A stretch of 64,000 nucleotides of DNA, from assembly GCA_965223415.1 (NCBI GenBank), contig OZ245002.1:4000001-4064000 (forward strand). Direction: 5' to 3'. The stretch is from Myxococcota bacterium (lineage in GTDB: Bacteria; Myxococcota_A; UBA9160; UBA6930). The notes under the pieces were generated by a model, which saw only the letters and a program-made list of their open reading frames with translations, was not told the DNA's origin and made no database searches. The translations under genes were made by a program, and so were the position numbers. The first letter of the stretch is position 1; each line of letters starts with the position of its first letter. Positions 1-64,000 of this stretch are shown in pieces.

Positions 1-783
1 GCCAGCGACTTCCTGGGCGCCCAATCGGTCGTCGGCACCGAGCCCGTGCTTCTCGCATCGGACTTCCCCGAGCTTGCCGCGCTGCAGGCGGATTGGAAGC
101 GCGTCCGCGAGGAGCTGGATGGCGTGCTGGCCGACCGCGATCGCCTGCCGCCCCTCCGCGAGCTCTCGCCGGACCAGGCGCGTATCGCGACGGACGATCG
201 CTGGCGCTCGTTCCCGCTTCACGGCTTCGGCTACCGCGTCGCCCGCAGCTGCGAGCGTTGCCCGGAGACCGCTCGCCTCGTCGAGGCGATTCCTGGCATG
301 CAGAGCGCCTGGTTCTCGGTAGTCGGCGCTGGCTGCCACGTGCCCTCCCATCGCGGAATCACGCGCGGCATGCTCACCGTTCACCTGGCGCTCCGCGTGC
401 CCGAGCCTCGGGAGCGATGTCGTATCCGGATCGCCGATCGCGATCACCACTGGCGCGAAGGAGAGCTTCTGATCTTCGACGACACGGTTCCCCACGCGGT
501 GTGGAACGACACAGACGGCGATCGGGTCGTCCTGCTGATCGACGTGGATCGCCCGATGCGCTGGCCGGGCGGCGTGTTCCACCGGCTGTTCATGGCCGGA
601 TTCCGCCAGACCGGCTACGTGAAGGACGCCCGGGCGAACTTCGCAGCGTGGGAGCGGAGCTTCTATTCCGAGGCCGGCCCGGAATCCGTCACTGCAAGTA
701 CCTCACGCTATGCGCCGTCGTCGAGCAGCAGCCGAGCCTCGACTGCGTCCGGAGTGTCGAGTCCCTCCGACAGACGCTCGTAG
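1..783 (+). CDS. Aspartyl/asparaginyl beta-hydroxylase-domain (Fe/2OG-type) protein, 5'-truncated by window edge
   Basis: Frame is open from base 1. Motifs seen: SAWFS, 'VPSHRG', 'HLALRVP', 'WREGELLIFDDTVPHAVWN', 'RVVLLIDV'. The tail overlaps the convergent gene by 76 nt. Confidence 0.85.
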   Translation, partial: ASDFLGAQSVVGTEPVLLASDFPELAALQADWKRVREELDGVLADRDRLPPLRELSPDQARIATDDRWRSFPLHGFGYRVARSCERCPETARLVEAIPGMQSAWFSVVGAGCHVPSHRGITRGMLTVHLALRVPEPRERCRIRIADRDHHWREGELLIFDDTVPHAVWNDTDGDRVVLLIDVDRPMRWPGGVFHRLFMAGFRQTGYVKDARANFAAWERSFYSEAGPESVTASTSRYAPSSSSSRASTASGVSSPSDRRS

Positions 784-3700
784 CGCGGGCGCAGCAGCTC
801 TTGCCCTTCGCCGCGCGCGCCGCGACGCTGCAGCACGCGGGCCAGGCTCGAGGCCGAACGAAGCGCCAGCGCCGGCGCGTCCTGGGCCTCCGCCAGCTGG
901 AGCGCCTCGCGCAGCAGGCGCTCGGCCAGGGCGACGTCGGTCGTCTCGCGCAGCTCGGCCTCGATGCGCCGGAGCTCCGGATCCCAGTAGTGCTGCCCCC
1001 TGCGCCGGCCGAGCTGGAGGCCCTGATCCACGGCCTCGAGGGCCGCGTCGACCCTTCCCGCCAGCTCTCTCACCTCGGCGATCATCGCCCACACCATCGG
1101 GCCACCGACGAGCAGACCGGTGGTCCCCAGCAGGGCGGCACCCTGGTCGACCTCGGCGAGGCCTTCTTCGACGCGGCCGCTCGCGGCCGCGGCCCAACCA
1201 CGAGCCACCCGCGTCACCCACTCGATCAGAGGGAAGCGCTGGGTCTGCGCTAGGTCGATAGCCTCGTCGGCCAGGGTCATGCAGGCCGCCGGCTCACGCC
1301 GCAGGAGGTGCACCGTGGCCCCGAAGCCGAGGGCGTAGCCCAGGCTGTAGGGATGGCCGTCGGCGCGACCGAGCTCGAGCGCCCGCTCGCTCCAGCGCTT
1401 GGCCTGATCGGCCTCTCCGAGACACCAGGCGGCGCGCGCACCGAAGACCCGGGTGGCCACCCCCGGGTCCAGCCCGAAGTCGACCGTCAGGTGCGCATGG
1501 CGCTCCGGGTCGTGCAGGGCGACGGCAGAGCCGAATGCCTCCCTGGCGGTGCGCCACGCGCCCATCCAGTAGAACGCCATGCCCCGGGCGAGCAGAGCCT
1601 GAATCATCTGGCCGTCATCGCTGCGCTCGGTGGCGGCCGAGACGAGGTGGCCGCTCAGCTCGAGGGCCGTGTCCAGCTCGCCGCGGCTCTCGAAGAATGC
1701 GCTCGTTCCGCAGAGTGCGCGGAAGACCTGGGGCGCGTCGCCGACCGTTCCGCAGAGCTCACGGGCGCGGGCGTACACCTCGCCGACCTCCGGGCTTGCA
1801 TAGCCCTTGACCGCCACGAGCGGGACGCCCAGATCGACCAGGAGGACCAGCTCCCGGGCGTCACGTTCCGGCGAGGGCGGCAGGCCACGCGTGAGGTCGA
1901 TACCCCGCCGCAGGTGTCCGATGGCCTCCAGGTTCGCCGACCGTGCCACGGCACTGCGCCCGGCCTCCTCGTAGCGGCCGATCGCGGGCTCCGGCAGGCC
2001 TGCTTCCTCGTAGTGGCGGGCGATCACCTCCGGCTCCCCTTGCGCTTGCTCCGGGAACTCCTCCTCGAGGAGACGCGCGATCCGCGCGTGATAGGCCCGG
2101 CGGGTGGAGCGGAGCAGGGACTGGTAGGCGGCGTTCTGGATCAGCGCGTGGCGGAAGCCGTAGCGTCTCGTCCCGGCCCCCCCTTCTTCCTCGATGAGAT
2201 CGGCCTCGATCAGCTGTCCCAACGACGAATCGAGGTCGAGCTCCTCTCGGCGGGTGACCGCGCGCAGCAGCTCTTCCGAGAAGCCGCGGCCGATGACCGC
2301 CGCCACCTGCGCGAGGGTCTTCGCCGGCCCGAGGCGGTCGAGACGCGCGAGGAGCGAGGCATGCAGGGTCGAGGGAATGACGAACTCCCTCGCCGACCCA
2401 CCGCGCCCGTCGGTCCCGGGCACGGCCATGGTCTTCGTCAGCTCCTCGACGAAGAGCGGAACGCCGTCGGTGGTCTCGACCACCCTCTCCTCGACGGCGG
2501 CCGGAAGCGGATGGGCCGCGGCAATGTGCCGGATCATCGACAGGCTCTGCTGCCGAGTGAGGGGAAGGAGGGACAGCCGAGCGATGCTCGAGGAGTCGCC
2601 CAGGGTCAGCGTGCGGCTGGGGCGCGACGTCAGCGCGAGGAGGATCGGATGCTTCGCGATGCGCTCCAGGGCCAGCCCGAGGAGCTCCAGGGTCGAGGGA
2701 TCGGCCCAGTGCAGATCCTCGACGGCCAGCACCAGGGGCTGGCCCTGCGCGCGGGTCAGCAGCCAGGTGATCAGCGCCTCGAGGGTGCGGGCGCGCTCTG
2801 CGTCGGGGCTGAGCGCCGGCGGCTCGGGCTCCCGCTTCTCGGGGAGCGAGAGCAGTCGAGCGAAGAGGGGCAGGGCGTCCGGGTCGATGTCCGCCTCGTC
2901 CAGCTCCCAGCGGAGGCGATCGACGGGTGTCGCGCCGCGACCGCCGGCGTCCTCGCCGATGGCGTCCTGCAGGAGCTCGATGATCGGGTGGAAGGAGGTG
3001 CCGGAGTGGTAGGCGGAGCAGTGGGCCTCCAGCCAGGCGAAGCCACGCCCCAGCGCATGCTCGCGCAGCACCCGTAGCAGGCGGGACTTCCCCATGCCCG
3101 CCTCCGCGGCGATCAGAATCGCCCGCCCGCGCCCGGACAGCACCTGGTCGCAGCGATCGAGCAGGAGATCCACCTCCTGGGTGCGCCCGACGAACGGCGT
3201 GAGATCGCGCTGACCCCCGAGCTTGCGCCGTCCTGGACGCCCGAGCGCCGTTCGGACGCAGAAGGCGGTGACGGGCTCCGCGAGCCCCTTCAGTCGGTGT
3301 TCGCCTCGCTCCTCGATCAGGAAGGCGTCCGCCAGGAGCGCGCGGGTCGTGCCGCTGATCAGGATCTCGCCGGGATGGGCGAGGGTCTCGAGGCGCGCAG
3401 CGACGATCACCGCGTCGCCCATGGCGAGGTTCTCCAGCCGTTCGCCGGCTCCCATTTCGCCCACTACCACGGAGCCAGTGCTGATGGCGACCCGCACCTC
3501 GAGGGGGTGGAGGCCCAGGGCCGGAAGGCGTTCACTCAGGCTGGCGTTCACCGTCGGCAGGATGGCCATCATCCCCAGCGCTGCATCGACCGCACGGATC
3601 GGGTCGTCCTCGTGAGCGACCGGGTAGCCGAAGTAGACGAGGAGGCCATCGCCCAGGTACTGGGCTACGCGTCCGCCGAAGCGCTCGACGACGGGGGCGC

Positions 3701-4007
3701 AGGCGGCTTGGTAGGCGCGCACAGCGGATCGCAGATCCTCCGGGTCCAGCCTCTGGGAGAGCTCGGTCGAGTCCACCAGATCGCAGAACATGGCGGTGAT
3801 GGGCCTCCGCTCGGCGTTGTCCTCGTGGAGGGAGGCCGGGGTCGGCTCTGCGGCCCCGCTGTGAGGCCGGCCGCAGTGAGCGCAGAAGCGGGCACCCCGG
3901 GGAACCGCGGTGCCGCAATGGGTGCACTCGGCGTTCACCGGCGTTCCGCAATGGATGCAGAAGCGCGAGGAGGTCGGAGTGTCGTTGCCGCAATCGGTGC
4001 AGCGCAT
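708..4007 (-). CDS. Double zinc-ribbon + class III adenylate/guanylate cyclase + AAA ATPase + TPR-like protein
   Basis: Four CxxC at the N-terminus. Cyclase motifs 'MFCDLVDST', 'YLGDGLL' and 'AARLE'. P-loop AEAGMGKS, Walker B VEDLHWAD, 'GVPLFVEE' and 'FRHALIQ'. Start set at ATG 4007. Confidence 0.9.
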   Translation of the reverse strand: MRCTDCGNDTPTSSRFCIHCGTPVNAECTHCGTAVPRGARFCAHCGRPHSGAAEPTPASLHEDNAERRPITAMFCDLVDSTELSQRLDPEDLRSAVRAYQAACAPVVERFGGRVAQYLGDGLLVYFGYPVAHEDDPIRAVDAALGMMAILPTVNASLSERLPALGLHPLEVRVAISTGSVVVGEMGAGERLENLAMGDAVIVAARLETLAHPGEILISGTTRALLADAFLIEERGEHRLKGLAEPVTAFCVRTALGRPGRRKLGGQRDLTPFVGRTQEVDLLLDRCDQVLSGRGRAILIAAEAGMGKSRLLRVLREHALGRGFAWLEAHCSAYHSGTSFHPIIELLQDAIGEDAGGRGATPVDRLRWELDEADIDPDALPLFARLLSLPEKREPEPPALSPDAERARTLEALITWLLTRAQGQPLVLAVEDLHWADPSTLELLGLALERIAKHPILLALTSRPSRTLTLGDSSSIARLSLLPLTRQQSLSMIRHIAAAHPLPAAVEERVVETTDGVPLFVEELTKTMAVPGTDGRGGSAREFVIPSTLHASLLARLDRLGPAKTLAQVAAVIGRGFSEELLRAVTRREELDLDSSLGQLIEADLIEEEGGAGTRRYGFRHALIQNAAYQSLLRSTRRAYHARIARLLEEEFPEQAQGEPEVIARHYEEAGLPEPAIGRYEEAGRSAVARSANLEAIGHLRRGIDLTRGLPPSPERDARELVLLVDLGVPLVAVKGYASPEVGEVYARARELCGTVGDAPQVFRALCGTSAFFESRGELDTALELSGHLVSAATERSDDGQMIQALLARGMAFYWMGAWRTAREAFGSAVALHDPERHAHLTVDFGLDPGVATRVFGARAAWCLGEADQAKRWSERALELGRADGHPYSLGYALGFGATVHLLRREPAACMTLADEAIDLAQTQRFPLIEWVTRVARGWAAAASGRVEEGLAEVDQGAALLGTTGLLVGGPMVWAMIAEVRELAGRVDAALEAVDQGLQLGRRRGQHYWDPELRRIEAELRETTDVALAERLLREALQLAEAQDAPALALRSASSLARVLQRRGARGEGQELLRPRYERLSEGLDTPDAVEARLLLDDGA

Positions 4008-4131
4008 GGCGCTTCGGGCTCCCCAGGGAGGATGGGGCAGCGAGGCCGGTCGCGCATCCACTCCATTCGGGGCGGTCCTCTCCCGACGGCGCGGGATATG
4101 CTCTTCGGCCCTGGACGACGGGAGGGGTCTC

Positions 4132-4974
4132 TTGAGCCGTGAGCTCTTCGACCTGTGGAAGCGGCTGCCGCCGGGCCCCAAGCGCTGGCTCCGGCGCAGG
4201 TGGTACGAGGCGATCTCGGCTCTCGATACGGGCCAGCATCTGCTGTTCATGAACCACGGCTTCGCGCCTGCAGATGCAGCGGATTCGCTGGCGCTGTCGG
4301 CCGCTGACGAGCCGCATCGCTTCGCGATCCAGCTCTACGATCGTGTCGCCGATCTCGCTGAGTGGGCGGGGCGCGACGCCCTCGAGGTCGGCTGCGGGCG
4401 CGGCGGTGGAGCGGCGTTCCTGATGCGCACGCGCCGGCCGCGCTCGCTCGTCGCGGTGGATCTCACGGATCGCGCGATCCGCTTCTGCCGCCGCCGTCAC
4501 CGGCTGCCCGGCCTGCGCTTCGAGCGCGCCGATGCCCAGGCGCTGCCGTTCCCCGATGAGCAGTTCGACCTCGTGCTCAACGTCGAGTCGTCCGTCCTCT
4601 ACGAAGATCCGGCCCGCTTCTTCCGTGAGGTGCACCGCGTCCTGCGCCCTGGCGGCCGCTTCCTGTTCGCCGATTCCCGCCGCGCGAGGAAGCTGGCGAC
4701 GCTCCGCACCCAGCTGGCGGCCTCGGGGCTCGCGCCCCTGGAGGAGCACGACATCTCCAAGCAGGTCGTCCACGGGTTGGAGCTCTCGAGCGGGCCGCGC
4801 CGCGAGCTTCTCACCCGGGTCGTGCCGCGACCCCTGCGCGGGCTGTTCCGCCGATTCGCGCACCTGGAAGAAGACGAGCGCGAACGGCGTCTGTTCGAGG
4901 AGGGGCGCAAGATCTATCTCGTCGCCGCGCTGGCCAAGCCCCTGGCCGGCGCGCGGAAAGGAGAGCCCTCATGA
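4132..4974 (+). CDS. Class I SAM-dependent methyltransferase (resembles phthiotriol dimycocerosate methyltransferase family)
   Basis: 'LFMNHGF', 'IQLY', 'LEVGCGRGGG', 'LPFPDEQFDLVLNVESS' and 'RVLRPGG'. TTG start after a GGAGGGG RBS. Confidence 0.8.
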   Translation: MSRELFDLWKRLPPGPKRWLRRRWYEAISALDTGQHLLFMNHGFAPADAADSLALSAADEPHRFAIQLYDRVADLAEWAGRDALEVGCGRGGGAAFLMRTRRPRSLVAVDLTDRAIRFCRRRHRLPGLRFERADAQALPFPDEQFDLVLNVESSVLYEDPARFFREVHRVLRPGGRFLFADSRRARKLATLRTQLAASGLAPLEEHDISKQVVHGLELSSGPRRELLTRVVPRPLRGLFRRFAHLEEDERERRLFEEGRKIYLVAALAKPLAGARKGEPS

Positions 4975-7304
4975 GCCTTCGACGCCCCGGTCTCCCGCAA
5001 GTCCTCCTCCTTGTGGCGGCCGTCGGCTCGACCGGCTGCTCGATGCTGGTGGCAAACCTCCGGCAGGACAGCATCGACGGGAGGATCGGCGAGCGGGTCG
5101 AGAAGCCCGTTCCCGCGCTGCCCGCCTTCGAGGCCGGCGCGGCACGCGTCGACCTGACGCCCATCCCGGGCATTCCCCTGGGCGGCTACTCCGTCGAGGG
5201 CAAGATCAGCCGCGGCTTCTGGGGGCGCCTGTGGGCGCGAGCAATCTACCTGGAGGACGAGGACGAGTTCCCGCTCGTGCTCGTCTCGACCAACCTGATG
5301 ATCATGCCCTACGGCCTCTCGAACCGGGTGACCGAGCTGGTCCAGGAGCACCTCCCCCACGTGGGCCGTGAGAACGTCGTGCTTGCCGCCACCGAAACCC
5401 ATCAGAGCCCGGGCAACTTCTTCAGCGATCCCATGCACAACGCCGTGGGCTCCGCAGAGAGCGGCTTCGACGAGGCCCTGTTCGACTTCCTCGCGATTCG
5501 CATCACCAAGGCCATCGTCGATGCCCACGAGGCGCGACGGCCCGCGCGGGTGCGACTCGGGAATCCCGCCAGCCTGCAGGGCCTCGTTCGGAACCGGAGT
5601 CTGGAGGCATTCATGGTGAATCCGGGAGCCGCGAATCTGATGCAGGGCAGGCCGACCTGCCCAGCCGACCAGTACTTCGACAGCCCGGACGAGTGCCGGG
5701 CCGTCGAGCCGCGTATCGACGTTCTCGAGCTGGTCGAGCGCGACGATCCAACCCAACGGATTGCCCTCGCGGTCTTCCTCGCCACCCACACGACGATTCT
5801 CGACAAGGAGACCGAGGTCTTCGCCGGCGATTTCTTCGAGGCCACTGCGACGTTGCTGGAGACCGACGCCATGCAGGGCGTGGGGCCGTGCCCCGCCCAG
5901 GAGGATGCCTTCCCCGTCGTGGCCCTCTTCAACGGGGCCCAGGGAGACGTGTCCCCGAACTATCACCGCTCTCCGCGCGACCGGGCGCGCGTGCTCCAGC
6001 TCGGCCGGGACGTCGCGGAGCGGGTGTGCACGACCCTCGGGGCGCCGGACCTCACCAACACCGAGATCCGCTTCCGCTACCAGTTCCAAAGCCTGGACCA
6101 CGACCGTTTCCTGGACGAGGCGTTCCCCACGGACGCCCTGATCCCCTACGTCCTGACCGACCCGGATTGCCACTACAACTTCGAGCTTGCGCAGCCGCCG
6201 CCGTCCCGGCCCTGGCGACGCCGCACTGCGCGGGATCCCAAGCCCGGCTTCCCGCAGATGGGCGGCGCCGAGGACGGCTACTCGTTCTTCCACGAGATCG
6301 GCCTGCTCGAAGGCGATCGGGCGTCGAAGCGCCAGCGAAACGAGGCCGGGCACGGCATCAAGAAGTCACGTCTGGACCTCGGTTGGCTCTCGATTCCCAT
6401 CGGCCGGGTGGCGTTGGACTTCCTCAGTCCAGCGGAAGAGGCGCCAGTCGGCGTCTACCGCATCGGTGACCACGCCCTCGTCGGTCTGCCCGGCGAGTTC
6501 ACGACGTCGCTCGGAGGACGTGTTCGCCATCTGGTGAGCCTGGAGGCGGGTCTTCCGCCCGGCGGCCGGGTCATCCTGATCGGCATGGCGAACGGCCATA
6601 CTTCCTACGTGACCACGCCGGAGGAGTACGACGCCCAGCACTACGAAGGTGCGTCGTCGCTCTACGGGCCGGGCATCGGTCACATCTTCGCTCAACGCCT
6701 GGCGTGTCTGGCGAAGAAGACCCTGGAGATCCCGAGGCAGCGCGAGTTCGCCCTCACGTACGACCACGATGTAGGGGAGCCGCGCCGGTTCTCGGTTCCC
6801 AATGTCGGCGGGCCCCCCTACTTCGTCGACGATGGTCTGGCAGCGATCGCGATGGACCCGGCAACCGGCCACGTCCGGCGCGACTACCCGACCTTCTGCT
6901 GGATCGACGACGTTCCGGGGTTGGGAATGGGTGGTCCGGCCTGCGCCCGTACGCTACCGCGCGTCGTCGTGAAGGACGGAGACGTGCCGGTCGCCTCCAA
7001 CGAGGAGCTCGGAATCGTCACCGTGGTCACGGACGTTGGGCTCGACGCGGCCAAGAAGCTCCAGGCCGAGTGGTGCGCGATCTGGCTCGCGGACGATGCG
7101 GATCCTGCGAAGACCTACACCTTCCACGTCGAGCCGGTCGGCGCCGGCCGGACCGTTCCGCCCCATCCGATGAGCCCCACGGGCCTGAGCCAGCGCGCTC
7201 TTGCGCGGCCCCTCTCGCAGCCGCCCGAAGGCGGCCTGCTCTGTGACTGGTTCGGCCATGGCTGCCCGGCCACATGCAGTGCGCCCACGCCAGCGCTGCC
7301 ATGA
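4971..7304 (+). CDS. Neutral/alkaline ceramidase-family lipoprotein
   Basis: Lipobox-like 'GSTGC'. Motifs 'ATETHQSPG', 'NRS', 'GAQGDVSPN', 'PGEFTT' and 'ANGHTSYVTTPEEYDAQHYEGASSLYG'. ATGA overlap with the upstream gene. Confidence 0.8.
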   Translation: MSLRRPGLPQVLLLVAAVGSTGCSMLVANLRQDSIDGRIGERVEKPVPALPAFEAGAARVDLTPIPGIPLGGYSVEGKISRGFWGRLWARAIYLEDEDEFPLVLVSTNLMIMPYGLSNRVTELVQEHLPHVGRENVVLAATETHQSPGNFFSDPMHNAVGSAESGFDEALFDFLAIRITKAIVDAHEARRPARVRLGNPASLQGLVRNRSLEAFMVNPGAANLMQGRPTCPADQYFDSPDECRAVEPRIDVLELVERDDPTQRIALAVFLATHTTILDKETEVFAGDFFEATATLLETDAMQGVGPCPAQEDAFPVVALFNGAQGDVSPNYHRSPRDRARVLQLGRDVAERVCTTLGAPDLTNTEIRFRYQFQSLDHDRFLDEAFPTDALIPYVLTDPDCHYNFELAQPPPSRPWRRRTARDPKPGFPQMGGAEDGYSFFHEIGLLEGDRASKRQRNEAGHGIKKSRLDLGWLSIPIGRVALDFLSPAEEAPVGVYRIGDHALVGLPGEFTTSLGGRVRHLVSLEAGLPPGGRVILIGMANGHTSYVTTPEEYDAQHYEGASSLYGPGIGHIFAQRLACLAKKTLEIPRQREFALTYDHDVGEPRRFSVPNVGGPPYFVDDGLAAIAMDPATGHVRRDYPTFCWIDDVPGLGMGGPACARTLPRVVVKDGDVPVASNEELGIVTVVTDVGLDAAKKLQAEWCAIWLADDADPAKTYTFHVEPVGAGRTVPPHPMSPTGLSQRALARPLSQPPEGGLLCDWFGHGCPATCSAPTPALP

Positions 7305-8623
7305 CTGCCACAGTGACCGTCGGGCCGGTGGTCGGTGCCCTCACCGACCGCACCGCGCGCGTTCTGGCCGAGGTGGATGACGACGTCTCGGTTTCCGTGA
7401 CGCTGACCGACGCGAACGGCCAGGTGACCGGTTCCGGGCCGCTTCCTCTCGAGGCCCACCGTCCCCAGGTGTTCGCATTCGACGGCCTCGCTCCGGGCAC
7501 CGCCTACACCGTCGGCTTCGTCGGCGCCGCCTCGCCCCAGCCCGGCAGCTTCCGCACGCTCGATTCGCAGCCCACGGTGCTGCGGATCGGGGCGGTCAGC
7601 TGCAACAAGCACGGCGCCGCGGCCGCCTGGCAGGCCGTGCGCGCCGAGGTGGAGACGCTCGATCTGCTGGTTCACGCCGGCGACCAGATCTATCCGTCGC
7701 AAGACCTGTTCGACGAGTCGGTGGCGGACTGGGAAACCATGGGATCCGCGGCCGCGCCGGTGATCCGGGAGCGCTACCGGGAGGTCTACCGAAGCAGCTG
7801 GACGCGGCCGGCCACCCGCGACGTGCTCGCCCACGTACCGAACCTGATGATCTGGGACGACCACGAGGTGCGGAACAACTGGGGCACCCGGGAAGAGGAT
7901 CGCGATTCGGCGACCCCCGGCCACCAGGTCGGCCTCCAGGCCCGGGAGGTCTACCGCGCCTACCAGGGGGCGCTCGCCGGGCCGGTGGGCGCGAACGGCG
8001 AGCACGAGGGGCATCTTCACGTGCAGGGCGAGATGGCCGTGCTCTTCCTGGACCTCCACGGCGCTCGGGCCTTCGCGCCGGACCCCGGGTTTCCTATGCT
8101 GGGCGCCGCGCAGCGCGCGGCGGTGGAGGCCGCCTTCGCTGCTGGCGGCGCGCTCGAGCAGGCTCGCGCGCTCGTGGTCGTGAGCAGCCTGCCGCCCGTC
8201 CTGCTCTCCCCCTGGCTGCTGACGGGTCTCGGCCCGCTGGTGGAGAGCATGAAGGGCCAATGGGCCCACGCCCGCCACCGTCCCGAGCAGCGGTGGCTCC
8301 TCGATCTGCTGCGGAGCTGGCAGGCCGACGGCGACCGGGCGGTCCTCCTGCTTTGCGGGGACCTGCACATCGGCGTGCAGCGCACGGAGATCCGCCACGG
8401 TGGCGAGGTCTTCGAGCAGATGATCTCGAGCCCCATCAGCCACGGCTCGGACCTCTTGGAATACCTGCTGGTGACCGCCGCCCTCCGCGCGCATCGATTC
8501 GAGGGGCAGGGCTTGCGGGTTCGCCATAGCGGCTTCCTGCGCGGGACCCACTACGGCATCGCGACGCTCACCGCACAGCCCGGGGCCCCGGCAGCCGTCT
8601 CGGGCGAGCTGGTCCCCACCTAG
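7301..8623 (+). CDS. PhoD-like (alkaline phosphatase D family) metallophosphoesterase
   Basis: 'SCN', 'HAGDQIY', 'IWDDHEV' and 'LCGDLH' motifs. ATGA overlap with the ceramidase. No signal peptide visible. Confidence 0.85.
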   Translation: MTATVTVGPVVGALTDRTARVLAEVDDDVSVSVTLTDANGQVTGSGPLPLEAHRPQVFAFDGLAPGTAYTVGFVGAASPQPGSFRTLDSQPTVLRIGAVSCNKHGAAAAWQAVRAEVETLDLLVHAGDQIYPSQDLFDESVADWETMGSAAAPVIRERYREVYRSSWTRPATRDVLAHVPNLMIWDDHEVRNNWGTREEDRDSATPGHQVGLQAREVYRAYQGALAGPVGANGEHEGHLHVQGEMAVLFLDLHGARAFAPDPGFPMLGAAQRAAVEAAFAAGGALEQARALVVVSSLPPVLLSPWLLTGLGPLVESMKGQWAHARHRPEQRWLLDLLRSWQADGDRAVLLLCGDLHIGVQRTEIRHGGEVFEQMISSPISHGSDLLEYLLVTAALRAHRFEGQGLRVRHSGFLRGTHYGIATLTAQPGAPAAVSGELVPT

Positions 8624-9162
8624 GACCGGGTCGGGTCTTCCGGGTCGCCGGTGCTGTTGCGGCGCTCGATCGCTTCGATCACGCGATCGAGCCGCTCGTT
8701 CATCGCGTCGATGTCGGCGCGCGTCGGCACGTCGAGGAGCTTGACGACCCGCTCCATCGTCCGCTGCACCAGCGCCTCGAAGTCCGGCGGGGAGAAGGGC
8801 CTGCGAGCGCTCTCCTCCTCTTCCTCCTCCTGGCCGAGCATCCGGCGCATGTTGCGCTGGAACTCCTCGACGTTCTCCCGGGCGTCGTCGGCGCCCTTGC
8901 GGAGGGCGTCGTAGAGCGCGTCGCCGCCCTTCTGGAACAGCTCCGAGAGCAGGTTGCCCGGCACCGCACGGCCGCCGCGCTCGGTGTCGACGAGGATCTG
9001 CGAGAGCGTGACCGAGGTGATGTCCTCGCCGGTCTCGTTGTCGATCACCTTGACTTCCTGGTCGTTCTCCAGGAGCTCGGCGATACCCTTCAACGTGATG
9101 TAGCGGCTGGTCTCGGTGTTGTAGAGCTTGCGATTGGCGTACCGCTTGATGAGGACGGCCAT
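8620..9162 (-). CDS. PHA synthesis regulator (PhaR-type) DNA-binding domain protein with phasin-like C-terminal tail
   Basis: 'IKRYANRKLYNTETSRYITL...TGEDITSVTLSQI' matches the PhaR N-terminal domain. C-terminal 'LDVPTRADIDAMNERLD'. Alternative start at 9195. Confidence 0.85.
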   Translation of the reverse strand: MAVLIKRYANRKLYNTETSRYITLKGIAELLENDQEVKVIDNETGEDITSVTLSQILVDTERGGRAVPGNLLSELFQKGGDALYDALRKGADDARENVEEFQRNMRRMLGQEEEEEESARRPFSPPDFEALVQRTMERVVKLLDVPTRADIDAMNERLDRVIEAIERRNSTGDPEDPTRS

Positions 9163-9261
9163 GGGCTGCTCTGCTCGGCGACGGGGTTCGGACATGGTCC
9201 CCCGGGGTCGGAAGGGGCCGGACGTTAGCAGACGGCCCTGGCCTGTCACCTGCGCCGCGGC

Positions 9262-9753
9262 TCAGCCCTCCACAGCGATCCGCTGCACCTGCGGCGGTGC
9301 CTCCTTCGGCGGCTCGGCCTCCCCGGCGGCGGGGGAGGGTGCTTCCTCCCCCTCCGAGGTGCGCACACCGAGCTCCCACAGCAGCTCCCGGACCCCGAGG
9401 AAGGCACGCAGCACCGAACGGGCCTCGGGCTCCTGCCGGCTGCGCGCCTCCCATCGGCCGATCTCGGCGTCGAGGGCCTCTGCCACGGTTCGCAGCAGGG
9501 CGGCTCCGTCCTTGACGGCGTCCGGCTCGACCCAGCGGCGGAGCGCCGTGAGGCCCTCGCCCAGGCCGGCCGCCGGTGTCTCGGCGGCGACCTGGCCGGT
9601 GGCGGCGAGGGTGGCCGCGTCCAGCAGGGCCGCGAGGGCGGCAGCGCTCTCGGCGGCCGCACGCTGGGCGTGGCTGCGGGCGCGGCGGAGGGCCTCCTGG
9701 GCGTCGGCCGGCGGCTCTTCCGGCGGGATTCCCGCGGCTTCGTCGTCGCTCAT
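9262..9753 (-). CDS. Hypothetical alpha-helical protein
   Basis: ATGA coupling to the upstream ATPase. Ends '...VQRIAVEG'. Confidence 0.7.
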   Translation of the reverse strand: MSDDEAAGIPPEEPPADAQEALRRARSHAQRAAAESAAALAALLDAATLAATGQVAAETPAAGLGEGLTALRRWVEPDAVKDGAALLRTVAEALDAEIGRWEARSRQEPEARSVLRAFLGVRELLWELGVRTSEGEEAPSPAAGEAEPPKEAPPQVQRIAVEG

Positions 9754-10934
9754 GGCAGGGAGCTCTCCGTTCCGGGTTCGAACAGGGCCGACTCGATGCG
9801 GCCCAGGGTGTCGAGATCGTGAACGTCGCGGGGCAGCTGCGGCACGCGTCGCACGAAGGCGTCCGCCTTGGCTGCCCAGCGCAGGAGCGGTGCCGTGGCT
9901 TCCGCATCCCTGTGCACGCGACGAGCGTAGCTGCCGACACAGTGCCGCGCCGTCCGCGCCGCCGCGCCGACCTGCGCCGGATCGAGACCACGCTCGGCGA
10001 GCGCGCGCCCCAGCGCCTCCCAGGCCGCGGGCGCCGCGGGCTCGAACGCCTCGAGCTCCGGGTCGAGGTGCAGGCGGTTCAGGATCACGCCCCGCGTCGC
10101 CGCGCCGAGCCCGTCGAGGCGCTGGGCCAGAGCGACGGCCTGGTCGACCTGTCCCCGTCCCGCGCCTGCCGCGAGCACGAAGGCGGTGGTGCCGCCAAAG
10201 AGCAGCTCGCGCACGTGATCGGCCCGGGCGCGGAAGCCCTCGGACAGCTCTTCGAACAGCAGCAGGAACTCCGACAGGTCCTCGAGGAAGGCCATGCCCG
10301 ACACCCGCTCGAGCAGGCGGAAGAGCGGCTCGGTGCCCTTCTGGAAGAGGCGCAGCCCGAAGCGGCCGGCACTCATCGCCGGGTGCACCAGGTGGCGGGC
10401 GATGCGGCTGTCGACCAGGCCGACCAGGCGCTCCGGCGCCTCCAGGAAATCGAGCGCGTGCTGGGACGGCGGCGTGTCGAGCACCACGACGTCGAAGCCG
10501 CCGGCGGCCACCAGCTCGTCGACCTTCTCCATGGCCGAGTACTCGCTGCTGCCCGCCAGGGCGTCGGAGACGTGCTGATAGATGGGGTTGGAGAAGATGC
10601 GATCGCGGGTGGCGTCGTCCCGTGCGAAGCGGTGCACGAGATCGTCGAAGGTGCGTTTCGTGTCGAGCATCATGGCGGAGAGCGAGCCCGGCGCGAGATC
10701 CAGCCGGGCGAGGATCTCCGCCGGCAGGGCCTCCGGCTCCGGTCCGAGGCGCGGGAGGCCCATGGCGTCGGCCAGGCGCTTGGCGGGATCGATGGTCAGC
10801 ACGAGGGCGCGGGCGCCGCGCCGGGCCGCGCCCAGGGCGAGGGCGGCGGAGAGGGTCGTCTTGCCGACACCCCCGGAGCCGACGCAGGCGACGATCGGGT
10901 GCTCCTCGAGCAGGCGGGCGGGGGTGGCGCTCAC
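9750..10934 (-). CDS. ArsA/Get3-like P-loop ATPase (second of pair)
   Basis: 'CVGSGGVGKTT', 'TIDPAKRLADA' and 'LDTPPS'. GTG start overlaps the upstream stop (GTGA). Confidence 0.85.
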   Translation of the reverse strand: MSATPARLLEEHPIVACVGSGGVGKTTLSAALALGAARRGARALVLTIDPAKRLADAMGLPRLGPEPEALPAEILARLDLAPGSLSAMMLDTKRTFDDLVHRFARDDATRDRIFSNPIYQHVSDALAGSSEYSAMEKVDELVAAGGFDVVVLDTPPSQHALDFLEAPERLVGLVDSRIARHLVHPAMSAGRFGLRLFQKGTEPLFRLLERVSGMAFLEDLSEFLLLFEELSEGFRARADHVRELLFGGTTAFVLAAGAGRGQVDQAVALAQRLDGLGAATRGVILNRLHLDPELEAFEPAAPAAWEALGRALAERGLDPAQVGAAARTARHCVGSYARRVHRDAEATAPLLRWAAKADAFVRRVPQLPRDVHDLDTLGRIESALFEPGTESSLP

Positions 10935-11896
10935 GCTCCTGGCTCCGCGGGGCCCAGCAGCTCCTCCGCCAGTTCGGCCAGCGCCGCCGTGCCGGCTCCG
11001 GCCATGTCCCGGTAGGGGAGCAGGACGATCGGGAGGTCCGCGTCTTTGCGGAGATCCGCCACCGCCTCCCGGTGCATCGCGGCTCGCTCGCGCAGGTGGG
11101 CGACGCAGCGCGCCAGGCTGGCCGGGGAGGGCAGGCCCTCCGGCGCTGCGGGAAGCGCGGCCAGACGCTCCGGGAGATCGGCGAGCGCGGCGGGCAGCGG
11201 GTTCGCCTCGGCGGCGTTCACCACGATGCGGTCCATCGCGATGCCCACCTCCGCTCGCGCTCGGGCCACGAGCTCGAGGGTCTCGTTGACCGGAAGCTCC
11301 TCGGGCAAGGTGACCGGCAGCAGCAGCGTCCGCTCCGGGTCGCGGACCATCTCCTCCACCCAGCCGGCGTGGCGCCGCAGCGGGCCAGCGCGCACGGCGG
11401 AGACCACGACCCGCGGCACGTCCAGGAACGTGAGGCCGTGGCCGGTCGCCGGGGCGTCGACGATCAGGAGGTCGATGCGATCCGGGGCTTCGGGCGGCGG
11501 CTGCAGCAGGTGCCACACCTTGCCGAGCGTGATCAGCTCCCGCCAACCCGGCGCGGCGTCGAGCAGCGCGTGGAACCCGGGCTGGTCCAGCAGCCGGGTC
11601 ACCAGGCCGGGGATCCGCAGCTGGAGGTGGAGGTACTCGGCGAGTGCGGCGTAGGGCTCCATCCTCCGGACGACCGGGCCGCAGGCCAGGCGCCGGCCCG
11701 TGTAGCCCACCGGCGGCAGCGGGTCGCCCAGCAGGCGCGGCAGCTCTTCGTCCCGCCCGGTCTCGATGGCGCACACCCGCAGGCCCCGGGCCGCCGCACC
11801 CAGGGCGAGGGCGCCAGTGACGGTGGTCTTGCCCGTGCCGCCCTTGCCGGTCACCACGATCAGGCGTCGTTCGAGCAGGGGGCGGAGCTGCGCCAA
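10931..11896 (-). CDS. ArsA/Get3-like P-loop ATPase (first of pair)
   Basis: 'VTGKGGTGKTT', 'VDAPATGH' and 'VTLPEELPVNET'. Start uncertain (TTG 11896 chosen). Confidence 0.85.
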   Translation of the reverse strand: MAQLRPLLERRLIVVTGKGGTGKTTVTGALALGAAARGLRVCAIETGRDEELPRLLGDPLPPVGYTGRRLACGPVVRRMEPYAALAEYLHLQLRIPGLVTRLLDQPGFHALLDAAPGWRELITLGKVWHLLQPPPEAPDRIDLLIVDAPATGHGLTFLDVPRVVVSAVRAGPLRRHAGWVEEMVRDPERTLLLPVTLPEELPVNETLELVARARAEVGIAMDRIVVNAAEANPLPAALADLPERLAALPAAPEGLPSPASLARCVAHLRERAAMHREAVADLRKDADLPIVLLPYRDMAGAGTAALAELAEELLGPAEPGA

Positions 11897-12128
11897 GCGG
11901 GGCCTCGTGAGAGTGCGGCCGTCGCGCCTCCTCCCCCCGAAACCTGCCCCCCTCGGGGCCAGCCGGGGGGGCTCAAGCACCCCTTCGGCGGAGCCGAAAC
12001 GAAGCGCGGAGACCTGGAGCGACGGATGGCTGGCGAGGAGGGCGGCCCGCGGTGGATGGGAGCGCACGGACCTGCGCCGTTGAGGCGCGCACACTAGCAG
12101 CAATCCGGGCCGGAGGGCGCCCGCCGCG

Positions 12129-13406
12129 ATGATCCTCGCCTGCCAGCAGTGCCAGACCCGCTTCCGGCTCGACGAGGCGCGCATTCCCTCCGAAGGCGCG
12201 CGGGTGCGCTGCTCCAAATGCAACCACGCCTTCACCGTGCGCCCGCCGGAGGTCGACCCGGAGGTGACCTTCGACGGTGTGGTGGCCGAGGCGGTGGAGG
12301 AGGCGATCCCGGCACCGGAGCCCGGCGCCGGCGCGGCTGGCCCCGAGCACACGGACCCGGGCCTCAGCGAGGCCCTGGAGCCGGTCGGCGAGGTCCCGCC
12401 GGACCAGTGGACCTTCAGCGACGAGGCGCCGGTCGATGCGGCCGACACCTCCCCGGCGTCCGGCCTGTTCGGCACCTCGGACGACCTGGTCGGCGATTCG
12501 GCCGGGGCCCGCGCCGCGGAGCCCCTCCCGGGCACGAACCCGGACGATCCGCTGGAGGCCCTGGCCCGCGAGGTGGCCGCCGAGAAGGGCGCCGCCCCGC
12601 CGCAGGCCGAGCCGAAGCCCGCGCCCGCCCCGCCGCAGGCCAAGCCGAAGCCCACGCCCGCCCCGCCGCAGGCCAAGCCCGCGGCGGCCCCGTCGCCCGC
12701 GCCGGCCGAGGCCTCCACGGCCGGCGCGAACACCCTGGACGGCCTCGGCGACCCGGCGGAGTGGGACTTCCTGGCGGATTCGGTCCCCGAAACCCCGGTC
12801 GAGGCCCGGGTCGAGCCCCCGCCCGTGGCGGCAGGGGCCGTGGAGGCGGCGCCGGCCCGCCCGGGCTGGGTTCTGCCACCCGCGCTCGCGTCCCTACTCT
12901 CCCGGCTGGGAGGCGCCGCGGGCTGGGCGGGCGCGGTGGGCTTGATCCTGGTCGGGCTGGCGCAGGTCCTGTGGCCGGCCCCGGTGGCCACCACGTCGCC
13001 GGCCCCCCTTCAGCTGGTGCGAGGCGATCCCGAGGTGCGCGGGCTCAGCTCCCGCCACCTCGAGAACCTCCACGGAGGGGCCATGCTCGTCGTGGGCGGA
13101 GAGGTTGCGGCCCGCAGCGCTGGCCCCGACGGCCTGCGGGTGCAGCTCCTCGACGCCGCCGGTCGCCCGCTCGAGGGGGGACGGGCCTGGGCGGGCCCCC
13201 CGCTGGGCGAGCGGGTCCTTCGCGAGCTGGACCCGGATCGCATCCGCGCGCGGCTGCAGGACGAGAGCCCGGCGCTGCGGCCCGGCGGCCTGTTCCACGC
13301 GGTGTTCCCGTCGCCTCCGGTCGGCGCAAGGGGCGTGGCGGTCATGGCCGCGGCGCTGCCTAGGGAGCCTCGTCTCCCTCCGTCACCTTCTCCGGCTCCG
13401 GAGTGA
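12129..13406 (+). CDS. MJ0042-type zinc-ribbon protein with acidic/Pro-rich linker, one TM helix and a C-terminal domain
   Basis: '[31 protein letters not shown]'. TM segment '[17 protein letters not shown]'. Confidence 0.8.
12594..12680 (+). repeat. 33-bp in-frame tandem repeat (~2.6 copies; APPQAxPKPxP)
   Basis: The unit gccccgccgcaggcc(g/a)agcc... starts at 12594, 12627 and 12660. Confidence 0.9.
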
Positions 13407-13557
13407 CGTCGATCTCGTCGTCTCCCGAGACGCCGCTGCGGAAGCCCTTGATCGCCTTGCCGATGCCGCTGCCGATCTCCGGGAGCCGCCGTGCGCCGAA
13501 CAGCAGCACCACGATCACCAGGATCACCAGGAGCTCCGGGAAGCCGAGACCGAACAT
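13360..13557 (-). CDS. tatA: Twin-arginine translocase TatA/E subunit
   Basis: '[40 protein letters not shown]'. Confidence 0.95.
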
Positions 13558-13650
13558 TCTCCCGAAGAAGGTGCCTGTCGGGTAGGGACCGGTCAAGGCG
13601 GGGACCGCTGCGCACGAGATGCGCGCTGTTGGAGTGTCTAGAATCACGCG

Positions 13651-14985
13651 ATGCCGAAGATCTTCAAGGCCTATGACGTGCGCGGGATCGTGCCCGACGA
13701 GCTCGACGCGGACGACGCCCATGCCATCGGTCGTGCGACCGCCCACTTCCTCGGCTCCGACACCCTGGTGATCGGCCACGACGCCCGGGCCAGCTCACCG
13801 GAGCTGCTCGAGGCGCTGCTTCGCGGCGTGTGCGACGAGGGCACCTCTGTCGTGAACATCGGGCTCGTCGCCACGCCGATGCTCTACTACGCCGTGGACC
13901 TCCTGGGCGCCGGCGGCGGCATCATGCTCACCGCCTCCCACAATCCCGCCCAGTACAACGGCTTCAAGATCTGCCGGGAGCAGGCCATCCCGATCGGTGA
14001 GGCGAGCGGTCTGAAGGAGATCGAGCGCCTCGCCCGCGAGCGCCCGCAAGCGCCGGTGGCGGCCACGCGCGGCAGCGTCCACGAGCGCGACGTCCTGGCC
14101 GGCTACGCGGAGCACGTGCTGGCGGTCGGCGTGGAGCGCCCCGCACTCCACGTGGCCATCGACTGTGGCAACGGCATGGCCGGCGTGCCCCTGGAGCCGG
14201 TGCTCCAGGCCCTGCCGCTGCGCACCGAGCGGCTCTACTTCGAGCCGGACGGCACCTTCCCGAACCACCCGGCGGATCCCCTCGAGGTCGAGAACCTGGC
14301 CGAGGTGGCGGAGCTCGTGAAGCGCACCGGTGCGGACTTCGGAGTGGCCTTCGACGGCGATGCCGACCGGGCCATCTTCGTCGACGACCGCGGCGAGCCC
14401 GTGTCGTCGGACCTGATGACCGGCCTGCTGGCGCGCACCCAGCTGCGCCTCCATCCCGGCGGCCTCGTCCTCTACGACCTGCGCTCCAGCTGGGCGACGG
14501 CCGAGGAGATCGAGGCCGCCGGCGGGCGCGCCGGCATATGCCGCGTCGGCCACTCGTTCGTGAAGGCGAGCATGCGCGAAGAGGGCGCCGTCTTCGCCGG
14601 CGAGCTCTCCGGCCACTTCTACTTCCGCTTCTCGCCCACCCTCGTGGCCGACGACGGCATCGCCGCCTTTGTCGCGTTGGTCGACCTGCTCGGGCGGGAA
14701 CGCAAGCCGCTCTCCGAGCTCATCGCCCCGCTGCGCCGCTACCACGCGAGCGGCGAGATCAGCCGCCGCGTCGGCGACCCGGCCGCCATCCTCGACGCGG
14801 TGGAGAGCCGCCACCGCGAGGCGCCGGAGGTCTCGCGCCTCGACGGCCTGCTCGTCCGCTACGACGACTGGTGGTTCAACCTGCGTCCGTCGAACACCGA
14901 GCCGCTCCTGCGCCTCAACGTGGAGGCGCGCACGCGGGATCGCATGGAGAGCGAGCGGGACCGCCTGCTGGAGGTGATGGTCTAG
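13651..14985 (+). CDS. manB: Phosphomannomutase/phosphoglucomutase
   Basis: 'FKAYDVRG', 'TASHNP', 'FDGDADR', 'GELSGH' and 'RPSNTEP'. Confidence 0.92.
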
Positions 14986-16046
14986 CCCGCCGGCGCCGCT
15001 TCCTTGGCCTGGGCCAGCTCCGCCTCGATGATCTTCACGAACTCGTCGACGGGCTGGGCGCCCTTCAGGCCGATGCCGTTGACGAAGAAGGCGGGCGTCC
15101 CGGTGACGCCCGCGCTGCGGCCGTCGGCCACGTCGGCCTCGACGGCGGCGCGGTGGCGCCGCTCGCTCACGCAGGCGCGGAAGGCCTCCAGGTCGAGCTC
15201 GGCCTGCTCGGCGGCGGCCTCGAGGCCCGCGACCTCGAGGTCCGCGTCCTCGCCGAACAGCAGCTCGTGGTAGGGCCAGAACTTGCCCTGGTCGCCGGCG
15301 CACAGGGCGGCTTCGGACGCCGCGCGCGCCCGCGGGTGGATGCTGTCGAGGGGGAAGTGGCGGTAGACGAAACGCACCTCGTTCGGGTAGCGCTTCAGGA
15401 GCTCTTCGATGATCGGCTCGGCGCGCCGGCAGAAGGGGCACTGGTAGTCGCTGAACTCGATGATCGTGACCGGTGCGTCGGCGCTCCCCAGGGAGGCCCC
15501 GGTGGCGGCGACCTCGATGCGCGGCGTCTCGATGAGCACCTCGACGACGGCGTCGTTGCGAAGCTCGGTCACGAAGGCCTGGGCCGCCTGCGGGCCCTTC
15601 TGGCGCTCCAGGTGGCTCCGGATGGTGGAGCCGGCGGTCTCGAAGTCGACGTCCCCCATCGAGCCCTTGTTGCGCTCCCAGAAGGCCAACACCTCCGCGT
15701 CGGTCACCGCCATCCGCGCGGTGGCCTCCTGCTGCATCATCTCCTCCGAGTCCATCCCGCGCACCTTGGCTTCGCGCTCGACCAGCCGCTCGTTGATGAT
15801 GTTCTCGACCGCCTGCTTGCGGAGCTCGTGGAGCTTGGCCGCGTCTCCGTCCTGGCTCGCCTGGCGGAAGAGCTCGTCCTTGATCCAGGAGTCGACTTCC
15901 GCGACGGTAATGTCGACGCCGTCGAGGCGCGCGGCGGCGGTCTTGTCGCCGGTCGTTTCGGAAGGGGTCGTTCGGGTACAGCCCACGGCCAGGACGCTCC
16001 CGAGCAGGAGGATGGCGGCGATCGCGAGCAGTCGGTGGAGTCGCAT
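14982..16046 (-). CDS. DsbA-family thioredoxin-domain lipoprotein
   Basis: Lipobox LAVGC, 'EFSDYQCPFC' and 'GVTGTPAFFVNG'. Confidence 0.9.
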   Translation of the reverse strand: MRLHRLLAIAAILLLGSVLAVGCTRTTPSETTGDKTAAARLDGVDITVAEVDSWIKDELFRQASQDGDAAKLHELRKQAVENIINERLVEREAKVRGMDSEEMMQQEATARMAVTDAEVLAFWERNKGSMGDVDFETAGSTIRSHLERQKGPQAAQAFVTELRNDAVVEVLIETPRIEVAATGASLGSADAPVTIIEFSDYQCPFCRRAEPIIEELLKRYPNEVRFVYRHFPLDSIHPRARAASEAALCAGDQGKFWPYHELLFGEDADLEVAGLEAAAEQAELDLEAFRACVSERRHRAAVEADVADGRSAGVTGTPAFFVNGIGLKGAQPVDEFVKIIEAELAQAKEAAPAG

Positions 16047-16147
16047 GGGGACCTCACGGGGGGGGGCGGGGTGGATGGGCTCCGGACGGCCGGAGCCATC
16101 TGCTGCGCGTCCGGGGGCCGGACGGCCGGAGCCAGGATGCGTAGCAA

Positions 16148-17011
16148 ATGGCGCCCCATCCCGTGAGCAGGGAACTGCCGGCCGCCGTGAGAGGGGACCC
16201 GCCGGGCGGGCTCGTCGCCTCTCTCCAGGCCGGCGCCGGCAGCGGAGCCCTCGTCCTGGAGGCGGCGAGGCTCCTCGGGGGCCGGCGAGAGCTCTGGGCG
16301 CCGGCCGTGCTGCCGGTCGCCCTCGCGGCCCTGGCCCTCGCCGGTGCCGCCGCCGGATTCGTGGCCTGGGCCGACGAGCTGCACTCCTTCCTGGCGGCGA
16401 CGCTCCCGGTGCTCAGGGCGGAGGCGTGGTGGGAGTGGCTGTGGGTCGGGCCCGGCCGCGCGCTCGTCTGGCTCCTGCCCAAGCTCGCGCTCGTGCTGGG
16501 CTTCGTGCTGGCCCTGGTCCTCGCGTTCGTACTGGCGAACCTGGCGGCGGCGCCCTTCCACGAGGTGCTGTCCCGGCGGGTCGAGCGCCTGGTCACCGGC
16601 GACGTACGGGAGGTGACCGGCGACTCGTTCTGGGGAGAGGTGCGCGCAGCGCTCCGCTCGGTGGCGGAGGAGGCGAAGCGCACCGGCTTTTTCTTGGCCG
16701 TGAGCGCGATGATCGTCGCCGCGGGCGTGGCGATTCCCGGCGCCCAGCTGCTCGTCCCGCCGGCGCTGCTCGCCCTCAGCCTGGCGTTCCTTCCCCTCGA
16801 CTACGCGAGCCACGCCCTCGACCGCCGGCGCCTGCCCTTCGCCGAACGCCGTGCCTGGCTCACCCGCCACCGTGGCGCCATGCTGGGCTTCGGCGCCGCG
16901 GCCTTCGGGCTGTGCGCGGTCCCGCTGCTGAACCTGCTGGCGATGCCGGTGCTGGTCGTCGCCGGCACGCTGCTCGTCCTGCGTCACCCGCCCGAGGCGG
17001 AAAGCGCCTAG
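16148..17011 (+). CDS. EI24/CysZ-like membrane protein
   Basis: Several TM helices, 'AAPFHEVLSRRVE', 'LPLDY', 'VPLLNLLAMPV'. Confidence 0.75.
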   Translation: MAPHPVSRELPAAVRGDPPGGLVASLQAGAGSGALVLEAARLLGGRRELWAPAVLPVALAALALAGAAAGFVAWADELHSFLAATLPVLRAEAWWEWLWVGPGRALVWLLPKLALVLGFVLALVLAFVLANLAAAPFHEVLSRRVERLVTGDVREVTGDSFWGEVRAALRSVAEEAKRTGFFLAVSAMIVAAGVAIPGAQLLVPPALLALSLAFLPLDYASHALDRRRLPFAERRAWLTRHRGAMLGFGAAAFGLCAVPLLNLLAMPVLVVAGTLLVLRHPPEAESA

Positions 17012-17036
17012 GGACGACACGCTCGAGTGTCCGCGC

Positions 17037-17795
17037 CTAGACCGCGAGAGCCTCGCCCAGGAACTGCCACATGCGCTTGAGCGCGGCGCCGGGCAGCTCG
17101 CCGTGGGTGCAGTCGTACCACTCGACCTGCTTCGGCTCGCCGGCGGCGGCATGCAGGGCCGCGGCCCGGTCCTCCGGAATGCGCTCGTCCCGCCGGGCGT
17201 TCACGAACAGCACCGGACGCGGGGCGATCGCGCCGACGAAGGCCAGCGGGTCGTGCTTCGCCGGCGCCAGGCCCCCGCCCCCGAGGGCGAGGGCCGCCGC
17301 ACGTACCCGCCGGTCCGTGGCGCAGAAGGGGGTGCCCAGGATCGCGCCCAGGCTGAAGCCCGCGTAGCCCACCCGCCCCGCGTCGATCTCGGCCAGCGCA
17401 CAGAGCGCGTCGAGGCAGCGGCTCAGATCGCCCGCGGCCTGGCGCTGGAGATCCCCCCAGAGCGCCTCCAGGCCCGGCGTGCGCTCGCCCTCGGTGGCGA
17501 GCGCCGCCAGCACCCGCGCGCCCAGCTTCGGATCCGAGCGCTCGCCGTGCAGGGGGAAGTCGATGCGGGCGATGGCCGCGCCGCCCAGGACCCACGGCGA
17601 CGTGACCGTGTCCATCACCGGGTCGTCCTTGCTGCTGCCGGCCCCGTGCTGGACGAGGACGAGCGGGAAGGGACCCTCGCCTTCTGGCAGGAAGAGCCGG
17701 CCCGGTACCCAATCGGCCCCGTGGCTCACCTCGAAGCGCAGGCCACCTTCGAAGGGCTCGCTCCAGAAGCCGAGGGGTTCGTCGCGGGCGGGCAC
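17037..17795 (-). CDS. Alpha/beta hydrolase
   Basis: 'LVQHG', nucleophile GFSLG, 'DERIP' and a C-terminal His. Confidence 0.8.
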   Translation of the reverse strand: MPARDEPLGFWSEPFEGGLRFEVSHGADWVPGRLFLPEGEGPFPLVLVQHGAGSSKDDPVMDTVTSPWVLGGAAIARIDFPLHGERSDPKLGARVLAALATEGERTPGLEALWGDLQRQAAGDLSRCLDALCALAEIDAGRVGYAGFSLGAILGTPFCATDRRVRAAALALGGGGLAPAKHDPLAFVGAIAPRPVLFVNARRDERIPEDRAAALHAAAGEPKQVEWYDCTHGELPGAALKRMWQFLGEALAV

Positions 17796-17804
17796 CCGCG
17801 GAGT

Positions 17805-18401
17805 CTAGCGGGCCAGGAGCACCCGCCGGGCCCGGTAGAGGTGCGACTTCACCGAGTCCTCGCTCTTCGCGGTCATCCCGGCGATCTCCTGGATCGAGCG
17901 ATCCTCGAGGTGGTGCAGGCGGAAGAGCTTCCACTGCTCCGGCGACAGGTCCTGGCGGGCGGCCGCGGACAACCGGTCGAGACGCTCGAGGTACTCGTAG
18001 TCTTCGTGGGGGCTGGTCCCACTGTGGCCCGCGGGGCCGAGGTACTGATCGTCCTCGGGAAGCGGAACCGTGTCGTGGCGCTTGCGCTTGAACCGGGAGG
18101 CGATGGTGCGGCGGGTCAGGCCGAACACCCAGGCGGCAAAGGGCGCCTCGCCGCGGAAGGAGTGGAGGGAGGAGAAGAGGTTGAAGAAGACCTCCTGGAC
18201 GATCTCCTCGGTGTCGGCCCGGTTGCTCACGCGGCGATCGACGAAGCGATAGACGCGGGGGAAGTAGCGGGCGTACAACAGCTCGAAGGGGGCGCGGTCG
18301 CCCTCGGCGACTCGCGCGACGAGCTGCTCGTCGGTGGCCTGGGCCAATGCGTTCCCAGCGATCTTCGGCCCGGCCGCGGGCTCGGCGTTCGGCGCTGCCA
18401 T
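17805..18401 (-). CDS. ECF RNA polymerase sigma factor
   Basis: Region 2 'DTEEIVQEVF...FAAWVFGLTR'. Region 4 'SIQEIAGMTAKSEDSVKSHLYRAR'. GGGAGA RBS before ATG 18401. Confidence 0.9.
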   Translation of the reverse strand: MAAPNAEPAAGPKIAGNALAQATDEQLVARVAEGDRAPFELLYARYFPRVYRFVDRRVSNRADTEEIVQEVFFNLFSSLHSFRGEAPFAAWVFGLTRRTIASRFKRKRHDTVPLPEDDQYLGPAGHSGTSPHEDYEYLERLDRLSAAARQDLSPEQWKLFRLHHLEDRSIQEIAGMTAKSEDSVKSHLYRARRVLLAR

Positions 18402-18564
18402 GGTCTCCCTTCCCATTGTGCCAGGCTGTCCCAGAACAGCCTCCCCCGTCATGGGAAGTGACCGGCCCCACGCGTCGGGTGTCAAAGAATGTCACCCCAC
18501 AGCGAAAAAAAGTGCGGGGTTACCCCCGCGGGGGAGGGGTTCAGGGGCCGGGGTGGGTGGCGGG

Positions 18565-19086
18565 CTAGAGATCGCCGTCTCGAAGGCGGCTGCGGAACCG
18601 GAAGGCGCCGGCCGGCCCCTGGCCGCGGGGCTCCTGGCGCGGCGGGTTCGGCTCCGGCGCCGCACGCCCCGGATCCTCGGCGACCAGGAGGGCGCCCGCC
18701 GGCGTCCGCACTAGCCTCCACAGCTCGATCCTCCCCGAGCCGCCGCCGGCCGCCAGCCGGGTGCGCTCCTCGAACCGCTCGGCGACCAGCAGGGCCCGCG
18801 GGCGCAGGGAAGGGTCCAGCCGGCGTTCGGGGGCGAGCTGGGCCCAGTCCGCGATCCGCGGCGCGAGCCAGGAGAGCTCGCCCACCAGGGCGGCCCAGGT
18901 CTCGAGATCGCGGCCCGGGGCTGCCGGCTGCACCAGTCCCACGCGGCCCTCGGGATCCCGCACGACGTAGGCGATGCGGCCGGCGCCGCCGAGCAGGTTC
19001 CGGGCCACCACCTCGAGGGGCGTGGGCAGCGCAAGCAGGGCCGGGCGCAGGTCGTCCGTCGGCGGGGCCAGGGGCACGGCGCTCAA
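18565..19086 (-). CDS. Hypothetical protein, possibly a degenerate PD-(D/E)xK (NucS-like) fold
   Basis: TTGA coupling to the upstream gene. 'GRIAYVVRDPEGRVGLVQ...RALLVAERF...IELWR' follows the NucS-like pattern but lacks the acidic catalytic residues. Confidence 0.55.
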   Translation of the reverse strand: MSAVPLAPPTDDLRPALLALPTPLEVVARNLLGGAGRIAYVVRDPEGRVGLVQPAAPGRDLETWAALVGELSWLAPRIADWAQLAPERRLDPSLRPRALLVAERFEERTRLAAGGGSGRIELWRLVRTPAGALLVAEDPGRAAPEPNPPRQEPRGQGPAGAFRFRSRLRDGDL

Positions 19087-19835
19087 TGCAGGTCGTCGCG
19101 CAGGAGCAGGGCGACGTCGCGCAGGGCCCGCGCCGCCCGCGTGCAGCCGAAGCCCTCGCCGCGGGCGGGACCCTCGACCAGGGACCGGGCCAGCTCGAGC
19201 TCGTCGACCAGCAGGCCGTAGCTCGTGAGCGGGCGCTCGAAACGGGCGGCGAAGAGCTCCGCCAGCCCGTCGAACACGCCCCGGGCCTCGGCCAGGGTCT
19301 CGGCACCGCGCACCGTCACGCCTACCTGGGCGCGGGGAGCGGCGCTCAGCACTCGTTCGCAGAGCTCGAGGAACTCGCGCCGATCCGCGTCGGAGGCGCC
19401 GGCCACCAGCCAGCAGCGGGAGAAGAGCTGCGTGTGGGCGTCGTTCCAGGTGCGGTCCGACGGCACGTGGACCAGCACCACCGACCCGCTCTCCTGCGGG
19501 AGGGTGGCCGCCGCGTCGGCGGCGGCGCCGAGGAGCGGCCCGACGTCGCCGGCGGGGAGCGGCACCCAGGTCGGCGCAAAGGCCTCGCAGGCGAGGTCCA
19601 GCCACGCCGAGTGCTCGGGCTGCGGCTCGGGCGCCAGGAGGGTCGGCGCCCGTCCGAGGGCGCGCATCTCGGCCGCCAGGCTCCACAGGAGGGCGGTGCG
19701 GATCGGGTCCCGGGGATGGAGCGGCGCGGCCACGATCGGGCAGGGCTCCGCCTTCCCCGGTTCCTCTCTCCGGCCCGGGGGCTGGGAGGCGTCGTCCAGG
19801 AAGTAGTGGAGGACCTCGCCGAGCTCGCGGGCCAC
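19083..19835 (-). CDS. Hypothetical protein, possibly a MinD/FlhG-like fold lacking Walker A
   Basis: The C-terminus 'YGLLVDELELARSLVEG...RAARALRDVALLL' resembles the FlhG/MinD tail. No GxGK motif. Start is 19835 or 19853. Confidence 0.55.
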   Translation of the reverse strand: MARELGEVLHYFLDDASQPPGRREEPGKAEPCPIVAAPLHPRDPIRTALLWSLAAEMRALGRAPTLLAPEPQPEHSAWLDLACEAFAPTWVPLPAGDVGPLLGAAADAAATLPQESGSVVLVHVPSDRTWNDAHTQLFSRCWLVAGASDADRREFLELCERVLSAAPRAQVGVTVRGAETLAEARGVFDGLAELFAARFERPLTSYGLLVDELELARSLVEGPARGEGFGCTRAARALRDVALLLRDDLH

Positions 19836-19911
19836 GGCTAGTCCCGATCCCACATCGAAGGGGAGCGCCGGCCCAGAGCCACGGCACGTCGAGAGCGATG
19901 CCGGATCACGG

Positions 19912-21000
19912 TCAGCTTACGACCAGGACGGAGTTTCGGCCTCCCACCGGGCCCGGCACGGCGTTGGGGTTGTCCGGATCCTCTCGCCACTCGCCGTCGA
20001 CCACGTAGCGGTAATGGTAGGTGCCGGGCGGCAGGTTCAGGATCTTCGTCCAGACCCGCTCGGCCCCCTCTGCCTGGACGAGGGAACGCACGTCCTTGTC
20101 CGGGACCCAGCCGTTGAAATCGCCGGCGATGCGCACGTCAGTGGCCCCCGGATCGCGGTAGCGCACGACCACCTCGCGGCCGCTGCCCGCCGCCTCCGGG
20201 CGAAGCTCCTCGCGCAGGGCGGGAGGCGGTTCGGCCAGGGACAGCTCCAGGGCGAGGGCCGCGTAGTCGCGGGTGCCGTTGGCCGTGCGCGCGAAGGACC
20301 CGATGGGCTGGCCGCGGCGGGCGGCCTCGCGCAGCTTGACGTTCGAGCGGATCACCGTGTCGAAGCAGAGGTCGCCGAACAACGAACGGATCTCCGCCAG
20401 CGTGTCCCGGGCGTAGCGGGTACGCCCGTCGTAGAGGGTGGGCAGGATGCGCACCGAGAGCTCGTGGCCGATGCGGTCGGAGAGCAGCGCGATCGTCTCC
20501 AGCAGCTTCTGCACGCCGTGGATGGCGAAGTCGCTGGTCTCCAGCGGGACGAGCACCTCCCCCGCGGCGCGCAACGCGTTGAAGGTGAGTACGCCCACGT
20601 TCGGCGGGCAGTCGATCAGCACGAAGTCGTAGTCGTCCCGGACGCTGGCCAGCGCGGCTTCCAGCCGCTCGGTGCGGCGCTCGGCCCGCTCGGCGGTGAG
20701 CTTCTGCTCGAGGGCCGAGAGCACGATGCCCGAGGGCGCCAGGTGGAGCGCGTCGCTCCAGGCCTGGATCACGTCCGCAAGGCGACCGGCGGCCGGCGAG
20801 CCCACGGGCTCCACCAGCACCTCGTACAGGTTCTCGTCCAGCGCCTCGGGGTCGTAGCCCAGGGCCAGAGTGGCGTGGGCCTGGGGGTCCATGTCGACCA
20901 CCAGCACCCGGGCGTCGGCGGCCAGCGCCCCCGCCAGGTTCACGGCAGTGGTGGTCTTCCCGCAACCGCCCTTCTGGTTGACGATGGCGACGATGCGCAT
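19912..21000 (-). CDS. ParA-family ATPase fused to C-terminal CBM48/AMPK-beta-type glycogen-binding domain
   Basis: Deviant Walker A 'NQKGGCGKTT', 'DMDPQ', 'IDCPP' and 'IRSNVKLREA'. C-terminus 'VRIAGDFNGW...LPPGTYHYRYVVDGEWREDPDNP...NSVL'. Confidence 0.9.
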   Translation of the reverse strand: MRIVAIVNQKGGCGKTTTAVNLAGALAADARVLVVDMDPQAHATLALGYDPEALDENLYEVLVEPVGSPAAGRLADVIQAWSDALHLAPSGIVLSALEQKLTAERAERRTERLEAALASVRDDYDFVLIDCPPNVGVLTFNALRAAGEVLVPLETSDFAIHGVQKLLETIALLSDRIGHELSVRILPTLYDGRTRYARDTLAEIRSLFGDLCFDTVIRSNVKLREAARRGQPIGSFARTANGTRDYAALALELSLAEPPPALREELRPEAAGSGREVVVRYRDPGATDVRIAGDFNGWVPDKDVRSLVQAEGAERVWTKILNLPPGTYHYRYVVDGEWREDPDNPNAVPGPVGGRNSVLVVS

Positions 21001-21208
21001 GAGCGGTCACCTCCTGACGAGGGCACTCGGAGGAAGGACCGGGGATGGGATCGGACCGGGGAGTCGCTGGGGCTGAAAGTAAACGCGACTGTGTAGGCCG
21101 TCAACTCCGAAACCCCTGGAAGATCGCCGCCTTCGGGGGTTTTCTGCGAATGGGGTTGGAGCTTCGCCCGGGTTCGCCGCCTCTTGGGCCGTGCGGTAGC
21201 TTGGCTCG

Positions 21209-22357
21209 GTGGCGGACTCCAAGGCCAAGCCCCGAGATACCCGGACCTGGGTCGAAGATCCCCAGGGCCGGCGCCCCTTCATGCGGGGCATCATGATCCA
21301 CTCCCTGATGTCCCGGGGTGCCGACTTCGATGACGCCTACCGGGTGGCGTCGCAGATTCGCGACCAGCTGCGGGGCACCGAGCGGATCGGCCGGGACGAG
21401 CTGGCCGCCCTGATCGAGGATCACTTCCCCGGCAGTCTCGAGGAGCGGCCCCTGGCGATCGCGCCCGAGATCCAGGTCACCGGTGGGCGGGAGCCGACAC
21501 CGTTCTCCAAGGGCGTGCTCTCGGGCTCGCTCCTCGCCGCCGCCATCGAGCCCGAGCAGGCCCACGACGTGGGCCGGGAGATCGAGGCCGCGTTGGTGGC
21601 CCGCGGTGAGCCCTTCGTCGAGCGGGCCGAGATCCGCGCCCTGGCCGCCGAGACCCTCTCCAGGCGGCTCGGCGCGCGGGTCGCCGGGCGCTACCTGGCC
21701 TGGCGTTCGTTCCTGGATTCGGAGCGCCCCCTGATCCTGCTGCTGGCCGGGACCGCCGGCGTGGGCAAGAGCTCCCTGGCCCAGGCCGTCGCCCACCGGC
21801 TGGGCATCGCCGGCGTCACCTCGACGGACGCCATTCGCCAGGTGATGCGCATCATGCTCGGGCCCGAGCTCGTACCGGCGATCCACGCCTCCTCCTACGA
21901 CGCCCACAAGGTCGTCGTGCGCTCGGAGCAGGCCGACGATCCGGTGATCGACGCCTTCCGCGCCCAGGCCGCGACGGTCTCCGTCGGCGCCCGGGCGATG
22001 ATCGAGCGCGCCATCGAGGAGGGCACGAACCTGATCCTGGACGGCGTGGCCGTGCTCCCGGACCTCATCGACGTGTCCCAGTACGGCGATCGCGCCCATG
22101 TGGTCTTCCTCACCGTCGCCACGCTCGAAGAAAAGGCCTTCAGCAAGCGATTCGAGACGCGGGCGCGGGATGCCGCCGCGCGGCCGCCGCATCGCTACCT
22201 CGGCAACCTCGCGGCCATCCTGCGGATCCAGGACCACATCCTGGAGCTGGCGGAACAGCAGGACGTGCCGATCGTCGACAACGTCGACTTCGACGCCTCG
22301 GTGCGCTCGATCCTGCGTCACGTCACCGAGAGCCTCCGCAAGCAGGTGGGCTCGTGA
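21209..22357 (+). CDS. 2-phosphoglycerate kinase-like protein with two N-terminal ATP-cone-like domains
   Basis: 'PFMRGIMIHSL' and 'PFSKGVLSGSL' cone starts. P-loop GTAGVGKS, 'STDAIRQVMR', 'HASSY', 'ERAIEEG' and 'ILRIQDHI'. Confidence 0.75.
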   Translation: MADSKAKPRDTRTWVEDPQGRRPFMRGIMIHSLMSRGADFDDAYRVASQIRDQLRGTERIGRDELAALIEDHFPGSLEERPLAIAPEIQVTGGREPTPFSKGVLSGSLLAAAIEPEQAHDVGREIEAALVARGEPFVERAEIRALAAETLSRRLGARVAGRYLAWRSFLDSERPLILLLAGTAGVGKSSLAQAVAHRLGIAGVTSTDAIRQVMRIMLGPELVPAIHASSYDAHKVVVRSEQADDPVIDAFRAQAATVSVGARAMIERAIEEGTNLILDGVAVLPDLIDVSQYGDRAHVVFLTVATLEEKAFSKRFETRARDAAARPPHRYLGNLAAILRIQDHILELAEQQDVPIVDNVDFDASVRSILRHVTESLRKQVGS

Positions 22358-23184
22358 AGGACGGCCCGCTCCGCCGCCTGGCGGCGGCGGGTCTGGCGCT
22401 GCTTCTCACGGGCTGCGCCACCCTGACCGTGGAAGAGGAAGAGGCCCTCGGGCGGGAGCTCGAGCGCGAGGCCCGGCGCGAGCTGCGTCTGCTGCGCGAC
22501 CGGGTGGTGAACGACTACATCACCGATCTCGGCGAGCGCCTGCTGGCCGCCGCCGGTCCCCAGCCCTTCGAGTACCACTTCTACGTGGTCGAGGACGAGG
22601 AGATCAACGCCTTCGCCATGCCCGCGGGCGGCATCTACCTGAATACGGAGACGATCCTCGCCGCCGGAAACGTGAGCGAGCTGGCGGGAGTGATGGGTCA
22701 CGAGATCGGTCACGTCGTGAACCGCCACATCGCCGAGAACTACAACCGCGCTCGCGCCACCGGCTGGGCGCACCAGGCGGCGGTGATCGGCGCCGGCATC
22801 GCCGGGGGCAGCGCCGCCGCCGGTGCGGCCAACCTGCTGGGCGGGATGTCGGCCATGGCGTTCATCAACTCCTTCGGCCGCGACGCCGAGCGGGAGTCCG
22901 ACGCGTTCGCCGCCGAGATCCTGCCCCGGGCCGGCATCGATCCGGAGGGCACCTGGACCTTCTTCCAGACGATGAAGGCCGAAGGCGGTCCGAACGTCCC
23001 CCAGTTCCTCTCCAGCCACCCGGCCACCGACGAGCGCCTCGAGGCGGCCCGGGCACGGATCGAGGCGGCCGAGCTGCCGCCGGGGCTGCGCAAGGAGGAC
23101 GGCGGCCGGCTCGAGATCATCCAGCGTCGCATCGAGCTCCTGATGGGCTACGGCGCGCGGGATCGCGGCCGTCGGCCGCGCTGA
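22354..23184 (+). CDS. M48 family zinc metallopeptidase lipoprotein
   Basis: Lipobox LTGC, 'INAFAMP', HEIGH, 'ERESD' and 'FLSSHP'. Confidence 0.9.
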   Translation: MKDGPLRRLAAAGLALLLTGCATLTVEEEEALGRELEREARRELRLLRDRVVNDYITDLGERLLAAAGPQPFEYHFYVVEDEEINAFAMPAGGIYLNTETILAAGNVSELAGVMGHEIGHVVNRHIAENYNRARATGWAHQAAVIGAGIAGGSAAAGAANLLGGMSAMAFINSFGRDAERESDAFAAEILPRAGIDPEGTWTFFQTMKAEGGPNVPQFLSSHPATDERLEAARARIEAAELPPGLRKEDGGRLEIIQRRIELLMGYGARDRGRRPR

Positions 23185-23265
23185 GCGGTCCGCGTCGGGC
23201 GCCGGGACGCGGTGCGCGCCGGGCAGAGGCGGCAGGCGCTACGTTCGCGGGCGCACGGAGGAAGC

Positions 23266-24681
23266 ATGCAAGCCCCCTCGCTCCGGACCCTCGGTGAGCT
23301 GCGCCAGGCCGGCCACGCCCACCGCACGCTGCGCCAGGAGATCCACGCGAACCTGCTCGACAAGCTCGGCAAGGGGGATCCCCTCTTCCCGGGCATCGTC
23401 GGCTACGACGACACGGTGATCCCCGCGGTCGAGAACGCGCTGCTCTGCGGTCACGACCTCATCTTCCTGGGCGAGCGCGGGCAGGCCAAGTCGCGGATGA
23501 TCCGCCAGATGATCGGTCTCCTCGACGAGTGGATGCCGATCGTGGCCGGCAGCGAGATCCACGACGACCCCTTCGCGCCGGTCTCGGCCTTGGCGCGGCA
23601 GCAGGTGGCGGAGCACGGCGACGCCACTGAGATCGCCTGGGTGCACCGGGACGATCGCTACGTGGAGAAGCTCGCCACTCCGGACGTCTCGATCGCCGAC
23701 CTGATCGGCGACGTCGACCCGATCAAGGTCGCCCAGGGACGCACCCTCGGCGACGAGCTGACCATCCACTTCGGCCTCCTGCCGCGCACGAACCGCGGGA
23801 TCTTCTGCATCAACGAGCTGCCGGACCTGACGGAGAAGGTGCAGGTGGGTCTCTTCAACGTGATGCAGGAGCGCGACGTCCAGGTGAAGGGCTACAGCGT
23901 GCGCCTGCCCCTCGACGTGCTGGTCGTGGCCAGCGCCAACCCGGAGGACTACACGAGCCGCGGGCGCATCATCACGCCGCTGAAGGACCGCTATGCGGCC
24001 CAGGTGCGCACCCACTACCCGCAGAACCGCGAGCTCGAGCTGGGCGTGGTGCACCAGGAAGCGCGGGTGCCCCGGGTGGAAGGCCTCACCGTCGTCGTGC
24101 CCCCCTTCATGGAGGAGATCGTCGGCGAGCTCACCTTCCAGGCGCGCTCGAGCCCCGACGTGAACCAGACCTCCGGGGTCTCGGTGCGCATGTCCATCGC
24201 CAACTACGAGACCCTGGTGGCCAACGCCCTGCGCCGCGCGATCCGGTTGGGGGAGAAGGAGGCGGTTCCGCGCATCTGCGACCTCGAGGCGCTGGTCACC
24301 TCGACCGCCGGCAAGCTCGAGCTCGAGTACGCCGGAGAGGACCGCACCGAGACGCAGGTGGTCGAGGACCTGATGCGACGGGCGACCCGGCTCGTGTTCG
24401 ACGCCCGGGTGCCCCTCGAGGGCATGGCGCCGGTGATCGAGTCCTTCAACCAGGGATGGAACGTCGAGGTGTCCGCCGAGATGCCGGCGGGGGACTACCT
24501 GGAAGGTCTCGACGAGATCCAGGGCCTGCGGGAGGCCGCCTCCCAGCTCGCCGGCGGCGATTCCCCGGAGCGCCTGGCCAGCGCCATCGAGCTGCTGCTC
24601 GAGGGCCTCCACCTGCAGAACCGCCTCAATAAGTCGAGCACCGAAGGCGGGGCGCGCTACGGCGCCTCCGGGGGCCCATGA
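23266..24681 (+). CDS. Mg-chelatase/MoxR-like AAA+ ATPase
   Basis: 'GERGQAKS', 'INELPDL' and 'ANPEDYTSRGRIITPLKDR'. GGAGG RBS. Confidence 0.85.
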   Translation: MQAPSLRTLGELRQAGHAHRTLRQEIHANLLDKLGKGDPLFPGIVGYDDTVIPAVENALLCGHDLIFLGERGQAKSRMIRQMIGLLDEWMPIVAGSEIHDDPFAPVSALARQQVAEHGDATEIAWVHRDDRYVEKLATPDVSIADLIGDVDPIKVAQGRTLGDELTIHFGLLPRTNRGIFCINELPDLTEKVQVGLFNVMQERDVQVKGYSVRLPLDVLVVASANPEDYTSRGRIITPLKDRYAAQVRTHYPQNRELELGVVHQEARVPRVEGLTVVVPPFMEEIVGELTFQARSSPDVNQTSGVSVRMSIANYETLVANALRRAIRLGEKEAVPRICDLEALVTSTAGKLELEYAGEDRTETQVVEDLMRRATRLVFDARVPLEGMAPVIESFNQGWNVEVSAEMPAGDYLEGLDEIQGLREAASQLAGGDSPERLASAIELLLEGLHLQNRLNKSSTEGGARYGASGGP

Positions 24682-26306
24682 GGATCCACCGCTACAGCCG
24701 GTGGGACGGGAGCCAGCAGCAGTTCACTCTCGACGCCCGGCAGGCGCTCGACGCCCTCTCGGAGCTGCTCATGGAGGGGCTCGACGTGGACGAGGCCCTC
24801 GAGTGGATGCGCCGGGGCGGCTTCGACCTGGCGGGCATGAATTTCCGCGTGATGGGCGTGGAGGAGATGATCCAGGAGCTCCGCGAGCAGGTGCAGGAGC
24901 TCTTCGACCAGTACCGGCTGGACGAGGCGACCCGGGAGCTGGCCCAGAAGCTCGACGACATCCTCGACCGGGAGGAGCGCGCCCAACGCGACGCCCACGG
25001 GATGGAGTCCCAGGCGATGAACGAGTTCCTCCAGCGTCGCCACGGGGAGCACGAGTCCCTCTCGGACGCCATCGAGGCCTTCCGCGACCACGCGTTCGAG
25101 GACGACGAGGCCGGCGAGGAGTACCGCGAGCTGCTCGAGGAGCTGGATCGCCTGCGCGAGCTCGAGGACTTCCAGCGCGAGCACGGCGAGAAGTTCCGGG
25201 GCGAGGAGGCCGCCGACTACGACACGGCCCAGGAGATCCGCGAGCGCATCCAGGCGCTCCAGCAGATGGCCCGCGACCTGGCCGAAGGCAACTTCCAGCA
25301 GGTCTCCATGGAGGAGCTGCGCGAGATGCTCTCGGAGGACGGCATGCAGTCCTTCGTGATGCTCCGGGACATGGAGCAGACGCTGCAGGACGAGGGCTTC
25401 CTGCGCCGGGCCGACGACGGCATGGAGCTCACGCCCCGGGCGATCCGCCGCATCGGCGCCCAGGCCCTGGCCTCCGTCTACAGCAAGCTGCGCAGCGGGC
25501 GCTCCGGAAGCCACGAGACGATGCACCGGGGCATCGCCACGCCGCGCCCGGACGAGACCCGGCCCTGGCAGTTCGGCGACGCTCTTGACGTGCACGTGGT
25601 GCGCACGGTGCTGAACGGCGTGAAGCGCGCCGTCGCCGAGGGGCGGCCGACCGCGCCGGTGCAGCTTGGCGTGGACGATCTCGAGGTGCGCGAGTGCGAC
25701 TTCAGCACGCAGACCACCACCGTGCTCCTCCTCGACATGAGCTGGTCCATGTCCTGGGCGGGGCGCTTCCCGGCGGCGAAGCGGGTCGCCCTGGCCCTCG
25801 ACCACCTGATCCGCACCCAGTATCCGCGCGACGACTTCTTCGTGGTGGGCTTCTCGACCCGGGCGAAGGAGCTTCCGATCAAGGAGCTGCCCCTCGCCCG
25901 CTGGGACATGGGCGATCCCTTCACGAACCTCCAGGAGGGGCTCCTGGTCGCGGAACGGTTGATCGGCCAGCACCCGAGCCCGAGCCCGAGCCCGCAGATC
26001 CTGGTGATCACCGACGGCCAGCCCACCGCCTACTTCGAGGGCCGCGAGCTGCGGGTGGAGTGGCCGATGGGCTTCGGCGGCGTCTCGCCCCACGCGGTGG
26101 CGGAGACCCTCAAGACCGTTCGCCGGGTGACCCGTCGGGGGATCACGATCAACACCTTCATGCTCGACGACGCGCCGGAGCTGGTGGGCTTCGTCGAACG
26201 CATGACCGAGATCAACAAGGGGCGCGCCTTCTTCACGATGCCGAACCAGCTGGGCAGCTTCCTCACCGTCGACTACCTGGCCCAGAAGCGGAGTCGGTTC
26301 CGCTGA
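24678..26306 (+). CDS. VWA domain protein, partner of the upstream AAA+ ATPase
   Basis: 'YSRWDG' N-terminus, MIDAS 'DMSWSM', 'TNLQEG' and 'ITDGQP'. ATGA overlap. Confidence 0.88.
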   Translation: MRIHRYSRWDGSQQQFTLDARQALDALSELLMEGLDVDEALEWMRRGGFDLAGMNFRVMGVEEMIQELREQVQELFDQYRLDEATRELAQKLDDILDREERAQRDAHGMESQAMNEFLQRRHGEHESLSDAIEAFRDHAFEDDEAGEEYRELLEELDRLRELEDFQREHGEKFRGEEAADYDTAQEIRERIQALQQMARDLAEGNFQQVSMEELREMLSEDGMQSFVMLRDMEQTLQDEGFLRRADDGMELTPRAIRRIGAQALASVYSKLRSGRSGSHETMHRGIATPRPDETRPWQFGDALDVHVVRTVLNGVKRAVAEGRPTAPVQLGVDDLEVRECDFSTQTTTVLLLDMSWSMSWAGRFPAAKRVALALDHLIRTQYPRDDFFVVGFSTRAKELPIKELPLARWDMGDPFTNLQEGLLVAERLIGQHPSPSPSPQILVITDGQPTAYFEGRELRVEWPMGFGGVSPHAVAETLKTVRRVTRRGITINTFMLDDAPELVGFVERMTEINKGRAFFTMPNQLGSFLTVDYLAQKRSRFR

Positions 26307-26316
26307 GCAGCACCCC

Positions 26317-27900
26317 GTGAGTCTGGATCCCGGCGGCAGCCCCCGCCGGCTGTGGGCCAACCTGAGCCGGGCCGCGCGGCTCGGGGTGGCCGGCGGCGTC
26401 TTTGCCCGGGGCCCCGTGTGGCTCCGCCTGCGCCTCGCCTCGCCGGTCCCCGAGCTCGCCGCCCAGGCCTGGTTCGGCCAGCGGGAGTCGCACCTCTCGA
26501 TGCTCGACGTGGTGCGGGTGCTCCACGCGGCGAAGGACGACCCGGACGTCGCCGGGGTGGTGCTCCGGCTGCTCGGCGCGCCCGGCGGCGCGGCCCGGGT
26601 CGAGAGCCTGCGCCGGGCGATCGCGGCGGTGCGTGCCGCCGGCAAGCCCGTGGTCGTCTGGTCCGAGAGCCTCGGCACCCAGGAGACCTGGCTGGCCAGC
26701 GCCGCCAGCCGCGTGGCGATTCCGCCGTCGGGCAGCGTGCACCTGCTCGGCATCCGCTTCGAGGGCTTCTTCCTGCGCGATCTCCTCGCCCGCCTGGGTG
26801 TGCAGGCCGACGTGCTGCGGGTCGGCGACTTCAAGAGTGCGGGTGAGCTGCTCACCCGCTCCGGCTACTCGGAGGAAGCGCGCGCCCAGCTCGAGGCGCT
26901 GGCGGACGACCTGTTCGAAACACTGGTGCGGGACGTCGCGGCGGGGCGCAGCCTCACGGAGGCGCAGGTGCGCGAGCACGTGGACCGCGGCCTCCTCACC
27001 GCCCAGGGCGCCCGGGAGGCCGGGCTCATCGACGCCTGCCTCTATCCCGACGAGCTGGAGCAGCTGCTCGGCGAGCTCGCGCCCGCCGCCTGGCACCAGG
27101 ACAAGCCCCGGCTCCTCGACGCGGCGGCCTACCGGGCCCTGCGCGCCGCCGATGCCGGCTTCCAGCCGCTGCTCCGCCGGGCGCCACGGCTCGTGTACGT
27201 CGCCGCCCGCGGCGGCATCGGCCGCGGCCGCGGCCTGCGCGGCATCGCCGCCGATACCTACCGGCGCCTGCTCGAGCCCCTGGCCGAGCGGGAGGACGTG
27301 CTGGGCGTCGTGCTGCGGGTGGACAGCCCGGGCGGGGAGGGCGTCGCCTCGGACCTCCTGGGCCGGGCGGTGCGGCGCATCGCCGACGCCAAGCCGATCG
27401 TCGTGTCGATGGGGGACACGGCGGCCAGCGGCGGTTACTTCCTCGCCGCCGGGGCCACCGCCATCCTCGCCGAGGCCACGACCCTGACCGGCTCCATCGG
27501 CGTCGTCGGCGGGAAGCTCGACTTCTCCTCCCTCTACGAGCGGGCCGGCATCGGTCGCGACGCCGTCGAACGCGGCGCCCAGGCGGGCCTCCATTCGGAG
27601 GCCCGCACCTTCACGCCCTCCGAGCGGCGCGCCCTGCGCGACGAGCTGGGCGCCGTCTACGAGCTCTTCCTCCAGCGGGTGGCCGAGGGCCGCGCCCGCA
27701 GCCGGGACGAGATTCACGCCCTGGCCCAGGGCCGCGTCTGGAGCGGCGCCCGAGCGGCCGCCCAGGGCCTGGTCGACAGCCTGGGCGGCCCCCTCGAAGC
27801 CCTCACCGAGCTCCGCACCCGCGCCGGCCTGGGCGACGCCGAGCGCATCCTCCTCGAAGAGCACCCGCGCCTCCCCCGTCTCGCGACCCTCCTCCCCTGA
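26317..27900 (+). CDS. sppA: Signal peptide peptidase SppA (S49, two-domain type)
   Basis: 'GDFKSAGE', 'RVDSPGG', 'AASGGY', 'TGSIGV' and 'GRVWSG'. Confidence 0.9.
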   Translation: MSLDPGGSPRRLWANLSRAARLGVAGGVFARGPVWLRLRLASPVPELAAQAWFGQRESHLSMLDVVRVLHAAKDDPDVAGVVLRLLGAPGGAARVESLRRAIAAVRAAGKPVVVWSESLGTQETWLASAASRVAIPPSGSVHLLGIRFEGFFLRDLLARLGVQADVLRVGDFKSAGELLTRSGYSEEARAQLEALADDLFETLVRDVAAGRSLTEAQVREHVDRGLLTAQGAREAGLIDACLYPDELEQLLGELAPAAWHQDKPRLLDAAAYRALRAADAGFQPLLRRAPRLVYVAARGGIGRGRGLRGIAADTYRRLLEPLAEREDVLGVVLRVDSPGGEGVASDLLGRAVRRIADAKPIVVSMGDTAASGGYFLAAGATAILAEATTLTGSIGVVGGKLDFSSLYERAGIGRDAVERGAQAGLHSEARTFTPSERRALRDELGAVYELFLQRVAEGRARSRDEIHALAQGRVWSGARAAAQGLVDSLGGPLEALTELRTRAGLGDAERILLEEHPRLPRLATLLP

Positions 27901-27936
27901 ACCCGGTGCCTTCCATGGGGTCGCTACCGTCCCGGC

Positions 27937-28577
27937 GTGGGACGCAAGCTCAAGCTCGACATCCCGGGCCCGGACCGGCGCCTCTCGGTGGAGGAGGTCC
28001 GCGAGAAGGGGTGGCCGGCGGTCTTCGCGCCGGACGTCGCGGATCCCCTGCCGCTGGTGGTGGAGCTCGGCTTCGGCCGCGGCGAGTTCCTCCGCCACCT
28101 CGCCGCCGAGGCGCCGGAGCAGGCCCACGTGGGCGTGGAGCTCTCCTTCAAGCGTGTCCTGAAGATGGCGCGCCGCATCGCCCGGGAGGACCCGGGCAAC
28201 GTCCGGCTGGTCTGCGCCCCCGCCGAGCAGGTGGTGCGTGAGGTGCTCGCGCCCGCCAGCGTGCGGACCCTCTGGGTCAACTTCCCAGACCCGTGGCCGA
28301 AGAAGCGCCACCACAAGCACCGGCTCCTCCAGCCTCCCCTTGTGGCCCAGCTCGCACGGCGCCTCGTTCCCGGCGGCGCCCTCGAGATCGCGACGGACCA
28401 CGCCGACTATGCCGAGGCGATCGACGCCGCGCTCCGCGGCGAGCGGGAGCTCCAGAACACGCTCGGCGTGCCCTTCCGCCGCGACGTCCCCGGCCGGCTC
28501 CACACCGCCTACGAGCTGGAGTGGCGCGCGGAGGGGCGGCCCCTCCACTTCTGGAGCTACCGGCGCAGGATGCCCGC

Positions 28578-28581
<4 letters not shown>
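27937..28581 (+). CDS. trmB: tRNA (guanine-N7)-methyltransferase
   Basis: 'VELGFGRGE', 'NFPDPWPKKRHHKHR', 'ATDHADY' and 'TAYE'. Confidence 0.93.
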
Positions 28582-29615
<1,034 letters not shown>

Positions 29616-29650
29616 GGCTCGCCCCCCGGGCGGCCGACGGGGCTCTCGGA

Positions 29651-30331
29651 ATGCTCTACGCGATCGGCGACATCCACGGCGAGCTGCGCCAGCTCGACGC
29701 GCTGCTGAAGCAGCTGCCCCTCGCGGAGGGCGATCGCCTGGTCTTCCTCGGCGACTACGTCGACCGCGGGCCGGACTCCGCCGGCGTCGTGAGCCGGCTC
29801 GTCGATCTCTCCCGCCGGGTCGACTGCGTCTTCCTGCTGGGGAACCACGAGTCGATGTTCCTCGACTTCCTGGGCTTCCGCGGCCCCGCCTGGTTCGGCG
29901 GCGACGCCTTCCTGATGAACGGCGGCGACCGCACCCTGGCGAGCTACGGCTACTTCAGCGCCCCGGACCCGAAGCCCGAGGTCTTCCAGCTCCCGCCGGC
30001 CCACGAGCGCTTCTACCTGGACCTCCAGCCCTACCACGCGGAGGGCGACTACCTCTTCGTCCACGCCGGCCTGGGTGAGCGCACCCTCCAGTCCGGCGAC
30101 GCCGCCTTTGCCCTGCGCCGGTCGCGCCCGGAGGACCTGCTCTGGAATCGCTCCAGCATGGAGATGCCCCACAACCTCGGCGTGACCGTCGTCTACGGCC
30201 ACACTCCGAGCCGCGACTTCGGCGTGCGCCGGAACGATCCCTTCAGCATCGGCATCGACACCGGCGCGGTCTACGGCGGGCCCCTCACGGCGATCCGGCT
30301 GCCGGACGAGACGATCTACCAGGCGCTGTAG
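29651..30331 (+). CDS. Calcineurin-like metallophosphoesterase (Ser/Thr phosphatase type)
   Basis: GDIHG, GDYVDRG, GNHE, VHAG, GHTP and IDTG. Confidence 0.92.
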   Translation: MLYAIGDIHGELRQLDALLKQLPLAEGDRLVFLGDYVDRGPDSAGVVSRLVDLSRRVDCVFLLGNHESMFLDFLGFRGPAWFGGDAFLMNGGDRTLASYGYFSAPDPKPEVFQLPPAHERFYLDLQPYHAEGDYLFVHAGLGERTLQSGDAAFALRRSRPEDLLWNRSSMEMPHNLGVTVVYGHTPSRDFGVRRNDPFSIGIDTGAVYGGPLTAIRLPDETIYQAL

Positions 30332-30337
30332 GGCGGC

Positions 30338-32017
30338 CTACTTCGCCGGAATCGTGATGCGTTGTCCCGGCTGCAGACGGTGGGCGTTGCGGATGCCGTT
30401 CAGGGCGACGAGGGCACTGCGGGTCACGCCGAAGCGCCGCGCGATGCCGTCGAGGGTGTCGCCGCGCCGCACGGTGTAGACGCCAGCGCGGGCCAGCTCC
30501 GGGCGGGCGCTCACGGCGCCGCCGGGCAGCTCGAGGACCTGGCCGGCGCGGATGCGGTTGCGGTCGCGCAGGTGGTTCGTCGACAAGAGGTCGCGCTCGC
30601 TCACACCGAAGCGGCGGGCGATGGAGGAGACCGTGTCGCCCCGCTGCACCGTGTAGAGGCCGTCCTTCGGCAGCGCGGCGGGCGGCTGGCTGGGCACGAC
30701 GCGGCCAGCGCGCACCGGGAGCTTCAGGACCTGGCCGGCGCGGATCCGATGGCGGCTGCGCAGGCCGTTCAGCGCCACCAGCTCGGATTCGCGCACTCCG
30801 AAACGGCTCGCGATGCGGGAGAGCGAATCGCCCCGCCGCACCCGGTAGGTGCGGTCCGGGAGCTGCTTCGCGTGGCGCTGGTGGCCGCCGAGTCCGGCGA
30901 TCACCACCTTGCCCGAGGCCCGCATCGGATCCGGCGGCACCCGAAGGGGATAGCCCTTGGGCACGAGCTTCTGCCCCGTCCACACGGGGCTGCGCAGCGC
31001 CGGGTTGGCCCGGCGCAACTCGTCGGTGCTGACGCCGAAGGCCGCCGCCAGGTCCGACGCCTTTGCGTAGTGCGGGAGCGTCACGATCTCCGGCCGGTCC
31101 GGCGGCTCGATCTGGAGCTTCCCGAAGTGGCGCTCGGCCTCCTGCTGTACCTCGAGGGCCGCGAGGAACTCGCAGTAGAAGTTGCGGGAGGCGAAGCCGA
31201 AGGTGCGGCTCTTGTAGCGGTCGAGGATCTGCTCGATGTTTCGGGTGCCGAGCTTGCGCACGGCGCGCTCCATGCCACCCGGGCCGTGGTTGTAGGCGGT
31301 CAGGGCCAGCGGCCAGGTGCCGAGCCTCTCGTGGTTCGAGCGCAGCAGCCTCGCCGCGGCGACCGTCGCCAGGAACGGATCGTTGCGCTCGTCCACCACA
31401 TGGTCGACGCGCATGTACATGCGCCCGGTGCCGCGAGTGAACTGCCAGAGGCCCGAGGCGCCCACGTGGGAGCGGGCCCTCGGGTTGAACGACGACTCCA
31501 CGTGGGGCAGGGCGGTCAGGTTCGCCGGCAGCCCGCGATCCTGGAACACCCGCCGCATGTAGGATTCCCAGCGCCCCTGGCGGATCAGGCCGGCCCGGAA
31601 CTTGTCCGCCTGACCGCGCTGGAAGCGCACCTGGCGGCTCGCCTCCCGCAGCGTGGCGTTGCTGACGCCCTGGGGAAAGAGCGCCAGGATCCGCTTCTGC
31701 TCGGCGTTCAGCCCGCTCCGCTTGCCGCTGGCGAGGGTGCGCAGAACCTTCTTGATGGCCTCCCGCTCGGCCTTGATCGCCCGGTCGCGGGCGCGGCGCG
31801 AGAGGTTGCCCGACGCGGCCACCGTGCCGTACACGACCCGGAGGTCCCGGGAGTCGTGCATCAGCCCGTGATCGGTGTCGACCTCGGCGTAGATGCGCTT
31901 CCAGAAGGCGACCCGCGGCTCGAGCTTCGCGGGCTTCGGGAAGGCGGGTCCGGCGGCGGCCGGGCCGGCGAGCAGGACCCAGGCGATCGCGATCAGGAGC
32001 GGCAGACGTCGACCCAT
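30338..32017 (-). CDS. MltD-like lytic transglycosylase with LysM repeats
   Basis: 'HVESSF', 'GLWQF' and 'AYNHG'. Three clear C-terminal LysM domains (YxVxRGD). Confidence 0.9.
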   Translation of the reverse strand: MGRRLPLLIAIAWVLLAGPAAAGPAFPKPAKLEPRVAFWKRIYAEVDTDHGLMHDSRDLRVVYGTVAASGNLSRRARDRAIKAEREAIKKVLRTLASGKRSGLNAEQKRILALFPQGVSNATLREASRQVRFQRGQADKFRAGLIRQGRWESYMRRVFQDRGLPANLTALPHVESSFNPRARSHVGASGLWQFTRGTGRMYMRVDHVVDERNDPFLATVAAARLLRSNHERLGTWPLALTAYNHGPGGMERAVRKLGTRNIEQILDRYKSRTFGFASRNFYCEFLAALEVQQEAERHFGKLQIEPPDRPEIVTLPHYAKASDLAAAFGVSTDELRRANPALRSPVWTGQKLVPKGYPLRVPPDPMRASGKVVIAGLGGHQRHAKQLPDRTYRVRRGDSLSRIASRFGVRESELVALNGLRSRHRIRAGQVLKLPVRAGRVVPSQPPAALPKDGLYTVQRGDTVSSIARRFGVSERDLLSTNHLRDRNRIRAGQVLELPGGAVSARPELARAGVYTVRRGDTLDGIARRFGVTRSALVALNGIRNAHRLQPGQRITIPAK

Positions 32018-32199
32018 CGATCCTTCGCACATCGGCAGAGCAGCGGAGAAACTGACGCGGGTACCCGGGCTCGAGGGCCCTCTCGCGGCCCGGAACCGAA
32101 ACCCAGGGTAGGAACCTAGGGTGCGGGCGGGCCGCCCGCCCAGGCTGGGGACCCGGCCGCCCGCAGGGGGTTCAGGCGAAGTTCATCCCGCCGCCGCGG

Positions 32200-33714
<1,515 letters not shown>

Positions 33715-33807
33715 CGCGCCTCCAGCGAACGGGGGAGGAGGATAACAACGCGGTGTGGTATCTCCCCGTCCAGCCCGGAGAGGCGGGCGGCAGCGCGAGG
33801 AGATCCG

Positions 33808-34026
33808 ATGCCCACCGACGTCGAAGCCCAGATCACGGGCAACGTCTGGAAGATCGAGATGGCCGTGGGGGACAGCGTCGAGGAGGAAGACGTGATCCTG
33901 ATCCTCGAGTCCATGAAGATGGAGATTCCCGTCGAGGCCCCCTGCGGCGGCACCCTCGCCGAGATCAAGGTGAGTGAAGGGGACAACGTCGAGGAGGGCG
34001 CCGTCCTCGCAGTGATCGCCGACTAG
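33808..34026 (+). CDS. Stand-alone biotin/lipoyl carrier protein
   Basis: 'LESMKME' biotinylation motif. GAGGAG RBS. Confidence 0.9.
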   Translation: MPTDVEAQITGNVWKIEMAVGDSVEEEDVILILESMKMEIPVEAPCGGTLAEIKVSEGDNVEEGAVLAVIAD

Positions 34027-34033
34027 GCGCATC

Positions 34034-34882
34034 GTGGCGAAGGGGCTCAAGGTCCGCTCCCTGCGCCCCCGCGACCGGGACGCCGCGCTGATCCATCTCG
34101 AGAGCGAGCCGCGCCTCAACCTCGCCCTGATCGATCTCGTCCTCCGGCTGGGCCGGCCCGTGCCCCGGCGCGAAGCGCGACCGGAGCTGATCGGCGCTTG
34201 GCGGGGGGATCGCCTCGTCGGCGTCGCCGCCCTCCGGCCGAGCGTGATGCTCGACGCCCTGGCCGAGCCCGACGCCCTCGAGGCCCTGTTCCCCCACCTG
34301 GCCGGCGTCGGCTCCGGCCTGGTGAAGAGCACCGAAGAGCGGGTCGGCCCGCTCTGGGCCTGGCTCGAGGACCGCGGCCGACGCGCGCTGCTCGACCGCA
34401 TCGAGATCGCCTACGCCGTCGGCCCCGGCTCGCTCCGCCCCGCCGAGCCCCCCGCCGGCTGGACGATCCGCCCCGCCCGGGACGCCGACCTCGACGCCCT
34501 CGTCGAAGCCGCCCGCGAGAGCCTCCGCGAAGAGGACCGCCCCGACCCCTCCAAGGGCGACCCGGTCGGCTTCCGACGTTGGGTCCACGGTCGCCTGCCG
34601 CGAGCCGTGGTCGGAGAGTGCGACGGGCAGCTCGGTTTCGTCGGCTACGCCGATGTGCAGTGCAAGCGCGGCTGGCTCCTGCAGGGGGTGTTCACCTGGC
34701 GCGAGGTGCGCCGCGAAGGCATCGCCGCCGCAGGGGTGAGCGAGCTGTGCGGACGGGCGTTCGAGCACGGGGCGGAGCACGTGCAGCTCGCGGTGGTGGA
34801 GGGGAACGTGGCGGCGGAGCAGCTGTATGCGCGCCTGGGTTTCGAGGCGTACGCGCGGCTGCGGACGTTGCTGTTCGTCTGA
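34034..34882 (+). CDS. GNAT family N-acetyltransferase
   Basis: C-terminal 'RREGIA...NVAAEQLYARLGF'. Confidence 0.85.
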   Translation: MAKGLKVRSLRPRDRDAALIHLESEPRLNLALIDLVLRLGRPVPRREARPELIGAWRGDRLVGVAALRPSVMLDALAEPDALEALFPHLAGVGSGLVKSTEERVGPLWAWLEDRGRRALLDRIEIAYAVGPGSLRPAEPPAGWTIRPARDADLDALVEAARESLREEDRPDPSKGDPVGFRRWVHGRLPRAVVGECDGQLGFVGYADVQCKRGWLLQGVFTWREVRREGIAAAGVSELCGRAFEHGAEHVQLAVVEGNVAAEQLYARLGFEAYARLRTLLFV

Positions 34883-35049
34883 GGAGCGTGGGTGGAGCTG
34901 GGGCGGGCCCGGGTCGCGAGCGGGGTGCGCTCGGGGGCTTCGGGGGGGGTGCGGGCTTGGGTTCGGGCCTTCGATCCAGCCGAGATCCCGGTGACCTCGC
35001 TGCCGCCGCCAGCAGAGGCGCTGGTGTGGGAATTGCGTGGATGACAGTC

Positions 35050-35059
35050 GTTATATAAC
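35050..35059. promoter_or_regulatory. Palindrome GTTATATAAC, putative TetR operator / -10 region
   Basis: A perfect 10-bp AT-rich palindrome 23 bp upstream of the TetR start, in a GC-rich background. Confidence 0.5.
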
Positions 35060-35082
35060 ATCCGTCTGGAAATGGATGCCCC

Positions 35083-35652
35083 ATGCCCCGCTCTCCCAGT
35101 CTCTCCCGCGCCCAGGTGCTGGCGGCGGGCCTGGCGCTGCTTCGCCGGGAAGGCGAGGTGGGCCTGAGCGCCCGGGCCCTGGCGGCCGCGCTCGGCACCT
35201 CTACCCAGCCCATCTACACCGCCTTCGGCGACATGGCCGCGCTCGAGGAGGCGCTGCTCGAGGAGGCCCGCGGCTTCTTCCTGCGGGCGGTGCTCGTCCG
35301 GCGGCCCGGGGAAGGCGCCTACGAGAGCATCGGGCTCCGGCTCCTCGAGTTCAGTCGCGACGAGCCCGGGCTCTTTCGCTGGATCATGACGTCGGGGCGC
35401 ATGCACCTGGACTTCGGGCGCGCGCGCAGCTCGCCCGAGTTCGAGGCGGTGCTGAAGCGGATGGGAGAGGATCCGGAGCTCGCTGGTCTGGACGAGCCCG
35501 CCCTCGTCCGCATCAACCGGGGGCTCTGGTTCTTCACCTACGGTCTCGCGGTCTCGATCGCCGACGGCCTGGTCGGGGCGTCGCCACGCACGGTGCGCCG
35601 CTACCTGAACGAGGCGGCGCGTGCGCTGATCGCGGGAGAGCAGGGGCGGTGA
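35083..35652 (+). CDS. TetR/AcrR family transcriptional regulator
   Basis: 'LSARALAAALGTSTQPIYTAFGDM' HTH. Confidence 0.9.
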   Translation: MPRSPSLSRAQVLAAGLALLRREGEVGLSARALAAALGTSTQPIYTAFGDMAALEEALLEEARGFFLRAVLVRRPGEGAYESIGLRLLEFSRDEPGLFRWIMTSGRMHLDFGRARSSPEFEAVLKRMGEDPELAGLDEPALVRINRGLWFFTYGLAVSIADGLVGASPRTVRRYLNEAARALIAGEQGR

Positions 35653-36659
35653 AGCGGCTCGCGCTTTCACTGGCCGCCCTGGTACTCGCACAGGGATGCG
35701 CTCACCTCGGTGCGGACGGCGTGCTCGCCACCGACACCCTGGACGGGCACGCCCGCCGCGTCGGCCTCCTCACACCGTCGCGCACGCAGGTGCAGCTTTG
35801 GTACGAGCGCAGCGGCCCCGCCGACGCGCCGGCGGTCGTGCTCCTGAACGGCATGGACTCCCAGGCGATCTACTGGCCGACGGACTTCGTGGTCGCGCTG
35901 CTCGACGCGGGCCACCAGGTGATCCGCTACGACGCCCGCGAGGCGGGCTTCTCCCAGCGGCTGCCGTTCCCCGACGGCTTCGATCCGGAGGCCTGGACGC
36001 CCGAGGAGGCGCCGCCCTATCCGCTCGCCGCCCACGTCGACGACCTGTGGGGGCTCCTCGACGGGCTCGGCGTGTCGCGCGCCCACCTGGTCGGCGTCTC
36101 CCAGGGCGGCATGGTCGCGCAGCTCGCGGCGCTCGACGCGCCGGACCGCGTCCGCTCGCTGACGCTCCTGGCCACCACGCCGTCGAACCCCTACGACCCG
36201 GTGCTCGGCGGTGTCGCGCCGGCGCTCCTCGCCGACCTGCGCGTGCTCGCGCCGCGGGCCGGCCGGGCGGCTGCGTTCGCCTGGCTCGGGTGCGGTCGGG
36301 TGGTCGACGCGCAGACGGCGCTGCTCGCGCGCATGGCGGGCGGGGATGCAGCGGTGCGCGCGGAGATCCGTCGCTACGTGCGCGCGACCTGCCGGCGCGC
36401 CGGCATCAACGGCCGCTCCGCTCAAGGCTTCGCGGTGGCGGGCGCCCCCAGCCGGCTGGAAGCGCTCCGCAGCCTCCGCGTCCCGACCCTGGTCGTACAC
36501 GGCAGGCAGGATCGCTTCTTCGGTCCGGCCCACGCGGAGGCCCTGGCCGCCGCGATTCCGGGCGCGCGCCTCCTGTGGGTGGACGCCGGCCACGGCTTCC
36601 CGGTGCGGCGCTTCACCGAGCCCATCGACGCCATGCTCGAGAACTTCGGCCGGCGCTGA
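35649..36659 (+). CDS. Alpha/beta hydrolase, probable lipoprotein
   Basis: Lipobox 'LAQGC', GVSQG, 'VHGRQD' and 'AGH'. GTGA overlap with tetR. Confidence 0.85.
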   Translation: MKRLALSLAALVLAQGCAHLGADGVLATDTLDGHARRVGLLTPSRTQVQLWYERSGPADAPAVVLLNGMDSQAIYWPTDFVVALLDAGHQVIRYDAREAGFSQRLPFPDGFDPEAWTPEEAPPYPLAAHVDDLWGLLDGLGVSRAHLVGVSQGGMVAQLAALDAPDRVRSLTLLATTPSNPYDPVLGGVAPALLADLRVLAPRAGRAAAFAWLGCGRVVDAQTALLARMAGGDAAVRAEIRRYVRATCRRAGINGRSAQGFAVAGAPSRLEALRSLRVPTLVVHGRQDRFFGPAHAEALAAAIPGARLLWVDAGHGFPVRRFTEPIDAMLENFGRR

Positions 36660-36663
36660 GCTC

Positions 36664-36817
36664 CCGCAGCTTGAACTCCCCTCCACCCCTCGCGTTATCG
36701 TCCGTCCTTCCCCGACGAATGGATGGAGACTCCATGGCACGCTTGGACGGAAGGGTCGCGCTGGTCACCGGCGCAGGTGGTGGGCTCGGACGTGAGCATG
36801 CGCTGGCGTTGGCTCGC
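36664..36817 (+). repeat. Left copy of ~153-bp imperfect direct repeat (upstream region + first 28 codons of SDR gene)
   Basis: Aligns with 51331-51482. The last 64 bp (36754-36817) are identical to 51419-51482. Confidence 0.95.
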
Positions 36818-36886
36818 CTGGGCGGCAAGGCGGGTCGAGCGCAAGCTGTGGACTGGGCCCGGTGTCAGCCTCCTGAGTCTCGTTGA
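36734..36886 (+). pseudogene. Truncated 5' fragment of SDR oxidoreductase
   Basis: MARLDGRVALVTGAGGGLGREHALALAR, then unrelated sequence and a stop. Confidence 0.85.
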
Positions 36887-37668
36887 GATGGCGCGGGCGG
36901 AGGTGCACCTTCCCACCAGAGCTCATCACGATCGACGAGCACGAATCCCAGCTTCGAGGCGACCGCCTGGCTCGCCAGGTTGTCGATGGACGTCGACCAG
37001 CCCGCACGCCGCCCGCTGGCGATGATGATGCGCGCCAATACGCCGGAGCATGCCGGACTGGCTCCGCGACCTCGGGCGTCCGGCTCGGTCACGACGGCCA
37101 TCTCGCCGATCTCCCGCCCCAGGGCGCTCACTGCAGCGACCGAGAGGAGCCGCTCTCCCTCGAAGGCACCAACCGCCCAGCCACTACGCGAAAGGTTCTC
37201 CATCCCCTGCCAACGATCCGCGATCCAGCGGATCTCGTCGGAAAGCGCTTCCAGTAAAACCAGGTCGTCCGGGCAGATCGCTCGGATGGCCATTCCGGCG
37301 GGCGCCTGCATCATCACCGGGGGCTGGTGAAGCAGGTACTCGAGCCGCGACCAAGCGCGTAGCCCTCCGGGCCTCGCTTCCAGGAGCCCGTCGAACCCGT
37401 GGCGAGGCTGGACGAAGAGGCGGTCCCAATGGAAAAGGAGCTCGTCCACGACGCGCCCATAGTCTTCGGCGGAGACGCGGTTGGCATCCCCCCACAAGTC
37501 CATCATGCCGCCGCAGAACTGAAGGGCCGCTCGTGGCCGCGGCCAGCGATCCACCCACCAGCGCCCCAGGCCCGTCCCGAGGCCATGTTGCGCCGTCAAG
37601 GCTCCCACCTTCTCGCAAGGCAGCCCGCGCTCCAGCTCCCACCAGTGCCGTGGATTCAGCTCTTGCAT
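36865..37668 (-). CDS. GNAT family N-acetyltransferase
   Basis: 'VVTEPDARGRG...WSTSIDNLASQAVASKLGF'. Confidence 0.75.
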   Translation of the reverse strand: MQELNPRHWWELERGLPCEKVGALTAQHGLGTGLGRWWVDRWPRPRAALQFCGGMMDLWGDANRVSAEDYGRVVDELLFHWDRLFVQPRHGFDGLLEARPGGLRAWSRLEYLLHQPPVMMQAPAGMAIRAICPDDLVLLEALSDEIRWIADRWQGMENLSRSGWAVGAFEGERLLSVAAVSALGREIGEMAVVTEPDARGRGASPACSGVLARIIIASGRRAGWSTSIDNLASQAVASKLGFVLVDRDELWWEGAPPPAPSQRDSGG

Positions 37669-37997
37669 CGAGAAAGCGCTACGTCTTGTAGAACCGAAAC
37701 CGACGTGCGAACGGCAGGCCCCACGGGCTCCCCGACCCGTTCGGGCAAGTGTTCCCGACCCTGCCGGCGACGCCATCGCGTGGCAGGCAGCCGGAACACA
37801 GCCGAGAGGCGGCGGCGGCCGGGGGCCGCCGATGAGCCCAACGTCTCGCCTGCCCCTCGTTCAATGCGATCGCCGGGATCGCACGGTCGGCCACGTCCAC
37901 GCTGGTTCGCCTGCTGCTGGAGCCGGTCTCAGAAACGTGAAACGCGTACCGGCCTTCCTCGGAGAGCCGGGTGCGCTGGACATTTCTGGGACGGGCT

Positions 37998-39602
37998 CTA
38001 GTCGTCACCGCAGTCACTCATCGCTCCCTCGACCAAGAGTGTGTTCCGCTCGGTCTCCGTAAGCAGGTTCTGCTCGACGAAGCTCTGGAGCGTCCTCGTC
38101 AGGCTGGACACGTACTGGCCGTGGTTCTTCCAACCATTGGCGGTTCCGAAGGGCCCGCTACAGGGAACGAGCTGGTGCACGGAGCAGCCCGTCGCGTCCG
38201 TGACTTCCGAGAGCGGCGTGAAGAGGCAGGCGTCGGCCACGTCTGGCACCTCGTCGGCATCGGCGTCTGTGTCGCACGCGTCGCCGAGGCCGTCGCCATC
38301 AAAGTCCGCCTGCTCGGAGTTGGGGTCGTTCGGGCAGTTGTCGACGTCGTTGGCCACACCGTCGCCGTCCAGATCGGCGTCGCACGGATCTCCCCGCCCG
38401 TCACCGTCCGTGTCCGCCTGGTCGGGGTTCGGGATCAGGGGACAGTTGTCGGCATCGTCGGCGAGACCGTCCCCGTCGTCGTCCGCGTCGCAGGCGTCGC
38501 CCGTCCCGTCGCCGTCCGAATCGTCCTGGCTCGAGTTGGCGGTCAACGGACAGTTGTCCTGATCGTTCGACACACCGTCGCCGTCGGTGTCTGCATCACA
38601 AACGTCGCCGATGGTATCACCATCCAAGTCGCTCTGATCCGGGTTTCCATCCAAGGGGCAATTGTCGGAGACGTCGTCCACACCGTCCGCGTCGTCGTCG
38701 GGATCGCACGCGTCACCGAGGCCGTCCTGGTCCAGGTCCTCCTGGCCGGGGTTCGGAAGCAGCGGGCAGTTGTCCACGATATCGAGCACGCCGTCGTTGT
38801 CGCTATCCGAATCGCAGACGTCGCCGGCGCCGTCGCCATCCGAGTCCAGCTGGTTCGGATTCGCCGCGAATGGGCAGTTGTCCGACAGATCCAGCACACC
38901 GTCCCCGTCGTCGTCCGGGTCGCAGACGTCGCCTGCACCATCCGCATCGTTGTCGTTCTGATCGGGGTTCGCGTCGACCGGGCAGTTGTCGCTGGCATCC
39001 GGCGAACCGTCGTTGTCGTCATCCGGGTCGCAGGCATCGCCCAGCGCGTCGCCGTCGAGGTTGGACTGCGTCGGATTCGGAGTCTGGGGACAGTTGTCGT
39101 CGACATCCAGGACGCCGTCGAGGTCGGAATCGCCGTCTGTGATGGAGAAGGAGACCCCCGGCAAAGCGGTCGGATCTTCAAGGCCGAAGAAGTGGACGTC
39201 CTCCCAGCTCACGGTGGCGGAGCCGGTCTGGACCGCCTGGAACGTGACGACGGCGACCTGGAGCTGGTCCGGAACGAGCGCGATGACTCCCGCGACCTGG
39301 CTGAAGACGTCCTGCGTATCCGCGCTGCCAGTGAGCGGGCCGATCACCCAGGCAATGGCGCCGCCGAAGCTCGTATGCGGGGTCTGCGTCGCGCTCGTGA
39401 CGGTGACGAGCGCCCCTGGAAACCGGATCCCACCGAAGACAAGGGTGGATGCGGCACCTTCGGGATCTCCCACGATCGTGAGGGTGACCGTCTCCCCGAC
39501 CGTGTAGGAGCTCTTGTCCGTCGTCATCGACAGCGTGGCCGCTGCTGCAGTCCCGCAGAGCGCCAGGGGGGCCAGAAGCGAGAGCAAGAGTCGCCGGGCC
39601 AT
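37998..39602 (-). CDS. Secreted thrombospondin type-3 repeat protein with N-terminal beta-sandwich (cohesin-like) domain
   Basis: Signal peptide 'MARRLLLSLLAPLALCGTAAA'. Eight 36-aa units DxDxDG..DNCP..N..Q.D.DxDxxGDxCD. C-terminal 'WKNHGQYVS'. Confidence 0.9.
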   Translation of the reverse strand: MARRLLLSLLAPLALCGTAAAATLSMTTDKSSYTVGETVTLTIVGDPEGAASTLVFGGIRFPGALVTVTSATQTPHTSFGGAIAWVIGPLTGSADTQDVFSQVAGVIALVPDQLQVAVVTFQAVQTGSATVSWEDVHFFGLEDPTALPGVSFSITDGDSDLDGVLDVDDNCPQTPNPTQSNLDGDALGDACDPDDDNDGSPDASDNCPVDANPDQNDNDADGAGDVCDPDDDGDGVLDLSDNCPFAANPNQLDSDGDGAGDVCDSDSDNDGVLDIVDNCPLLPNPGQEDLDQDGLGDACDPDDDADGVDDVSDNCPLDGNPDQSDLDGDTIGDVCDADTDGDGVSNDQDNCPLTANSSQDDSDGDGTGDACDADDDGDGLADDADNCPLIPNPDQADTDGDGRGDPCDADLDGDGVANDVDNCPNDPNSEQADFDGDGLGDACDTDADADEVPDVADACLFTPLSEVTDATGCSVHQLVPCSGPFGTANGWKNHGQYVSSLTRTLQSFVEQNLLTETERNTLLVEGAMSDCGDD

Positions 39603-39695
39603 GGTGTGGCCCTTGGCTGTTCGGAGCGTCATCGGTTGAGCCTCCTCACGCAGCGGTGCATTCGTGGCCAAGCTTCACACGCCGAACGGGTTGCG

Positions 39696-39716
39696 GACCT
39701 TACGGTTTGCTGATCA
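39696..39716 (-). promoter_or_regulatory. Conserved upstream box TGATCAGCAAACCGTAAGGTC (copy 1)
   Basis: 21 bp identical to 51173-51193. About 94 bp upstream of the TSP3 gene. Confidence 0.75.
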
Positions 39717-39805
39717 GGTCCGCGCCGGCGTGAGCCCCCTGGGGGACGCTTCGGGTGGGGGCTGCATTCGGGATACAACCGAGACCCGGACGAGCCGCGT
39801 GCAAG

Positions 39806-39822
39806 CGTAAGCGAACCGTAAG
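39806..39822 (+). promoter_or_regulatory. Related box CGTAAG-CGAAC-CGTAAG (copy 2)
   Basis: Direct repeat with 11-bp period. TATAGA lies 22 nt downstream. It precedes the glycosyltransferase. Confidence 0.65.
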
Positions 39823-39908
39823 AATTCGGGACCGGCAGCGGCGTTATAGATGCGTTCCGATTGCCCGCTTCCCTCGGGACGCCGGCCAGGTCGAGGCAGC
39901 AGACGCAA

Positions 39909-41207
39909 ATGGAACGCTTCTTGGTCGCAACTCAGCCGCTCACCGGACATCTTCGACCGTGCTTGCCGATCCTCCGGGCACTCGTCGATCGGGGACACTC
40001 GGTGGGTTGCTACACGGGAGCTCGATTCAAACCCGAGGTGGAAGCGGTAGGGGCTGACTACGTTCCCATGAGCGCCAGCGCCGACTTCGACGATCGTGAG
40101 CTCGAAGCTCGCTTCCCCGACATCCACGCCCGCCGCGGAATCCGGTCGGCGCTCTTCGAGATCGAGCACCTCTTCGTCCGGCCCGGTCCAGTGCACGCAG
40201 ATGATCTCGCCCTCGAGTTGGCTCGCCGGCCTGCCAGCGCGCTTCTCGCGGACGTGACGATGCAAGGGCCCACGATTTTCGCGAACACCCCGATGCCTCC
40301 GCTCGTCGGGCTCAGCGTCTTCAGCCTGCCGGTCCCCAGCAGGGACCTGCCGCCCTTCGGAACATGCCTCCACCCTGGCGGCTCCCCGGTTGGCCGGCTT
40401 CGCGATCGCGTGCTGAGATCGCTGATGCCGTCCGTGCCCTTCTTCCTCTTGCAGCGCAAAGTCAACGCGATCAGGGCGGATCGTGGACTGCCGCCGCTTC
40501 GCACCAACTTCCTGGTCGCGGGCTACGGCTGGCACGACCGGGTCGTTCAGGGGACCGTGCCGGGATTCGAGTATCCGCGGTCCGACCTGCCCGAGCACAT
40601 TCAGTTCGTGGGCCCGTTCCTCCCTGAGCCCGCGACTGACTTCAATCCCCCCGAATGGTGGCACCGACTCGGAGGGCAGGACAAGGTCGTCCTGGTGACC
40701 CAGGGCACGTTCGTGCGCGACCCAAGCATGCTGATCGGACCAGCCTTGCAGGCCCTGCAAGGCGAGCCGTTTCTCGTGGTGGTGGCCGGAGTGCCCGCGA
40801 GCGAGCTGCCCGACCCCATGCCGGCGAACGCCGTCGCCGAGGAGTTCGTTCCCTTCGATCGGCTCCTTCCTCACGTCGACGCGTTCGTCACGAATGGCGG
40901 CTACGGTGGTGTCCAGCACTCCCTCGCGAACGGCGTGCCGATGGTTGTTGCCGGTCGCACTGAAGAGAAAGGCGAAACGGCAGCTCGGGTGGCGTGGTCG
41001 GGGGTCGGCGTCGATCTCAAGACCGAGTCTCCGGCTCCGGAACAGATTCGGTCGGCTGTCCGATCCGTTCTCTCCACACCGCGATTCGCGCAGGCTGCGG
41101 GGGAACTGGCGAGCGAGATGGCCAGCTGTGACGCCGCCATGGAGACCGTGCAGGTCTTGGAGTCATTCGGACGACGCACATCGATGCGGACGAGATCTTC
41201 GGCCTAG
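39909..41207 (+). CDS. Family 1 (MGT/UDP-glycosyl) glycosyltransferase
   Basis: 'GHLRP', 'VLVTQGT' and 'FVTNGGYGGVQHSLANGVPMV...EEK'. Confidence 0.92.
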   Translation: MERFLVATQPLTGHLRPCLPILRALVDRGHSVGCYTGARFKPEVEAVGADYVPMSASADFDDRELEARFPDIHARRGIRSALFEIEHLFVRPGPVHADDLALELARRPASALLADVTMQGPTIFANTPMPPLVGLSVFSLPVPSRDLPPFGTCLHPGGSPVGRLRDRVLRSLMPSVPFFLLQRKVNAIRADRGLPPLRTNFLVAGYGWHDRVVQGTVPGFEYPRSDLPEHIQFVGPFLPEPATDFNPPEWWHRLGGQDKVVLVTQGTFVRDPSMLIGPALQALQGEPFLVVVAGVPASELPDPMPANAVAEEFVPFDRLLPHVDAFVTNGGYGGVQHSLANGVPMVVAGRTEEKGETAARVAWSGVGVDLKTESPAPEQIRSAVRSVLSTPRFAQAAGELASEMASCDAAMETVQVLESFGRRTSMRTRSSA

Positions 41208-41335
41208 GCTCCTCGGGCCGTAGACGCCCGCTGCATGCGCGCGGCCGCGGTCGCCAAGCGGCCGCCTCGACGGGCGTTCGCAGATCGACGGGCGCTACCC
41301 TGCGGTCGCCCCACCAGCGAAACCAGAGTTGGCAC

Positions 41336-44317
41336 ATGATCTACGAGATCGGTGATCTTCGGCTCGACGCGGCCCGCTTCTCTCTCTCGAACGAGGGCAC
41401 GCCCATTCCGCTGGAGCCGAAACCGCTTCGGCTGCTCCTCTACCTTGCCGCCCGGCACCCCGCCGGCGCGACTCGCCAGCAACTCCTCCATGCGCTCTGG
41501 CCTGGTGAGCAAGTCACCGACTCGTCTTTGAGTCGAGCCGTGCATGTCCTGCGGGCCGCACTCGGGCCTGAGACACGCGCTCTCGTGGAGACCGTTCGTG
41601 GCCATGGCTATCGGCTGGACGCGAGCGTCAAGCGGGTCGCAAGCGATCCGCGGAGTCCCCAGCCTGATCCGTTCGTCGGCCGCCGACAGGAGATGATCGA
41701 GCTCCGCGCCATGCTCGAGGGAGCCGTCGCCGGACACGGCAGAACAGCGATCATCTGTGGAGAGCCGGGAATCGGCAAGACGCGGCTTGCTCGCGAGGTG
41801 TCCGACATCGCCAAGATCCAGGGATTCGATGTGTTGTGGGCTCGCGCCCACGAGTATGGGGATGCGCGGGCGCTCTGGCCGTGGTCTCAGATCCTGGAGT
41901 CGCTCGTGCAGAGGCAGGGCCTTTCAACGGTGGTTGCGTTGGCGGGGGAGCACGGGGCCATGCTCGGATCGCTTCTCCCCGAGCTTGGCGATCCTTCGTT
42001 CGCCGCCATCCGAGGTGAGAGCAACGATCGCGCCGCGCGAGTTCGCCTCTTCGACGAGATCGACAGACTCATTCGCCTGGCGGCCCGAGATCGGCCGATT
42101 CTTGCCGTCCTCGACGACATCGACCGGGCCGACGACGACTCGATCTCGCTCTTCAACTTCGTCGCTTCGTCGATTCGACGAGCGAGAGCCGTCGTCCTTG
42201 CCACATCCAGGAAAGACGACGCCACCGAGAGCCGATTCGCTGACTCGTTGGGACCAGCCGGCGAACCGGCCGCTTCGCGCGCTTGCTGGGTTCGGCTCGG
42301 CGGCCTGGAGCCGTCGGAGGCGCGCCAGGTGATTCGAGCGTATCGCGGTGAGGACGTCCCCGAAGGCATGGCTACGGGGTGGGTGGAGCGCGCCGCGGGA
42401 AACCCGCTCTTTCTTCGCGAGCTGGCGCGATCACCGGAGGAGCCAGCCCTGCCGAGGGGGGTGACTGCCGCGGTGGACAGGAGGCTCGCGCTGCTACCCA
42501 CGCGAACCCGGGAAGTTCTGGAGGCGGCGTCGGTCGCCGGTGATGACTTCGACCCCGTGCTCCTCGCGACCTCGCGAGCCGCGGACTGGGCCGAGATCCG
42601 GGCGATGATCGGGGACGCCCGGGTCGCTCACTGGGTGGAGCCGGTCGACGAAGCGCCTGGAGCGTGGCGCTTCGTCCACGATCTCCTCCGCGAAGCGGTC
42701 TACGACGGCGTATCCCCGACGAGGAAAGCAGCCCTGCACATGGCCTGGGCGGACACGGTCGAGAATCACGGGCCTCGGCGTCAACGGGCCGCCCGTGTCG
42801 CGCTCCACCTGGCACGAGGCGCCCGCTCCCGTGACGAGTTGCGTCGAGCCGCCTCGTGGGTGGAGAGGGCCGCGGACGAGTCCTCGGCTCAGCTCGCCTT
42901 CGAGGGCGCCGTCCGCCTCTACGACACCGCTCTCGAGTTCCTGACCCGCATCGACAAGGGAGGGTCGACCCGCGCCTTCAGCATGCGACTCCGGAAGGCC
43001 GTGGCCCTCGATCGCCTGGGTCGATCGCCCGAGGGTGACCAGGTTCGCTGGGAACTGCTGAGGGAAGCCAGCGGGCGTCGACTCCCTGGCCTGGTCATCG
43101 CGTCGGCGATCGGAATCGTGCAGCGTGCTTCCACGAGATCGAAGAGCGCTGAGGCCGTTCATTCACTTGACGAGGCCATCCTGACGCTGGCGGGAGTGCC
43201 GGACACGAGTGCCTTGGTTTCCCTCGCGTTGTCGCTTCGGGTGATGGCCGGCTACTGGGTGTCTCCCCAGGCGGATTCGACCGAGATGGCGGAGCGCGCG
43301 CTTCGCGGTGCGAGGGCCAGCGGCAATCGTCTGGCGATGCGCGAGGCTCTCAAGACTCGTCAATGGACTCTTGCCGCATCGCCGGACACTCACGGCGAGC
43401 TGGAGGTCACGAACGAGCGCCTGCGAACCGCCCTCGACAGCGGCGATCTGGTGGACGAGGCCTACAGTCGCTTCAACCTCGCCAGCATCGCGATCGAACT
43501 TGGCGACTCGAACGGCTTCGAACATCAACTCCGGCTGTGCGAGGCGGTCGCCGGGAGGTTGAGATACCACTTCGACCTGCGTTCGGAGGTGCTCGACGCG
43601 CGCTCGACCCAGGCGCTCTGGCGAGGAAAGGTCAAGGCTGCCGAGGCGCTGAACCGAAGGTATCGAGTCGTGGGTTCACGCCACGATCCCGAGCTCTCTG
43701 CCGCTCGCGCCGGCCTGAAGCTCTTCTCGATCCGTCGGGCACACGACCGGGCGCCGGAGCTGCTGGGTGGGTTGATGAACACGGCGGAGCAGCTCCTGCA
43801 CTCTCCCGAGCGGTCCCTCGTCAACACCAACCTCGCCTTGGCCTTGCTGGACGCCGGCAAGACCGACGAGTCGCACCTCGTCTTCAGCGATCTCGGCCGA
43901 AACGGATTCGACGGCGTCCCGCGTACTCCGATGTACCTCGTCGAGCTGGCGGGGTTGGCCGAGCTCGCAGCCAGACACCGCTGCGGAGCAGAGTGCGACG
44001 AGCTGTTCCGGCTCCTGCTTCCGTGGGCTGGACGATGCGTCCATGCCAGCACCACGATCGCCCTCGGATCGGTGGACCGAAGGCTCGCCCTCCTCTCTCA
44101 TGCGCGGGGAGACGGAAAGGGCGCAGAGCAGCTCTTCGAGTCAGCGCTCCTGATCGAGGAGCGGATGGGCAGTGCCATGGACGAGGCGCTGACTCGCTTC
44201 GACTACGCATCGATGCTGATCGATCGAGCCGCGCCCGGCGATCAAGTCATCGCCTTCGAACAAGCCGGAAGAGCACGGGAGATCTGCGATCGACTCGGAG
44301 CGCCATGCCGATCCTGA
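41336..44317 (+). CDS. OmpR-type winged-helix + AAA (STAND-like) ATPase + helical-repeat transcriptional regulator
   Basis: 'LLHALWP...SLSRAVHVLRAALG...ETVRGHGY', 'FVGR', GEPGIGKT, GNPLF and 'FVHDL'. Confidence 0.9.
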   Translation: MIYEIGDLRLDAARFSLSNEGTPIPLEPKPLRLLLYLAARHPAGATRQQLLHALWPGEQVTDSSLSRAVHVLRAALGPETRALVETVRGHGYRLDASVKRVASDPRSPQPDPFVGRRQEMIELRAMLEGAVAGHGRTAIICGEPGIGKTRLAREVSDIAKIQGFDVLWARAHEYGDARALWPWSQILESLVQRQGLSTVVALAGEHGAMLGSLLPELGDPSFAAIRGESNDRAARVRLFDEIDRLIRLAARDRPILAVLDDIDRADDDSISLFNFVASSIRRARAVVLATSRKDDATESRFADSLGPAGEPAASRACWVRLGGLEPSEARQVIRAYRGEDVPEGMATGWVERAAGNPLFLRELARSPEEPALPRGVTAAVDRRLALLPTRTREVLEAASVAGDDFDPVLLATSRAADWAEIRAMIGDARVAHWVEPVDEAPGAWRFVHDLLREAVYDGVSPTRKAALHMAWADTVENHGPRRQRAARVALHLARGARSRDELRRAASWVERAADESSAQLAFEGAVRLYDTALEFLTRIDKGGSTRAFSMRLRKAVALDRLGRSPEGDQVRWELLREASGRRLPGLVIASAIGIVQRASTRSKSAEAVHSLDEAILTLAGVPDTSALVSLALSLRVMAGYWVSPQADSTEMAERALRGARASGNRLAMREALKTRQWTLAASPDTHGELEVTNERLRTALDSGDLVDEAYSRFNLASIAIELGDSNGFEHQLRLCEAVAGRLRYHFDLRSEVLDARSTQALWRGKVKAAEALNRRYRVVGSRHDPELSAARAGLKLFSIRRAHDRAPELLGGLMNTAEQLLHSPERSLVNTNLALALLDAGKTDESHLVFSDLGRNGFDGVPRTPMYLVELAGLAELAARHRCGAECDELFRLLLPWAGRCVHASTTIALGSVDRRLALLSHARGDGKGAEQLFESALLIEERMGSAMDEALTRFDYASMLIDRAAPGDQVIAFEQAGRAREICDRLGAPCRS

Positions 44318-44345
44318 TCCGCTATTCGGCTATCCTCGAGCGGCA

Positions 44346-47345
44346 ATGCGTTTTCGGTTCCGAGACTTCGAGCTTGACACCGATGAGGTTGTCCTTCGAT
44401 GCGAGGGCGATCCGGTCAAGATCGAACCGAAGCCCCTACTGCTCCTGGTCCACTTGGCGCGCCGCCATCCTGCGAGTGTCTCGAAGGAGGAGCTCCTCCA
44501 CGCACTGTGGCCGAACGAGTACGTGGCCGAAGGGTCGTTGACTCGGGCTGTGCACGTTGCCAGACAGGCCCTGGGGCCGGCGGGCCGCCCCTTCCTCAAG
44601 ACGATTCGCGGCTACGGGTACCAGCTTTCCGGCGCCGTGTCCGAGTCACCGACGTCCCCCGCGGCTCCCCCCGCCGACAGGCCGTTTGTCGGGAGGGCGG
44701 CGGAGCTGGAGGCGTTGTCTGGTCAGCTTGCAGATGCGGAACACGCCAAGGGCGCCGTCTCGCTCCTGTCTGGCGAGCCGGGAATCGGCAAGACCCGGGT
44801 CGCCGAGGAGGTGTCGAAGATCGCGTCCGATCGGGGATTCGAGGTGGCCTGGGGTTCCGCGCGGGAAGGGGAGGGCGCCCCGGCACTCTGGCCGTGGGTT
44901 CAGGTCTTGCGGTCACTCGTTCGAGCTAGGGATCCCGTCCGGCTCGCCCAGGAACTCGGAAGAGGGGTCCCGGAAATCGCGGCACAGGTGCCCGAAGTCG
45001 TGGAGAAGCTCCCGAAGATCAGGATGCCCAAGGTCCTTCCGGCACAAGACCAACGGTTCCGGCTGTTCGATTCGGTGGCGCAGTTCCTTGCGCGTGCAAG
45101 CATGGCGAGACCACTTCTTCTGATCGTCGAGGACCTTCACGCGGTGGACGCGGCATCACTGCGGCTTCTCTGTTTCGCAGCGGCGGAACTCAGCGCGGCA
45201 CGAGTTGCGCTGCTGGCAACCTATCGGCACGTCGGCGCATCACGGAGCTCCGATCTCGAGAACGCGCGTGCGGAGCTTCGACGCCTTCCGAATGCCGCCG
45301 CAGAACTACGCTTGCCCGGCCTGAACGTGACGGAAGCCAGCTCCCTGCTGACCGCCCTGGGCCGCGAGGCAGGTGCCAGCCCCGAGATCGAGGCGCTCGT
45401 GTCGAGGACCGCCGGGAACCCGTTCTACCTGCTGTCGCTTGCCCGCGCCTCGAGCCCCGGAAGGCAGGCGAATCTCCGCGAGAGCCTCGAGCATCGTCTC
45501 TCGTCGGTCGGCAAGGTCTCGCGCTGCGTCTTGGAAATCGCGGCCGTCCTCGGTCGCGACTTCGAGATTCGCTTGCTCACTACTGTGCTCGGGAAGACCG
45601 CCGACGCAGCATGGCCCGCTCTCGAAGAGGCCGAGCGCGCTGGACTGGTCGCGCCCGTTCCGCAACGGTCGGTCCCAACGTGGAGCTTCGTGCACGCGTT
45701 AGTCCAGGAGGCCTGCTACGAGGCCCTCGGAACCCCCCGGAAGGCGGAGCTTCATCTTCTGTGCGCGGATGCGATCGAAGAGCGCCAAAACACACGAGAA
45801 ACGGAGCAGGGCGCTCCGGAGATTGCGCACCACCTGCTCCTTCACGTACGCAACGGCGATCCCCCGGAGCCAGTTCGCGAAAGGGCCGTCCGGAGTCTGC
45901 TTCGGGCGGCCGAAGAGGCCGCAGCGAGAACCGCCTTCGAGTCTGCCGCCCAACTGCTCGAATCCGCAGCCGAGCTGGCTTCATCGCGGCGCCGGCGCTT
46001 GCGCTACCTGTTCGAGTCCGCGCGGGCATGGAGCGCTGCCGGCGCGTTGGAGAATGCGAACGCCCGAGCTCAAGAGACGATCGATTCCACCCAGCACGAG
46101 GCGCATGTCGATTTGATGGCTGACGCCTTGCTCCTCATGCATGACCTGAACGAGAGCCCGATTCCCAAGGTGGGACTCGCAGGGCCCCTTCGCGAAGCGC
46201 TTGCAATGCTCCCGCCAGGCGATTTCGCTCGTCGCGCTCGAATCCTGGGCGCCCTCTCGAGCGTCCTTTATTGGGAGGGGGACCGGTCGAAGGCAAAGGA
46301 GCTGCGATTCGAGGCCATCCGATCGGCTCGCAAGGGAGGGGATCGTCGCCTGATCCTCGAGCTACTGGATCCCGTAACGCTCGGCGTGTTCTGGAACGAC
46401 GCTGAACTTCGGTCACTTGTCGAGGAAAAGGTGGCGATCGCCGAGCGGCTCGGAGATCCAGTGTGCTCGTACACCGCCGAGCTGGCGAACCTCCACTGGG
46501 AAATGAGGCGCGGTGAAGTGCCTCGGATACTCACCCAGGCCGAACGCCTCACCCGGTCGGCCGAGCGGCTCGGTACGCCTCGTCATGCCGCGGCCGGCCT
46601 GCGCGCCAGCGCTGCAATCGCGCTATGGCGCGGGGACCTCGCACGGGCTGAGGAGCTGGCGAAGGCGGCCCTTCGCGAAGGTAGACGTAGCGACTCGGTG
46701 CGAGCGATGATGGCGGCGGGAATTCAGATGTTCTGGATCCTGCGCTTTCGGGGTGACCACGCGAGCCTTGAAACGGCGGCGCGTGAGGGAGTCGAGCGCT
46801 GGCCGGCGGTGCGAACCTACCGGGTCTCGCTCGGCCTTCTTCTAGCGGACCGTGGGCGCCTGAGCGAGGCACGCTCTCAGCTGGAGGCGGCGGACCTTCG
46901 GTCACTCCCTGAAGACACGATGTATGCGTTGAACCTCGCGATGGCATCCGAGCTCTGCGCTAGCGTCGGCGACGCCCAGTTGGCGGAGCATCTCTACTCC
47001 AGGCTGGAGCGGCTCCACCCAATTCTCATCCACTCCTTGGAGGACGTGGCCCTTGGCTCCTCCGGGAGATTCCTCGGCCTGCTCTCGCGTCACATGGGAC
47101 GCTTGGACGCGGCGGAGACGTGGCTCGAGGAGGCGTGCGCGTTCGAGGTCCGAGCGAGTGCGCGTCCATTCGAGGCGCTCGGGTGCTACGAGCTTGCCCA
47201 GCTCCTGGTCGAGCGCGGCGGCCCCGGGGACCATGAACGGGGCAGGCGACATCTCGGCCGCGCGCTCGCGATCGCGAGGGAGGTGGGAATGATCCCCCTG
47301 GCCAGGCGCGCCGAGCGGCTGTTCGGTCAGAGGGAATTGCAGTAG
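44346..47345 (+). CDS. Second OmpR-type winged-helix + AAA ATPase regulator (paralogue)
   Basis: Same architecture: 'LLHALWP', 'KTIRGYGY', GEPGIGKT, VEDLH, GNPFY and 'FVHAL'. Confidence 0.9.
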   Translation: MRFRFRDFELDTDEVVLRCEGDPVKIEPKPLLLLVHLARRHPASVSKEELLHALWPNEYVAEGSLTRAVHVARQALGPAGRPFLKTIRGYGYQLSGAVSESPTSPAAPPADRPFVGRAAELEALSGQLADAEHAKGAVSLLSGEPGIGKTRVAEEVSKIASDRGFEVAWGSAREGEGAPALWPWVQVLRSLVRARDPVRLAQELGRGVPEIAAQVPEVVEKLPKIRMPKVLPAQDQRFRLFDSVAQFLARASMARPLLLIVEDLHAVDAASLRLLCFAAAELSAARVALLATYRHVGASRSSDLENARAELRRLPNAAAELRLPGLNVTEASSLLTALGREAGASPEIEALVSRTAGNPFYLLSLARASSPGRQANLRESLEHRLSSVGKVSRCVLEIAAVLGRDFEIRLLTTVLGKTADAAWPALEEAERAGLVAPVPQRSVPTWSFVHALVQEACYEALGTPRKAELHLLCADAIEERQNTRETEQGAPEIAHHLLLHVRNGDPPEPVRERAVRSLLRAAEEAAARTAFESAAQLLESAAELASSRRRRLRYLFESARAWSAAGALENANARAQETIDSTQHEAHVDLMADALLLMHDLNESPIPKVGLAGPLREALAMLPPGDFARRARILGALSSVLYWEGDRSKAKELRFEAIRSARKGGDRRLILELLDPVTLGVFWNDAELRSLVEEKVAIAERLGDPVCSYTAELANLHWEMRRGEVPRILTQAERLTRSAERLGTPRHAAAGLRASAAIALWRGDLARAEELAKAALREGRRSDSVRAMMAAGIQMFWILRFRGDHASLETAAREGVERWPAVRTYRVSLGLLLADRGRLSEARSQLEAADLRSLPEDTMYALNLAMASELCASVGDAQLAEHLYSRLERLHPILIHSLEDVALGSSGRFLGLLSRHMGRLDAAETWLEEACAFEVRASARPFEALGCYELAQLLVERGGPGDHERGRRHLGRALAIAREVGMIPLARRAERLFGQRELQ

Positions 47346-47415
47346 TCGCAACTTCCCTCGACCGGAACCAACCGACTCCGCCCGTGTCCAGAGGGGCGTC
47401 TCGCATGCGCGGAGG

Positions 47416-48789
47416 TCACGCTGGCGCGTCTACCTCGTACACTCTCACCGGGTAGTGCAAGCCCTTCACCGCGATCTCTCCGCGTGGCTCGCAGGAAACG
47501 CGGTCCCTCACGAGGGCCCAGGTGGTGTGACTGATCAGCACTCTTCCCGGGGCGCAGTGATCCTGGATGCGAGCCGTGAGGTTCGTCTGATTGCCGATTG
47601 CGGAGTACGTCTTCCGACCCTCGGAGCCGAAATCGCCGACGCTCGCGACGCCGGTGTTGATCCCGACGCGGATGCGAAAGGGTGTTTCGATCCCCTCCGA
47701 GAACCACTTCTCACCGAGCTCCGACATGCGCGTCTGCATTGCCAGTGACATCTCGACGGCACGCATCGCATGGTCCTGGTCGCAAGTGGCCTCGGGAGCA
47801 CCGAAGAACATCATGATCCCGTCGCCGACGAACTGGTTGACCGTGGCACCGAACCCGGCGGCGATGCTCGACATCTCCGAGAGGTACTCGTTCAGGAGAG
47901 AAGCGAGGTCCTCGGGCTCCATCTGGTCGGCCGCCTGCGTGAATCCGACGACATCCGAGAAGAAGAGCGTCAGCTTGCGCCGCTCCGGGCGGCCGTCGGC
48001 GGCATGAGCCCCGGAGAGAATCCGCTCGGCGAGTTGCTCCGGGATGTACCGCCGGATCACGCCGTTGGCCTTCGCCAACTGGCTCCGCGCCTCGGCAAGG
48101 GCCGACTCGCGGTCGTGCCAGCGGTCGATCACGAGGTAGATGATCGTGGCGCAGAACAGGAACAGCAATGCGGTCACGCCACCGGTGTTGAACAGCCAGG
48201 AGGAGTGCAGCTCCCCGGATCGGTAAGGGGCTTCCCGGAAGAGCGGTGCGTAGGGGATGAGGCCCAGTCCTTCCATCACCCCGAGACCGATCAAGCCCAG
48301 GAGGATGGCGCCGGCCGCAGCGTTCATGGCGCTCTTCTCGAAGAGCACGAAGCCGATGGCGAGGCAGGTGATCACCACCAGGCCCGCGAACAGGCTCGTG
48401 ATGTGGCCGAAGAAGTAGGACCCGTAGAGGATCTCCCATACCGCTAGAGCCAGGGTTCCGAAGATCAGTCCCGGGGGAGTCCGGCTCCGACTCCGCGCCG
48501 CCAGGGAAGCGATCGCCACCAAGGCCCAGGCGCTGATCGTGAGCGTCTGCACCCTCAATGCGGTGGGGAGGAATCCCACATCCATGTAGGGCGCGGAGTC
48601 CGGATGAAGGCGCACGTAGGACCAATCGGCCCAGTACCAGAGCGTGGGCGTCAGGAACGCGACCGCCACGAAGAGGCACTTGCTCGCTCCCGTCCATGCC
48701 ATCGGGTCGCGGAGAGCGCTCCAGGCGGCGGTGGTGGCGGCCGACCCAGCGCCCCCTTCGCGTTCCTTGCCCGATTCGGGAGCTCTCAT
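47416..48789 (-). CDS. Membrane-bound class III adenylate/guanylate cyclase
   Basis: About 6 TM helices, then 'FFSDVVGFT', 'FVGDGIM', 'RVGINTG' and 'GNQTNLTARIQ'. Confidence 0.92.
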   Translation of the reverse strand: MRAPESGKEREGGAGSAATTAAWSALRDPMAWTGASKCLFVAVAFLTPTLWYWADWSYVRLHPDSAPYMDVGFLPTALRVQTLTISAWALVAIASLAARSRSRTPPGLIFGTLALAVWEILYGSYFFGHITSLFAGLVVITCLAIGFVLFEKSAMNAAAGAILLGLIGLGVMEGLGLIPYAPLFREAPYRSGELHSSWLFNTGGVTALLFLFCATIIYLVIDRWHDRESALAEARSQLAKANGVIRRYIPEQLAERILSGAHAADGRPERRKLTLFFSDVVGFTQAADQMEPEDLASLLNEYLSEMSSIAAGFGATVNQFVGDGIMMFFGAPEATCDQDHAMRAVEMSLAMQTRMSELGEKWFSEGIETPFRIRVGINTGVASVGDFGSEGRKTYSAIGNQTNLTARIQDHCAPGRVLISHTTWALVRDRVSCEPRGEIAVKGLHYPVRVYEVDAPA

Positions 48790-49070
48790 CGATATGACGT
48801 CCCGGCCTCGCAGCCACCGCGGGAAACCCGTCCGAGCGAATCCCTGCTCGACGGTTCAGCCATCCCTCACCCGGGGATGACCGTAGCAGGTATCCACCTG
48901 GCTCCGGCCGGCGGTGCTCCGAGATCAGCATGCGTAGAGAAGGCGAAAGCGCCCTGGAGCGATGCGTTTCGGCTGGGTTCCTCGGCGGTGTTCGCACTCA
49001 CGTCGTAGGGCGCCGTCTCCCGGCCACCCCCATGGAGGTTCGTGGCGGCGACCATGTCGGATCGGGGCTA

Positions 49071-50282
49071 GTGTCCTGTTTCGGAAAAAAATACGCAAAA
49101 TAGTGCGAACTCCCAACGTGCAGGGGGCATCTTACCGGCATCACGTTGGGGGGACGTATGGCGAATCGTGGCCGGCCCAAGACGCCGATTGTGCTGACGG
49201 ATGCGGAGCGAGAAGAGCTCCAGACGCACGCCAGAAGGCGGAAGAGCGCGCATCAGTTGGCCTACCGCTCGCGCATTGTATTGCTCGCAGAGCAGGGGCT
49301 GACGAATGGGGAAATCGCGGAACGCGTAGGCAAGCGACGAGAGACCGTCGGGATCTGGCGCAAGCGCTTCGTCGAAAAGCGGATCGCTGGGCTCTACGAC
49401 GAGCCCAAGCCGGGAGCGCCCCGGACGGTGACCGACGAGCAGGTCGATGAGGTCGTGCGCTTGACGCTAGAGGAAACGCCCACGGGAGCGACGCACTGGT
49501 CCGTTCGCCTGATGGCGAAGCGGGTAGGCCTCCCGACGACGACGGTTCATCGCATCTGGCGAGCATTCAGCCTCCAGCCGCACCGAGTCGAGCGCTTCCG
49601 GCTCTCCAACGATCCCCATTTTGTGGACAAGGTGGTGGATATCGTCGGCCTGTACATGTCTCCGCCGGCGAACGCGGTCGTCCTCTGCGTCGACGAGAAA
49701 TCGCAGATCCAAGCGCTGGAACGGAACCAGCCTGTCTTGCCGATGCAACCGGGCCGGGCGGAGCAGCGCACACACGGATACCTACGCCATGGCACGACGA
49801 CACTCTTTGCCGCACTCAACATCGCAACGGGCGAAGTGATCGGATCCCTCCATCGCCGGCACCGCACGGAGGAGTTCCTGAAGTTCCTCAGGACGATCGA
49901 CGACAACGTACCCGCCGAACTCGACATCCATCTCGTGCTCGACAACTACACCACGCACAAGACGAAGCGAACTCGGAGCTGGCTCGCGCGCCACCCTCGT
50001 TTCCACGTGCACTTCACCCCGACGTACAGCTCATGGCTGAATCAGGTCGAGCGGTTCTTTGCACTCATCACCGAGCGTTGCATCCGTCGCGGCGTGCATC
50101 GCAGCACGAGGGCGCTCGAGAACGACATCCGGAGCTTCCTGAAGACGACGAACGACGATCCGAGACCCTTCGTCTGGACCAAGACCGCGGATCAGATCCT
50201 CGCGAGTGTGCGGCGCTACTGTGGTCGCGTCCTCGACGTCCACTCCGATTCTAATCGAGTGGTTTCTTCTGGAACAGGACAC
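49071..50282 (+). mobile_element. IS630 family insertion sequence
   Basis: Terminal inverted repeats GTGTCCTGTT... (17/20 match). Flanked by TA at 49069-70 and 50283-84, each in a CTAG context. Confidence 0.93.
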
Positions 50283-50285
50283 TAG
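49158..50285 (+). CDS. IS630 transposase
   Basis: 'VDEKSQIQ', 'YLRHGT', 'LDNYTTH' and '[14 protein letters not shown]'. Confidence 0.95.
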
Positions 50286-51076
50286 CGGCGGCGCCTCCCC
50301 GCCATGGCGAGAGCGGCCAGACCGACGCCGAGGAGGAGCAGTGTTTGCGGCTCCGGAACGGAGGAGGTGAAGTTCAGGCGAAGGGCCGTCGCGCTCGCGG
50401 TTCGACTGTTCTGGGTGTCGCACGTGCCCAGCCTTCCCCTGCATACCGAAAGAACGATCGGCGCCACGAGCGTCACTGAGCCGCCGCCGCCGGCGGTGAG
50501 GTTGAACGAACCCGTCGTCGCGAACGACGGCAGGGCTACGCTCATGTGGGTCGCTCCGCCGATGGTCGTCGTCGTGCCGAAGAGGGACGCGAAGACATAG
50601 GAGCCCGGACTCCAACGGAAGAACGAAGCGGCTATGGAGGCCCTCGATCCGAGGAAGGTCGTGCCGAATCCCGTCGTCACACCGCTCGCGCCGATGCTGA
50701 GCGGGATGGACCAGAGCTGCACCGGCAGCGTGGCGTCCTGGACCAGTCCCAGTTTCCCTGCAACTCCCGGGAAGGCAGAGGCGAAGCCCGCCGAGTAGGC
50801 CACGATGGTCTGGCTCCCTCCAAGGGTCTGCGTCGTGGTGAACGGCCACGGGGAGCCGGGGACCACAGTCGTGAGCGACACTGGCGTCAGACTGATGCTC
50901 GCCGTGATCTGGCTGCCGGTCGAGTTGCCCGTTGCAAGCAGGCTGCCGCCAGCGGTGGTCAGGGTGAACGGCGAGCCCTGGAAAGAACCGAACCAGGTCG
51001 CCGAGGACAGGGTGCCAGCCGACGCCGTGGCCGCGCTGACCAGCACGGTCAGCACGAGAATCATGGACTTGCGCAC
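50282..51076 (-). CDS. PEP-CTERM sorting-signal secreted protein
   Basis: Signal peptide, Ser/Thr/Gly-rich body and C-terminal '[25 protein letters not shown]'. Confidence 0.9.
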
Positions 51077-51172
51077 TTGTCGTTCTCCTGGCCCGTGTCG
51101 AAACTCGGCGCCACGACTGAGCCTCCGGTGGTCGATCTGCAGCCGCCAGACTAAGCATCCGCATGGCCCGGC

Positions 51173-51193
51173 GACCTTACGGTTTGCTGATCA
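51173..51193 (-). promoter_or_regulatory. Conserved upstream box TGATCAGCAAACCGTAAGGTC (copy 3)
   Basis: Identical to 39696-39716. TAGTCT lies 22 nt downstream of CGTAAG. About 97 bp upstream of the PEP-CTERM gene. Confidence 0.75.
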
Positions 51194-51330
51194 TCGGATC
51201 GGAGCGGCCCCCCGCGTGCACGGGAGTGTTCGGTACGGCGGGCGCTGGATCGTCCACCCGCCGCGAATTCGGGGTCCGGCTTCCCCTCGGGGGCAGCGCT
51301 CCGCCCCTGCTCCTACGGCATCCTGCTCAT

Positions 51331-51482
51331 CCGCAGCTTGAACGTCTTCCACACCTCGCGGTACCGTCCGCCCTTTCCGACGAACGGATGGAGACCCGAT
51401 GGCACTCTTGGACGGAAAGGTCGCGCTGGTCACCGGCGCAGGTGGTGGGCTCGGACGTGAGCATGCGCTGGCGTTGGCTCGC
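51331..51482 (+). repeat. Right copy of ~153-bp direct repeat
   Basis: Matches 36664-36817 and includes the RBS and start of the intact SDR gene. Confidence 0.95.
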
Positions 51483-52259
51483 GAGGGCGCGAAGGTGCTG
51501 GTGAACGACCTGGGCGGTGCCCGGGACGGCAGTGGCAGCGGTGGGCAGGCGATGGCCGATCAGGTCGTCGACGAGATCAAGGAGCACGGCGGCGAGGCCG
51601 TGGCGAACTACGAGAACGTGGCCACGGTGGAGGGCGGCGAGGCGATCGTGCAGGGAGCGCTCGACGCGTTCGGGCAGCTCGACATCTGCGTGAACAACGC
51701 GGGCATCCTGCGCGACAAGACGGTCTCGAAGACCACCGAGGACCTGTGGGACCCGGTGATCGCGGTCCACCTGAAGGGCACCTACGCGGTCTCGCGGCCG
51801 GCCTTCAACCACATGAAGGAGCGCGGGCAGGGCGGGGTGATCATCAACACCTCCTCGACTTCCGGGCTGAACGGGAACTTCGGGCAGGCGAACTACGGTG
51901 CGGCCAAGGCGGGCATCGCCGGCTTCACCCGCTGCATGGCCCTCGAGGGCCAGCGCTACGGGATCCGCTGCTTCATCCTCGCGCCGGTCGCGCTCACGCG
52001 GCTCACCGAGGACCTGCCGGGGATGCAGGACGACTCCATGAAGGAGCGGATCGCTCCGGGACTGGTCTCGCCGCTGGTGGTCTACCTGGCCAGCGATCTC
52101 GCGAAGGACCAGACCAACAAGACCTTCTACGTCGGTGGCGGTCGCATCGCCGAGATGAAGATGGTCACGGCCCAGGGCGCCACGAAGTCCGACGATGGCG
52201 GCTTGTGGACGGCCCAGGAGATTGCCGACCAGATGGGCGAGATCCTGCTTCCGGAGTAG
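51399..52259 (+). CDS. SDR family oxidoreductase (hydroxyacyl-CoA dehydrogenase-like)
   Basis: TGAGGGLG, 'VNDLGG', NNAGILRD and 'GNFGQANYGAAK'. Confidence 0.93.
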   Translation: MALLDGKVALVTGAGGGLGREHALALAREGAKVLVNDLGGARDGSGSGGQAMADQVVDEIKEHGGEAVANYENVATVEGGEAIVQGALDAFGQLDICVNNAGILRDKTVSKTTEDLWDPVIAVHLKGTYAVSRPAFNHMKERGQGGVIINTSSTSGLNGNFGQANYGAAKAGIAGFTRCMALEGQRYGIRCFILAPVALTRLTEDLPGMQDDSMKERIAPGLVSPLVVYLASDLAKDQTNKTFYVGGGRIAEMKMVTAQGATKSDDGGLWTAQEIADQMGEILLPE

Positions 52260-52267
52260 GGATTCGA

Positions 52268-52297
52268 TCCCGCGGGGCGTCCGTTCGCCCCGCGGGA
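52268..52297 (+). terminator. GC-rich hairpin after SDR stop (no U-tract)
   Basis: TCCCGCGGGGCG-6nt-CGCCCCGCGGGA, a perfect 12-bp stem. Confidence 0.5.
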
Positions 52298-52392
52298 GCC
52301 CGCCGGAACTCCATCTCCTCGGCGCGTTTCTCATCGAGGGCGGCACCGGTACGCTCTCGGGGGGAGAGCCGTGCGCGGCTCGAGGAGAGGTT

Positions 52393-55056
52393 GTGGACGA
52401 GCGGGACGAGCAGCAGCGGCCGAGGGAGAGTCCGCCGCAGGCCGCGGCCGAGCCGGAGATCCGGCTGCCGGATCCGGAGATCGCCGATCCCTACTCGGCG
52501 ATGACCGCGCGTTACAACCTCTTCTTCCGCTGGTTCGCCCGCCGCTACTTCCGGCATCTCGACCTCGACCCGTCGACGACCCGGGCGCTGCGGGAGCTCG
52601 AGGAGCGTGGCGCCGTCGTGTACGTGATGCGCTATGCGAGCCGCCTGGACTACTTCCTCTTCAACACGCTCTTCGCCCGGCGCGGCCTGCGGCTCTCGGC
52701 CTTCGCCAACGGCCTCTCCTTCTACTACTACCAGCCGCTCTGGTCCGGACTCGCGCGCTGGTGGTCGCGCCGCCGGCACGGCCGCAGCGAGCGCCGCGAG
52801 GCGGACCGGCGCCGCGCCCTCGAGAAGGCCCGCGAGGTCGTGCGCAGCGGCGAGTCCATGTTCCTCTTCCTGCGCACCCAGCGGCTCTCGAGCGTGCTGC
52901 GCGGACGCGAGGCGGCGGTCGCCGAGGGACGTCGCGAGCAGGATCTCCTGGGCGAGGTCGTTCGCACCGCCCGCGAAGAGGGCAAGCAGGTCGCGCTCGT
53001 TCCCCTGGCGCTCTTCTGGCGCAAGGGGCCCCGGGCGACGCGGGGCTTCCTCAACCTCACCTACGGTGCGCCGACCCGCCCGACCGACATCGCCAAGGTC
53101 ACCTCCTTCCTGATGACCTATCAGGACCTGGCCATCCGTCCCGGCGTGCCCATCGACCTCCAGGCCTTCGTCGCCTCCCGGGGGCAGGATCCCGAGCAGC
53201 GGCTCGTGCGAAAGCTGCGTCGCGCCATCCAGATCTTCCTCTTCCGGGAGGAGCGGATCGTCGAGGGCCCTACCCTGCGCCCCCGCCACCGGGTGCAGGA
53301 GCTGGTGCTGGGAAGCGATGCCGTGGTGCAGGCGGTCGCCGACCGCGCACGCGATCCCGAGACGACGCCGGAAGCCGCTCGCGCCGAGGCCGAGAAGATC
53401 TTCCGCGAGATCGCGGCGAACATGAACTCGACCTTCCTGGGGATCCTGAACGTCGTCGCCACCTGGGTCTTCCGGAAGCTCTTCGTCTCGATCGAGACCG
53501 CCGGGATGGAGCGGGTCGCGCAGTACGCCCAGGAGCAGCCGGTCGTCCTGGTGCCCAGCCACCGCTCGTACTTCGACTTCCTGATCCTCACGTGGCTCTT
53601 CTACGGCCAGCACACCATGCCGCCGCACATCGCCGCCCGGGAGAACATGGCCTTCGGCCCCTTCGGCTTCGTGTTCCGACGGGCCGGCGCCTTCTTCCTG
53701 CGCAAGAGCTTCGACGACGATCTCTACAAGGCCGTCTTCCGCGCCTACGTCGGCTATCTCGTCAAGGAAGGCTTCACCCAGGAGTTCTTCATCGAGGGCG
53801 GCCGCTCGCGGACCGGCAAGAGCCTGGCGCCGCGCATGGGCATGCTCAACTGGAACATCCAGGCCTTCCTCGACAGCGGCCGCAAGGACCTGATCTTCGT
53901 TCCCGTCGGCATCACCTACGAGCGCATCGTCGAAGAGGGCGCGATGGTCGACGAGCTGGAGGGGGGCCGGAAGCAGGAGGAGAGCGTGCTCGGCCTGATG
54001 CGCGCTCGGAAGGTGCTGCAGCGGCGCTTCGGCAGCGTCTTCGTCCGCTTCGGTGAGGCGCTCTCCCTGGCGAAGGCGCTGGAGGGGCACGAGGCGCTCT
54101 TCGCCGCCTCCGACGACGACGAGGCGGCGGTCGCCCAGCGACGCGACTTCACCGAGCGCCTCGCCAACGATCTCGTCGAGCGCATCAACTGGTCGATCGT
54201 GGCCAACGCCACCTCCGTGGCCGCTTGCGCGCTCCTGGGGGAGCCGCGGCGGGGGCTCTTCCGCCACGAGCTGGTGCGCCGCATGGCCGAAGTGGTGGAG
54301 CTGCTGAACCTCCAGGACGTCCGTCTCACGCCCGCCTTCGAGGCCGATCAGCCCGATTTCGCGGAGTCGGTCGGCTTCCTGCTGCGCAGCGGCCTGATCA
54401 AGTCCGAGGAGGATCCCCGCGGCGAGATCCTCTACTTCGAGGACGGGCACCGGCGCGCCCTCGACGTCTACCGCAACACGCTCTTCCACTTCCTCGTCGC
54501 GCCCAGTCTGATCGCCCGCCAGGTCCTGCGTGGCGGCACGCGGGAAGATCTCGACGGCGAGCTCGGCTTCTGGCTCGATCTGCTCTACCGCGAGTTCTTC
54601 GCGCCCAAGGGCCTGGTGCAGAACGTGCACTGCGACGCCTTCCTCGACTACTTCGAGCGCATCGGCGTGCTCGAGCGGCAGGGCGATCGCCTGCTCGCTA
54701 CGGAGAAGGGGCAATCCTACTTCGGCTTCCTCGCCGAGCAGACCCGCAGCCTGCTCGAGGCCTATCATGCGGCGCTCGCGGTGATGGCCGCTGTCGACGA
54801 GCCGCGCACGGCCAAGCAGCTCGAGAAAGAGGCCGAGGAGCAGTTCCGGCGCGCCCATCTGATCGGCGAGGTGCATCGCACCGAGGGATGGAACCCGGTG
54901 ACCTTCCGCAACGCCCTCGATCTGCTGGTCCGGCGCGGCATCGTGGAGCGCCAGGCCGCTGAAGGACGCGGCGAAGCACGCTTCGCGCCCGGCGAAGCCC
55001 GTGGAGACCTCCCGGTGCTGCTCGGCCGGCTGGCGGGGGCCCTGGGCTCCGGGTAG
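52393..55056 (+). CDS. plsB: Glycerol-3-phosphate acyltransferase (PlsB-like)
   Basis: HRSYFD, 'GAFFLRK', [11 protein letters not shown] and 'ITYE'. Start uncertain (GTG 52393). Confidence 0.85.
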
Positions 55057-55069
55057 TCTCGCCGCCCTC

Positions 55070-55456
55070 ATGACGGCCCGGAACCCGCTGGATTTCGCCA
55101 AGCGAGGCGGACTCGTGACGGCCATCGCCCAGGATCACGCGACCGGTGAGATCCTGATGGTGGCTTACATGAACGAGGAGTCCTTCGCGAAGACCCTCGA
55201 GCTGGGCGAGGTGGTGTATTGGAGCACCTCGCGGAACGAGCTCTGGCACAAGGGCGAGAGCAGCGGGAACGTGCAGGTCGTGAAGGAGCTGCGCGTCGAC
55301 TGCGACGGCGACGCGGTGCTCCTCAAGGTGGAGCAGAAGGGCGACGCCGCCTGCCACACCGGCAAGCGCAGCTGCTTCTTCAACCTGCGCCGGGACGACA
55401 GCTGGGTGGACGACGGCCGGCAGGTCTTCGATCCCGACGAGGTCTATGGCAAGTGA
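55070..55456 (+). CDS. hisI: Phosphoribosyl-AMP cyclohydrolase
   Basis: '[16 protein letters not shown]', 'DCDGD' and '[10 protein letters not shown]'. Confidence 0.96.
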
Positions 55457-56340
55457 ACGCCGCTCGGAAGCGCATCCTGCGCCTGGGGCTGCCGAAGGGC
55501 AGCCTCCAGGACACGACGGCCCGGCTCTTCGAGCTGGCGGGCTACAACATCCGCTTCCCGTCCCGCTCCTACTACCCCGAGATCGACGATCCGGAGATCG
55601 AGTGCATCCTGATCCGGGCCCAGGAGATGGCGCGCTACGTCGAGCAGGGCGTGCTCGATGCCGGCATCACCGGTATCGACTGGGTCCAGGAGAACGGGGC
55701 CAAGGTCAAGGAGCTGGCCGACCTGAAGGCCCCGTGGCCGAACTACCGGACGGTGCGCTGGCTGCTGGCGGTGAAGGAAGGCTCGAGGTTCAAGTCCGTG
55801 GAGGACCTGCAGGGGAAGCGGATCGCCACCGAGGCGGTGGGGCTCACGCGCCGCTACCTGAAGCAGCACGGGGTGAAGGCCGAGATCGAGTTCTCCTACG
55901 GGGCTACCGAGGTGAAGCCGCCGGTGCTCGCCGACGCGATCGTAGACGTCTCCGAGACGGGCTCGAGCATCCGGGCGAACAACCTGCGCGTGCTCGACAC
56001 GGTGCTCGAGAGCACGCCCCGCTTCATCGCCAACAAGGATTCGGTCAAGGACGCCTTCAAGAAACGGAAGCTCGAGCGCATGCTGCTGATGCTGAACGGC
56101 GCCATCGCCGCGGCCGGGCGCGTCGGCCTCAAGCTGAACGTCCGCCGCAAGCACTTGGACGCGGTGCTTGCCGTGCTGCCCGCGCTCGGCACGCCCACGA
56201 TCTCGGCCCTGGCCGACGACGAATGGGTCGCCCTCGAGACGATCGTCTACGAGACCGTCGTGCGGGATTTGCTCCCGGAGCTGGTCGAGCTCGGGGCCGA
56301 GGGCATCGTCGAGTATCCGATCAACAAGATCGTCGCCTGA
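55453..56340 (+). CDS. hisG: ATP phosphoribosyltransferase (long form)
   Basis: 'LPKGSL', 'GITGIDW', 'SYGATE' and 'DVSETGSS'. C-terminal regulatory domain present. Confidence 0.96.
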
Positions 56341-56344
56341 GCAG

Positions 56345-56920
56345 GTGGGGCGCTTCGTCCGGCTCGCCCGGATCGTCCCCGACTACGGGCGCACGGCGCT
56401 TCGGGGGTGGCTCGGCCATCGGGCTCCCGGCCGCGGTCCGCATCGCGTGGCCCAGGCCGTGGTGGTCGGCGAGGAGGGCGTGCTGCTCACCGTGCGTGCC
56501 GAGCTCCGGGGCTGGGAGCTGCCCGGCGGCGTCGTCGACCCCGGTGAGCTGTCAACGGAGACGGTCGTGCGCGAGGTGCGCGAGGAGACGGGGATCGACG
56601 TCGAGATCGAGTGGGAAGTGGGAACCTGGACGCGGACGGGCTTCCTGCCCCATCGGGTCACCGTGTTCCGCTGCCGGCCCGTTTCCGGCACGCCGACTCC
56701 GAGCGCCGAGACGCCGCGGGTGGCCTGGTGGGATCCGCAGGCGCTACCGACCGCGACGCTCTTCCCCTGGTACTGGGAGCCCCTGGCGGCTGGGCTCTCC
56801 GGCGAGGCCGATCCGGTCGAGCGCACCGAGCATCAGGGGCTCCGCGCCATCGCCGCGGGGATGGCGATCGACCTTCGGATGAGATGGAGCGACGATCGCA
56901 CCGGCGGAGGCGCCCGATGA
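56345..56920 (+). CDS. NUDIX hydrolase
   Basis: 'WELPGGVVDPGELSTETVVREVREETG' Nudix box. Confidence 0.88.
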   Translation: MGRFVRLARIVPDYGRTALRGWLGHRAPGRGPHRVAQAVVVGEEGVLLTVRAELRGWELPGGVVDPGELSTETVVREVREETGIDVEIEWEVGTWTRTGFLPHRVTVFRCRPVSGTPTPSAETPRVAWWDPQALPTATLFPWYWEPLAAGLSGEADPVERTEHQGLRAIAAGMAIDLRMRWSDDRTGGGAR

Positions 56921-57629
56921 CCGACGGTGGCTGGTCCGACTCGGCCGAGGCATGGATCGCCCGCATGGGCGAAGAGGGCGATGCGGGCCGCCGCGAGCTG
57001 ATCGATCCGGTCGTGCTGGCCCGCGTGCAGGCGGGCGGCTTCGAGAACGCGCTCGACGTCGGATGCGGTGAGGGGCGGACCTGCCGGGCTCTGAAGGCCC
57101 GGGGCGTCGCCGCGGTGGGGATCGATCCCACCGAGCGTCTGATCGAATGTCCGAGGGACCGGGATCCCGGGGCCACTACCGTCTGGCCCGCGCGGAGCGC
57201 CTGCCCTTCGACGACGCCTCCTTCGACCTCGTCCTGAGCTGCGTGTCGCTGGTCGACATTCCGGACTTCCGGGCCGCCATTTCGGAGATGAGCCGGGTGC
57301 TCGCCCCCGGCGGCGCACTCCTCGTCGCCAACCTGACCTCCCTCCAGTCGGCGGGCATGCGAGGCGGCTGGCAGCGCGGCGCGGCGGGCCGCCCCCTGCA
57401 CTTCGCCGTCGACGACTACGGCAGCGAGTGGGCGGAATGGGTCGAATGGGCCGGCATCCGTGTGGAGAACTGGCACCGGCCGCTCAGCGCCTACATGAAG
57501 GCCTACCTCGACTGCGGATTGAGGCTGGCCTTCTTCGACGAACCCTTGGCACCGCCCGCTTTCGCCAGCGAGGCCGACACGAACGTACGGGCGCCCTGGT
57601 TCAACGCGATGGAGTGGCGCAAGCCGGAG
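56917..57629 (+). pseudogene. Class I SAM methyltransferase, frameshifted (or sequencing error)
   Basis: The N-half (LDVGCGEG) and C-half (LPFDDASFD, RVLAPGG, WHRPLS) are in different frames, joined at GGGG 57169-57172. No stop at the expected end after WRKP. Confidence 0.75.
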
Positions 57630-57723
57630 CCGGGCGACGGCGCGGCGTCCGGGCCGTGCGGGGGGACGGAGGCGGAAGCGCGGTGCCGCGCGCCGTTCCG
57701 GCGCCCGGGGTACCGTCCCACCC

Positions 57724-58977
57724 ATGACGACTCCCGACGAGCTCGCCGGCTACGACCCGATGGCTCCGCAGTTCCAGCAGGATCCCATCCCGTACTACCG
57801 GATCCTGCGCGAGAAGGCCCCGGTCTTCCGTCACCCCGCCACCGGGATCTTCTTCGTTTCCCGCCACGACGCCGTGAGCGCGGTGCTGGCGGACCCGGCG
57901 ACCTTCTCGTCCCGCTTCGGCGGCGACCCGCGTACCCAGGCGCCCTCCTCCCTGCGCACGCGGCTCGAGGCGGTGTTCGCCGAGGGCTGGCCGATGATCT
58001 CGACCATGCTCATGGAGGATCCGCCCCTCCAGACGCGCTACCGCAAGACGATCGGCCGCGCCTTCTCGAGCAGGAGGATCCTCGCCTGGGAGGGGGCCAT
58101 CCGGGAGATGACCGCCGAGATCCTCGACGCCTGGCCGGAGCGGGGCCGGGTCGACGTCATGCAGAGCCTCGCGATCCCGCTGCCGATCCGGGTGATCGGT
58201 CACGCGCTCGCGATGAAGCCGGAGGTTCTCCCGCAGGTGAAGGGCTGGTCCGACGCCTCGGTTGCGGGGCTCGGGGCGGCGGTCTCCGACGACGAGCGCG
58301 TCGACGCCGCCCGGAGCGTCGTCGAGATGCAGAAGTACTGGGCCGGCGAGTTCGACACGCGGCGCAAGGAGCCGCGAGACGACGTCATCACGGGTCTCGT
58401 CCAGGAGATCTTCGAGGACGCGGACGGCACCGAGCGTCCGCTCGAGACGGTCGAGCTCCTGAGCACGGTCCAGCAGCTCATGGTGGCCGGCAACGAGACG
58501 ACGACGAAGGTGATCAACGAGAGCTTCCGGCTGTTCGCCGAGCGCCCGGACGTGTGGGAGCGCATGGGCCGGGAGCCGGGGGTGATCCCGAACGTCGTCG
58601 AGGAGGTGCTGCGCCTCACGTCGCCGAACCAGGGCCTGTTCCGGGTGGTCACGGCGGACACGGAGATCCTGGCCACGAAGATCCCCGCCGGCTCGATGCT
58701 CTGGGTGATGTTCGGAGCGGCCAATCGGGACGAGCGCGTCTTCCCGGATCCGGATCGCCTGGAACCGGATCGGCCGAATCTCCGCGAGCACCTGGCCTTC
58801 GGCAAGGGCGCGCACTTCTGCATCGGGGCACCGCTGGCCCGCCTCGAGCTCCGGGTCGTGGTCGAGGAGCTCGTGCGCCGGGTCCGCCGGTTCACGATCC
58901 CCGAGGACTTCGAGCTGGTCTACGAGCCGAGCTACATCCTGCGCGGGCTGGCGGCCATGGAGATCGAGCTGGGCTAG
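57724..58977 (+). CDS. Cytochrome P450
   Basis: AGNETT, EEVLR, ANRD and [10 protein letters not shown]. Confidence 0.96.
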
Positions 58978-59018
58978 GGCGTCGGTCGCGGGCGGCCGGC
59001 TCGCCCGCACGCCCAACG

Positions 59019-59058
59019 AAAACCGCCCTCCCGGGAACGCCGATTCCGGAAGGGCGGT
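59019..59058 (-). terminator. Intrinsic terminator between convergent genes
   Basis: 15-bp stem (13/15) ACCGCCCTCCCGGGA / TTCCGGAAGGGCGGT, followed by TTTT on the minus strand. Confidence 0.7.
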
Positions 59059-59087
59059 CGCTTCTCAACCCAGAGGCTGGATCGAAC

Positions 59088-59585
59088 CTAGGCGCTGGTC
59101 TCCCGCAGCCCGCTCTGCTCGAGCTCCTTGCCGAGCTGCTGGACCTTGCGCTTGAACTCGTCGAAGGGGTCGTCGAAGGAGAGGATGATCTCGGTGGTGC
59201 GCGGGATCTCGTCCCCGTTGAGCAGGCCTCGGTAGCGGTTGAGGTTGGCGAGGATGGCCTCGGCCACCTTGAGGGCGCGCTTCTCGGTCTTGATCAGCGG
59301 CGACTGGAGCGTGTAGACGTTGTTGCGTCCCCAGAGGCTCTCGTCGCGGACGATCGCGATCTCGCGGTAGACGCTGTTGATCGGATCGAAGTTGTACTCG
59401 ACCCGGACCTCCTTGAAGATGTCCGAGTTGCCGGTGTAGAAGCCACGCTCCTTCTCCACCTTGCCGAGCTGCCGGCAGCGTGGGCAGTAGAAGGTATCGC
59501 CGTGGTTGAGGAGGAAGACGCCCTTCGCGTAGTCCTCGCAGTCGGTGTTCTCGCAGTAACCGACTCCACGCTTCATGCTTGCCAT
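59088..59585 (-). CDS. Hypothetical protein with N-terminal zinc ribbon (CxxxxC...CxxC)
   Basis: 165 aa with strongly C/G-ending codons and a GGAGG upstream. Contains 'YCENTDC' and 'YCPRC'. Confidence 0.85.
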   Translation of the reverse strand: MASMKRGVGYCENTDCEDYAKGVFLLNHGDTFYCPRCRQLGKVEKERGFYTGNSDIFKEVRVEYNFDPINSVYREIAIVRDESLWGRNNVYTLQSPLIKTEKRALKVAEAILANLNRYRGLLNGDEIPRTTEIILSFDDPFDEFKRKVQQLGKELEQSGLRETSA

Positions 59586-59644
59586 GGGATGATCGCCTCC
59601 GGCTCTCGCTAGGTGGCGCGAGCTCCGTTCGAGCCTTTCAAGAG

Positions 59645-59659
59645 GCAAGCCCCGTGCCA
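59645..59659 (-). promoter_or_regulatory. Sigma-54 (-24/-12) promoter
   Basis: The minus strand reads TGGCAC-GGGGC-TTGC, the consensus with exact spacing, 60 bp upstream of ATG 59585. Confidence 0.75.
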
Positions 59660-59997
59660 TGCGGCTCTGGGGGGAGCACCGCGGCGCGATGTTCGAGCGT
59701 CTTTCTGCTGTTGGGAGTGTAGCTGCCCATTCGCTGCGGGTGCCGCGCTGCACACGAGCTGCAGCCGTTGGCACCCCGTTCGACTCAAACGGGGAAGCGG
59801 ATTCCCCTTCCCCCCGCTTCGTGGGCGGCCGGTCCGCAAGATCCCGCGCACGGTGTCCGGCGGGTGGCTTCCGGGGCACGCCGGGCCTTCCAGGGCCGAC
59901 GACGCACTCCTTCCCGCTCGTTCCGATTTGGGGGAAAATCGAACTGCCACGTACACTTACGGGCGCCCTTGCTTATACTTCGCCGGCCGCACGGTTG

Positions 59998-60126
59998 TCA
60001 ACCGGGATTTGATTCTTCCCCTCGGGCGATCTCCTGCCGAAGCGCCGCGCGCTCGCGCAGGAGGTACACGGCGTAGCCGGCGACGCCCAGGATGGTGAGG
60101 CCGTAGGCCGCTACGACGTACCCCAC
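59998..60126 (-). CDS. ccmD: Heme exporter protein D (CcmD-like)
   Basis: 42-aa single-TM protein 'GYVVAAYGLTILG' directly after ccmC. Confidence 0.75.
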   Translation of the reverse strand: MGYVVAAYGLTILGVAGYAVYLLRERAALRQEIARGEESNPG

Positions 60127-60824
60127 GAGGCCTCCTCCCCGCGCCCCGCCAGGGCCTGCTGGCGGACGCGCTCGGCGCGCAAGGCGCCCACCTCGATGCG
60201 CCGGACCACCAGGAAGGCGAAGGTGGCGAGCATCGTCAGCATGCCCATCAGGAAGGGCCAGCCCATTCCCGCACCGAGGCTGTCTCCCCCCAGGTTCTCG
60301 GGGTGGATCGCGCGCCCGGCGGCGAGGTCGATCGCGAAGTAGTTGAGCGGGATCAGCGCGACCCCGGCGATGCCGTAGACCGCCGCGAAGCGCGCCGCCC
60401 GCTCGCTGCCCTCCGTGAACGAGCGCAGCAGCAGGTACGCCACGTAGACGAAGAAGAGCACCAGGGTCACCGTGAGCCGCAGGTCCCAGGACCACCATTT
60501 GCCCCAGGTGCCCTTCGCCCAGATCGGCCCCGTGACGAGCATCAGCACGGCGAACAGCACGCCCACTTCCGCGCTGGAGAGGGCGAAGCGGTCGTAGCGT
60601 TCCTCGCCCTTCCAGAGGTAGAGCGCGCCCCCGATCGCCGTACCGATGAACCCGACGTAGGTGCCGATCGCGGTGGGGACGTGGACGTAGAGGATCTTCT
60701 GGATCACGCCCTGGACCCGGTCGACCGGGGCGTTCCAGGCCAGCAACGCCCAGGCCAGCACGCACACGGCCATCAGCAGGGCCGTCACGGTGTGGGCGCG
60801 GGAGGCGGAGGCGGGTGCCGGCAT
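60111..60824 (-). CDS. ccmC: Heme exporter protein C
   Basis: 'YVHVP' and the WWD motif 'WAKGTWGKWWSWDLRLT'. Confidence 0.92.
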   Translation of the reverse strand: MPAPASASRAHTVTALLMAVCVLAWALLAWNAPVDRVQGVIQKILYVHVPTAIGTYVGFIGTAIGGALYLWKGEERYDRFALSSAEVGVLFAVLMLVTGPIWAKGTWGKWWSWDLRLTVTLVLFFVYVAYLLLRSFTEGSERAARFAAVYGIAGVALIPLNYFAIDLAAGRAIHPENLGGDSLGAGMGWPFLMGMLTMLATFAFLVVRRIEVGALRAERVRQQALAGRGEEASWGTS

Positions 60825-60836
60825 CGTCTCGGGTCC

Positions 60837-61502
60837 TCAGTCGTCCAGCACGTACTCGAAGCCGAGGAAGCTCACGATCAGGAAGACGCCGTCGGTCACG
60901 AGCAGCAGCTGGAGCGCGGCGAAGGGTAGCTCTCCGTCCGCGATGAGCCCGCGGGTGGCCTGCACCGCCGCCAGCAGCACCGGCACCATCAGTGGCAGCA
61001 TGAGCAGCGGCAGGATCATCTCCCGGTAGGTCGTGCGGGCCGCCATGGCCGAGAGCAGGGTGCCGATGCTGCAGAGCCCGACGGCACCGAGGGCGGCCAC
61101 GCCCGCCAGGGGCAGGGCGACCGGCCGCAGGTCCAGATCGAAGGCCAGGGCGAAGGCCGCGGCGGTGACGAGCTGCACCCCGAGCACGAGGGCGAGGTTC
61201 GCCCCGGCCTTACCGAGGAAGATCCAGCCCCGGTCCGCCGGGGCCAGGGCCAGGCCCGAGAGCGCCTCGTTCTCGAGCTCCATGCCGAAGGAGCGGCCCA
61301 GCCCGAGGACGACGGCGAAGACGTAGGCAACCCACAGCAGGCCCGGGACGTGCTCGCGGGCGGCTTCGCCCCGGCCCGGCGGCGCGGCGAAGTAGAGCAC
61401 GACCACCACCAGCAGGGCGAAGACCAGCATCGCGATCAGCCGGTCGCGGCTGCGCCACTCGGTGACGAGGTCCTTCCACAGCACGGCCCACAGCGCGTTC
61501 AC
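60837..61502 (-). CDS. ccmB: Heme exporter protein B
   Basis: 'WKDLVTEWR', 'ELEN' and 'LPLLMLPLMVPVL'. GTGA overlap with ccmA. Confidence 0.9.
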   Translation of the reverse strand: MNALWAVLWKDLVTEWRSRDRLIAMLVFALLVVVVLYFAAPPGRGEAAREHVPGLLWVAYVFAVVLGLGRSFGMELENEALSGLALAPADRGWIFLGKAGANLALVLGVQLVTAAAFALAFDLDLRPVALPLAGVAALGAVGLCSIGTLLSAMAARTTYREMILPLLMLPLMVPVLLAAVQATRGLIADGELPFAALQLLLVTDGVFLIVSFLGFEYVLDD

Positions 61503-62218
61503 GGCTCGCGGGCTCCGACCACCCGGCGGTAGGCCGCGTCGAGGGCGTCCGGCGAGCTGAGGGCCTGCGGGTCCAGGGGCGTGGCTGCGCCGCGCACGAG
61601 CACGAGGCCGCGGTCGGCGAGCCCCGCCGCCCGGCTGAGATCGTGGGTGACGAGTACCGAGGTGCGTCCCCCGTCTCGGGCCGCCGCGAGGCGCAGGGTC
61701 AGCCGGTCGGCGGCGCGGGGGTCGAGGCCGGTGAAGGGCTCGTCCAGCAGCAGCACCTCCGGGTCGTGCACGAGGGCCCGTGCGATGGCCACCCGCTGCG
61801 CCATGCCGCGAGAGAAGCTGCCGACGCGGCGGTCGGCGACGGCCGCCAGGGCCTGCTCCTCGAGCAGGCTCTCCGCCCGGGCCGGCGGGTCGGCGACGCC
61901 CCACAGGCGGCCGGCCAGGATGAGGTTCTCGCGGGCCGTGAGCGCGGGGTAGAGGAAGGTCGCGTGGCCGATCAGGCCGATGCGACGGCGCCGGGCCACC
62001 CGGTCCCGGCCGGCGTCGCCCACCGCGAGGGTGCCCGCGGACGGCCGCGTCAGGCCGGCGATCAGCCGCAGCAAGGTCGACTTCCCGGCGCCGTTCGGGC
62101 CGAGCACGGCGAGGGTGGCGCCGCGGGGCACCGCCAGGTCCAGGGGCTCGAGGGCCACCAGCGGACCGAAGCGGCGGGTGAGTCCGCGGGCCTCGATCGC
62201 GAGGGCGGCTTCGCTCAA
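61499..62218 (-). CDS. ccmA: Heme exporter ABC ATP-binding protein
   Basis: GPNGAGKS, FSRGM and LLLDEP. Directly upstream of ccmBC. Confidence 0.9.
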   Translation of the reverse strand: MSEAALAIEARGLTRRFGPLVALEPLDLAVPRGATLAVLGPNGAGKSTLLRLIAGLTRPSAGTLAVGDAGRDRVARRRRIGLIGHATFLYPALTARENLILAGRLWGVADPPARAESLLEEQALAAVADRRVGSFSRGMAQRVAIARALVHDPEVLLLDEPFTGLDPRAADRLTLRLAAARDGGRTSVLVTHDLSRAAGLADRGLVLVRGAATPLDPQALSSPDALDAAYRRVVGAREP

Positions 62219-64000
62219 GCGTCGCCTCCGGGAAGAGCGGCGCCGCACTGGGCGCAGAAGCGATGGCTCGGGTCGGGTAGGGCACCGCAGGCGTTGCAGA
62301 GGGCAGGCTCCCCGCCCGGCTCGGAGCCGCTGGCCGTCTCGGCCGGTGGCGCTGGGCTGTCAGGCGCTCGCAGCCCCCGCTCCTCCGCCATCAGCTCGAG
62401 GGCCCGGGCGCGCAGCTCCCCGCGCAGGCTCTCGTACTCCTCCGCCGCCACGTGGCCGGTCTCGAAGTCGTGCTCGAGGTCGCGCAGCGCGTCCACGACG
62501 GCGGCACGCTCCCGGCTCGCGGCGGATTCGGTCTCCGCCGCCAGCTCGTCCACCGGCCCGCTCCGCCACAGGGGCCCCACGAGCAGGGCCAGGGCGAGGG
62601 CGCCGCCGATCGCCAGGAGCCCCTGGAAGGCCAGGGCCGGGAAGCGCGCGCGGGGCGGGCGCCGGTCGATCTGCAGCGCGACCCGCTCGTCGGCCTCCAC
62701 CTCGAAGGCCTCCAGGTGCATGTAGGTCAGGTCCGAGGTGCGCACGGGGCGCCGGCGGTGCAGGCGCTCGGAGCGGGGCGCCAGGTTGCCCGGATCCGCC
62801 AGGAAGATCGAGAGCAGGGGGACTGGGACCGGCCAGCTGCGCTCGAGGGCCACCGGAAAGCCGTCCACCGCCTCGCGGTAGGCCACCTCCACCCGCAGCT
62901 CACCGGGCTCCGCCTCGCCGACGACGGCGAGGCCACCCCGGGCGTCCGGCAGCATGGAGACCCCCGCGCCGTCGGCGCCGAAGCGCAGGCGACCCGCGCC
63001 GGAGGGCAGGGGCACGTAGTGGAGGGGCGCGTCGGCGGTGCCGAACACGCGCTCGTCGCCGCGGATCTCGAGCACGTGGCTCTCGCTGATGGCCACGGCG
63101 GCGTCGTCCGCCGTAACGATCAGCCGCACCTCCTTCGTGTGGACCGCACCGGCGGCGGCGAGCTTCGCGGGCGGGACGCGCAGCGCGATGACGACCCGGC
63201 TGCCGGGCGCCCTGGGCCCGCCGTCGTAGGCCGCGAAGCCGGCGCCCTCGCCGGGGGCCAGCGGGGCCTCCGCAAGCTCAGGCGTCTCGAGCCCCGCGCC
63301 CGCCGGAATCCAGAGCCGGAGCGCCGAGGCACCGGTGGGAAGCTCCCACTCGAGGGCGATGCGCTCGGCCTCCTCAGGGGCCGGGACCTCGAAGGAGAAG
63401 GACAGGTCCTGCACGCCGGGATGCACCGGGCCCCACCAGCGCACCTCGCGGCCTTCCTGCTCGACCCCGTCCGGAATGACGCCGAGGGGCATCGAGAAGC
63501 CCGTGGCGCCCTCGGGCAGTCGCGCGCGCAGGGCCGGCGTGGCGCCGGCGCGGCCTTCTGCCGGGACGTGGAAGGTCCTGGGCCCCGGGTTCTCGACGTG
63601 AAGCGTCTCGACGACCCGCAGGCCGCCGCCGGTGCGCTGGAGGCGCCGCTCCGCCGGGCCCGCCACCAGCGCGCCGGCGTCGCTGGACAAGGACGTCACC
63701 GGGATGTCCACCTCGCGCTCGGTCTCGCCGGCGGCGAAGCTGACGCGGGCGCCGGGGAACGGCACGCCCTGGTAGCGGGCGCCGAGCAGGTAGGCGAGGT
63801 TCGCGCTGGTGGCGATGCCTTCGAAGACGAAGCGGCCCTGGGCGTCGCTCGTCGTCTGTCGGAGGCCTGGCAGGCCCTCGGCGGAGAGCGCGTACAGCGC
63901 GACGTCGACGCTGGCCAGGGGCTCGCCGGTCTCCGCCTGCACGACCCGGCCGCGGATCGCGCCGTTGCCCTTCGGCACGTCCGGGGTGCCGCCTTCGGGC
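62215..64000 (-). CDS. Carboxypeptidase-regulatory-like domain + TM + CcmI-like helix + zinc ribbon protein (5' end outside window)
   Basis: 'IRGRVV...TTSDAQGRFVF', a TM segment, 'LRDLEHDFETGHVAAEEY' and 'CNACG...FCAQCG'. Confidence 0.75.
   Translation of the reverse strand, partial: PEGGTPDVPKGNGAIRGRVVQAETGEPLASVDVALYALSAEGLPGLRQTTSDAQGRFVFEGIATSANLAYLLGARYQGVPFPGARVSFAAGETEREVDIPVTSLSSDAGALVAGPAERRLQRTGGGLRVVETLHVENPGPRTFHVPAEGRAGATPALRARLPEGATGFSMPLGVIPDGVEQEGREVRWWGPVHPGVQDLSFSFEVPAPEEAERIALEWELPTGASALRLWIPAGAGLETPELAEAPLAPGEGAGFAAYDGGPRAPGSRVVIALRVPPAKLAAAGAVHTKEVRLIVTADDAAVAISESHVLEIRGDERVFGTADAPLHYVPLPSGAGRLRFGADGAGVSMLPDARGGLAVVGEAEPGELRVEVAYREAVDGFPVALERSWPVPVPLLSIFLADPGNLAPRSERLHRRRPVRTSDLTYMHLEAFEVEADERVALQIDRRPPRARFPALAFQGLLAIGGALALALLVGPLWRSGPVDELAAETESAASRERAAVVDALRDLEHDFETGHVAAEEYESLRGELRARALELMAEERGLRAPDSPAPPAETASGSEPGGEPALCNACGALPDPSHRFCAQCGAALPGGDA

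Follow-up and report, generated by a model that had tools for sequence, protein, structure and literature searches.

The fusion of a ParA ATPase with a carbohydrate-binding module (ParA-CBM), encoded in the window (the whole 64-kb stretch of DNA analysed, with a G+C content of ~72%), is real and intact and lies outside ParABS. Its gene belongs to a chromosomal, vertically inherited module of three genes here and of four in relatives, merR being the one missing here, and is a further member of the system described in a preprint (bioRxiv 10.64898/2026.10.19.760177). Within the lineage, the observed pattern is more readily reconciled with a core cellular function than with a defence island, because the fusion is near-universal, single-copy and syntenic, its CBM is conserved like the ATPase and no credible defence match has been found. 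Two explanations, the positioning of glycogen and antiviral sensing, compete in this field, and the data presented here fit neither of them cleanly: genomes that lack glycogen genes nevertheless conserve the predicted sugar site, and within its class the gene has the behaviour of a core gene. Our own proposal, which is put forward tentatively, is that the module does housekeeping work of the ParA type, either tethering or positioning, and that its lectin domain would recognise some carbohydrate-bearing ligand. Bacteria rely chiefly on ParA/MinD ATPases to position components within the cell; the module would either extend the range of ParA cargoes or illustrate how a lectin domain serves in defence.

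The ATPase domain

The three Pfam profiles with which the preliminary description had proposed to check the protein (AAA_31, CbiA and AMPK1_CBM) all match it. AAA_31 extends over residues 1-182 (E 4.7e-49, 167 bits) and CbiA matches with an E value of 9.7e-21. In an alignment of 28 sequences from several phyla, the ParA half is invariant at K10-G-G-C-G-K-T-T17, at D36/D38-P-Q and at D130/P132/P133. The features which define membership of the family are thus present, namely the signature lysine of KGGxxGK[ST], the DxD of the Mg/sensor site and the Walker B aspartate, and the claim of an intact ParA domain, made from the motifs KGGCGKTT, DMDPQ and DCPP, has been confirmed, since all three were found. 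Among solved chains, 8ray, from a member of the ParA family, comes nearest (E 1.4e-41), followed by those of Soj (6iub, 1wcv). In addition, a conserved basic residue, K222 (in NVKL), aligns with the NVRL of Soj/ParA, and we take it to be the counterpart of the basic residue of that motif, presumably with the same role. The AF2 model of the whole protein, built from the single sequence, was unusable (pLDDT 35.9).

When the whole genome was searched for ParB_N, a single match was obtained (C1:2015258), placed beside the best-scoring AAA_31 gene and ~2 Mb away from ParA-CBM, so that no parB is adjacent to the fusion. The absence of a neighbouring parB, already pointed out from the sequence, is therefore well founded, the sole ParB_N match accompanying a different ParA. 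The fusion is not a lone ParA, however: two conserved partner genes directly follow its gene.

Organization of the operon

The parA-CBM gene heads an operon in which partner 1 and then partner 2 follow on the same strand (Table 1). The TTG start of partner 2 overlaps the TGA stop of partner 1 (TTGA, as read from the DNA), which suggests translational coupling of the two. Downstream, a terminator function is suggested for the hairpin by its position after partner 2 and not by the site count, as the scan yielded 1 site with 0.8 expected. No Rfam family reached the gathering threshold anywhere in the window.

Table 1. Features of the parA-CBM locus, with positions counted from the first letter of the window
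Feature	Positions	Strand	Remarks
Terminator-like hairpin and T-run	18505..18529	-	Pattern scan; between partner 2 and the ECF sigma gene
Partner 2, predicted NucS-like restriction-endonuclease-fold protein	18565..19086	-	AF2 model, fold match; C-terminal FRTGL-type peptide conserved
Partner 1, P-loop-less FlhG/FleN/MinD-like protein	19083..19853	-	Likely start at the GTG at 19835
parA-CBM gene	19912..21000	-	362 aa; ORF with Pfam AAA_31 and AMPK1_CBM
CBM48/AMPK1_CBM domain, residues 272-362	19915..20187	-	W298, R331, W338, N356; phmmer alignment to 1z0n/1z0m
ParA ATPase domain, residues 1-255	20236..21000	-	Deviant Walker A K10GGCGKTT17, D36xD38, D130 in Walker B
208-bp gap between parA-CBM and a divergent 2-phosphoglycerate-kinase-like gene	21001..21208	.	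No merR, unlike relatives

The order of genes is conserved among the 67 loci of the lineage, with VWA, MoxR-like AAA, M48 peptidase and 2-phosphoglycerate-kinase-like genes on one side, and ParA-CBM, partner 1, partner 2, ECF sigma factor, hydrolase and DsbA on the other. Partner 1 lies directly downstream of ParA-CBM in 61 of these 67 loci, and partner 2 is present in 50. The gap upstream of the fusion gene is wider in most of the 67, and in all of the loci with a wider gap that were tested (15/15) it houses a MerR_1 gene directly upstream of parA-CBM. At the locus of the window merR is absent, the 95-aa ORF found there having no Pfam match, and a MerR homologue with 39% identity is encoded elsewhere in the same genome.

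The carbohydrate-binding domain and its predicted sugar site

The assignment of the C-terminal part to a CBM48/AMPK-beta-type module, as proposed in the preliminary description, stands: AMPK1_CBM matches residues 277-348 above the Pfam cut-off (E 2.4e-13, 50.5 bits vs 26.8), and the positions of the AMPK beta-1 site are kept. The same profile gave 54.5 bits in the genome-wide search, and CBM_48 scored weakly, at 19.9 bits, under its cut-off of 22.4. Among solved structures, the C-terminal 98 aa are most closely related to the CBMs of AMPK beta-1 and beta-2 (E 1.5e-8), and next to SEX4 and LSF1. In the phmmer alignment with the AMPK beta-1 CBM (1z0n/1z0m), W298, R331, W338 and N356 lie opposite its two tryptophans, lysine and asparagine, which we take to be the residues contacting cyclodextrin and which hence define the predicted sugar site of ParA-CBM. 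What sets the domain apart from these relatives, with which it shares the positions of two Trp, a Lys/Arg and an Asn, is its union with ParA, and its presence mostly in genomes without recognisable glycogen genes.

Conservation of the domain is high. Across the 28 aligned sequences, F295-N-x-W298, Y328, Y330, D335 and W338 are invariant. Regarding the site itself, W298, R331 and W338 are each kept in 33 of the 33 genomes of the class that carry the fusion, including all 19 without glgA, glgB or a full-length GH57, and N356 is kept in 27 of the 33 (11 of the 14 genomes positive for at least one of these glycogen markers, 16 of the 19 negative ones). The invariance of this predicted lectin site, as judged from the alignments, argues for a real and conserved ligand. 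The CBM is not indispensable, because a ParA orthologue without a detectable CBM occurs at two of the 67 lineage loci (L060 and L074) and in one further genome (G072), with the partners kept.

The two partner proteins

A profile built from 58 orthologues of partner 1 found FlhG (4rz2, E 5.9e-19), FleN (8e-16) and MinD (1hyq, 1.5e-7) in a profile search of the PDB; no match was obtained in Pfam, NCBIfam or PADLOC. The kinship with FlhG and MinD came from this PDB search, hhalign between the profiles of partner 1 and ParA-CBM giving a probability of 8.9%. In place of the GKGGVGK loop of Walker A, the protein carries residues which do not form a P-loop, and therefore the usual mode of nucleotide binding is not available to partner 1. 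The best-conserved part is its first dozen residues, related forms of which recur across phyla: PRDLxDVLHYF in Myxococcota, LGRGLEEVSHFF in the Desulfobacterota-type loci and KLKRGLKDxSxLF in Omnitrophota. The R/K-G/D-L core of this peptide resembles the N-terminus with which ParB activates ParA. FlhG also uses an N-terminal activator peptide. Partner 1, although closest among solved proteins to FlhG/FleN (4rz2, 8p53) and MinD (1hyq), differs from them in having lost Walker A and in lacking a flagellar context.

By sequence, partner 2 matches nothing in the PDB (best E 0.046) or in Pfam, and its assignment comes from an AF2 model (pLDDT 87.3). The best Foldseek match of this model is NucS (2vld, E 1.5e-3), with other restriction-endonuclease-fold proteins ranking after it, and VIA-align superposes it on the nuclease domain of NucS/EndoMS over 105 residues (Z 11.5, rmsd 2.5 A). 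In the consensus the catalytic ExK is absent and only the first Asp of PD-(D/E)xK is kept, the copy in the window lacking even this Asp. By its modelled fold and its lost motif, partner 2 is a NucS-like protein predicted to be catalytically dead; it has the nuclease-domain fold in common with NucS/EndoMS, and differs by the absence of ExK and of the NucS N-terminal domain. A search with the profile of partner 2 retrieves 1354 cluster representatives at E <= 1e-3.

In Planctomycetota, a single protein of 484-534 aa downstream of ParA-CBM aligns first with partner 1 (hhalign 94.7%) and then with partner 2 (56%), and such a fusion suggests that both partners act jointly. The complex predicted for ParA-CBM and partner 1 (score 0.00, mark 0.32) weighs neither for nor against binding.

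The partners raise a further explanation, namely that the CBM-like domain no longer binds sugar and has become a protein-binding or autoregulatory module, docking for instance a partner peptide. The CBM of AMPK beta also packs against the kinase domain. Such a role would agree with the retention of the site residues in genomes without glycogen genes, and each of the partners has a short peptide at one terminus which is invariant and contains many aromatic residues. Nevertheless, the site residues are equally invariant in lineages without an adjacent partner-1 homologue, a situation found in 11 of 20 Omnitrophota loci, and nothing observed points to a contact, so that we consider this explanation very doubtful. 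The partner peptides as a general ligand of the CBM have been set aside on the same ground, although the partners could be encoded elsewhere in those genomes.

Distribution and conservation of the module

At least 120 homologues of ParA-CBM share 73-100% identity with it, and both domains are present in all of those among the matches listed. A scan of genomes located relatives in 516 stretches, the best 80 of which were analysed. Among these best 80 of 516, 67 loci come from one uncultured Myxococcota lineage (57-87% identity) and 13 from outside it (40-47%), the latter being labelled Thermodesulfobacteriota, Desulfomonilia, Syntrophaceae, Omnitrophota, Planctomycetota, Bacteriovoracaceae, 'bacterium' or 'Deltaproteobacteria'. 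Among 201 sampled genomes of the phylum, only 33 gave a strong CBM match (E <= 1e-25), all of them from the class of the present genome; within this class, 33 of 38 genomes have the full-length fusion as a single copy and 34 have a ParA orthologue. Moreover, the identity of the fusion tracks kinship, from 88% in the same genus through 63-73% in the family to 60-63% in the most distant family. The identities of ParA and of the genes flanking it showed weak rank correlation (rho 0.1-0.4), and this comparison was discarded as not informative on vertical descent.

Median identities over 65-67 loci of the lineage place the CBM (71.3%, 65 loci) at the level of the ATPase (72.2%, 67 loci) and of the MoxR-like AAA (72.1%), which is the most conserved neighbour of ParA-CBM; the ECF sigma factor reaches 55% and partners 1 and 2 reach 33%. 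Outside the lineage, small Omnitrophota genomes keep the full fusion in at least 52 of 101 cases. A partner-1 homologue lies directly downstream in 9 of 20 Omnitrophota loci, together with a CT398-like gene, and mraZ is found in seven of the nine. A scan of metagenomes with an Omnitrophota query added 3 loci.

With respect to defence, 15 proteins, the three of the module included, were searched against PADLOC-DB 2.0.0 (dated 2023, and thus older than the ParA-CBM preprint) with no credible match and two marginal hits, the match to a module protein being to its P-loop (16 bits, E 9.6e-4). The CBM found no match by tblastn in 72,556 plasmid and 50,697 phage records. No defence gene or mobile-element signal was thus seen at ParA-CBM in PADLOC or in the plasmid and phage records.

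These results bear on the immune function proposed in the preprint (bioRxiv 10.64898/2026.10.19.760177, 22 Oct 2026), the accessible text of which names the gene set a 'CBM-containing system' and places it, as branch ConB5, among branches associated with immunity. In that proposal, the CBM would detect an infection-related carbohydrate, ParA multimers would contain the invader and the dead REase would sense DNA, the role of immune sensor being deduced from rapid CBM divergence and sporadic distribution. The architecture given in that text, a ParA with a C-terminal AMPK1_CBM followed by an inactive second ParA and an inactive REase, corresponds to the ConB5 variant gene order met in the window (ParA-CBM, the inactive ParA-like partner 1 and the inactive REase-fold partner 2); the upstream MerR gene of the Myxococcota relatives finds no mention in the same accessible text. 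An immune sensor would also agree with the fast evolution of the partners (a median of 33% vs 72% for ParA) and with the patchy spread across phyla. However, the CBM's fast divergence cited in the accessible part of the preprint is not seen in this lineage, where the domain is conserved like the ATPase, and the sporadic spread stands against a fusion which is near-universal and single-copy in its class, with the gene order kept in related loci. Furthermore, flanking defence genes are lacking, the PADLOC hits are marginal, the CBM is unmatched on plasmid and phage records, many small Omnitrophota genomes retain the full fusion, and the prediction, as far as the accessible text goes, rests on comparative genomics. 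An immune or conflict sensor is consequently regarded as rather unlikely.

Glycogen genes in genomes carrying the fusion

The preliminary description had proposed that the CBM holds glycogen or alpha-glucan granules, which ParA would then space or partition over the nucleoid. The own genome, available as one contig and 97.3% complete, has no glgA (best 42 bits vs a cut-off of 328), no glgC (31 bits vs 425), no match to the glycogen phosphorylase family PF00343 and no CBM_48 besides that of the ParA-CBM gene, a glgB-type CBM_48 included. No complete GH13 is found, the one match being a 277-aa ORF which covers model positions 1-175 of 446. A 1055-aa ORF with no PDB relative gives a GH57-like match that is partial (46 bits, over model positions 39-173 of 291).

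In the phylum sample, glgA (E <= 1e-30) is present in 153 of 201 genomes, that is, in 7 of the 33 with the fusion and in 146 of the 168 without it, a contrast on which no statistical claim is made because the genomes sampled are related. Besides the 7 with glgA, the 33 fusion-bearing genomes of the class include 10 with glgB above the cut-off and 4 with a full-length GH57, to which one 70-bit match adjoining glgA can be added. Any of the three markers is found in 14, and none of them in 19, all of which are 91-98% complete. Gene absence was judged overall on metagenome-assembled genomes 91-100% complete, and HMM searches can miss divergent enzymes. Among 15 fusion genomes of other lineages, with completeness not established, glgA occurs in 7, and glgB exceeds the cut-off in 2. 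As for the neighbourhood of the fusion, 3 of 20 Omnitrophota loci have, two genes upstream and on the same strand, a gene for GH57, and other glycogen genes are absent from the remaining 17; within ~5 kb, no glycogen gene is found at 10 loci of other phyla, nor at the syntenic Myxococcota loci.

Glycogen positioning is in keeping with an AMPK-type CBM which keeps the aligned sugar-site positions, with the GH57 gene near the fusion in some Omnitrophota loci, and with the presence of glgA in nearly half of the other-lineage genomes (7/15) and of some marker in 14 of the 33 genomes of the class. On the other hand, it has to face an own genome in which the pathway is lacking and GH13 is only a fragment, 19 of 33 carriers without all three markers, the scarcity of glgA in carriers relative to related genomes, and the lack of glycogen genes around the loci of the other phyla and of Myxococcota. 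Co-occurrence with glycogen genes, put forward earlier as a check, has thus turned out contrary to the proposal, the fusion being common in this lineage in genomes with no glycogen pathway, which is an outcome that the preliminary description had itself named as refuting. Since most carriers are without the pathway, the glycogen explanation cannot be general in the lineage, and, given the state of the own genome and of the 19 marker-negative carriers, classical glycogen is an unlikely ligand in this organism. As a whole, the positioning of glycogen or alpha-glucan granules by ParA-CBM is judged improbable. The GH57 gene in 3 of 20 Omnitrophota loci, the 14 marker-positive genomes and the intact site residues keep an alpha-glucan ligand under consideration.

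A target other than classical glycogen may exist, because 19 genomes in which neither glycogen synthase nor branching enzyme is recognisable keep an invariant lectin site. The module might then organise or sense a carbohydrate-bearing target in the cytoplasm, be it a storage glycan not yet recognised, a glycoconjugate or DNA modified with sugar, a possibility to which only a slim chance is given. In the last variant, the DNA would lie between ParA, as the DNA-binding component, and the dead nuclease. If true, such a target would add a new class to the cargoes of ParA and would imply a hidden sugar biology in these bacteria.

Proposed function and relation to known systems

For the housekeeping module favoured here, we infer nucleoid binding, activation by a peptide, contacts between subunits, a ligand and a cellular role along the following lines. 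By analogy with its closest relatives, ParA-CBM would be an ATPase which dimerises in the manner of chromosomal Soj/ParA and the ATP-bound form of which probably binds the nucleoid. Partner 1, presenting a basic and hydrophobic N-terminal peptide like that of ParB, would probably control the turnover of ATP. Partner 2, the dead NucS-like protein, would be the third subunit, one which is fused with partner 1 in Planctomycetota, and the CBM would act as a slowly evolving lectin-type module linking the ATPase to a carbohydrate-bearing ligand.

The searches of full-text literature found no report of a ParA with a built-in carbohydrate-binding domain besides the ParA-CBM preprint, and no paper on ParA-driven placement of glycogen. 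The earlier statement that no characterised system of this kind is known holds as regards experiments, but the architecture is already in print, as the accessible text of bioRxiv 10.64898/2026.10.19.760177 makes clear. Compared with ParABS, the ATPase domain is closest to that of chromosomal ParA/Soj and has the same deviant Walker A with its signature lysine, whereas ParB and parS are not adjacent, a CBM is added and the partner is a dead FlhG/MinD-like protein.

Orphan ParA systems for cargo are represented by McdA/McdB, which acts on carboxysomes, and by PomXYZ, which acts at the division site; in both, an adaptor binds the cargo. The present module resembles them in having a ParA outside ParABS and fast-evolving adaptors with a putative activating peptide at one terminus, and differs in that the putative cargo-binding domain sits inside the ATPase itself. 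Two features of the module, the 33% identity of the partners and the patchy spread across phyla, count against the housekeeping reading and are among the signs by which conflict systems are recognised in the accessible text of the preprint.

Neighbouring genes

The gene divergent to parA-CBM encodes an ATP-cone and P-loop kinase. Among the NCBIfam families it scores best against 2-phosphoglycerate kinase, with 305 bits (E 6e-91), short of the cut-off of 343, and it holds the same place in 61 of the 67 loci of the uncultured Myxococcota lineage. Across the loci of this lineage the MoxR-like AAA gene is the best-conserved neighbour of the module, with a median identity of 72%; the VWA gene that comes after it on the DNA has a median of 64%. 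In all 15 relatives tested parA-CBM is preceded by merR, which is absent from the corresponding gap of the window, 21001-21208; at a distance of about 467 kb the own genome encodes a MerR homologue (39% identity). The ParA-CBM protein also occurs together with a homologue of partner 1, the P-loop-less FlhG/MinD-like protein, in nine Omnitrophota loci (L143-L151), eight of them carrying a CT398-like zinc-ribbon gene and seven mraZ.

Features of the window and of other sequences
Feature	Position	Strand	Basis or remark
ATP-cone + P-loop kinase gene	window 21209-22357	+	Pfam/NCBIfam
MoxR-like AAA gene, then VWA gene	window 23212-26306	+	Pfam
Weak AAA_31 match	window 10455-10877	-	32.6 bits
277-aa ORF	L091:4522-5355 (G000:C1:656521-657354)		sole GH13 match of own genome
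1055-aa ORF	L096:3886-7053 (G000:C1:1137885-1141052)		sole Pfam match partial GH57-like
MerR homologue	G000:C1:4487988-4488392		own genome
ParA orthologue without detectable CBM	G072:C15:34480-35244		
Altered parA-CBM orthologue	G142:C18:60091-61155		

Orthologues with an undetected or altered CBM

Three ParA orthologues, at the loci L060 and L074 and in genome G072, have no detectable CBM and show 73-77% identity across residues 1-246 or 1-259; in the first two, partner 1 and partner 2 (the NucS-like REase-fold protein) are kept downstream. The orthologue in genome G142 contains one in-frame TAG together with three altered conserved CBM positions, which either decay of this copy or an error in sequencing may explain.

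GH13- and GH57-like matches in the own genome

The GH13-matching ORF covers just positions 1-175 of the 446 of the model, overlaps an MFS-transporter-like frame and is adjoined by AlgX-like and MBOAT genes. In the 1055-aa ORF the GH57-like stretch corresponds to model positions 39-173 of 291 (46 bits), and a search of the PDB found no relative of this ORF. Comparable partial GH57-like matches are present in seven further genomes of the class, four of them belonging to the 19 fusion-bearing genomes without glgA, glgB or full-length GH57.

Other features of the window

The AAA_31 match lies within a 740-aa open frame, which may encode a tyrosine-autokinase-type ATPase. Between 38001 and 56000 the G+C content is 0.65-0.69, compared with about 0.72 in the rest of the window.
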